This document shows, one piece after another, positions 1 through 34,329 of a DNA stretch of 34,329 bases (position 1 is the first letter of the stretch; each line of letters begins with the position of its first letter). The notes below the pieces were generated by a model. It worked only from the letters and a program-made list of their open reading frames with translations, did not search any database and was not told the DNA's origin. A program made the translations under genes and the position numbers. Origin of the DNA: Candidatus Micrarchaeota archaeon (GTDB lineage Archaea; Micrarchaeota; Micrarchaeia; Anstonellales; Anstonellaceae); contig JBDRNY010000022.1 of assembly GCA_043810635.1 (NCBI GenBank), positions 1-34,329 of the forward strand, read 5' to 3'.

Positions 1-549
1 CACTACTCCTGCTTCTTCGGGTTCTGGGGCGATAGCTTCAGTGTCTTTTGTAGTGTCTGGAGGTTCAGTAGTTGTTTTCTTAGTAGTGGTACCAACATTA
101 TCGCTCAATTCAAACAAGGTTATATAGCTGCCTTTCTGGAACATACTATCACCTGCTTTTATAGCCACTATTTCCGCATCCACAGGTATTTCCAGAAACT
201 TGCAATCAACTGTCTTTTCAATACCTGGATTTATCAGCATAGAGCATAAGAAAGGGTTTGCTTCATAGTTCCTGCCATTAGAATCTGTTATGAACATGGC
301 GCCTCCAGGACTGTCTTTTTCTGCGCCATCGTTCAACACAGTGAATGTAACAGTAATATCTTTCTCACCACCGCTAATACTTTCCCGATATTTATCAAGC
401 TGAATTGTAAAATCCCCGTATTTCACAGTTTTTCCATAATACTTCTCATACGGGTCTGCTTTTGCACTATTAGATACAGTTTGAGAACAGCAACCTGCTA
501 AAAATAGCATACCTATAACAAACAAGCTTGTTAAGAATACGTGCTTCAC
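1..549 (-). CDS. Secreted lipoprotein, Ig-like/DUF4352-like domain followed by a Thr/Pro/Glu-rich linker (runs off window start)
   Basis: Not in the ORF track. Manual translation from GTG at 549 (SD GAGGTGG upstream): MKHVFLTSLFVIGMLFLAGCCSQ... with lipobox LAGC; VTFTVLNDG...ITDSNGRNY...INPG pattern; open to base 1. Confidence 0.75.
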   Translation of the reverse strand, partial: MKHVFLTSLFVIGMLFLAGCCSQTVSNSAKADPYEKYYGKTVKYGDFTIQLDKYRESISGGEKDITVTFTVLNDGAEKDSPGGAMFITDSNGRNYEANPFLCSMLINPGIEKTVDCKFLEIPVDAEIVAIKAGDSMFQKGSYITLFELSDNVGTTTKKTTTEPPDTTKDTEAIAPEPEEAGVV

Positions 550-589
550 ATAACCACCTCTCAATTCGATACTAACTATATTCTTTTAT

Positions 590-650
590 ACTTTGATATA
601 ACATAGTATATTATCTATATATAAAACCTTTGCTCAAGTTATACCAAAGT
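590..650. promoter_or_regulatory. Inverted repeat flanking divergent TATA region; candidate operator
   Basis: ACTTTGATATAAC (590-602) and GTTATACCAAAGT (638-650) are 12/13 reverse complements. Confidence 0.45.
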
Positions 651-654
651 TCAT

Positions 655-1011
655 TTGAAAGGACTGGTGAATGATTTGGGCAGAGAATTTAAGCTGATAA
701 ACATGCTGCTTGCAGAAGGGGCTCTTGAGATATTAGAATGTATTGAGGAGTTGGAAGTAGCCAGATTTGGCGATTTCAAGAGGCTTAGGAATGGCAGGAC
801 TGGAAAGGTATTTTCTGCAAACACTTTATCTTCAAGGCTAAAGGAGCTTGCTTCTTCTGGGGCGATTGATAATACTGTTATTGAATCCAGAAAACAAAGA
901 AAAGTTGTAGGATACAAAATTACTGCAAATGGAAAGAAGGCACTGAGATTGGCTATCAAATATGAAAATGAGCTGGAGAAAATTCTAAAACCAAACAAGA
1001 TAGGAGAATAG
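655..1011 (+). CDS. HxlR-like winged-helix transcriptional regulator
   Basis: RFGDF...SANTLSSRLKELASSGAI...VGYKITANGK pattern; start may be ATG at 703 rather than TTG at 655. Confidence 0.8.
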   Translation: MKGLVNDLGREFKLINMLLAEGALEILECIEELEVARFGDFKRLRNGRTGKVFSANTLSSRLKELASSGAIDNTVIESRKQRKVVGYKITANGKKALRLAIKYENELEKILKPNKIGE

Positions 1012-1064
1012 CTGGAAGAGCATTGCAGAAAGTTCTAAGAATGCGACCAAAGACAGGTCTTTTA

Positions 1065-1640
1065 CTATATCAATTTCCCATCCCTGTATTGTATGCTTCC
1101 GTGCCCCGGGCATAAAATTTCCCATGGAAGCTTTTCCAGTTTTTCCAGTGAATTCTGCATTTGCTCATCACTGCCCCCTAAATCTGTGCGCCCGTATCCA
1201 TTATCTGCAAATTTAGTATCCCCTGAAAAAAGAAATTTTGATTTTGGCTCAAAAATGCACAATCCTCCGGAAGTATGTCCGGGGATGTGTATTAATTTCA
1301 ATTCAAGGGAGCCGAATTTGAATTTATTTTCACTGATTTTTTTGGCATTTGATGGAATTTTTACATAAGGAAGTGAAGAATCCTCTTTTTCATGTACAAA
1401 TACTTCAGGCCAATTATCTTTTACCCCGCTCGTATGGTCATAATGTCCGTGTGTGAGAATGCAGACATCTGGAATAAATGAAAGCTCATCCTGCCCGTCT
1501 CCGGAATCAATCAGCAATTTTTTGCCTTCATTTATTACAATATACCTTGTGGAGCATGTGCGTTCATCAATTCTTAAAAATAGGAAATTTGGATAATTTT
1601 TGTCAATTAATTTGAAATCATCAATATTTATTTTTTCCAT
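1065..1640 (-). CDS. MBL-fold metallo-hydrolase (glyoxalase II-like)
   Basis: THGHYDH, PGHT, FSGDT, PGHG motifs. Confidence 0.9.
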   Translation of the reverse strand: MEKINIDDFKLIDKNYPNFLFLRIDERTCSTRYIVINEGKKLLIDSGDGQDELSFIPDVCILTHGHYDHTSGVKDNWPEVFVHEKEDSSLPYVKIPSNAKKISENKFKFGSLELKLIHIPGHTSGGLCIFEPKSKFLFSGDTKFADNGYGRTDLGGSDEQMQNSLEKLEKLPWEILCPGHGSIQYRDGKLI

Positions 1641-1649
1641 AAAAATACC

Positions 1650-2486
1650 TTAAATTTTTATTGCAAATTTTCCTGAAGGAAGCATTGATGCAATTTCATC
1701 TGCTTTTGCACTTAAGTATGAAGACAACTGCTTTGCTGCTTCCTCTTTTTCCACTCCTCCGGGCGAGAGGAGAATTTGTTTTGATAATTTAATTGGATGG
1801 ATTGCGGGCAATACAATAATTTCATTTTCAAATATTCCGATTTTCAATTTTAATTCGGTTTTTTTAAACCATTTTCTTTCCCCTTCTATTGCAAATGCCC
1901 CCCTTCCGATATATCCTCCCTGCGCATGCTTGCTTACCTGCCCTTCTTCAACAGCATAAACATCAACACCTGCCGCGCCTATTTTCCATGCAGAGGAGTA
2001 GGAAGCAGCCCATTGCGCGGCTTCTTTTAATTCTTCCTCATTCGCATCTTTCCCGTTTTTCAAAATTACTGCAGGCGCCCCTTGTATATCTGCATGAAAA
2101 AACAAATCATTTTCAAAAAAATGCCTTGAATATAATTCATCATTCTGCTTTGCATTTTTTCCTGCAACAGCATATTTCCCTGCTGAAGAAAGGAAGGCAT
2201 GAAATGCGTTCCACCAATGCTTTTTCTTCTTTTTTCCTTTTCCCTCGCCTTTCATTTTAGCTTTTCCTAAAATTCCCTTTTCTTCTTCCCGCCCGCCTTT
2301 TCCTTTTATTTCAATTTCCAATTTCGCTTTTCCTTCTTCTGCCTTCTGCTCGCGTTCAATTTCGCTTTCAGTTTGTTTTATCGCCCCAATCATTCCTTTC
2401 CTTTTTTCCTTTAAAGTGCGGAGCCGGTCATACACTTCTGTAAGGTTTTTTCTGGCGGTTTTTTTCAGGTTGAATTCAATATCCAT
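1650..2486 (-). CDS. NFACT RNA-binding domain protein (short Rqc2/DUF814-like)
   Basis: WWNAFHAFLSS...AGKNAKQND...FFHADIQGAP...YSSAWK...GAFAIEGER motifs. Confidence 0.85.
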   Translation of the reverse strand: MDIEFNLKKTARKNLTEVYDRLRTLKEKRKGMIGAIKQTESEIEREQKAEEGKAKLEIEIKGKGGREEEKGILGKAKMKGEGKGKKKKKHWWNAFHAFLSSAGKYAVAGKNAKQNDELYSRHFFENDLFFHADIQGAPAVILKNGKDANEEELKEAAQWAASYSSAWKIGAAGVDVYAVEEGQVSKHAQGGYIGRGAFAIEGERKWFKKTELKLKIGIFENEIIVLPAIHPIKLSKQILLSPGGVEKEEAAKQLSSYLSAKADEIASMLPSGKFAIKI

Positions 2487-2537
2487 GGATAAAATTGAAA
2501 TATTAAACGTTAAATAGGTGCGCGGGCTATCTGAAGT

Positions 2538-3980
2538 ATGGCAAAACTGTGCAAAATAGTGATGATGGTTGTTCTTCTGCTTCCAATGCTTTTTTCAGGC
2601 ACTTGTGATATAAGTGCGGTGGAAAAATATATTGAGCCGAATATGTCATGCTATACAAATGAATTCAGCACACCTACCCAGCAATTTGCAATTGTGATAA
2701 TAGAGGGAAATGAAACATTTTTGGTAAATAATGAGGAGGGCAGGATATTGGAAAATGAGAAGGAAATAGAGGATGCACTTGTAAGAAACATAGTTTTTTC
2801 AGCCGGATATCAGGCAGCTTATGACAGAACTGATGAAGCGGTTGAAAATTTGCATAATAACAAAACAATTAGCAAGGAACTATGCTATCGCATGACAGGC
2901 ATGGACAGGCATCCCTGTGATGATAAGGAAACATGTATTTTTGCGGCACTGTCCACCCCGATTTCTTCCTCAGCATTGTATGGTCAAGGGTTTTGGGAAA
3001 GCATGCTTGCATATAAGCATAATTGTGAAAATTTGCAGGGAGGAATTGACAAAATGAAATATTTGCTTGCAAATAAAAAAGAGGAATCCGGATATGCAAA
3101 AGAAATGGCGGGCAATATTTCAGAAATTATTGAATTGTCGGAAAAATTTGAAGATAATGCGCTTTTGCTTACTATTGCGGATGAGAATTGCACCGGGCTG
3201 GGGGCAAGAACATGTTTTGAATACTGCCCGAAACTGAATTGGAGCGTGCAGCAGGGGGAATGGGATGGAATACACAATACATGGATAACAATAGAGTTTC
3301 AGCTTGAAGATATTGAATTTCAGAGCGGTAGGGCAATGGAAATACTGCTCAGGACAAGGGAATGGAAAGAGTATAGTGAAAGCAAATACAGTATATGGAA
3401 TAATGCAAAAGGGGAATTGGGAAGTATAAAATTAAATGTCAGCGCCTCGCTTAGCACTGAAAACGCCCTTCTTGTAAATGACAGCACGCTTGAGGAGGAA
3501 TATGCGCAATGGCTGTTGGGCGTGGATGAAACTACTGAGCTTGCAAAAAGCGGGGAAGTTTACAATGCTTTGAAAAGAAAAAGAGAATTGGAAGCAGGGG
3601 CTGAAAATATTATTGAAAAAAGCTGGCAAAATTCGCAAAAAGTGCAGAATATAAGGAATAGCATTGAAAATGCAAACAAAACAATTGCAAAATTGGATAA
3701 TTCGAATGAAAGCGTGGAATTGCGGGGGGAATATGAAGAATTTGTTGAAAGTGTGGAATATCCGATAAATGCAAGCGGGTTGGACGGGATGGAGAATAGG
3801 GCGGAAGAAATTGAGGAGGGGGCGCTTATTTTGCTTGGAAAAAGCCAAATTACCCCTGTGCAAAACCAGACGCAGAATGCAACTGTCGGGGGGAATGGGA
3901 AGGGGCAAAAAGATGTTGTAAGCAAAATAAGCGATGCAATTGCGCAGATAATTGAAGCAATAATGTCATTATTCGGATAG
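2538..3980 (+). CDS. Secreted/surface hypothetical protein, Cys-rich N-half, coiled-coil C-half
   Basis: 480-aa ORF with N-terminal signal peptide, clustered Cys, NQT/NAT sequons and an amphipathic C-terminal helix. Confidence 0.7.
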   Translation: MAKLCKIVMMVVLLLPMLFSGTCDISAVEKYIEPNMSCYTNEFSTPTQQFAIVIIEGNETFLVNNEEGRILENEKEIEDALVRNIVFSAGYQAAYDRTDEAVENLHNNKTISKELCYRMTGMDRHPCDDKETCIFAALSTPISSSALYGQGFWESMLAYKHNCENLQGGIDKMKYLLANKKEESGYAKEMAGNISEIIELSEKFEDNALLLTIADENCTGLGARTCFEYCPKLNWSVQQGEWDGIHNTWITIEFQLEDIEFQSGRAMEILLRTREWKEYSESKYSIWNNAKGELGSIKLNVSASLSTENALLVNDSTLEEEYAQWLLGVDETTELAKSGEVYNALKRKRELEAGAENIIEKSWQNSQKVQNIRNSIENANKTIAKLDNSNESVELRGEYEEFVESVEYPINASGLDGMENRAEEIEEGALILLGKSQITPVQNQTQNATVGGNGKGQKDVVSKISDAIAQIIEAIMSLFG

Positions 3981-3988
3981 GGGATTTG

Positions 3989-4402
3989 ATGGAAGATAAA
4001 AAAGTTCAGCCAATAATAATTGACACGAATTTCTGGCTTCTTCCATTTGAAATGAGGGTGGATTTAATTGAAGGGCTTGAAAGGCTTATGGAATATTCCC
4101 CTATTTGCATGCTTGTGCCCTCTTCGGTGCATGATGAATTGAAAATGATGGCGGGCGAGAAAACAAAAATGAAAAATAAAAGGGCTGCAAAAGCTGCTCT
4201 TGATATGATTGAAAAATTTGTAAAAGAGGGAAAGGCTGAAATTGTTGAAGCAAAGGGAGTGCCTGACGAGGAAATCGTTTTTCTTGCAATGAAGAAGAAA
4301 GCCTGGGTGGCGACAAATGATATGGAATTGAGGGAAAAGCTGAAAAAGAGGAAAATAAGGACGATAATATTAAAAGACAGACATAACATTGCATTTGCAT
4401 AA
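3989..4402 (+). CDS. PIN-domain protein (Fcf1/Utp24-like)
   Basis: IIIDTNF, VHDEL, PDEEI, VATND acidic tetrad. Confidence 0.85.
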   Translation: MEDKKVQPIIIDTNFWLLPFEMRVDLIEGLERLMEYSPICMLVPSSVHDELKMMAGEKTKMKNKRAAKAALDMIEKFVKEGKAEIVEAKGVPDEEIVFLAMKKKAWVATNDMELREKLKKRKIRTIILKDRHNIAFA

Positions 4403-4460
4403 ATTTTTAAATTAACAAAAATGATATCTAATATTCTTGAGAGTGAGATGAGGTGAAGTG

Positions 4461-6497
4461 ATGGAAGTTGATGCTGCTGTGCTTTATTTTGCGCCATTTA
4501 TTGCAATACTTGCGCTATTATACGGATTTTTTGTTGCAAGAAAGGTGCTTATGCAATCCCCCGGAACAGAGAAAATGCAAAAAATCGCAAAATCAATAAA
4601 AGATGGGGCAGATGCCTACCTTTCAAGGCAATTTAAAACAATAATAATTCCGGTAATAATTGTTGCAATAGTGCTCGGCATATTTATTTCGCCTTTTGTT
4701 GCGGGCGCGTTTATTTTGGGAGCAATACTTTCGGGATTGGCAGGATATATTGGAATGTATTTGGCTGTGAGGGGAAATGTGCGCACTGCAAATGCATCCA
4801 AAAAATCGCTTAATAGTGCATTGCAAACTGCGTTTAAAGCTGGTTCGATAAACGGATTGGCTGTTGTAGGATTGGGGTTGCTTGGGGTGTCGGCAGTATT
4901 TTTGGCAGCATATTTCATATTTTTCAATAAAGTGGAAGAAGAGAGCTTTATCGGCTTGGTTACAAGCGCGCTTATAGGATTTGGGTTTGGAGCTAATTTG
5001 CTTGCATTGTTTATGAGAGTTGGAGGGGGAATTTTTACAAAAGCCGCAGATGTTGGGGCGGATTTGGTCGGAAAAGTGGAAGCAGGAATACCTGAAGATG
5101 ACCCGCGAAACCCTGCAACGATTGCAGATAATGTCGGGGATAATGTAGGTGATTGCGCCGGAATGGGCGCTGATGTATTTGAATCTTATACTATTGCAGT
5201 AATTGCTGCAATGATATTGGGGGGAATGGTTGCAGGATTGGCAGGAGTGGTATTTCCCCTTCTTTTGCATGCTGGAGGAATAATTGCCTCTATTTTAGGA
5301 AGCAGGATTGTGAAGGTGAGGAGTGAGAAGGAAAATCCGATGAATGCTTTGAATAGGGGCTTTTGGGCTTCATCAATTCTTGCCGCAATAATATTCGGCG
5401 CAATTTCGTTTGCAGTGCTTGATGCAAAAAGCGCGCCGCTTGCATTTGGAGCAACTGTGGTTGGATTGATTGCAACAATTTTGATTGCAAAAATAACAGA
5501 ATATTACACAGGCACAGAATATTCGCCTGTAAAAAGCATAAGAAATGCATCCCGCACAGGCGCAGGCACAAACATAATAGCAGGGCTTGGAGTGGGAATG
5601 CAATCCTCTGTAGCGCTTGCATTGGTAATTGCTGCCGCAATCGGCGCTGGATATTATTTATTCGGATTTTACGGAGTTGCATTAGTTGGATTGGGCATTT
5701 TGGGCACAACTGGCTTTTTGATGGCAATGGACACATTCGGCCCTATTGCAGATAATGCAGGGGGCATTGGGGAAATGTCAAAACTTGACAAAGATGCAAG
5801 AAAAAGATTGGATGTACTTGATGCTGTTGGCAATACTACAAAAGCATTAACAAAAGGGTTTGCAATAGGCTCGGCTGCACTGGCTGCTGTTGCATTGTTT
5901 TCAACATATATTGAAGAAGCAAATTTGGAGGCAATCAATATTGCAAATCCGCTTGTATTTATTGGATTAATAATTGGCGTATGCGTGCCATTTCTTTTTT
6001 CCTCCCTTACCATACTTTCGGTTGGAAAAGCTGCATCAGAAATTGTGCATGAAGTGAGGAGGCAATTTAAGGATGGAAAAATAATGAAAGGGGAAAAAGA
6101 GCCGGATTATGCAAAATGCGTTGATATTTCCACTTCTGCCGCATTGCGGGAATTAATCGGGCCTGCAATGCTTGCAATAGGCACCCCAATATTAGTGGGG
6201 GTGTTTCTTGGGCTGGAAGCGCTTGGAGGATTTTTAGGAGGAGCTATAGGTGCAGGATTGCTTATGGCAGTATTTCAGATAAATGCAGGAGGGGCATGGG
6301 ATAATGCCAAAAAGCTTATTGAATCAACCGGAAAGAAGGGAAGTGATGAGCATAAAGCTGCAATTGTCGGAGATACTGTGGGAGATCCGCTCAAAGATAC
6401 TTCTGGGCCGGCGATAAATCCGCTTCTGAAAGTTGCAAATATTGTTTCAATTATATTGGCTGGATTGCTTGCAGGAAAAGGCTTGGGGCTGGCATAA
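4461..6497 (+). CDS. hppA: Membrane-bound proton-translocating pyrophosphatase, K+-independent signature
   Basis: GGGIFTKAADVGADLVGKVEAGIPEDDPRNPATIADNVGDNVGD, GNTTKA, GGAWDNAKK, GDTVGDPLKDTSGP; SD GAGGTGA. Confidence 0.97.
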   Translation: MEVDAAVLYFAPFIAILALLYGFFVARKVLMQSPGTEKMQKIAKSIKDGADAYLSRQFKTIIIPVIIVAIVLGIFISPFVAGAFILGAILSGLAGYIGMYLAVRGNVRTANASKKSLNSALQTAFKAGSINGLAVVGLGLLGVSAVFLAAYFIFFNKVEEESFIGLVTSALIGFGFGANLLALFMRVGGGIFTKAADVGADLVGKVEAGIPEDDPRNPATIADNVGDNVGDCAGMGADVFESYTIAVIAAMILGGMVAGLAGVVFPLLLHAGGIIASILGSRIVKVRSEKENPMNALNRGFWASSILAAIIFGAISFAVLDAKSAPLAFGATVVGLIATILIAKITEYYTGTEYSPVKSIRNASRTGAGTNIIAGLGVGMQSSVALALVIAAAIGAGYYLFGFYGVALVGLGILGTTGFLMAMDTFGPIADNAGGIGEMSKLDKDARKRLDVLDAVGNTTKALTKGFAIGSAALAAVALFSTYIEEANLEAINIANPLVFIGLIIGVCVPFLFSSLTILSVGKAASEIVHEVRRQFKDGKIMKGEKEPDYAKCVDISTSAALRELIGPAMLAIGTPILVGVFLGLEALGGFLGGAIGAGLLMAVFQINAGGAWDNAKKLIESTGKKGSDEHKAAIVGDTVGDPLKDTSGPAINPLLKVANIVSIILAGLLAGKGLGLA

Positions 6498-6543
6498 TTC
6501 CGCAAGGAATTTGTAGACAAATCCATAAGGATTTGCTGATGGC

Positions 6544-7275
6544 TCAGAGGGGGCGCACAAATTCCATTTCTTTTTCGCTTCTCCAAACTTCCAAAGTGCA
6601 TCTTCTTTTTACAGGCACTTCAAACTGCCCGTCAACAACTGCGCCTGCATCGCATGTGGAATCAACTATTGCTTTTGAATGCATGTCTTTTCCGACTATT
6701 GTTGGCAAAAATGCGCGCCTGAAGGGAGCTATTGCAACAATTTGATATTTTTTTGAAAGCGGGGGCATTTCCTCCCCTCCGCAAGAGTATGCATAGGCGC
6801 GCGAGCCAGTTGCAGTTGAAAACATCAGCCCGTCCGCCTGAAATACATGCTTTTTTTTGTCTACAAAAAGGCGCAAATCCAAAATGCGGTGAAGCCGGTT
6901 TCTTACAACAACCTCATTTAATGCGTTAGGAAGCCTTTTTTTGTCAAGGGAGGAGGAAAGCATTGCCCTCTTTTCAATTTTAAATCCGTTTTTCACTATT
7001 CCCCCAAGATACTCTTTCCATTTTTCATGGATTGTGTTGCAAATATGGCTTGATTTTGACCCTATTGCAATTATCGGCTTTTCATAATAATTTTTATAAT
7101 AAAGAACTGTGCCGTCTCCCCCGACAGTAATTATTGTTTGTGCATCTTCCGGCGGAAGAATATCAATTTTGTGGGAGGAAAGGAATTTTGGAATTTCCTG
7201 TGCAAGCTTTCTTGCAAATCCCTTTCTTTTGTTTATAACAATTCCAACAGAAGCAAGTTTCATATCCATCATCAA
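6544..7275 (-). CDS. nadK: NAD kinase
   Basis: GGDGT, LNE, DGLMFSTATGSRAYAYSCGG, VDG motifs. Confidence 0.9.
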   Translation of the reverse strand: MMMDMKLASVGIVINKRKGFARKLAQEIPKFLSSHKIDILPPEDAQTIITVGGDGTVLYYKNYYEKPIIAIGSKSSHICNTIHEKWKEYLGGIVKNGFKIEKRAMLSSSLDKKRLPNALNEVVVRNRLHRILDLRLFVDKKKHVFQADGLMFSTATGSRAYAYSCGGEEMPPLSKKYQIVAIAPFRRAFLPTIVGKDMHSKAIVDSTCDAGAVVDGQFEVPVKRRCTLEVWRSEKEMEFVRPL

Positions 7276-7988
7276 TTGTTTACAATTGTTATCGGAAGGG
7301 TGAATGTTTCATTTGGAAGGTCGGAGTCAGGGGCGGGTATAGCTGTTATGTTAAAGTGGCCGGTTCTTATTCCAGGGGGGTAGCCAGAAATGGTTAAATT
7401 TCCAGTAACGCTTTCCCCGCTTCCAAGAGAGGTGGTGCCCTCTTCATCATATGAGCATATTGAGCATTCAAGGGTTTGGGTTATTGTGTAAGAAACATTT
7501 GCCCTGTTTTGTATTGTCAAGCCATAGCTTTGCGAGCTTGAATTAAAATAAAATCCGGTTCTTGAAATTGAAACCATTCCTGCGGGGCGTATTAATACAT
7601 GGGTGCCGTTGTGATGTATAGAAGCGCGAAAGGTGCCTGTCTGGTTTGGCCAGCTTCCCGAAACATTGAAAGGAAGCACAGCAAAAGCATCTCCAAAATT
7701 CCGCACATGAAGGCTTAGGGTATGGTTTGCAATAGAGCTGTTTTCCAATATAACCGATACTGGAATGTCCAGCATATATTCCTGGTGCGCTCCTGGCCCT
7801 TGCGCCCAAACATCTCTTGCCCCTGCAGAAAGGATTGAAACTACGTGGTTTGATTGCGCATATTGCTCATGCAATGCCTCCTGGGCATATATGCCATTGA
7901 ATATAACTACTAGAACGATGAGTATGATGAGCATGGCTGCCATTACAACAGTATATTCCATGCTTACCTGGCCTTTGCTTTTTCCCAT
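7272..7988 (-). CDS. Class III signal peptide (type IV pilin-like) protein
   Basis: MGKSKG/QVSMEY followed by a hydrophobic helix; many N-x-S/T sequons. Confidence 0.8.
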   Translation of the reverse strand: MGKSKGQVSMEYTVVMAAMLIILIVLVVIFNGIYAQEALHEQYAQSNHVVSILSAGARDVWAQGPGAHQEYMLDIPVSVILENSSIANHTLSLHVRNFGDAFAVLPFNVSGSWPNQTGTFRASIHHNGTHVLIRPAGMVSISRTGFYFNSSSQSYGLTIQNRANVSYTITQTLECSICSYDEEGTTSLGSGESVTGNLTISGYPPGIRTGHFNITAIPAPDSDLPNETFTLPITIVNN

Positions 7989-8040
7989 GTTTAATCCATA
8001 GCAAGGACTGTTTTAAAGTCTGCTGGAAAAATGGAATATA

Positions 8041-8652
8041 ATGCAATTAACAACAATACCCCCGAACGGGCCTGCTGTTTTGCTCTCTCTGGCGCACCTG
8101 AAAAGCGGGGGAGTGGTATGCTATCCAACAGATACATTGTATGGTATTGGGGGGGATGCACAAAATATTGATGCTGTGAAGAAAATATTCGATATAAAAG
8201 GAGGGGGGAAGGGGAGGCCTTTTTCAGTGTTGTTTGCAGACTGGGAAACGGCATTGGAATATGTGAAAATTGAAATAGATGTTGGGGAGGAATTGAAAAA
8301 AATAACCCCGGGCCCTTATACATTTCTTTTTCCTGCAAAAAAACCATTGCCTGCCGCACCGGGTGAATTGCTTGGGTGCAGGGTGCCGGATAATAGATTC
8401 TGCCTTGAGCTTGCAAAGAAATTTAAAAAGCCGATTATAAGTACAAGCGCAAATTTGCACAGAGGGCGCCCTCCTGCAAGCATTGAAGAGGTTGATGTGA
8501 AAGTGAGCGGAAAGGTTGATTTGGTAATTGACGGGGGAATTTGCAAATATGGGGAAGGATCTACTATAATTGATGTTGGGAATAGGAAAATACTTAGGAA
8601 AGGGGCTGGATTGGAAAAAGCGAGAGAATGGCTTGAAAAACTGGATGTTTAG
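8041..8652 (+). CDS. tsaC: Threonylcarbamoyl-AMP synthase (YrdC/TsaC, no SUA5 C-terminal domain)
   Basis: YPTDTLYGIG, PGPYTF, STSANL, STIID, RKGA. Confidence 0.9.
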   Translation: MQLTTIPPNGPAVLLSLAHLKSGGVVCYPTDTLYGIGGDAQNIDAVKKIFDIKGGGKGRPFSVLFADWETALEYVKIEIDVGEELKKITPGPYTFLFPAKKPLPAAPGELLGCRVPDNRFCLELAKKFKKPIISTSANLHRGRPPASIEEVDVKVSGKVDLVIDGGICKYGEGSTIIDVGNRKILRKGAGLEKAREWLEKLDV

Positions 8653-8661
8653 TGAAGTGAA

Positions 8662-9300
8662 ATGAAAAAAACAGAAAAAATGTTATTTGCTGCAAATGGA
8701 ATAGAAATTTTGCTTGTCGTACCAGATAATGTTTATTTGCCCTCGGATGATACGCAAATGCTTGCAGAAAGCGCGCTAAAAGAGTGTGAGGGGGAGGTAA
8801 TTGAAATTGGGTGCGGAAGCGGGGCGGTTAGCATAATATTGGCAAAAGAAGGAAAATGCAGAAAAATAATTGCAATGGATATTAATGGAGAAGCAATAAA
8901 AGCTGCAAAAAATAATGCAAAATTAAATAACGTAAGTAAAACAGAAATAGAATTTGCAGACTCTGATTTGTTTGAAAATATTTCGAAGAATGGGAAATTT
9001 GATTATATTTTGTTCAACCCCCCTTATTTGCCTACAACAAAGAAAGAGAAAATAGAGGGAAAATTAAATTTTGCATTTGACGGAGGAAAGTATGGAGTTG
9101 ATGTAATTGAAAAATTTTTAAAAGAAGCAAAGAAGCATTTGAAAAAAGACGGGAAAATATTGATGGTGGGGAGTTTGCTTCAGCCGAATGGGAAAATTAA
9201 GAAAATAATGCAAAAAAACTGTTTGAAAAAAGAAATAATTGCAACAAAAAGCTTTTTCTTTGAAAAGCTGTATGTATATAGAATAACAACTCAAAGGTAA
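8662..9300 (+). CDS. HemK2/PrmC-like SAM-dependent methyltransferase
   Basis: VYLPSDDT, EIGCGSG, FNPPYLP, GGKYG, FFFEKL. Confidence 0.9.
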   Translation: MKKTEKMLFAANGIEILLVVPDNVYLPSDDTQMLAESALKECEGEVIEIGCGSGAVSIILAKEGKCRKIIAMDINGEAIKAAKNNAKLNNVSKTEIEFADSDLFENISKNGKFDYILFNPPYLPTTKKEKIEGKLNFAFDGGKYGVDVIEKFLKEAKKHLKKDGKILMVGSLLQPNGKIKKIMQKNCLKKEIIATKSFFFEKLYVYRITTQR

Positions 9301-9305
9301 GTGAT

Positions 9306-10016
9306 ATGGCAAAATTCAGATTTGTATTGGTTGAGCCGGAATATGAGGCAAATTTGGGCGCTGCTGCAAGGTTGATGAAAAATTTCGGGCAGAAGCAAAT
9401 GTATTTGGTAAATCCGGATTGTTATATCGGCTTTACTGCAAAAATGCATGCAAAGCATGCATTAAATATATTGAAAAAAGCAAAAATTTGCAAATCTGTT
9501 AAAGAGGCTGTGAAAGGGTGCTCGATGGTTGTTGGCACTACGGGAATAATGAGAAGGCACAAGAATGTATTGAGGCATCCGCTTACATCGGAGCAATTTA
9601 GGAAAAAAATAGAAGGAAAGGAAATTAAGGGCGAAATTGCTGTTTTGTTTGGAAGGGAAGGAATTGGCTTGAATGAAAAAGAAATTGAATCTTGTGATTT
9701 GCTTATTACAATACCTACAAGCGCAAAATACACTGTAATGAATATTACTCATGCAATGGCAATTGTTTTGTATGTGTTATGCGCACAAGAGAAGAGAGTA
9801 AGGAAAGTGTCAAAACGCTCAGATGCTGGCGAAAGAAAGCAGTTGATAAAAACAATTGAGGAATTGGTGGGGAGGTATGAAGGGAAATTGAGGAATGTTA
9901 GAAAAGCAAAAATTGCATTTAAGAGGGTTATTGGAAGAGCTGTGCCTGATGAGGTGGAAGTAAGGGCAATGCTTTCTGTATTAAAGCATGTGCAAAAAGA
10001 ATTGAAAGAAAAGTAA
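9306..10016 (+). CDS. trmJ: TrmJ/LasT-family SPOUT tRNA methyltransferase
   Basis: VLVEPEYEANLGAAARLMKNFG, FGREGIGL, MNITHA. Confidence 0.88.
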   Translation: MAKFRFVLVEPEYEANLGAAARLMKNFGQKQMYLVNPDCYIGFTAKMHAKHALNILKKAKICKSVKEAVKGCSMVVGTTGIMRRHKNVLRHPLTSEQFRKKIEGKEIKGEIAVLFGREGIGLNEKEIESCDLLITIPTSAKYTVMNITHAMAIVLYVLCAQEKRVRKVSKRSDAGERKQLIKTIEELVGRYEGKLRNVRKAKIAFKRVIGRAVPDEVEVRAMLSVLKHVQKELKEK

Positions 10017-10026
10017 ATCCTGATAT

Positions 10027-11010
10027 TTATTCCTGCACTAGTGGCAGGGTTGAGCATCTTGGCCCGCCTTCTGCTTTGATTATCTCGCTTAAATCAATAG
10101 GCAGTACCCCAATCCCCCATTTTTGGATGGCTTGGATGGTGTTTTTTGCATGTGCGCTTACAATGCGCATATCCTGCGCAATACATGGGGAATTTATCCC
10201 AAGCATCGGAGATTCTTTTGTGTCAATTTGCTCAAGCTTTTCATAAATCTTTGAAAGTAACAGGATATCTTGTTTGCTTACAAAATCATTTTTATTGATA
10301 AACGCTCTGCTTAATCCGTTCGAGGAAGTTATTGGTAAAAATGAGCAGTCAAGATGGAGAATTCCTGGTTTTAATTCCAGTTTTATGACCTGTTTTGACG
10401 TGCCCAAAACAAATTGCAGCCATTCCACGGCATTTTCATTTGTTCTGTCCCCTACGCCCAAAAAAACAAAATCATGATCCACAATAACATTGCCGCCTTC
10501 AATCTTCACTTCAGAGGGAGGTTTCTCCCCGCCTTTTATAGTGGACTCTTCGGGCTTTCTTATGTTATGAACAAAGTTACACATAATGCATTTTTTGCCT
10601 ATGACAACGGCTATGTCTCTAGTATACACTCCCTCAAGGTGCTCTATTGACGGATTTATAAGAAAAACTTCTGAGCCATATTCCAGCAGCCTTTCTATAA
10701 GCTTCTCGTGCTGTACAACAGCAACAAAGCGGTCGGGCCGATTGTCAGAATTTTTTGCCTCCAAAGAATTTATTGGAGTATCTGGGTTCCAATCAAGATA
10801 TGTTGGAAGGGAAACTGCAACCTTTTTTATTGGCTTGCTCTCGCTTACTACATTTAGCCGTATGTTGTTTACATCAACAAAATCAACTGGCTTGAATTTG
10901 TCGGCATATTTTTCCTTAAGCCGGCTTATCAACTGCCGACTATATTGTACAGCAAGAGAATCCGCTGGTCTAAGCCCGTTTGTTTTCTTTCCTGCGGCAA
11001 CACCCTGCAA
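10027..11010 (-). CDS. Pentein-family enzyme (arginine deiminase/DDAH/amidinotransferase-like)
   Basis: YTRD, IEGGN, LHLD and C-terminal GGPRCSTLPL catalytic motifs. Confidence 0.85.
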   Translation of the reverse strand: MQGVAAGKKTNGLRPADSLAVQYSRQLISRLKEKYADKFKPVDFVDVNNIRLNVVSESKPIKKVAVSLPTYLDWNPDTPINSLEAKNSDNRPDRFVAVVQHEKLIERLLEYGSEVFLINPSIEHLEGVYTRDIAVVIGKKCIMCNFVHNIRKPEESTIKGGEKPPSEVKIEGGNVIVDHDFVFLGVGDRTNENAVEWLQFVLGTSKQVIKLELKPGILHLDCSFLPITSSNGLSRAFINKNDFVSKQDILLLSKIYEKLEQIDTKESPMLGINSPCIAQDMRIVSAHAKNTIQAIQKWGIGVLPIDLSEIIKAEGGPRCSTLPLVQE

Positions 11011-11022
11011 AAGATTGATTAA

Positions 11023-12231
11023 TCATTTCAGCCGCCCTCCAGAAAACCTATTTTTGTACTTCTCCCCGACTTTTTTGTAAGCATCCCGGAAAGGCATTCC
11101 TTTTTTTGCTAATTTGTAAGCTTCCTGGGTTGCAAACAATTCCTTGCTCATGGCATTTTTGCAATTTTGGGAATTTACTTTCATTCCGCCCACTACCAAA
11201 GAAGCCATTTGCAAGCTGCTTTTTGTAATTTCAACAGAATTGATGAGAGGCTCTTTTGTAAGCTGAGTATCTCGGTTGTAGCCGGATATTAAGCTCCCAA
11301 TCATATTTTTTACTTTGAATTCTTCTCCTAATACAACATAATATTTTGCGCGCATTAATTCCAGCACATCTGGGTTTTTCTTTTGGGGCATGATAGAGCT
11401 TCCTGTGCAAAATTCTGTAGGAAGGGAAATATAGCCGAATTCTGGCATGCTGAATAATATCATATCTGATGCCAATTTATTCAAATCATACATTATTGCA
11501 GAAAGTGCGCCGATTATTATTCCTTCAAATTTTCCCCGTGAATGCTGGGCATAGATGGGATTTTGCATTATTTTTGAAAATTTCATTTCTTTTGCTGTCA
11601 TTTTTCTGTCTAATTTGAATACTGGTATGCCAAATCCTGCGCCGGTGCCTAATGGAGACTGGTCTATCAATTCAGCAGCTGTTTTTAGCAAAAGCAAATT
11701 GTCTTGCATTGAATTCTCATAGCATTCGAGCCAGGTGCCGATAGTTGTTGGCATTGCCTTTTGCATATGAGTATAGCCCGGCATTTGAATATTTGCATAT
11801 TTTTTTGAAGCATTTTTCAGTGTAAAGCAGTATTTTTGCATTAAACTGGAAATTTTTCCTAATTCTTCCTTTTCATAAAGGCGCAATGCAGTAAGCACCT
11901 GGTCGTTTCGCGAGCGGCCGGTGTGGATTTTCTTTCCAACCTCGCCATACTTTTTTGTCAAATGCTTTTCAATTGCTGTATGGCAGTCCTCATCCTCGGG
12001 GGATATTTTGAATTTTCCTTTTTCATTTAATTTGATTATTTCATTTAAACCTGAAATTAATTTGCCCTTCTCTCCGTTAGACAGCACCCCGATTTTTGCA
12101 AGCATTTTTGCATGCGCAATTGATGCCATACAGTCATGCTTGACAAGCACGAGGTCGAGTAAGTAATCATTTCCTACAGTGTATTTTTCAATTTCCTTGT
12201 TTAAGGAAATTCCTTTATCCCATAATTTCAT
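11023..12231 (-). CDS. argH: Argininosuccinate lyase (short form)
   Basis: HTGRSRNDQV, PGYTHMQKAMP, GSSIMPQKKNPDVLEL; start moved to MKLWDKG (SD AGGTG). Confidence 0.95.
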   Translation of the reverse strand: MKLWDKGISLNKEIEKYTVGNDYLLDLVLVKHDCMASIAHAKMLAKIGVLSNGEKGKLISGLNEIIKLNEKGKFKISPEDEDCHTAIEKHLTKKYGEVGKKIHTGRSRNDQVLTALRLYEKEELGKISSLMQKYCFTLKNASKKYANIQMPGYTHMQKAMPTTIGTWLECYENSMQDNLLLLKTAAELIDQSPLGTGAGFGIPVFKLDRKMTAKEMKFSKIMQNPIYAQHSRGKFEGIIIGALSAIMYDLNKLASDMILFSMPEFGYISLPTEFCTGSSIMPQKKNPDVLELMRAKYYVVLGEEFKVKNMIGSLISGYNRDTQLTKEPLINSVEITKSSLQMASLVVGGMKVNSQNCKNAMSKELFATQEAYKLAKKGMPFRDAYKKVGEKYKNRFSGGRLK

Positions 12232-12282
12232 AACAATGCACCTAATTTGGAAAGAGGAGGGCAAGAATAAAAAGCGAGAAGG

Positions 12283-12555
12283 TTACTTGCAGTTCCAGTT
12301 TTTCTTAATTTCGTTAGCTTCTTCAAAAGTTATTCCCGCGTCGTCCGACAAATGCTTAGTGTAGTAAATATCCATATCTCCCCGGGTTATGCCTCTTTGC
12401 TTTCCGGTGGATAGTCCGACTTTTTCGGCTATTGTGTCTCTCTTTTTATTAAGTACTCTTTCAGCTGCCTTATTCACAATATTGGCTTGGTTGCCCTTGG
12501 AATCAAGCGCAAGCTTCTGGCCAGGATAATCCCCGAATGTTTTTAGTTTGCTCAT
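12283..12555 (-). CDS. Small hypothetical protein between argG and argH
   Basis: 90-aa ORF, SD GAGGTG, start overlaps argG stop; HTH-like [15 protein letters not shown]. Confidence 0.55.
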
Positions 12556-13832
12556 TTTTCCACCTCAATCCTCCCATATCTGTAGCCTCTTGACTTGTAG
12601 GTTTCCAATTTCTTTTTCAGCAATAAGTTGTGCGCTTTCAAACGCACCGCATTGATATTGATGAATCCTTTGGAATCTTTTTGGTCAAACCCTCCTTCAA
12701 CATCCATGCTGGAGATATCCTGGTTGTAGAGCGAGGTTGGGGAGGAGCGGCCTATTGGAATTGCATTGCCTTTATACAAGGAAAGGATTACTTTGCCGTC
12801 AATTGCCTCCTGGGATTGGTTAAATGCTGCCATAAGAAAATCCATTTCAGGGGAAAACCAATAGCCGTTGTATATAAGCTCTGCAAATTTCGGAATGAGC
12901 ATGTCACGTATGTGCATAACTTCTTTGTCCATTGCAATGCCTTCCAAATCCCGGTGGGCTATTTGCAATATGGTTCCTCCGGGAGTTTCGTATATTCCTC
13001 TGCATTTTATGCCAACATATCTATTTTCCACCATATCAACTATCCCTATGCCGTTTTCCCCTCCCACTTTATTCAAATATTCAAATAACTCGAGAGGGTC
13101 GGTTTTGGTAGTGTTGTCATTTTTATTGACAACTTTTATTGCATCCCCGTCTTTGAAATAAATTTCAATTATAGTTTCTTTGTCAGGTGCATTTTTTGGA
13201 AGGGTAATATATTCAAATACAGAATCTTCGGGGCGGTGCATTGGATCTTCCAATATTCCTGACTCATGGGAAAGGTGCATTAAATTGCCGTCTTCACTAT
13301 AAGGCTTTTTTGCAGTAGCTTTGACAGAAATGTTGTGCTTGTTGGCATACGCTATCATGTCGCTTCGCCCCTTAAATTCAGAAAGAAATTCCTCTTCTTT
13401 CCAGGGGGCAATTACTTTTATGGATGGATTTAGGGCATAATAAGAGAGCTCAAATCTTACCTGGTCATTGCCTTTGCCGGTTGCGCCATGGGCAACATAT
13501 TCCGCACCCTCTTTTTTTGCTATTTCAATCTGCTTTTTTGAAATTAGGGGGCGTGCAAGAGAGGTGCCGAGCAAATATGTGCCTTCATATATTGCATTTG
13601 CCCGAATGGCAGGGAAAATATAGTTTACCACAAATTCTTTCTTCACATCCTCAACATATACTTTGGATGCGCCTATTGAAAGTGCCTTTTCCTTGGCAGC
13701 TTTCAAATCCTCTTTTTGGCCGACATCTGCAATAAAGCAAATCACTTCATAGCCTTTTTCCAGCATCCATTTTAGAATAACTGAAGTATCTAGGCCTCCT
13801 GAGTAAGCTAATACAACTTTTTTTCCTCCCAT
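12552..13832 (-). CDS. argG: Argininosuccinate synthase
   Basis: [50 protein letters not shown]. Confidence 0.97.
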
Positions 13833-13869
13833 AAACATCACTTAGAAAGAATATTGCTCCTAAGGAGTA

Positions 13870-13927
13870 TTTAAATATAATTACAAAAAATGATAAAAAA
13901 TATAATAAAAATGTAAAGAATATTACA
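13870..13927. promoter_or_regulatory. argG promoter with two TGTAA-N6-TTACA boxes
   Basis: TTTAA-ATATAA-TTACA (13870-13885, overlapping the minus-strand TTTAAATA TATA box) and perfect TGTAA-AGAATA-TTACA (13912-13927). Confidence 0.6.
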
Positions 13928-13930
13928 ACA

Positions 13931-13963
13931 TCACTTTTTCTTGCTTTTCTTCTTCTTTGCCAT
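13931..13963 (-). CDS. Putative micro-protein MAKKKKSKKK
   Basis: ATG GCA AAG AAG AAG AAA AGC AAG AAA AAG TGA preceded by GGAGGTG (5-nt spacer) and TTTAAATA at about 14010-14017. Confidence 0.5.
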   Translation of the reverse strand: MAKKKKSKKK

Positions 13964-14053
13964 TTACCCACCTCCAATCTTTCCAATTGCTTTATCAATC
14001 CATCCACCCTATTTAAAGAATCTTGCAAAGATTGCAAAGATTTTTAATTAATC

Positions 14054-14069
14054 TGTAATAAATTTTACA
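14054..14069. promoter_or_regulatory. TGTAA-N6-TTACA box between TATA and ATG of the HTH-ACT gene
   Basis: TGTAA-TAAATT-TTACA, perfect arms, ends just before the ATG at 14071. Confidence 0.6.
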
Positions 14070-14070
14070 T

Positions 14071-14664
14071 ATGCCTAAAAATGAGAGACCTCCCTCGGTG
14101 GCAAAAATAGTGCAGAATTATATGCTTGAACGCCCGTTGCTTATGGGCCATGTTGCGGAAGGAGTAATCAACACTTCCTCCCTTGCAAGAAAAATAAAGA
14201 AAGAGACGGGGATAAGGAAGAGTGATGAGGCGGTTATGATATCCTTATACCGGTTTTTGGATAAATGCAAAAAATGGGTGGGCTCAAGCAAGGATGCTGA
14301 AAAAATAATCAAGAACACGTCTGCAAATGTGCATTCGGATTATGCTGTTGCCATAGTGGACGGAAAATTTGAGGGGAATGCAGATGCGATAATTTCATTT
14401 GGAAAAGTGTCTGTTGCCATAGGGCGTGCAAATGATTTGGCAGGGTATGAAAAGAGGGCAAAATACTACAGGGAAAATTTGGTGCTGATTGAACTGAGGC
14501 ATTCCAAGAATATAGAAGACACGCCGGGTGTGCTTTTCCACATACTTTCAAGGTTTTATGAGAAGGAAATAACTATTATAGAAGTGTTTAGCGCCTGGGA
14601 TGCAACATATATTCTGATGGAAAAAAAGAATTTGAAAAAAGTAATGGAAATGTTTTTTGCCTGA
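14071..14664 (+). CDS. Putative regulator: N-terminal helical/HTH-like domain plus C-terminal ACT domain
   Basis: SVAKIV..P.L...GVINTSSLARKI N-terminus; TPGVLFHILSRFYEKEITIIEVFS ACT motif; divergent from argG. Confidence 0.75.
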   Translation: MPKNERPPSVAKIVQNYMLERPLLMGHVAEGVINTSSLARKIKKETGIRKSDEAVMISLYRFLDKCKKWVGSSKDAEKIIKNTSANVHSDYAVAIVDGKFEGNADAIISFGKVSVAIGRANDLAGYEKRAKYYRENLVLIELRHSKNIEDTPGVLFHILSRFYEKEITIIEVFSAWDATYILMEKKNLKKVMEMFFA

Positions 14665-15039
14665 TTACCTTTTTCTTGTTTTTACAATTTTCACTTTTGA
14701 AGGGGTGAGGAGTATTTTATCCTCGTCAATTCTTGCAATATCCCCGTTTATTTTGCCGATATGGGATTTGATGTTGTCTATAATCATTTTCAGCTTGGCG
14801 GCATTTTTCTTCATATGGGATACATTGAGAAGGATGATATTTCTGGCTTTTAATTCATCCATAATTATATGGGTATCTGACTCAGATTCCAAAGCTATCG
14901 GCTTTACATAAAAATCTGCCGCCTCGTGGAGCACGTCAACGCTCTCCATCTCCACAGCGTCCATATACTCTTCAATATTCTCCACATCTCCTCCCTTGGA
15001 AATACCGAGGGATTTTGAAATGCTGTCAAAAACGCCCAT
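14665..15039 (-). CDS. sepF: Cell division protein SepF
   Basis: ELKARNIILLNV...INGDIARIDEDKILLTPSKVKI; start at MGVFD (SD GAGGTG). Confidence 0.88.
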   Translation of the reverse strand: MGVFDSISKSLGISKGGDVENIEEYMDAVEMESVDVLHEAADFYVKPIALESESDTHIIMDELKARNIILLNVSHMKKNAAKLKMIIDNIKSHIGKINGDIARIDEDKILLTPSKVKIVKTRKR

Positions 15040-15168
15040 AAATACACCTCTAAACATCATCCAATGCCTATTATTCTTTGAATAGAATGGTTAATAACTA
15101 TTTTCTTTTAAAGCTTTGCAAGGCAGGCTAGAAAGCTTTTTCAAATCCTGTGCAACTTAACAATAAAT

Positions 15169-16428
15169 ATGCCTACATTTGAAGATATTCTCTCAGCGCC
15201 CTCGCTCTTTAAAAACAGGAATGTGCTTTCCCCCCACTTTGTGCCAGAGGTGCTTCCCTTCAGGGAAAAGGAAATAGAGAAGACAATGGTGGCGGTGGCG
15301 CCGGCCCTCGGGGGGGAGAGGCCCAGAAACCTTTTTATATATGGAAAAACCGGCACCGGGAAAACATGCACTGTAAGAAAAGTCATGAAAGAACTGGAAA
15401 AAAGGAAATCAGACGCAAAAACCTGCTATGTGAATTGCAGGATGTATAATTCAAGATATAGGGTTATACAGAAAATTGTGAAGGAGTTTATGCCTGAATT
15501 GGACAAAACGGGCTTTGGCTTGGCTGTTTTTTATGAAAAATTGATAGAATATATTCAGAAAAAGGGGGAGGGGGAAAGAAGGGTTATTGTTGTGCTTGAC
15601 GAGGTGGATATGGTAAGGGATTTGGATGAGCTTATATACACCCTTACAAGGATAAATGATGAAATCTCATCTGGCTCGGTATCAATTGTCGGCATAACAA
15701 ACAGGCTGACATTCAAGGATGTGCTTGACCCGAGGAGCAAATCCTCATTATGTGAAACAGAGATGGTTTTTGCCCCCTACACTCCCATGCAATTAAGGGC
15801 GATATTGGAGCAGAGGGTAAAAGACGGGTTTCAGGAAAATACAGTTGATGAATCTGCAATAAACCTTGCAGCAGCTATTGCAGCGCAGGAAACAGGGGAT
15901 GCGAGATATGCCTTAAAATTGCTTTTAAAAGCAGGGGAATATGCTGATGAAAGGAAAACAGAAAAAATTACAGATAAGGAAGTGGAGGAGGGGAGGAGAA
16001 ATGTTGATATTGATTTGGCAACAGAAACAATTGCCACCCTGCCAATACACCAGCAGCTGGTTTTGCTTGCAGTATGCAATTTAACAATAAGGGGGAATAG
16101 CTATCAAAGGCTGACGGGCGCCGGGGAAAACGGTGAAAAGCATCTTATGTCCGGGGAAGTGTATGAAGAGTATTCAAAAGTGTGCAGGCACCACAGAAAG
16201 CCGAAAAGGTCTGCAAGATGGTATAGGGAGTATTTGAATGATTTGGAAATGCTTGGATTGATTACCACAATAGAATCAGGAAGGGGCATGCGGGGGCATA
16301 CAAGGCTGATAAAGCCGGGGTATGAACCAGAGCAGATGAAAAAAATAATTGTTTCCCAAATAGGCACAAAAGCAGGAGGAAGCGAAGAAGGGCAGTCAAC
16401 TCTTGCAGATGGGATAAAGAAGGGGTAG
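15169..16428 (+). CDS. cdc6: Orc1/Cdc6 replication initiator
   Basis: Walker A GKTGTGKT, YVNC, Walker B VLDEVD, LDPRSKSSL, GDARYAL, C-terminal wHTH with GRGMRGHTR. Confidence 0.95.
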   Translation: MPTFEDILSAPSLFKNRNVLSPHFVPEVLPFREKEIEKTMVAVAPALGGERPRNLFIYGKTGTGKTCTVRKVMKELEKRKSDAKTCYVNCRMYNSRYRVIQKIVKEFMPELDKTGFGLAVFYEKLIEYIQKKGEGERRVIVVLDEVDMVRDLDELIYTLTRINDEISSGSVSIVGITNRLTFKDVLDPRSKSSLCETEMVFAPYTPMQLRAILEQRVKDGFQENTVDESAINLAAAIAAQETGDARYALKLLLKAGEYADERKTEKITDKEVEEGRRNVDIDLATETIATLPIHQQLVLLAVCNLTIRGNSYQRLTGAGENGEKHLMSGEVYEEYSKVCRHHRKPKRSARWYREYLNDLEMLGLITTIESGRGMRGHTRLIKPGYEPEQMKKIIVSQIGTKAGGSEEGQSTLADGIKKG

Positions 16429-16433
16429 GTAAA

Positions 16434-17000
16434 TTGGAAAATAAGGATATGAAGGCAATAGCAGAATTTCTTTTCGAATCTGGCATGCTTAAAATAATTG
16501 ATAGAAACGGGTGGAATACAGTGCATGCGCCGAGGGAGAGCGTTGCCGAGCATACTTACCGAACAGTGCTTGTGGGGTATGTATTGGCAAAAATGGCTGA
16601 ATTAAGCAAAGAAGAGGAATTGCTTTTGCTTAAAGCCTGTGTTTTCCATGATTTGCATGAGGCAAGGCTTGGGGATTTGAACAAAATTTCAAGGAGATAT
16701 ATTAAGGCGGATGAGGAGAGGGCGGAAAAAGAGCAGAGGGAAAAGCTTCCTGCGCAAATAAGAGAGGATGTTGAAAATTCGCTTGCACTGCTTTCTTCCA
16801 AAATAAAAGAGTATGTTTTTGATGCAGATAAAATTGAATGCGCAATAACAGCAAAAGAATACCTGGATTTGGGCTATAAAACAGAGGTATGGATTGAAAA
16901 TACTGAAAAAATTCTGAAAACTAAGGAAGGAAAGGCGCTTTTTTCAATTATTAAGAAAACAAATTCGCTTGAATGGTTGGAAAAAGAAAGAAAAAAATAA
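16434..17000 (+). CDS. HD-domain hydrolase (YfbR/5'-deoxynucleotidase-like)
   Basis: RNGW, ESVAEH, FHDLHEARLGD, DADKIE. Confidence 0.88.
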   Translation: MENKDMKAIAEFLFESGMLKIIDRNGWNTVHAPRESVAEHTYRTVLVGYVLAKMAELSKEEELLLLKACVFHDLHEARLGDLNKISRRYIKADEERAEKEQREKLPAQIREDVENSLALLSSKIKEYVFDADKIECAITAKEYLDLGYKTEVWIENTEKILKTKEGKALFSIIKKTNSLEWLEKERKK

Positions 17001-17006
17001 GAAAAA

Positions 17007-17348
17007 TTACTCAGTTTCAACTCTGTCCATTATTTCAAGGGCTTTTTTTACAGACATGCCTTCCCTGATGCCCGCTTCTTCGGCCCATGCAGTCATTTCC
17101 CTTATTTTAGACTGGTATAAATCATCAAAAGATTTTACCCCGCAAACAAACGCAGCCACATCCCCAAGATGCTCTGCAGACAGCTTGTTTACATAAGAAC
17201 AGGCAACATACCCTTTCCTTGCCTTTAAAATTAGAAGGGGCATATTGCCAAGCTCGAAGGAGAGTCCTACATACTTCCTTCCCTCAAAGACCAGTACTTG
17301 CTCCGACAACAGATCACCCCCAACTGATCGGACATTGGATTCTGACAT
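17007..17348 (-). CDS. YunC/DUF1805 family protein
   Basis: PLLILKARKGYVACSY...AAFVCGVKSFDDL...GIREGM. Confidence 0.8.
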   Translation of the reverse strand: MSESNVRSVGGDLLSEQVLVFEGRKYVGLSFELGNMPLLILKARKGYVACSYVNKLSAEHLGDVAAFVCGVKSFDDLYQSKIREMTAWAEEAGIREGMSVKKALEIMDRVETE

Positions 17349-17353
17349 AAACG

Positions 17354-17671
17354 CTATCTGGAGAAATCTTCATTTTTTCCCCATCTGTCTCTTGATTCCC
17401 GCTCCTGCTGCCCCCACCTGTCGCGCTTTCGCGCCATCTGCCTTTTCTTTTTGTCAAAAAGGCGGCGGTGCTTTCCGCAGGAAACACAAAAATGCTGCTC
17501 TCTGCGCAGCATTGTGCGAACATCATTCAATTTTTCCTCTTCAGTGTCACCTTTGAATTCAGTGGAATACACTGTTATTTTGTCCAAGGAAAGCGCCTTG
17601 TCCCGCGGAATTCTCCTGCCGCAGGAATCGCAATTGACAAGCTTGTCCCTTCCCCTTGGTCTTTTCCCCAT
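17354..17671 (-). CDS. rps26e: Ribosomal protein eS26 (S26e)-like
   Basis: RGRDKLVNCDSCGRRIPRDKA and distal FCVSCGKH zinc knuckles; basic C-terminal tail. Confidence 0.8.
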   Translation of the reverse strand: MGKRPRGRDKLVNCDSCGRRIPRDKALSLDKITVYSTEFKGDTEEEKLNDVRTMLRREQHFCVSCGKHRRLFDKKKRQMARKRDRWGQQERESRDRWGKNEDFSR

Positions 17672-17690
17672 GAACCTGACACCGTAAATA

Positions 17691-17885
17691 TTATTTCACT
17701 TTTATTGCATACATTCCCGGAGTTTTGAATCCCAATTTTTTCGCTATTTTGGATTCTTCAGGATTGAGCACCAGCACTGAGGAATTGAACCTGTCGCTAA
17801 AATCCTGGTTTTTTCCTTCCTCGCACTGCGGGCACACGTCAACATCCCCATATATGCGCTGGCAGTTTTTGCATACTTTTGCCAT
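17691..17885 (-). CDS. spt4: Transcription elongation factor Spt4 (RpoE'')
   Basis: CKNC...CPQC, PEESKIAKKLG...PGMYAIKV. Confidence 0.92.
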   Translation of the reverse strand: MAKVCKNCQRIYGDVDVCPQCEEGKNQDFSDRFNSSVLVLNPEESKIAKKLGFKTPGMYAIKVK

Positions 17886-17886
17886 A

Positions 17887-18510
17887 TCAACCCGCTACTC
17901 CTTCTTTTTTCTTCTTTTCTTTTTTCTTTCCTTCCTTCTTTTCCCCTTCTTTTGAAGGAGAGTCGGCCTGCTTTTCGGCCCGCTCAACCCACTCGTCTTT
18001 TCCTAACCCGTCAGGTCTCATTGTAAATCCGATTTTTGTGTCTGACAATGTGGGCTTCAAAGAAACGGTTGTTATTTTTGCAAACACCAAATCATCTTTT
18101 TTGAGCGAGCGCTTGCTTTCCTTGCCAACAAAGCTTGAAGATTTTTTATTGTAATTAAGAAAATCGTTTGTTATTTGGGAAAGGTGGATAAGCCCCTCAA
18201 CAGGGCCGATTGTAACAAACGCACCGAAATCAACTATTTCAGTAACTCTGGATTCCACCACTTCATTTATTTCGGGCTTATATGTAAGCACATCAAACTT
18301 TACACCATAATATGCCGCCCCGTCAGATGGAATTACCATCCCGTCGCCCTGCGGCTGCACATTCCAAACAGAAAGAATTATTCCGATTTCGCGGTCTATC
18401 CTTCGCTCATACTTTTCGCGCAAAATCTGCATTAAGCCTGTTTTCAATTCCATTGAAAAGTTTTGCGCCGGAAGGCGTACCCTGTCCTCAATTGTTATTA
18501 CATTATACAT
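17887..18510 (-). CDS. rpoE: RNA polymerase subunit E' (Rpo7)
   Basis: DGAAYY, FGAFVTIGPVEGLIHLSQI, IGFTMRPDGLGK. Confidence 0.95.
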   Translation of the reverse strand: MYNVITIEDRVRLPAQNFSMELKTGLMQILREKYERRIDREIGIILSVWNVQPQGDGMVIPSDGAAYYGVKFDVLTYKPEINEVVESRVTEIVDFGAFVTIGPVEGLIHLSQITNDFLNYNKKSSSFVGKESKRSLKKDDLVFAKITTVSLKPTLSDTKIGFTMRPDGLGKDEWVERAEKQADSPSKEGEKKEGKKKEKKKKEGVAG

Positions 18511-18626
18511 TAATATTCACCAACACTTGATGCACCGAATGCGCTAGGGAAAAAAGGCATGATATATATTAGCAGAAAATGTTTATAATACAGCACGCCG
18601 GCTTACGAGGTTGCAAAATTGCCGCA

Positions 18627-19406
18627 TCAAACAATAATTTCCATTTCATCTTTTGCAGAAAAAGAATTTTCAAATATTTTTCTTGCAATTTTTTGTGCAT
18701 CATCCCTTAATTTCATATTTACATATTTGTGCGCCCCAAAATGGGTGAGAAATAATTTTTTGCAATTTGATTTTTTTGCAATTTCTGCCGCAGTTTCCGG
18801 GTTTAGGTGAGGCCATTCTTTTGGAATTTCCTCCCCCGGTAATAAGCCGCATTCTGTAATAAATACATCAGCATTTTTTGACAAAGAAATAATATTTTCG
18901 CACGGGCCGGTGTCTGTGCAATAAGAAATAATTTTCTTTTCCTTTTCTTTGTTGGTTGGAATTTCAAACCGAAATCCCCAGCATGGGTCTGCATGCACAA
19001 GCGGTGCGGTGTGCACAATATATTCATCAATATTATTTTTTCCCAAATTTAATTCATGCACACTTACATCCAACCCAATTTTCTCAAGAAGCTCGGGCGG
19101 TGCTGTAAATGGCTTGTTAATTATTGTTCGGATAATATTTGATGTGTTTTTTTGCACAAAAATTCTTATTTTATTTTTAAAATGAAACCTTGGCTGGATG
19201 TGCAGGCCAAATACATGGTCTAAGTGGAAATGGGAAATGAAAATATCAACTGGCTTGCTTTTGTCTTTTGCATATTCATCAAGGCGGTAGATGCCGTCTC
19301 CTGCATCTAATACAATATATCTTTCAGGAGTATCAATTAGGGTGCAGACAGTATTTCCAGTATTTGTTGCATACCAGCCGTTTGTTCCCAAGAATGTTAT
19401 TTTCAT
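18627..19406 (-). CDS. RNase Z/BN-like MBL-fold hydrolase
   Basis: FLGTNG, SHFHLDH, YCTDT, HLNP, LTHF. Confidence 0.85.
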   Translation of the reverse strand: MKITFLGTNGWYATNTGNTVCTLIDTPERYIVLDAGDGIYRLDEYAKDKSKPVDIFISHFHLDHVFGLHIQPRFHFKNKIRIFVQKNTSNIIRTIINKPFTAPPELLEKIGLDVSVHELNLGKNNIDEYIVHTAPLVHADPCWGFRFEIPTNKEKEKKIISYCTDTGPCENIISLSKNADVFITECGLLPGEEIPKEWPHLNPETAAEIAKKSNCKKLFLTHFGAHKYVNMKLRDDAQKIARKIFENSFSAKDEMEIIV

Positions 19407-19411
19407 TTTAC

Positions 19412-19966
19412 CTACTCCCGCCATTTTATTGAGCAGCCCATTGAAGGAAGGAAATTTTTCCTTACAAGCTTGCCAACCAATATGTCATCCAATGCATCTG
19501 CCAAATCTGAAGTTGTGGGTTGTTTGTCAGGGGAAGTTGCATCATCAAAGCGCCCATGGTACGCAAGAGACATGCTTGCATCAAATACAAAAGGGTCTGG
19601 TGTGCAGACAGCGCCATAATCTTTTGCAACTTTTTGAGAGCCGTCAAACAAATAAGGGAAGCGAATATTGCTTTTCTTGGCAAATTCCTGCATATTTTCA
19701 AATGAATCTTCAGGATAGCTGGGGTTGTTGTTTGAATTTATGCCCACAAATTCCACTTTTCTTGGACGGTAAGTGTTGTAGAGCGAATTCATTGCGCTTA
19801 TTTTTGCAATCACATACGGACAGTGGTTGCACATGAAAATTACAACTAATGCATTTGCTTCAGAAAAATCATCTAAAGTGTAAATTTTGTTGTCAGCGCC
19901 AGTCAGGGAGAAATTGGGGGCTTTTTGCCCTATTTTTAAATGCTCGCCGGATTTCATTAAAACCAT
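19412..19966 (-). CDS. Thioredoxin-fold AhpC/TSA redoxin
   Basis: FMCNHCPYV, YPEDSF, GAVCTPD, YHGRFDD, PSMGCSIKW. Confidence 0.92.
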   Translation of the reverse strand: MVLMKSGEHLKIGQKAPNFSLTGADNKIYTLDDFSEANALVVIFMCNHCPYVIAKISAMNSLYNTYRPRKVEFVGINSNNNPSYPEDSFENMQEFAKKSNIRFPYLFDGSQKVAKDYGAVCTPDPFVFDASMSLAYHGRFDDATSPDKQPTTSDLADALDDILVGKLVRKNFLPSMGCSIKWRE

Positions 19967-20026
19967 TGCATCACCAAGCCCATTAATTTCAACAATATTG
20001 ATAAATTAGACCTACTAAATATAAAT

Positions 20027-21127
20027 ATGGGAAACATCTTCCGCCAGCTGAGTGGGGAGGGAAAAATATTCAGGGATGAGAGATTTCTTCTTCCTGAATT
20101 TTTGCCAGAAGAGTTGCCGGGGCGGGAAAAAGAAATGAGAGAAATTGCCTCATATTTGCAGGCTGCTGCAAAAGGAAGGACGCCCCCGAGCATGCTTCTT
20201 ACAGGAAAGCCAGGCACAGGAAAAACAACTATTGCGAAATTATTGCTAAACCAATTAACTGAAGTATCAAGAAAGCCTTTGCCTATTTACATTAATTGCT
20301 GGGAAACTTCCACAAGGCACGGCATATTAAACAGGCTTGTAATTGAATTGGGGGATATGATACCAAGGAGGGGCATTGCAACAGATGAAATTGTAATGAG
20401 AATTGGGGAGATTGGGGGGAGGAAGCAGAATATTCCGATAATAATATTGGATGAAGTGGATAGGTTGCTTGCACCCCAAACAAGGGAAGACAGGGTGCTG
20501 TATGATTTGTCAAGGGCGCAGGAAGCGCTTGGCATTGACGCAAGCGTGATAGCTATTACAAATGAGGAAAATTTGCCTGTAAAATTGGATGAAAGGGTGA
20601 GGTCATCGCTTACAAACCATACAATTAATTTCAAGCCGTATAACCCGAATGAGTTGAGGGAGATATTGAGGGAAAGGGCGAAGATGGCATTTTGGCAAAA
20701 TACATATGACAATGATGTTATCGGCTTGTGCGCGGGCATCGGGGCAAAAGCAGGCGGGGATGCAAGGCTGACAATTCATTTGCTGTGGGCTGCCGGAAAA
20801 ACAGCTGAAAGAGAAGGGGCGAAGAAAATTTGTGTGAAGCATGTGAAAGAAGTGAAGGAAAGGTCGGTTGCGCATGCAACCACCCCTGCGGAAAGGAAAA
20901 TCGGGGATTTGGATGAAATGGATAAAAAAATAATTGAAATTATTTCAAAAGAGGAGGGAGTGGAATCAGGAAAATTATATTTGAAATTAAAGGCAAAAGA
21001 AGGGGAGCAGAGAACTGTGAGAAACAGGCTTGAAAAGCTGAAAAAAGCGCGGCTTGTTGAATGCACTGAAATAAGCAAAGGGCTGGGGCGCTCAAAAATA
21101 TGGAAAATTAAGAGAATGGGGAAATAA
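20027..21127 (+). CDS. cdc6: Second Orc1/Cdc6 paralog
   Basis: GKPGTGKT, YINCW, ILDEVD, LDERVRSSL, GGDAR; short C-terminal wHTH. Confidence 0.9.
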   Translation: MGNIFRQLSGEGKIFRDERFLLPEFLPEELPGREKEMREIASYLQAAAKGRTPPSMLLTGKPGTGKTTIAKLLLNQLTEVSRKPLPIYINCWETSTRHGILNRLVIELGDMIPRRGIATDEIVMRIGEIGGRKQNIPIIILDEVDRLLAPQTREDRVLYDLSRAQEALGIDASVIAITNEENLPVKLDERVRSSLTNHTINFKPYNPNELREILRERAKMAFWQNTYDNDVIGLCAGIGAKAGGDARLTIHLLWAAGKTAEREGAKKICVKHVKEVKERSVAHATTPAERKIGDLDEMDKKIIEIISKEEGVESGKLYLKLKAKEGEQRTVRNRLEKLKKARLVECTEISKGLGRSKIWKIKRMGK

Positions 21128-21155
21128 TATTAATGATTGGGTGGAAGGTTAGGTA

Positions 21156-21635
21156 ATGGATGCTTCTGCAAGAAAGGGTTTTAGCTTTGGCTTGACATCC
21201 AGCATTATTACGGCAATGGGATTGATGGTGGGGCTTTATTCGGGCACTGGCTCCCAGCTTGCTGTTATCGGGGGCATAGTAAGCATTGCAATAGCAGATT
21301 CGCTTTCAGATGCGCTTGGAATACACATATCAGAAGAAAGTGAGAAAAAAAATACTGCAAAACATGTTTGGAAGTCGACATATACCACATTTTTAACAAA
21401 GCTTGTGTCCACATCCACTTTTCTTGTGCCGATTTTGCTTCTTGACTTGACATCAGCAATTATTGCAGGCGCGGTATGGGGCATTTTGCTTCTTTCAATA
21501 TTAAGCTATTTTATTGCAAAAGAAAGGAGGGAAAGTGCGGCAATGGTAATTGCAGAGCATGTCGGGATTGCAATTGCAGTTGTTGTATTGACATATTTTG
21601 TCGGCGGATGGGTTGCTTCAGCATTTGGAACCTAA
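21156..21635 (+). CDS. VIT1/CCC1-like membrane protein
   Basis: SFGLTS, IADSLSDALGIHISEESE; about 5 TM helices. Confidence 0.8.
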   Translation: MDASARKGFSFGLTSSIITAMGLMVGLYSGTGSQLAVIGGIVSIAIADSLSDALGIHISEESEKKNTAKHVWKSTYTTFLTKLVSTSTFLVPILLLDLTSAIIAGAVWGILLLSILSYFIAKERRESAAMVIAEHVGIAIAVVVLTYFVGGWVASAFGT

Positions 21636-22465
21636 ATTTTTTCATATTCTTTTTTCAAAATGAGCGCATCCTTTTCCAGCAGCGGGGATTCGCATACAAT
21701 TGTTCCGGAATATTTTCTCTTTTTAAGCAATTTCAGGAGGGGTTTGAAGGGGGGGGAATTGGTTTTAATTGGAATGTGGTTTCTTTCCCCTTTTTCCGAA
21801 TAATTTATTCCTGAAAAATGGGAATGGAATTGTTTTTTATATTCTTTTCCCAACTCTTTTTCGCAGTAATTTAATATTTTTTCAAAATCTTTTTCATTCT
21901 GCAAATTCGCAACCCGCGCATGATAATGCGCAAAATCTATTACAGGAATGCATTTTTTCAATCCAAAATGCTGTGCAAGAGAAACAATTTCCTCTAAATT
22001 TCCATATGCACTCTTCTTTCCTGTTAATTCAGGCCCTAATTTTATGTTTTTCCAATTGTTTTCATGCATTATTTCATAAATTCTTTCCATTTGCTTAATT
22101 GCCCTTTTTTCGCATTCTTTGCTGCTTCTTTTTTGGTAAAATCCGGGGTGAAATACAATCGGGGAGGCATTGAGAAAATGACCTGCCCGCGCGGATTCTA
22201 TAATATGCCTTCTTGAATTTGATAATTTTTTTTCTTCATCTGAACATAAATTTATGTAATAGGGGGCGTGTATGGAAAGGGAAATATTGAGTTTTTTTGC
22301 TTTTTTTCCGATTTCTTTGGCTAATTCATCTTTCATTCTCACCCCGTGCACAAATTCTATTTCCATTGCCTTTAATCCTAAAGAGGCACAATGCTTTATT
22401 CCTTCGAGCGTGCTTGCTGGGGAAGGGGTGGATATTGGGATGCCTGCGGATGCGAATTTAAGCAT
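21632..22465 (-). CDS. nfo: Endonuclease IV (AP endonuclease family 2)
   Basis: HAPYYINL, FHPG, ELTGK, DFAH, HFSGI, GERNH, CESP. Confidence 0.9.
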   Translation of the reverse strand: MLKFASAGIPISTPSPASTLEGIKHCASLGLKAMEIEFVHGVRMKDELAKEIGKKAKKLNISLSIHAPYYINLCSDEEKKLSNSRRHIIESARAGHFLNASPIVFHPGFYQKRSSKECEKRAIKQMERIYEIMHENNWKNIKLGPELTGKKSAYGNLEEIVSLAQHFGLKKCIPVIDFAHYHARVANLQNEKDFEKILNYCEKELGKEYKKQFHSHFSGINYSEKGERNHIPIKTNSPPFKPLLKLLKKRKYSGTIVCESPLLEKDALILKKEYEKI

Positions 22466-22602
22466 AGAATAAGCACATAGTTAAATAACTAAAAGCTATT
22501 CTGATAGGTTTTTAAGTGTTAGTTTATATAATTTTAAGTAGTCAATAATTTGACCCTAGAAGAATTTTTGTATAAAAAATCTGAAATCAAATTAAACAAG
22601 GT

Positions 22603-23628
22603 GTGGCGATGAATATTATTCCAAAAAGAGAAAAGATTGGAGTTGGGATTGCAACTGCAGACAGGCATATTCTTACAAAATATTTGAGAGGGATGCAAAA
22701 CGAATTTAAGAAAAATAATATGAATGCTATATTTTCACTTGCATCAAGCGGAGAGATGAAACTAAATTCCAAAAAAGAGTTTGAAAAAGCATTTAAAAAC
22801 ATAAAAATTTTGGAAGAGAATGTGCCTATAGGACAGAGCGTAATAAATGCGATAAACTCAGTGGAAAAAGAAACAAACAAAATAATTATAACATGCGATG
22901 ATTTTGACCATTTAATAAAAGAAATGCCAAAGCTTGCCAACAAAATTGGAGGAAAATACCAGATGGTTCTTGGTTCTTGGGATAAGGATGCCCACATATA
23001 TTTGCCGTTTCCACTGTTTATCAACGAAGTTGCAATGTCTGTCGCAGTAACATATTCAAATGAAAAGCATCCTGCAGATTTGATGATGGCTTATGACACT
23101 AGGTTAGAGAATTATTATGAAAATTATCTGAAATTCAAGAAAAATTCGGTAGAGGAGGGGAGCTGGGTTCAGATATATATCGGATTAATTGGACTTATGT
23201 CAAATGTATGGAAAGAAATGGTTGAAACGGGAAACAAAATTTTCAAAGGGCTGGATGATTGGCATAATGTAGGCTTTGAAGCAGGAGTTACTGTTGCTGC
23301 AAGGGAAGCTGGAATCAGCATAGGATTGATGAAAGTGCCAAAGAGATGGGAGCATCCAGTATATTCCAAAGATTCTGAAAATTATAAAAAAGATGTAGAA
23401 GCATACAAGACTGGAAGACAAAACCAATTCAAGTCAGGAATTTCTGTAGTAAAATATTACATAAAGCAAAAATCTGCCAAAAAGCTTGCAACTATCGAAA
23501 AATTTGAGAAGAATATAATCAATCTTTTGGGAGAGTCTGATTTCTACTGGCCTGGAAATGAAAACCGTCCGATACCAACAATATGGAATACGTATAATGA
23601 TGTTACAAGCACGTTCAACCAAAAGTAA
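22603..23628 (+). CDS. Divergent GT-A (family 2-like) glycosyltransferase
   Basis: IGQSVINA...IIITCDDFDH...MVLGSW...GFEAGV...GISIGLMKVP follows the GT2 motif order. Confidence 0.5.
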   Translation: MAMNIIPKREKIGVGIATADRHILTKYLRGMQNEFKKNNMNAIFSLASSGEMKLNSKKEFEKAFKNIKILEENVPIGQSVINAINSVEKETNKIIITCDDFDHLIKEMPKLANKIGGKYQMVLGSWDKDAHIYLPFPLFINEVAMSVAVTYSNEKHPADLMMAYDTRLENYYENYLKFKKNSVEEGSWVQIYIGLIGLMSNVWKEMVETGNKIFKGLDDWHNVGFEAGVTVAAREAGISIGLMKVPKRWEHPVYSKDSENYKKDVEAYKTGRQNQFKSGISVVKYYIKQKSAKKLATIEKFEKNIINLLGESDFYWPGNENRPIPTIWNTYNDVTSTFNQK

Positions 23629-23630
23629 AT

Positions 23631-24641
23631 TCAAACCATCTCAAACAAATCCAATCTAAACTCCCCCCCTAATAAAAGCGCCAGCTCGCGCACTGCTACA
23701 AGGGTTATTGCAAGGGAAACAAGGGGATAGATAAATGCATACATTTGAAGCGAGCCAAGAAATGCCGACACTGATTTGTAGGGAAGAGAGGTTTGGGATG
23801 CAAGGGATTCTCCTTTTGTTGAAGAGATGTTTGCTATAATATTTGCAAATATTCCAGGCTTGTCCCAGTCAATTGCCGGCACTATTGAAAGTGTGGAAGA
23901 AAGGGAAGCCAAATCCTCTGAAACAGAATTATAGGAAGAGGTGAGGGCAGTATCATGGGATGCAAATGCAAAAAATGCAAGAGGGTAGATTATGAAAAAG
24001 CCTATTGCGCCTGCCATTATTGCCCCGCCAAGCTTTCGGGTGGCAAAGAAGAGGCGGAGGAGCAAGCCTATTGGAAGGAAAAGGGAAAATGCGGTGTATG
24101 CAATAAAATAAAGCGATTGTTTTTGCACTTCTAGCAAAGAGGAGAGGGAGGAAATTTGCCCGGACCAGGAAGAGTAGGTGGAAGAGGAATATTGAAGGGC
24201 TGAAAAGGGGGAGGAAGAAATTACATTTGCATTAATTTGAACAGATGCAAGCGAGGAAAGGGAAAATGACTGCTTGTTAAGTGAAGAGGAAACTTCACCG
24301 CTTTTGTTAATAGAATCTTCAAGCACGCATAAAGAGTAGGCAAGGGGGGAATTTTCAATATTTGAAGGGCCGGGGCATTTTAATATTATGTCTTCTGATG
24401 ATAATTCAGATGTGGCACTACTTAGCAATGCAGCTCCGCCTACAATAGCCCCAAGCAAGGCGGCATTAATTATGGATTGTGCCAATTCTTCAACACCCCA
24501 GCCCCATAATTTTCTGCTTCCAACCGCACGGGAAATTCCAAGCACTAATGCCGAAATAACAATGCTAATTATGACAATGTTGATTGCAAATGTGTATACT
24601 GGCGAAACCGGGGACAAATCCACAACCATTGCAGAGGGCAT
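23631..24641 (-). CDS. CedA/VirB6-like polytopic membrane protein
   Basis: True start MPSAM at 24641 (SD AGGT); N-terminal TM hairpin with KLWGWGVEEL; LPIGLLLRLFFATRKLGGAIMAGAIGFFIIYP re-entrant-type segment. Confidence 0.5.
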   Translation of the reverse strand: MPSAMVVDLSPVSPVYTFAINIVIISIVISALVLGISRAVGSRKLWGWGVEELAQSIINAALLGAIVGGAALLSSATSELSSEDIILKCPGPSNIENSPLAYSLCVLEDSINKSGEVSSSLNKQSFSLSSLASVQINANVISSSPFSALQYSSSTYSSWSGQISSLSSLLEVQKQSLYFIAYTAFSLFLPIGLLLRLFFATRKLGGAIMAGAIGFFIIYPLAFFAFASHDTALTSSYNSVSEDLASLSSTLSIVPAIDWDKPGIFANIIANISSTKGESLASQTSLPYKSVSAFLGSLQMYAFIYPLVSLAITLVAVRELALLLGGEFRLDLFEMV

Positions 24642-24656
24642 AGAAAATACCTTTAC

Positions 24657-24921
24657 GAAATTGCGAGCGGGAAAGCCTGCTCCGTTTAGGAGCATGAGGG
24701 AAGCGAGTCAAATTATCCCAACCACTGGAAACCCACCCCCAAAAAGTATATATACCCTGTATAAATTATATATTCATAGGGCTGGGCACGCCCGAATTTA
24801 AGCTTGTGGAGAAAGGAACAAAAGTTCCCCTGTGAAGCAAGAACTATAAATCGAATACAGATTTGTTTTTTGTTTGTATTCGGGTGGAAACCCTTCGCAT
24901 TTGTGCGGGGGAGGATGTCAC
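24657..24921 (+). mobile_element. Non-autonomous IS200/IS605 (IS608-like) miniature element, 265 bp
   Basis: Follows TTAC (24653-24656); AAAG at +16..+19; left hairpin TGCTCC-GTTTA-GGAGCA; right hairpin CCTTCGCA-TTTG-TGCGGGGG; ends GAGGATGTCAC; removal restores a compact operon junction. Confidence 0.85.
24741..24754 (+). promoter_or_regulatory. BRE/TATA promoter inside the miniature element
   Basis: AAAAAG-TATATATA about 25 nt upstream of the structured region starting near 24778. Confidence 0.55.
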
Positions 24922-24941
24922 ACAAGAAGATTAGCAGAAGA
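24778..24941 (+). ncRNA. TnpB omega-RNA-like scaffold plus flanking guide (ACAAGAAGATTAGCAGAAGA)
   Basis: Hairpins GGGC/GCCC, GGAAC/GTTCC, CGAATACAGA/TTTGTATTCG and the right-end stem; TGAAG-N-GAACTATAAATC block shared with the second copy at the window end. Confidence 0.65.
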
Positions 24942-25166
24942 TTTTGCAATTAATTCTGCAGCACCGACAATTGCAGCAATTATAATTCCCCCAACAACTA
25001 TTCCGATTCCAAGGGATTGGTATTTTCCCCTTGTTTGCGCAGGCTGGGTTTGCGCAATTCCATATACGAGCCCGCCGATAACAATAAGTATTACTGCCAC
25101 ATTTGGGCCCAAATCAAGAAGGTCTAATTTTATTGATTCTATTAAATTGAAAAGGCCGGATGCCAT
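24918..25166 (-). CDS. VirB2/TrbC/CedA1-like pilin
   Basis: 82 aa, two hydrophobic helices separated by the short basic loop QTQPAQTRGKYQ. Confidence 0.6.
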   Translation of the reverse strand: MASGLFNLIESIKLDLLDLGPNVAVILIVIGGLVYGIAQTQPAQTRGKYQSLGIGIVVGGIIIAAIVGAAELIAKSSANLLV

Positions 25167-25169
25167 GTA

Positions 25170-25697
25170 CTACCTCTCCGCTCTCTTCAGAAGCACCACT
25201 ATAAGTGCGCCTCCGATTGTTGAAAGCAATGTGGATGCTGCCACTAATACAATAAACGCCCCTACAAGCCCTGTCAGGCCGGGCAATATGGCGCCAAAAG
25301 GCATAAACCCGCCCATAAGCCCTGAAATTACAAGCACAATCGTCCCCAAAAACGAGCCTGCAAGAGCTGAAACAAATGACACTAATACGCTGGCACGCAA
25401 AGAAAGCCTTGCATCATCCCTCACTTTTTCCAATATGAGGGAGCCGATTATGCCAATAACAATAGGCAATACGCATATTACAGGAAGGTAGGTAGCGGCA
25501 AACACATTGTTTGCCCCGCCAATATTTGTATAAATATTCAGTATTCCTGTGCCGAGTATGAAAATGAAGAATATTGCCGCCCCGGGAATTGATGAAAATA
25601 TTACTTCTATTACAGCACGCAAAAGGTTGTTTGAAATAAACTTAAAAAGCCCCTTACCTGCGCCACTTGTTCCGATACCAGAAAGTGCTCCTGCCAT
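25170..25697 (-). CDS. Hypothetical membrane protein (about 4-5 TM)
   Basis: Gly/Ile/Leu-rich; stop 3 nt from the pilin start, pilin SD GAGGT in its 3' end. Confidence 0.7.
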   Translation of the reverse strand: MAGALSGIGTSGAGKGLFKFISNNLLRAVIEVIFSSIPGAAIFFIFILGTGILNIYTNIGGANNVFAATYLPVICVLPIVIGIIGSLILEKVRDDARLSLRASVLVSFVSALAGSFLGTIVLVISGLMGGFMPFGAILPGLTGLVGAFIVLVAASTLLSTIGGALIVVLLKRAER

Positions 25698-25728
25698 AGG
25701 ATAATAATCCAGACGCCATATTTAAAAC

Positions 25729-26265
25729 TTAGTCCTCATCAAATTCCAAAAATTTGCTAAAACAATCCAGATATTCTTCTTCCCCTCCCCCCCTGTGCTT
25801 GGTATAATAGCCCCTTGATGCCTGGGAAACATGAAAGCACGCCTCTCCATAGGCAAGCTTCAGCCTCATAAGGGAAGTGTCGTCAAAAGAGTCTAGGGAA
25901 ACAAGGCTGTACAAATCTTCAAGCTGCTGCAATGCCATCCTTCCTGAAAAGGTGAGCTTTGCCTCTTTGCCCATTTTTGAAAGAAGTGCGATTATTCTCA
26001 TTACAAATATTCTCACTGTGCACTTGAGCGCTTCAACTCTAGTCTGCCTTCTTTTTGCTTTTCTTCCTGCAAGCCCGGTGTCAAATTCTGGAAGCACGAT
26101 TGTTTTCAAAAATTCCTCCCTATATTTTGGGCTTACTGTTTCATGCTTTTGGTGGGCAATATCCTGCGAAAGAAAATACCTTGACATGCCGGTTTTTTCT
26201 ACATCATCATAAGAATAGACAACAGAGCGCTCTGTTAAAGATGTTTTTTTCTTGTGCAAACCCAT
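25729..26265 (-). CDS. Hypothetical protein
   Basis: 178-aa ORF with upstream TTTATATA and GGTG; no recognisable motif. Confidence 0.6.
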   Translation of the reverse strand: MGLHKKKTSLTERSVVYSYDDVEKTGMSRYFLSQDIAHQKHETVSPKYREEFLKTIVLPEFDTGLAGRKAKRRQTRVEALKCTVRIFVMRIIALLSKMGKEAKLTFSGRMALQQLEDLYSLVSLDSFDDTSLMRLKLAYGEACFHVSQASRGYYTKHRGGGEEEYLDCFSKFLEFDED

Positions 26266-26320
26266 CCACCAACACCATCTAGAGAAAAAAGAGGGGCGAG
26301 ATATATAAATGAAATGGTTT

Positions 26321-27940
26321 CTACACTTTTTCCTTCTGCCTCTTTAAGCATTCTTTTACAAAACCTGCAAAAAGAGGGGCGGGCTCTTCCAGCCTGCTTT
26401 TAAATTCAGGGTGAGCCTGCGTTGCAACGCCCCATCCCTCAGGCCATTCCACCATTTCAACGATTTTTTTGTCAGGCGAAGTTCCTGAAATTATCAAGCC
26501 CGCCTCTTCCAATGTTGGCACAAAATTATTATTTACTTCAAGGCGGTGGCGGTGCCTTTCAGATATTTTTTCCTTTCCATATGCATTAAATGCTTTGGTT
26601 CCTTTTTTCAAAACACAATCCCATGCGCCAAGGCGCATTGTCGCCCCTTTCTGCCTTAAACCCACCTGCTCAGGCAGCAAATCGATTACAGGGTAGGAAG
26701 TGTTTTTGTTTATTTCAGTTGAATGCGCATTTTCCAATTTTGCAACATTTCTTGCAAATTCCACAACACACAATTGCAACCCAAAGCATAAGCCGAGGAA
26801 AGGAATATTGTTTGCCCTTGCATATTTTATTGCCTCAATTTTTCCTTCAACCCCCCTGCTTCCAAACCCTCCGGGCACTATTATACCGTCATATTTTTTC
26901 AGCAATTGCGAAGCTTTTACCTCTTCCTTCTCGATTTTCTCTGTATCTACAAATTCTATTTTTGCGCGGGTGTTGTTTGCTGCCGCCGCATGCACAATAG
27001 CTTCCTCAACGCTTACATAAGAATCCCTTACAGCAGTGTATTTTCCTGTTATTGCGACGCAAATTTCATTTTTCGGGCTTTTTATTTTTGATACTAGATT
27101 TGTCCATCCCTTCAAATCTTTTTCTTTTAATTTCAATTCAAAATGTGCAAGCATTCTTTCAGAAAAATTCTGCTTTTCCAATATTAGGGGCAATTCATAT
27201 ATTGTGGAAAGCACAGGGTCGTCAAACACATCTTCGGGAGATACATTGCAAAACATAGATATTTTTTCCCTTCCCTCCTTATTCAGCTTCTCATCCCCCC
27301 TGCAAACTATCATATCTGGGTTTATGCCCAGGCTTTTTATCAGCCTGTTTGCATGCTGTGTCGGCTTTGTTTTGGGCTCGCCTTCTGACAATGAAGGCAC
27401 ATATGTAAGCTGGATAAACAAAACATTTCCTTTTTCCTCCCCTCCCAATTGCCTCATTGCCTCAATAAAATAATTATTTTCCAAATCTCCCACAGTGCCG
27501 CCCACTTCCACCAATACAAAGTCGGAATTTGAATCTTCCCCCACTTTTTTTATCCAGGCTTTTATTTCATCTGTTAAATGGGGTACTATTTGCACATCTC
27601 TTCCCAAATATCCGCCAGCCCTTTCTTTTTCAATTATTTTTTTGAATAATTTTCCTCCGGTGAGTGAATTCTGGCCCGTCAACCCTATATTAAGAAATCT
27701 TTCATAAGTGCCAAAATCCATGTCGCATTCTGTGCCGTCATCCAATACAAACACTTCCCCGTGCCTGAAAGGGTTCATGGTGCCGCAATCTACATTTAAA
27801 TAGCCGTCAAATTTTATCGGGGAAACAGAAAATCCGTGGGATTGCAATAACCTTCCAACAGAAGCAGAGAGAATGCCCTTGCCCAAGCCGGACATAAGAG
27901 AGCCAAGGATTACAATATACCTTCTCTTTTTTTCAGGCAT
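26321..27940 (-). CDS. pyrG: CTP synthase
   Basis: SGLGKG, DGYLNVDCGTMNPFRHGEVFV, KTKPTQH, PGGFG, GLCFG, ERHRHR, QAHPEF. Confidence 0.97.
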   Translation of the reverse strand: MPEKKRRYIVILGSLMSGLGKGILSASVGRLLQSHGFSVSPIKFDGYLNVDCGTMNPFRHGEVFVLDDGTECDMDFGTYERFLNIGLTGQNSLTGGKLFKKIIEKERAGGYLGRDVQIVPHLTDEIKAWIKKVGEDSNSDFVLVEVGGTVGDLENNYFIEAMRQLGGEEKGNVLFIQLTYVPSLSEGEPKTKPTQHANRLIKSLGINPDMIVCRGDEKLNKEGREKISMFCNVSPEDVFDDPVLSTIYELPLILEKQNFSERMLAHFELKLKEKDLKGWTNLVSKIKSPKNEICVAITGKYTAVRDSYVSVEEAIVHAAAANNTRAKIEFVDTEKIEKEEVKASQLLKKYDGIIVPGGFGSRGVEGKIEAIKYARANNIPFLGLCFGLQLCVVEFARNVAKLENAHSTEINKNTSYPVIDLLPEQVGLRQKGATMRLGAWDCVLKKGTKAFNAYGKEKISERHRHRLEVNNNFVPTLEEAGLIISGTSPDKKIVEMVEWPEGWGVATQAHPEFKSRLEEPAPLFAGFVKECLKRQKEKV

Positions 27941-28025
27941 ATACCTGTATGCAGTTCAATGTTTAAATAGCTTAATTTTTACCCCGGAAAAACCCGCCGC
28001 CAGCATGCGTTTGTTTTTAACCTTT

Positions 28026-28041
28026 TGTGATAAATATAACA
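28026..28041. promoter_or_regulatory. Degenerate TGTAA-N6-TTACA box upstream of the second HTH-ACT gene
   Basis: TGTGATAAATATAACA, 13/16 identical to 14054-14069 and in the same position between TATA and ATG. Confidence 0.55.
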
Positions 28042-28043
28042 AT

Positions 28044-28703
28044 ATGCCCACTGTAGCGCATTTAGTGCAGAAATATGTGAGAAGCCACCCCCATCTTGAG
28101 GAATTTATAGAAAGGGATTTGATATCATTCCATCGCCTTGCAAGGTATTTGAGAAAATATATTGAAGCGGAATTAGGAAAAGAAGTTGAGGAGGGGTCTG
28201 TTGTAATGGCATTAAGCAGGATGCGGGAAAAAATGGCTGATAAGAGGGAAGAGGGGATGAAAAATCCGGGAATGGAAAAATTGCAATTATCCCTCCGCTC
28301 GGGAGTGATGCAAATAGATTTGCAAAAAAGCGGGAAAATCCAGCAAAAACTGCAAAAAATACAGCAAATTGCTTCAGGAGGGCCTGAAGAAATATTGAGC
28401 ATTACCCAAAGCATGTATGAAATTACAATAATTTCCTCTGAAAAATATGAAAAAAAATTCTTGGAATTGCTGAAAGGGGAGAAAATACTTAATATGGAAA
28501 AAGGGCTTTCTTTGCTTGTATTGAGGTTTGGAAAAGATATATTGTACCAGCCCGGTTTTTTTGACAGGGTGCTGAGGGAGCTTGCATGGGAAAATGTCAA
28601 TATATTTGAAATAATTTCCACTTTAACAGAATTGATAATTGTATTAAAAGAAGAAGAGGCTGGAAAAGCTTATGATGTGCTGAGGAAAAGGATGAAGAAG
28701 TAG
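28044..28703 (+). CDS. Putative regulator, HTH-like plus ACT domain (paralog of 14071-14664)
   Basis: Start moved to MPTVAHLV; LARYL...VVMALSR; QPGFFDRVLRELAWENVNIFEIIS ACT motif; divergent from pyrG. Confidence 0.78.
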   Translation: MPTVAHLVQKYVRSHPHLEEFIERDLISFHRLARYLRKYIEAELGKEVEEGSVVMALSRMREKMADKREEGMKNPGMEKLQLSLRSGVMQIDLQKSGKIQQKLQKIQQIASGGPEEILSITQSMYEITIISSEKYEKKFLELLKGEKILNMEKGLSLLVLRFGKDILYQPGFFDRVLRELAWENVNIFEIISTLTELIIVLKEEEAGKAYDVLRKRMKK

Positions 28704-28706
28704 GGA

Positions 28707-31553
28707 TTATGCAAGCATCTTGCTCTTCTGCCTGATAATAGTGTTTGTAAGTGGGTGCTTTGCCTGGCTTATTCTGCAATAATGCCTAAATAAAGTGTAA
28801 AATTCCCTGCTTTCATTTATTTGCTTGCAATATTTGGCAAGCTCTTCTTTTGGCAGGGGGCCCTTCTTTGCCATGTCATCAAACATCGGCTTGAATCCTT
28901 TTGGTGCATTTTCATACCATTTTCCGTTGACGTCTACTATGTTCCCCCTGCTTGGAGTGACACAGGTATAAAGCATTGCAAGAAGAAGCTTTAGGTCCTC
29001 TTCTTCCCTTTCCTTGCTTTTTCCTGCGCCTTTTATCTCGCTCTCAAGGTGGGAACGCACATGAAGCCTTTCAATTATTTTATCAAAAAGCCTGGCAAAA
29101 TCATAGTTTGAGCCAAATCCACCGATAAGCTCCCTGAGTCTTTCCTTAGGTATTTGAGGGCCATAAGCTCCATCTGCAAGAGTTTGGCAGGAATAATCGA
29201 CCTCCTGCGGAGGAGTATAATCCTTGGAATCAAAAGAACAGAGTAATTCAAGATTCTTGCCCTTAAATTCTACAGACACTTTCCCTGACGGCTTTTCACT
29301 GTTATGAACAAATGCTGGATGTTCAACAATGCTAAAACTTACATACTCCTTGCTATGAGTAAAGCCTATCTCTGCATGCATAGGGTTTTCCATCTGATCT
29401 AGAATGTCAGTTTCCATATGTTTAAATGGAATGAAATCTGGGGGAAAGAGGAGTGATGTCAGCTTTTTCTTCCCTTTCGGTGCATCAGTTGAATACAAAG
29501 ATTCAAGTCTCTCAAGCACTGCAAGATTTAGACGGTTTAAATCTTTCACCCCAAGGTGAACATCATCAAGCAAACACATAAGCTCGTCTGTAGGTATCTC
29601 CCTGAAAAACATCTCAGGCATCTCCTTAGTTCCAGCACCAAGGCTCTTTTTAGAAAGAAACGAGGTTATTGCACTGAGAATTCCTTTAGCAGGCGGAACT
29701 GGAAATGTTGTAGATTCAAACACAGATTTCAATTCATCAAGTTCTCTATTCATTCTTTTTAACTGCGCCCTAAATGCATCGTTTTCACTACTTGAGTGGG
29801 GGTTCTTCCCCTTAGAACTTCTTATAAACTCCTGGATTTCTTTTTGCTTTTTTTCAATCTTCTGCTTTTGCGGAAGGGATTCATTAAGCATTGTAATTGC
29901 CATAAGCCCAAGAAGTTCTGGGGTAAAAATCTGACCAACGCCGTTGTATTCAAACCATTGTCCAAACTTATAGTTTACATGTGACTCTGTCTGGGAATAT
30001 AAAAATTTCACAAGCCTTGCATGTATTGGCGCTACGGCTGCAAGCTTTTGAACAGAAGACATGAGTTTTTCCCACACTATTTTTCTTTTTTGCTTGTAAG
30101 GGTCCTCTTCTTTGTCCAAAGCAAGGCGGCAAACAAATTCATCAATTTTTCCCTGTCGTTTACTGGCAGCAGAAATATATGCATCTGTTTTTTTCCTGAA
30201 TCCGTAGCAGTAATCTGTATTGTATTTTAGATCATATTCAGAGAGAATGTTTTCAAAATCATCAAGAAGATTTTTTTCTGTAATGACATCTGTCCATGCC
30301 ACATACTGTGTATAAGAAATAAGCATCCTTCGCGCATCTGCTGAACACTCTGCAAGGCTTTTGCCGTTTTCCAAGGGAAGGTCTGGACGCCTCAGATAAT
30401 GAAGGCCTGTTTTTATTTGCAAAAGCAACTCCTGCTGAAGAAAAAGAAATTGGTTGAGCTTCAGAAGGGACCATCCGCTTTCATAATCATTAAGATATGA
30501 TTGAAGCGAAGAGCACTTCAGTTCATATTCATCAGAAAGATTCCTCAGATTTTCAAGCCATTTGCCTCCGTCTGAAGGGGAATAGCCAAAATCCTCAAGT
30601 GACTTAAATGCTGCATTAATAAAATGCCGCCTTACAGATGAAACTGAACCTTCCTGCCCAAGAAGGATTATGAAATAGTTTTTCACAAAATTTTGGATCT
30701 TTGCACTTGGCTCTCTGTCGGAATACAAATTTTCTATTAAACGAAGATCAAATTCTGCAACATTAATAGGCCATGGCACTATTTCCATATCCATCCAACC
30801 AGTAGTGTCAAGTGAGCGATAACTTCTGGCATCCAGGAAAATCTTATGAAACTCCCTAAAACATCCCTCGATTATTGGAAGCTGCGGCTTTATCGTCTCA
30901 TACAAAGTTTGATAATCAATATGATTTCCAAGCTCAGCTTTGTCAGAATCATAAAAAGAACTTATTTTCCCGCCCATAGCAAGCCATTCAAGGTTTGCAA
31001 TCAAATCAAAGAAAGTGTTTTCTGTGCGTACTTGCTCTGAAAGAATTTGCGCAAGTGAGCGTAGCATTGAGCAGGTTTTGCTTGTGGCAACATCAGAATG
31101 GTATAGAGTGTTTATAGCATCAAAATCTGGAATAGAATACTCAAAGCGATAGCTTGGAATTTCGTCCAAAAAAATATGTGATTTAAATTCTGAATCAATG
31201 TCAGATAAACCTTGTGCGCTTGGCATAGAGTAATCTATCTCATCTTTTGGAATATACTCAAAATCAATTCCAATATCGCGCTTATATTTCGCCCATATTG
31301 ACTCCTCTGTTTTTCGGCTGTAGATTATATGTGGAGCAGGGCCGGAATTATCTATAGTACAACGTATAATATCGCTAGCCTTAGTAAGCGGCCGGTGGAT
31401 GGTAACATCAACACCCTCGCTGGCAATCTTGACAAAACCTGTTTTAAGCTCAGTTTTTATATAGCCAGATTTTTTGCCTTCTAATGCATAATGCAAAGAG
31501 AGCAACCTTGATGCACCAAGGTCTGCAGAATCATATATGCCAGTATCAACCAT
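28707..31553 (-). CDS. Large hypothetical protein (948 aa)
   Basis: Long uninterrupted ORF, mostly helical with a coiled coil near aa 560-610; no motif recognised. Confidence 0.75.
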   Translation of the reverse strand: MVDTGIYDSADLGASRLLSLHYALEGKKSGYIKTELKTGFVKIASEGVDVTIHRPLTKASDIIRCTIDNSGPAPHIIYSRKTEESIWAKYKRDIGIDFEYIPKDEIDYSMPSAQGLSDIDSEFKSHIFLDEIPSYRFEYSIPDFDAINTLYHSDVATSKTCSMLRSLAQILSEQVRTENTFFDLIANLEWLAMGGKISSFYDSDKAELGNHIDYQTLYETIKPQLPIIEGCFREFHKIFLDARSYRSLDTTGWMDMEIVPWPINVAEFDLRLIENLYSDREPSAKIQNFVKNYFIILLGQEGSVSSVRRHFINAAFKSLEDFGYSPSDGGKWLENLRNLSDEYELKCSSLQSYLNDYESGWSLLKLNQFLFLQQELLLQIKTGLHYLRRPDLPLENGKSLAECSADARRMLISYTQYVAWTDVITEKNLLDDFENILSEYDLKYNTDYCYGFRKKTDAYISAASKRQGKIDEFVCRLALDKEEDPYKQKRKIVWEKLMSSVQKLAAVAPIHARLVKFLYSQTESHVNYKFGQWFEYNGVGQIFTPELLGLMAITMLNESLPQKQKIEKKQKEIQEFIRSSKGKNPHSSSENDAFRAQLKRMNRELDELKSVFESTTFPVPPAKGILSAITSFLSKKSLGAGTKEMPEMFFREIPTDELMCLLDDVHLGVKDLNRLNLAVLERLESLYSTDAPKGKKKLTSLLFPPDFIPFKHMETDILDQMENPMHAEIGFTHSKEYVSFSIVEHPAFVHNSEKPSGKVSVEFKGKNLELLCSFDSKDYTPPQEVDYSCQTLADGAYGPQIPKERLRELIGGFGSNYDFARLFDKIIERLHVRSHLESEIKGAGKSKEREEEDLKLLLAMLYTCVTPSRGNIVDVNGKWYENAPKGFKPMFDDMAKKGPLPKEELAKYCKQINESREFYTLFRHYCRISQAKHPLTNTIIRQKSKMLA

Positions 31554-31652
31554 ATAATTTAATTATAAATAACATAATATATAAACATAGTTGCCCTTCT
31601 TTTGCATATAATAATGCTTAAAAATAACACGGCTAAAAGAGTTTTGGTGTTT

Positions 31653-32120
31653 ATGTCTCTTCCTGAAAGCAATCTCATACGCCAAGAGCATATAGTAAGG
31701 GATATGCAATTGCTTGGCGAGGTGAAATTAACCCGCAGGGGCTTGATAAGATATTTGGCGCTTTCTTTGGGTTTAATTTCTCCAAATGAAACAAGAACGC
31801 TGATGCTAGATATATTGGAAGGGCTGTTGAAAGCCCATTTTGAAGGGGAAGAGCCTGACATTCACAAAATAATGAAATTAATTAATGAAGTAAGGGGAAA
31901 AGACAAGCCTGCGGGAATAAAGGCTGTTAGATATCACTTGCACCAATTAAAAGAAAAAGGAATTTTAACCCGCAAAGCAGGGAAGTATAAATTTTCTCTT
32001 TCCCCAATGGCTGAAAATAATGATTTGGGGGAGGCGCTTGAATATTTGTATTTGACAAATACTAAGAATGCATTTGAAAAAGTGAAAAAAGCGGCCAACA
32101 CTCTGAAGACAATGTACTGA
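31653..32120 (+). CDS. Winged-helix DNA-binding protein
   Basis: AVRYHLHQLKEKGILTRKAGKY; start moved to MSLPES (SD GGTG). Confidence 0.7.
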   Translation: MSLPESNLIRQEHIVRDMQLLGEVKLTRRGLIRYLALSLGLISPNETRTLMLDILEGLLKAHFEGEEPDIHKIMKLINEVRGKDKPAGIKAVRYHLHQLKEKGILTRKAGKYKFSLSPMAENNDLGEALEYLYLTNTKNAFEKVKKAANTLKTMY

Positions 32121-32137
32121 ATACAGACTGAATTTTT

Positions 32138-33004
32138 ATGGCATGTTTGAAGAAAAACTTAGTCGGCTCGATTTTATATTCCACAAAAAATTTAGCCTCG
32201 CAAAATATTATTTCTCATTTGGAAAAAGAGTGGAATTGGAAAAAAGAGAGTGAGAAATTATTTTCTTTTTCTGCATGCGGAAAGGAAAAATGCTGCACCG
32301 GGCTGAATGCTTATGGGTTTGATGCGGGCATTTTAGATATTGAACCAGAAGAAGGAATGGATGCAGATTATTTTTTGTATGCAAGCTCTCACAAATCAGA
32401 AGCAGGCACAAAATCCCTTACTGTGCATTTCCCCGGCAATTGGGGGAACGCTGATTTGGGAGGGGAAAACAATACACTGAATATTGCTTATGCATGCAAA
32501 TTAAAGCAAATATTGAAATTTTTAAAAGAAGGCACTGAAAAAGAGGAATTAGGATGGGAAGTTAGCATGGAAGTGGATCACCACGGACCGACTCCCGAGG
32601 ATGGAAAAAAGGTATTGGTTTTTGTGGAGATAGGGAGTAAAGAAGAGGAATGGAAAAATGAAATTGCTGGAAAAATTGTTGCTAATGCAATGATGAAATC
32701 TCTTGTAAGAAAGTGTGAAGAATTTCCCGCATATATTGGAATTGGAGGGGGGCATTATGCACCCAAATTTTCGCAATATGTAACAGGGGAAAAGCTGTTG
32801 GATGGAAAGGAAATTGCCATAGGGCATATTTTGCCAAAATACCATGCTGATGAAATTAGCGGGGAGATGTTGAAGCAAGCGGTTGAAAAAAATGTTGAGA
32901 AAATAGTGGGGGTATTGGTTGATTGGAAAGGGCTGAATAAAGAGCAGAAGGAAAAAATTATTCCTTTATTGGAAAAAAATAATGTGAAATGGGAAAGGGC
33001 TTAA
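32138..33004 (+). CDS. dtdA: Archaeal D-aminoacyl-tRNA deacylase
   Basis: SSHKSE, LTVHFPGNW, EVDHHGPT, FVEIGS, GIGGGHYAP, GHILPKY. Confidence 0.93.
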   Translation: MACLKKNLVGSILYSTKNLASQNIISHLEKEWNWKKESEKLFSFSACGKEKCCTGLNAYGFDAGILDIEPEEGMDADYFLYASSHKSEAGTKSLTVHFPGNWGNADLGGENNTLNIAYACKLKQILKFLKEGTEKEELGWEVSMEVDHHGPTPEDGKKVLVFVEIGSKEEEWKNEIAGKIVANAMMKSLVRKCEEFPAYIGIGGGHYAPKFSQYVTGEKLLDGKEIAIGHILPKYHADEISGEMLKQAVEKNVEKIVGVLVDWKGLNKEQKEKIIPLLEKNNVKWERA

Positions 33005-33805
33005 TTACATCCCGAGAAAATCAATTGCCAGCTTTAATGCAAATATCACAAGCAAAATTGGAAACAATTTTTGTATAAAATCGCTTTTTATTTTGCCTTT
33101 GGCAAAAAGGGTTGAACCTGCAAACGAGCCAATAAATGCCACAATTCCCAATGCAAGCAGAAATTGCATATTGGGCATTTTGTATGCAATATGGTTTGCA
33201 AAGCTGAAAAGAGAGCCGAGAAATGTGGCAACTATTGAAAGCACTGCGGCGCGTTTTGCGCTGCATCCTGCCAATATAAGGGAGGGAACAATGAACACTC
33301 CCCCGCCAATTCCAAGGATTCCGTTTGCAAGCCCTGCAATTATGCCCACAATTCCGCGCGTAAGGGATGCGCTTGAAAGCTTTGCATCCTTGTCAACAAA
33401 AGGCACCTGGTCATCTTCTGAAATTGAAAAAACAGATTGCACTGCATCCTTTCGCACCATAAGAAATGCTGATGCAAAAAGAGCAAGGGAAAAAAGCCCT
33501 ATTAAAACAGATGGCTCAAGGGTGTGGGAAAGCCATACTCCCACGGGTATTGAAATAAGCATTCCGAAAAATATATTCCCCGCCTGCGAAGCATGGCATT
33601 GCTGCAATATTCCGGATTTGAAAAAAATAAGAGTAGCCAATCCGGTGGATATTATGTTGATAAAAAGCCCTGCAACTATTGCATCATTAATTCCAATTCC
33701 AAGCTGCAAAAATATTGGAACAAATATTGATGCCCCGCCTATTCCGAATATTACAAAAAATCCTGTAAGCAAAAGCACTATTGCCGCAGGAAGAAGAAAA
33801 TCCAT
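33005..33805 (-). CDS. TauE/SafE (TSUP) family membrane transporter
   Basis: Duplicated GIGGASIFVP / GIGGGVFIVP motif; about 8 TM. Confidence 0.88.
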   Translation of the reverse strand: MDFLLPAAIVLLLTGFFVIFGIGGASIFVPIFLQLGIGINDAIVAGLFINIISTGLATLIFFKSGILQQCHASQAGNIFFGMLISIPVGVWLSHTLEPSVLIGLFSLALFASAFLMVRKDAVQSVFSISEDDQVPFVDKDAKLSSASLTRGIVGIIAGLANGILGIGGGVFIVPSLILAGCSAKRAAVLSIVATFLGSLFSFANHIAYKMPNMQFLLALGIVAFIGSFAGSTLFAKGKIKSDFIQKLFPILLVIFALKLAIDFLGM

Positions 33806-33817
33806 AACATCAACATA

Positions 33818-34087
33818 TCAGCCGAATTTATACTTCTTTTTTATTGTTTTTTCAATTTTCCAGGTGCAATTCATGCCTTTTGGAAATATTACCAAATCCC
33901 CTGCTTCAAAAGAAACTTCCTTTCCGCCTTCTGGTTTTACAGTTGCATTTCCTTCCAATATATAGCATGTTTCTTTTTCATCATAGCTCCATTCAAATTC
34001 AGAAGGGCTTTTGCCCCAATCCCCCCAATTTTTGCTTTCTTCAATTTCCTGAGGAGTGGGCTTTCTTACAATTATATCCAATGCCAT
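33818..34087 (-). CDS. Cupin (DUF861/EutQ-like) protein
   Basis: WSYDEKETCYILEG...GDLVIFPKGMNCTW. Confidence 0.88.
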   Translation of the reverse strand: MALDIIVRKPTPQEIEESKNWGDWGKSPSEFEWSYDEKETCYILEGNATVKPEGGKEVSFEAGDLVIFPKGMNCTWKIEKTIKKKYKFG

Positions 34088-34188
34088 AAATAACACATCC
34101 AATATTGCATCACACACAATAATTTAAATTCCTCCGCCAAACCCGGAGGATGATTAATTGCCCCGCAGCATGGACAGATTGTTTATTT

Positions 34189-34329
34189 GTGACATCCTCC
34201 CCCGCATAAATGCGGGGGCTTCCACCCAAGCATGTTTAGCATACTTGATTTATAGTTCCCACTTCATTAAAATTGCTTGCCCCAAGCGCAACGTTTGGAG
34301 TAGAGACCCTTTTTAGGCAGGCTTTCACT
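34189..34329 (-). mobile_element. Right end of an IS200/IS605-family element (omega-RNA-like region), truncated by the window edge
   Basis: Minus strand ...GAAG CCCCCGCA-TTTA-TGCGGGGG AGGATGTCAC, homologous to 24831-24921. Confidence 0.85.
34236..34328 (-). CDS. tnpB: Probable C-terminal tail of TnpB (partial)
   Basis: Open frame VKACLKRVSTPNVALGASNFNEVGTINQVC* resembles the TnpB tail that overlaps the omega-RNA; the catalytic part lies outside the window. Confidence 0.45.
   Translation of the reverse strand: MKACLKRVSTPNVALGASNFNEVGTINQVC

Follow-up and report, generated by a model that had tools for sequence, protein, structure and literature searches.

A protein-less 265-bp IS200/IS605-family miniature element with an omega-RNA scaffold in a small archaeal genome

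The window, i.e., the whole 34,329-nt stretch of DNA that was analyzed, contains a protein-less element of 265 bp at positions 24657–24921 on the plus strand. The element lies 3' of the tetranucleotide TTAC (24653–24656), between two minus-strand genes. The features of the locus are listed below with the evidence used for each.

23631..24641, minus strand: downstream host gene, whose likely start ATG (24639–24641) is 11 nt beyond TTAC (ORF list and orthologues)
24653..24656, plus strand: target tetranucleotide TTAC, the TnpA insertion site and presumed TnpB TAM (sequence and paralogous left ends)
24657..24921, plus strand: whole non-autonomous element (PATE) (homology of its ends to the full-length tnpB elements that lie on contigs C74, C8, C67, and C86, and to another miniature on C89)
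24657..24740, plus strand: left end with DNA guide AAAG (24672–24675) and imperfect hairpin (24676–24696) (sequence, folding, and comparison of copies)
24740..24754, plus strand: purine-rich BRE-like stretch (24740–24746) and TATA box (24747–24754) (homology to the tnpB promoter region of full-length copies)
24775..24921, plus strand: complete omega-RNA scaffold (covariance model R1)
24779–24782 with 24790–24793, plus strand: stem 1 (model R1)
24803–24807 with 24837–24841, plus strand: long-range helix (model R1)
24815–24819 with 24824–24828, plus strand: stem 2, shortened (model R1)
24852–24859 with 24875–24882, plus strand: stem 3 (model R1)
24866..24871, plus strand: T6 run in the stem 3 loop, about 50 nt ahead of the guide, which might serve as an archaeal termination signal (T-run count)
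24887..24921, plus strand: right end with DNA guide GAAA (24887–24890), hairpin (24891–24911), and a 10-nt tail ending in TCAC (24918–24921) (sequence and folding)
24918..25166, minus strand: upstream host gene encoding 82 aa, whose stop TGA (24918–24920) is supplied by the TCAC end of the element (ORF list)
24922..24941, plus strand: right flank, the would-be omega-RNA guide, which runs antisense to the final codons of the 82-aa gene (position only, after the TnpB model of PMC10055086)
34189..34329, minus strand: separate copy of a full-length element, comprising the omega-RNA region and right end and cut by the contig end (R1 positions 20–168, 80.4 bits; blastn)

The sequence features reported by the first-pass annotation were all located where it had placed them. 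Its description of a 265-bp element devoid of tnpA and tnpB was likewise borne out, as neither homologue was detected between the ends in the ORF list or by domain searches. The ORFs overlapping the element were a 137-aa plus-strand ORF starting in the left flank, a 78-aa minus-strand ORF with a TTG start, and two plus-strand ORFs of 49 and 205 aa that start inside the element and exit it. The termini are not inverted repeats of each other; instead, subterminal imperfect hairpins are present at both ends, and no target duplication was observed at the flanks.

The 82-aa gene is conserved in 40 of the 41 other genomes of the family. Without the element, TTAC would supply the same last codon of this gene and, after it, a TAA stop. 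Ten relatives were inspected at this locus: in four of them, the orthologue of the downstream gene starts 7–24 nt after the stop of the 82-aa gene, and in the other six no next gene could be made out within the 90–120 nt inspected. The flanking protein of same-genus orthologues is 59–69% identical, and because the orthologous loci have diverged to this extent, they show only a short ancestral spacer and not the exact empty junction.

A blastn search matched the ends of the element to full-length tnpB elements on C74, C8, C67, and C86, to ends located at contig edges, and to a miniature on C89. The last of these is a further copy of the kind anticipated by the first-pass annotation: a second miniature at another locus, with TTAA as the target. 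It matches the window copy at 209 of 242 aligned bases (86% identity), and the two have in common the fusion junction, the reduced stem 2, and a loop rich in T. The two miniatures were sisters on the tree (SH-aLRT 94). They are 14% diverged; therefore, their movement was not recent. In the model-fitted alignment, an extra 46–81 nt in the C89 copy breaks stem 3; by eye, both miniatures form this stem with different sequences, which was not counted as evidence.

These comparisons place the element beyond chance, because its ends are homologous to seven other left or right ends in the genome and its interior matches the omega-RNA model with an E value of 1e-25; a chance resemblance was hence rejected. 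The element is too short for a transposase, has IS605-type ends, and occurs as a second copy with the same junction at another site. On this sequence evidence, it was confirmed to be a non-autonomous IS200/IS605-family miniature (PATE) in a small archaeal genome. Its parts are a left end of IS608-like geometry, the TATA box that once belonged to tnpB, an omega-RNA scaffold in complete form, and a right end with TCAC as its terminus. As to anatomy and origin, it almost certainly derives from a tnpB-only IS200/IS605 (IS1341-group) insertion sequence. Single-sequence folding energies were not significantly better than those of shuffled sequences, with z values of −1.7 for the RNA and −0.6 and −1.3 for the DNA ends; the support for the element is comparative, not thermodynamic. 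An Rfam cmscan of 23500–26000 with E values up to 10 gave three chance-level matches only and no transposon-related family, and HgcC (RF00062) was unmatched.

The ends were then compared among copies. Counted from 24657, where the element begins, AAAG (24672–24675) occupies +16 to +19 and immediately precedes the hairpin on its 5' side, as the first-pass annotation had recognized. The left hairpin extends from C24676 to G24696 with the core TGCTCC/GGAGCA (24678–24683 with 24689–24694), and GCGAG is present on either side of it. Across seven copies, the stem sequences vary while complementarity is kept (by eye). The paralogous left ends are preceded by TTAC, TTAT, or TTAA, and the fourth base of the left guide is complementary to the fourth base of the target in 6 of the 7 copies in the genome, the exception being C67. 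The target/guide pairs are TTAC/AAAG (window copy, C8, and C41), TTAT/AAAA (C74 and C86), and TTAA/AAAT (C89 miniature). The left cleavage site and the foot of the hairpin are 19 nt apart, as in IS608.

At the right end, GAAA at −35 to −32 directly 5' of the hairpin and the terminal TCAC at 24918–24921 were both present as previously noted, and the hairpin foot is 10 nt from the cleavage site, again equal to IS608. The right hairpin (helix 6) showed compensatory changes across 53 distinct rows. Among the 78 aligned family rows, the fourth base of the right guide is complementary to the last element base in 74; covariants include GAAA/TCAT (three rows), GAAC/TCAG (two), and GAAT/TCAA (one), so that all four base pairs are represented. 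The window copy, with GAAA against TCAC where GAAG is usual in the family, is one of the four rows mismatched at this position. If the pairing rule holds, the mismatch predicts poor right-end cleavage.

IS608 of Helicobacter pylori (He et al. 2011, PMC3201880) shares with the element the TTAC target, AAAG directly 5' of the hairpin foot, the left and right spacings, and the 4-nt DNA guides. In contrast, the right end of the element and its family is TCAC with GAAG or GAAA, whereas that of IS608 is TCAA, and the relatives of the element are tnpB-only. The earlier term "IS608-like" is accordingly apt for the geometry of the ends, on which the two were compared.

Upstream of the multi-hairpin region, where the first-pass annotation had suggested a BRE/TATA, we found that the omega-RNA region follows on from the promoter region of tnpB. 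The promoter-like TATATATA at 24747–24754 is located about 22 nt before ATAGGGC (24776). In full-length copies, the TATA-like box is 19–22 nt from the tnpB ATG, and the same distance separates it from ATAGGGC in both miniatures. The genome encodes a TBP and is therefore archaeal. The BRE/TATA of the element may act as a promoter.

The identity of the multi-hairpin region was investigated with the covariance model R1, which has 168 positions and was built from 55 TnpB-linked loci, all outside this genome. R1 matched 24775–24921 end to end (model positions 1–168 of 168) with 93.9 bits and the E value given above, the match of the 3' half being partly by construction, as the source loci had been gathered by a pattern from that half of the RNA. 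Resident tnpB-linked omega-RNA copies scored 87.7–92.4 bits. The omega-RNA assignment in the first-pass annotation was thus upheld by the covariance-model search, and its remark that the region still reads like a TnpB tail was also correct, since the frame from 24776 gives IGLGTPEFKLVE.

The family structure was well supported by comparison: 92.8% of positions were paired vs. 71.8% in shuffles and 35–46% when the structure was slid, 352 double-change cells were counted vs. 108.6 in shuffles, and both-sided changes occurred in 25 of 33 pairs. None of 500 shuffles reached any of these measures. In the window copy, stem 1 has four of five pairs (one is non-standard), the long-range helix five of five, and stem 3 seven of seven, and the right hairpin is fully paired. 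The long-range helix is kept by a U-A pair replacing the usual C-G. Stem 2 comprises 18 nt vs. 40 model positions. The stem 1 loop variant GGGC was found in all five rows from this genome and in only three others of the 78 rows, two of which are truncated there. The miniature is no plain offshoot of the resident full-length copies: its RNA and theirs are unlike in the 5' half, and compatibility with the resident TnpB is therefore not assured. The 16-mer of the right flank occurs once in the genome.

Oligo-T can terminate transcription in archaea. No T run longer than five was found in the 55 TnpB-linked omega-RNA rows, four of which have T5 runs; the second miniature carries the same T6 run as the window copy. 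In this genome, 537 long ORFs contain 5-fold fewer T6+ than A6+ runs on their sense strand, and in the 60 nt that follow stops T6+ runs are 5.6-fold more frequent; base composition explains most of both differences.

Proteins that might act on the element in trans, whose presence in the genome the first-pass annotation had presupposed, were both detected, TnpA as a fragment. For TnpB, nine PF07282 matches were obtained, and the three ORFs tested (401–402 aa) contained PF12323, PF01385, and PF07282. For TnpA, a single Y1 TnpA was identified in the genome, which is 82% complete. It is partial, cut by the end of contig C44, and matched PF01797 with 79.5 bits over model positions 45–121; HUH-like and Tyr-containing motifs were visible. 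A hairpin adjoining this fragment is similar, not identical, to the hairpins of the family of the miniature.

Related elements were sought in other genomes. The miniature was detected by blastn in none of the 41 other genomes of the family. In 175 other genomes of the order, only four short matches were obtained (21–54 nt, E values 0.003–0.008), two in ordinary genes and two in the omega-RNA regions of full-length tnpB elements. In viral contigs, a 22-base stretch of the miniature and the family pattern each gave no match. A set of 70 distinct related loci, each with 400 nt or more of upstream sequence, was surveyed; 12 of these lacked TnpB and five had fragments only. The whole omega-RNA was kept in 7 of the 12 TnpB-less loci (117–139 bits with R1), and four of the 12 were broken inside the RNA region. 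This sampling required the 3' half of the RNA, and shorter forms were invisible to it. Partial tnpB deletions were observed at the related loci L166, L167, L177, L185, and L187. A common 3' deletion breakpoint for all miniatures was rejected, as L112 and L123 retain 25–40 more tnpB bases.

Taken as a whole, the element is best explained as a deletion-derived miniature that was moved by TnpA in trans and whose RNA is possibly loaded by the resident TnpB, a reading that we consider reasonably likely. An internal deletion would have removed the tnpB frame from the start codon to just before the omega-RNA region. Four parts would have been left by it: the left end, the tnpB BRE/TATA promoter, a complete but compacted omega-RNA scaffold, and the right end. 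The miniature would then have been moved by a Y1 TnpA in trans and inserted 3' of TTAC exactly at the stop of the 82-aa gene, within a tight gene pair and leaving the protein unchanged. The old tnpB promoter would start transcription at about 24776 and yield an RNA of about 165 nt, the 3' part of which would be the right flank. After excision, the resident TnpB loaded with this RNA could cut the empty site (TTAC plus flank), and recombination would restore the element. The anatomy, the homology, the RNA structure of the family, the covariation of guides with their targets, and the existence of a second copy were observed; that the promoter is active, that the RNA is produced and loaded by TnpB, and that the element is still mobile are those parts of the model that we infer.

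That the element transposed as a miniature is probable. A full-length tnpB element might instead have inserted at this site and lost tnpB in place, so that the miniature never moved. Internal deletions of IS605-type elements in place have been documented in Haloquadratum (PMC3119063), and there are the partial tnpB deletions at related loci; on the other side, the same junction recurs in the miniature on C89, at another locus next to TTAA, together with the reduced stem 2 and the loop rich in T, and for two sister copies, two identical independent deletions are unlikely. We consider loss in place very improbable. Still less probable, to the point of being nearly negligible, is that the host took over the element as a regulatory piece, either as an antisense promoter directed into the end of the 82-aa gene or, in reverse complement, as an attenuator between the host genes. 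The element does split a gene pair that is 7–24 nt apart in some relatives, the predicted RNA would run antisense to the final codons of the upstream gene, and the host-sense strand has a T5 run at 24741–24745 and strong hairpins, but the element is conserved in no relative among the family and order genomes searched by blastn, and transposon ancestry explains all the features.

The chance that the element currently gives rise to a guide-bearing RNA and that TnpB makes use of it appears to be somewhat below even. The same kind of element could now be a dead relic, i.e., neutral DNA that is not excisable and gives no guide-bearing RNA, either stopped at the T6 run or with a scaffold that is not bound; this has a considerable, if lesser, probability. 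The GAAA/TCAC mismatch, the T6 run, and the shortened stem 2 count against present activity: the first is among the four exceptions in the alignment, the second exceeds every T run in the TnpB-linked RNAs, and the third is accompanied by the non-standard pair in stem 1. The divergence of the two miniatures and the frequency of truncated or decayed derivatives in relatives, such as the four loci broken within the RNA region, are also consistent with a relic. However, the R1 score of the scaffold is no lower than the scores obtained next to intact resident tnpB genes, the long-range helix has been kept through a base-pair replacement, and pairing is complete in stem 3 and in the right hairpin. 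Moreover, the TATA box and its spacing are kept in both miniatures though the intervening bases differ, and T5 runs do occur in bona fide RNAs of the family.

A wider proposal is that, in archaea, this transposon family repeatedly takes on the life form of guide-RNA-only miniatures and that this form is selected. According to this proposal, independent deletions would leave the left end, the promoter, the complete omega-RNA, and the right end, and the products would persist by parasitizing both proteins, using TnpA to move and TnpB to home to the empty sites that are their own; the window copy would be one of them, with a transcript starting exactly at the RNA 5' end. A recurrent guide-RNA-only form is supported because miniatures nest beside different full-length lineages on the tree, the whole RNA is kept in the majority of TnpB-less loci (the seven mentioned above), and three near-identical thaumarchaeal-type miniatures occur at three different sites. 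The proposal in its entirety nonetheless seems rather unlikely to us.

Elements of this kind are already known, and no new category is opened by the present one (Dyall-Smith et al. 2011; Gomes-Filho et al. 2015; Meers et al. 2023). The novelty implied by the first-pass annotation was overstated in this respect, as PATE-encoded omega-RNAs needing TnpB in trans (PMC10055086) and an expressed archaeal PATE RNA (PMC4615843) are in print. The definition of PATEs of IS605-type transposons comes from Haloquadratum walsbyi (Dyall-Smith et al. 2011, PMC3119063). As described there, they resemble the window element in lacking terminal inverted repeats and target duplications, in having near-terminal palindromes, in being too short for a transposase, and in corresponding to a tnpB element minus its core. 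They include 52-bp terminal-only forms, whereas the window element keeps an interior of about 145 nt that makes up a whole omega-RNA gene, and the tnpB promoter as well; its host has a small archaeal genome of about 1.1 Mb, unlike the haloarchaeon. PATE-like IS605-family elements of Geobacillus stearothermophilus "often encode" omega-RNAs that need TnpB in trans (Meers et al. 2023 preprint, PMC10055086). These are also protein-less and have the family's left and right ends, and their logic is the same as that proposed in the first-pass annotation. They are bacterial, whereas the window element is archaeal.

VNG_R0052 of Halobacterium salinarum is an expressed PATE-derived RNA of 99 nt, a fusion of part of the left end with the right-end hairpin (Gomes-Filho et al. 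2015, PMC4615843). It is archaeal and intergenic and joins a left-end part to a right-end stem-loop, as does the window element; the latter has the full scaffold of about 145 nt and its RNA is a predicted one, whereas VNG_R0052 was shown to be transcribed. The same report described sotRNAs at the 3' ends of IS1341-type tnpB genes, upstream of which it noted no classical BRE-TATA, and predicted PATE transcription in other organisms. Unlike those sotRNAs, the window element has a TATA box at the right distance.

The element offers a clear archaeal example, dissected in full, of a transposon of which the cis-acting ends and a guide-RNA gene are left. It is also a test case for the programming of TnpB in trans by the RNA of a gene-less element, an idea stated in the literature (PMC10055086). 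The IS608 DNA-guide rule holds in this distant archaeal family, with natural covariation at both ends. The shortened stem 2 represents a compact natural scaffold, which could inform minimal guide design for archaeal TnpB editors.

The protein-less IS200/IS605-type element in the window (hereafter the mini) had been described in the first-pass annotation as an IS608-like element with a target, guides and hairpins at its two ends, and each of the features named there was found in the sequence:

24653–24656, plus strand: target TTAC
24657–24921, plus strand: whole element, 265 bp
24672–24675 (+16 to +19), plus strand: left guide AAAG, abutting the 5' side of an imperfect hairpin
foot C24676/G24696, core 24678–24683 with 24689–24694, plus strand: left imperfect hairpin
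24887–24890 (−35 to −32), plus strand: right guide GAAA, abutting the 5' side of the right hairpin
24891–24911, plus strand: right hairpin, followed by 10 bases, the last four TCAC

At the left end, cleavage site and hairpin foot were 19 nt apart; at the right end, 10 nt lay between hairpin foot and cleavage site. IS608, whose cleavage sites are recognized by hairpin-adjacent 4-nt guides, is described as having spacings of 19 nt (left) and 10 nt (right) and the left guide AAAG (PMC3201880), and the mini is identical to it in both distances and in this guide. As had been claimed, ORF and family searches detected no homologue of tnpA or tnpB between the element ends. The overlapping ORFs were a 137-aa frame from the left flank (plus), a 78-aa frame (minus), and 49-aa and 205-aa frames (plus) extending beyond the element. 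Single-sequence folds of the RNA and the two DNA ends were no better than those of shuffled sequences (z = −1.7, −0.6, and −1.3); hence, the case depends on comparison among sequences.

Relatives were gathered with a pattern from the 3' half of the omega-RNA region, which matched 24 stretches in genomes and 101 in metagenomes, 80 of the latter being fetched. Among genomes, the matches belonged to MAGs of Woesearchaeota, Micrarchaeota, Nanoarchaeota, Thaumarchaeota, and Thermoplasmatota; two more were on contigs from a MAG labelled as the bacterial group Candidatus Fermentibacteria, though the family is otherwise archaeal, and these two loci (L170 and L186, QNDS01 contigs) could reflect a binning error or transfer. 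After 21 of the 104 fetched loci with less than 400 nt upstream were set aside, 70 distinct loci remained, of which 53 had a TnpB of at least 150 aa directly upstream, 5 had TnpB fragments only, and 12 had no TnpB. Alignment of 55 TnpB-linked loci, none from the source genome, led to a proposed structure of 33 pairs comprising stem 1, a long-range helix, an outer stem 2, stem 3 and the right hairpin, perhaps with a 3-bp pseudoknot. In this structure, 92.8% of the cells were paired, versus 71.8% in shuffled alignments and 35–46% when it was slid, and cells changed on both sides numbered 352 versus 108.6 in shuffles. None of 500 shuffles matched the real alignment on any measure. The pairs of the putative pseudoknot were invariant and thus offered no covariation to judge by.

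The covariance model derived from these loci (R1; 168 positions, 30 pairs) matched window 24775–24921 end to end (93.9 bits, E = 1e-25), and the interior is read as an omega-RNA gene. In the R1 alignment, the window's copy retained four of five standard pairs of stem 1, all seven of stem 3, and the right hairpin. Its long-range helix was kept with U-A where most rows have C-G, a substitution also present in three TnpB-linked rows. Stem 2 was reduced to 18 nt versus 40 model positions, and still folds as its own 5-bp hairpin. The frame IGLGTPEFKLVE, which had been read as a TnpB tail, proved to be a remnant of one: TnpB-linked relatives were nearly base-identical in the aligned region, and their tails there, read from the alignment, were of the type 'G-Q/L-D..P-E-L/F-K/T-P/L-V-E'.

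We identified in the source genome (1.11 Mb, 89 contigs, 82% complete) a family of tnpB-only elements with ends homologous to those of the mini, using blastn and family searches. Full or near-full tnpB copies were located on contigs C74, C8, C67, and C86, and isolated family ends at the edges of C41, C89, and the window. A blastn search, suggested in the first-pass annotation, also revealed a second protein-less mini, listed here after the copy at the window's end:

window 34189–34329, minus strand: right end and omega-RNA region from a full-length tnpB element of the family, truncated where the contig stops; 80.4 bits with R1
contig C89, about 507–818, minus strand: second mini, behind TTAA and beside an RNase HII-like gene

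Contigs C8, C41, C86, and C89 likewise terminate inside family copies. Because several contigs end in this way, the tnpB elements break the assembly and are probably recent and multi-copy. The C89 mini was 86% identical to the window's copy (209/242 aligned bases), and had its fusion junction, short stem 2, and T-rich loop in common with it; it carried 46 extra bases after the conserved GAACTATA motif, forming two added small hairpins. R1 scored it at 89.6 bits, the resident TnpB-linked copies at 87.7–92.4 bits, and seven metagenomic TnpB-less loci at 117–139 bits. On a quick tree, the two minis were sisters (SH-aLRT 94), and the cluster they belong to (SH-aLRT 87) also took in two metagenomic rows and the full-length residents. 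The loop variant GGGC (versus GGAC) was common to all five source-genome rows and occurred in only 3 of 73 other rows, two of which were truncated there. Derivation of the minis as simple deletions of the resident full-length copies was rejected, as the 5' half of the residents' RNA was more diverged.

In the full-length copies, the left end had a TATA-like box 19–22 nt ahead of the tnpB ATG. Both minis keep such a box at that distance from ATAGGGC, with which the RNA model begins, and with different intervening bases, and the join in the window's copy lies within the old start-codon region (TTCAT|AGGGC). Judging from these positions, a transcript would begin at about 24776, the RNA 5' end, and the old tnpB promoter would yield a 146-nt scaffold plus flank as guide.

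The fourth target base was complementary to the fourth guide base at the left ends of six of the seven copies in the source genome, the end on C67 being the sole misfit:

target TTAC, guide AAAG: window's copy, C8, and C41
target TTAT, guide AAAA: C74 and C86
target TTAA, guide AAAT: C89 mini

Right-end rows (78 in total) were drawn from the source genome, one relative, and public collections with a search pattern that left the guide and last base unconstrained. The fourth guide base paired with the element's last base in 74 of them:

guide GAAG, end TCAC: 66 rows
guide AAAG, end TCAC: 2 rows
guide GAAA, end TCAT: 3 rows
guide GAAC, end TCAG: 2 rows
guide GAAT, end TCAA: 1 row

The window's copy, GAAA with TCAC, is one of the four exceptions, and this mismatch predicts weakened right-end cleavage.

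The mini, on the plus strand, is placed between two minus-strand genes, one of which it completes:

24918–25166, minus strand: upstream host gene, 82 aa; its TGA stop is provided by the element's TCAC

In the absence of the insertion, this gene would take an identical last codon and a TAA stop from TTAC, and the downstream ATG (24639–24641) would come 11 nt after it. The 82-aa protein was present in 40 of 41 other genomes of the host's family, often with paralogues. Among ten relatives examined, the next gene could be placed in five: its orthologue started 7, 9, 9, and 24 nt past the 82-aa stop in four, and about 70 nt past it in one. Such a short ancestral spacer, read from the sequences, fits an insertion; the relatives' 82-aa proteins, only 52–69% identical, are too diverged to show the exact empty junction. 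The genes around the mini (23631–26265, minus strand) are small and membrane-like (82, 336, 175, and 178 aa), with no Pfam family at E ≤ 0.01. Blastn detected the mini in none of the 41 other family genomes. In 175 other genomes of the order, blastn gave only four short matches (21–54 nt): two fell within the omega regions of full-length tnpB elements and the others within ordinary genes. Two TBP domains mark the source genome as archaeal; among control genomes, the TBP search matched only the four archaeal ones.

TnpB-less or fragment-only derivatives made up 17 of the 70 distinct loci, a census covering loci that keep the RNA 3' half. On the quick tree they nested beside different full-length lineages: L112 with L180 and L128 (SH-aLRT 89–91), L089 with L168 (91), L122 with L099 (93), and three thaumarchaeal-type minis with L067 and L073 (95). 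These three were near-identical and stood at three separate sites behind TTAC or TTAT. The varied placement and the near-identical copies indicate that minis of this kind form repeatedly and are mobile. Breaks within the RNA region were seen in 4 of the 12 loci lacking TnpB. In the metagenomic locus L078, omega stem 1 has the left-end guide region fused straight into its 3' half; as a GAGCGG(G)AA-type motif is common to both parts, repeat-mediated deletion is suggested as one route to minis. L166, L177, and L185, which are near-identical and come from three contigs of a single Micrarchaeota MAG, have, like L167, large internal tnpB deletions; all four retain the left end, the whole omega region, and a short piece of tnpB from its middle or end.

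The mini is best read as one of the palindrome-associated transposable elements (PATEs), descended from an IS200/IS605 element of the tnpB-only kind and bearing an omega-RNA gene predicted to be promoter-driven; we regard this anatomy and origin as nearly certain. Since one junction occurs at two sites, the miniature transposed as such at least once. We consider it likely that the window's element moved in this form, presumably by TnpA acting in trans, and a deletion in place very improbable. Of the two proteins it was proposed to act with, TnpB is encoded in the genome by three 401–402-aa ORFs with PF12323, PF01385, and PF07282 (nine PF07282 matches in all, from at least four TnpB types); one Y1 TnpA is present but is truncated where contig C44 ends.

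The proposed function of the mini is plausible. That its RNA is made and used by TnpB now we hold to be somewhat less likely than not. Counted against present activity are the right-end guide mismatch, the reduced stem 2, the 14% divergence of the two minis, the incompleteness of the sole TnpA in the assembly, and a T6 run in the stem 3 loop (24866–24871), common to both minis. Oligo-T can halt archaeal RNA polymerase, and none of the 55 TnpB-linked RNAs had a T run longer than 5; in a genome-wide check, base composition accounted for most of the strand bias of oligo-T. The main rival, that this is the same element but now inert, we hold possible and rather less than probable. Capture of the element for host regulation between the two minus-strand genes seems exceedingly unlikely.

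The finding is real and was well read in the first-pass annotation; the novelty implied there was overstated, as this kind of element is clearly already in print. PATEs were defined in Haloquadratum as transposase-less IS605-type derivatives, some formed by core deletion (PMC3119063). In Halobacterium, an expressed PATE-derived RNA was described together with RNAs located at IS1341-type tnpB 3' ends, and PATE transcription was predicted in other organisms (PMC4615843). Meers et al. stated that PATE elements 'often encode' omega-RNAs that would depend on TnpB from distinct elements (PMC10055086), and a later preprint shows a PATE with IStron ends (10.1101/2023.11.20.567912). In the literature searched, we found no dissection of an archaeal mini that has a promoter, the full scaffold, and DNA guides that covary.

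Two other loci of the source genome were recorded. On contig C45, around 3390–3581 (minus strand), a 364-aa TnpB-like ORF of another type is followed by a short hairpin and an opposite-strand tRNA-like gene. On contig C55, the archaeal SSU rRNA model matched 4155–8437 in two pieces:

4155–6120: model positions 4–828
6820–8437: model positions 829–1467

The span of the two pieces implies that the 16S gene would hold roughly 2.8 kb of extra sequence, as large insertions or introns.
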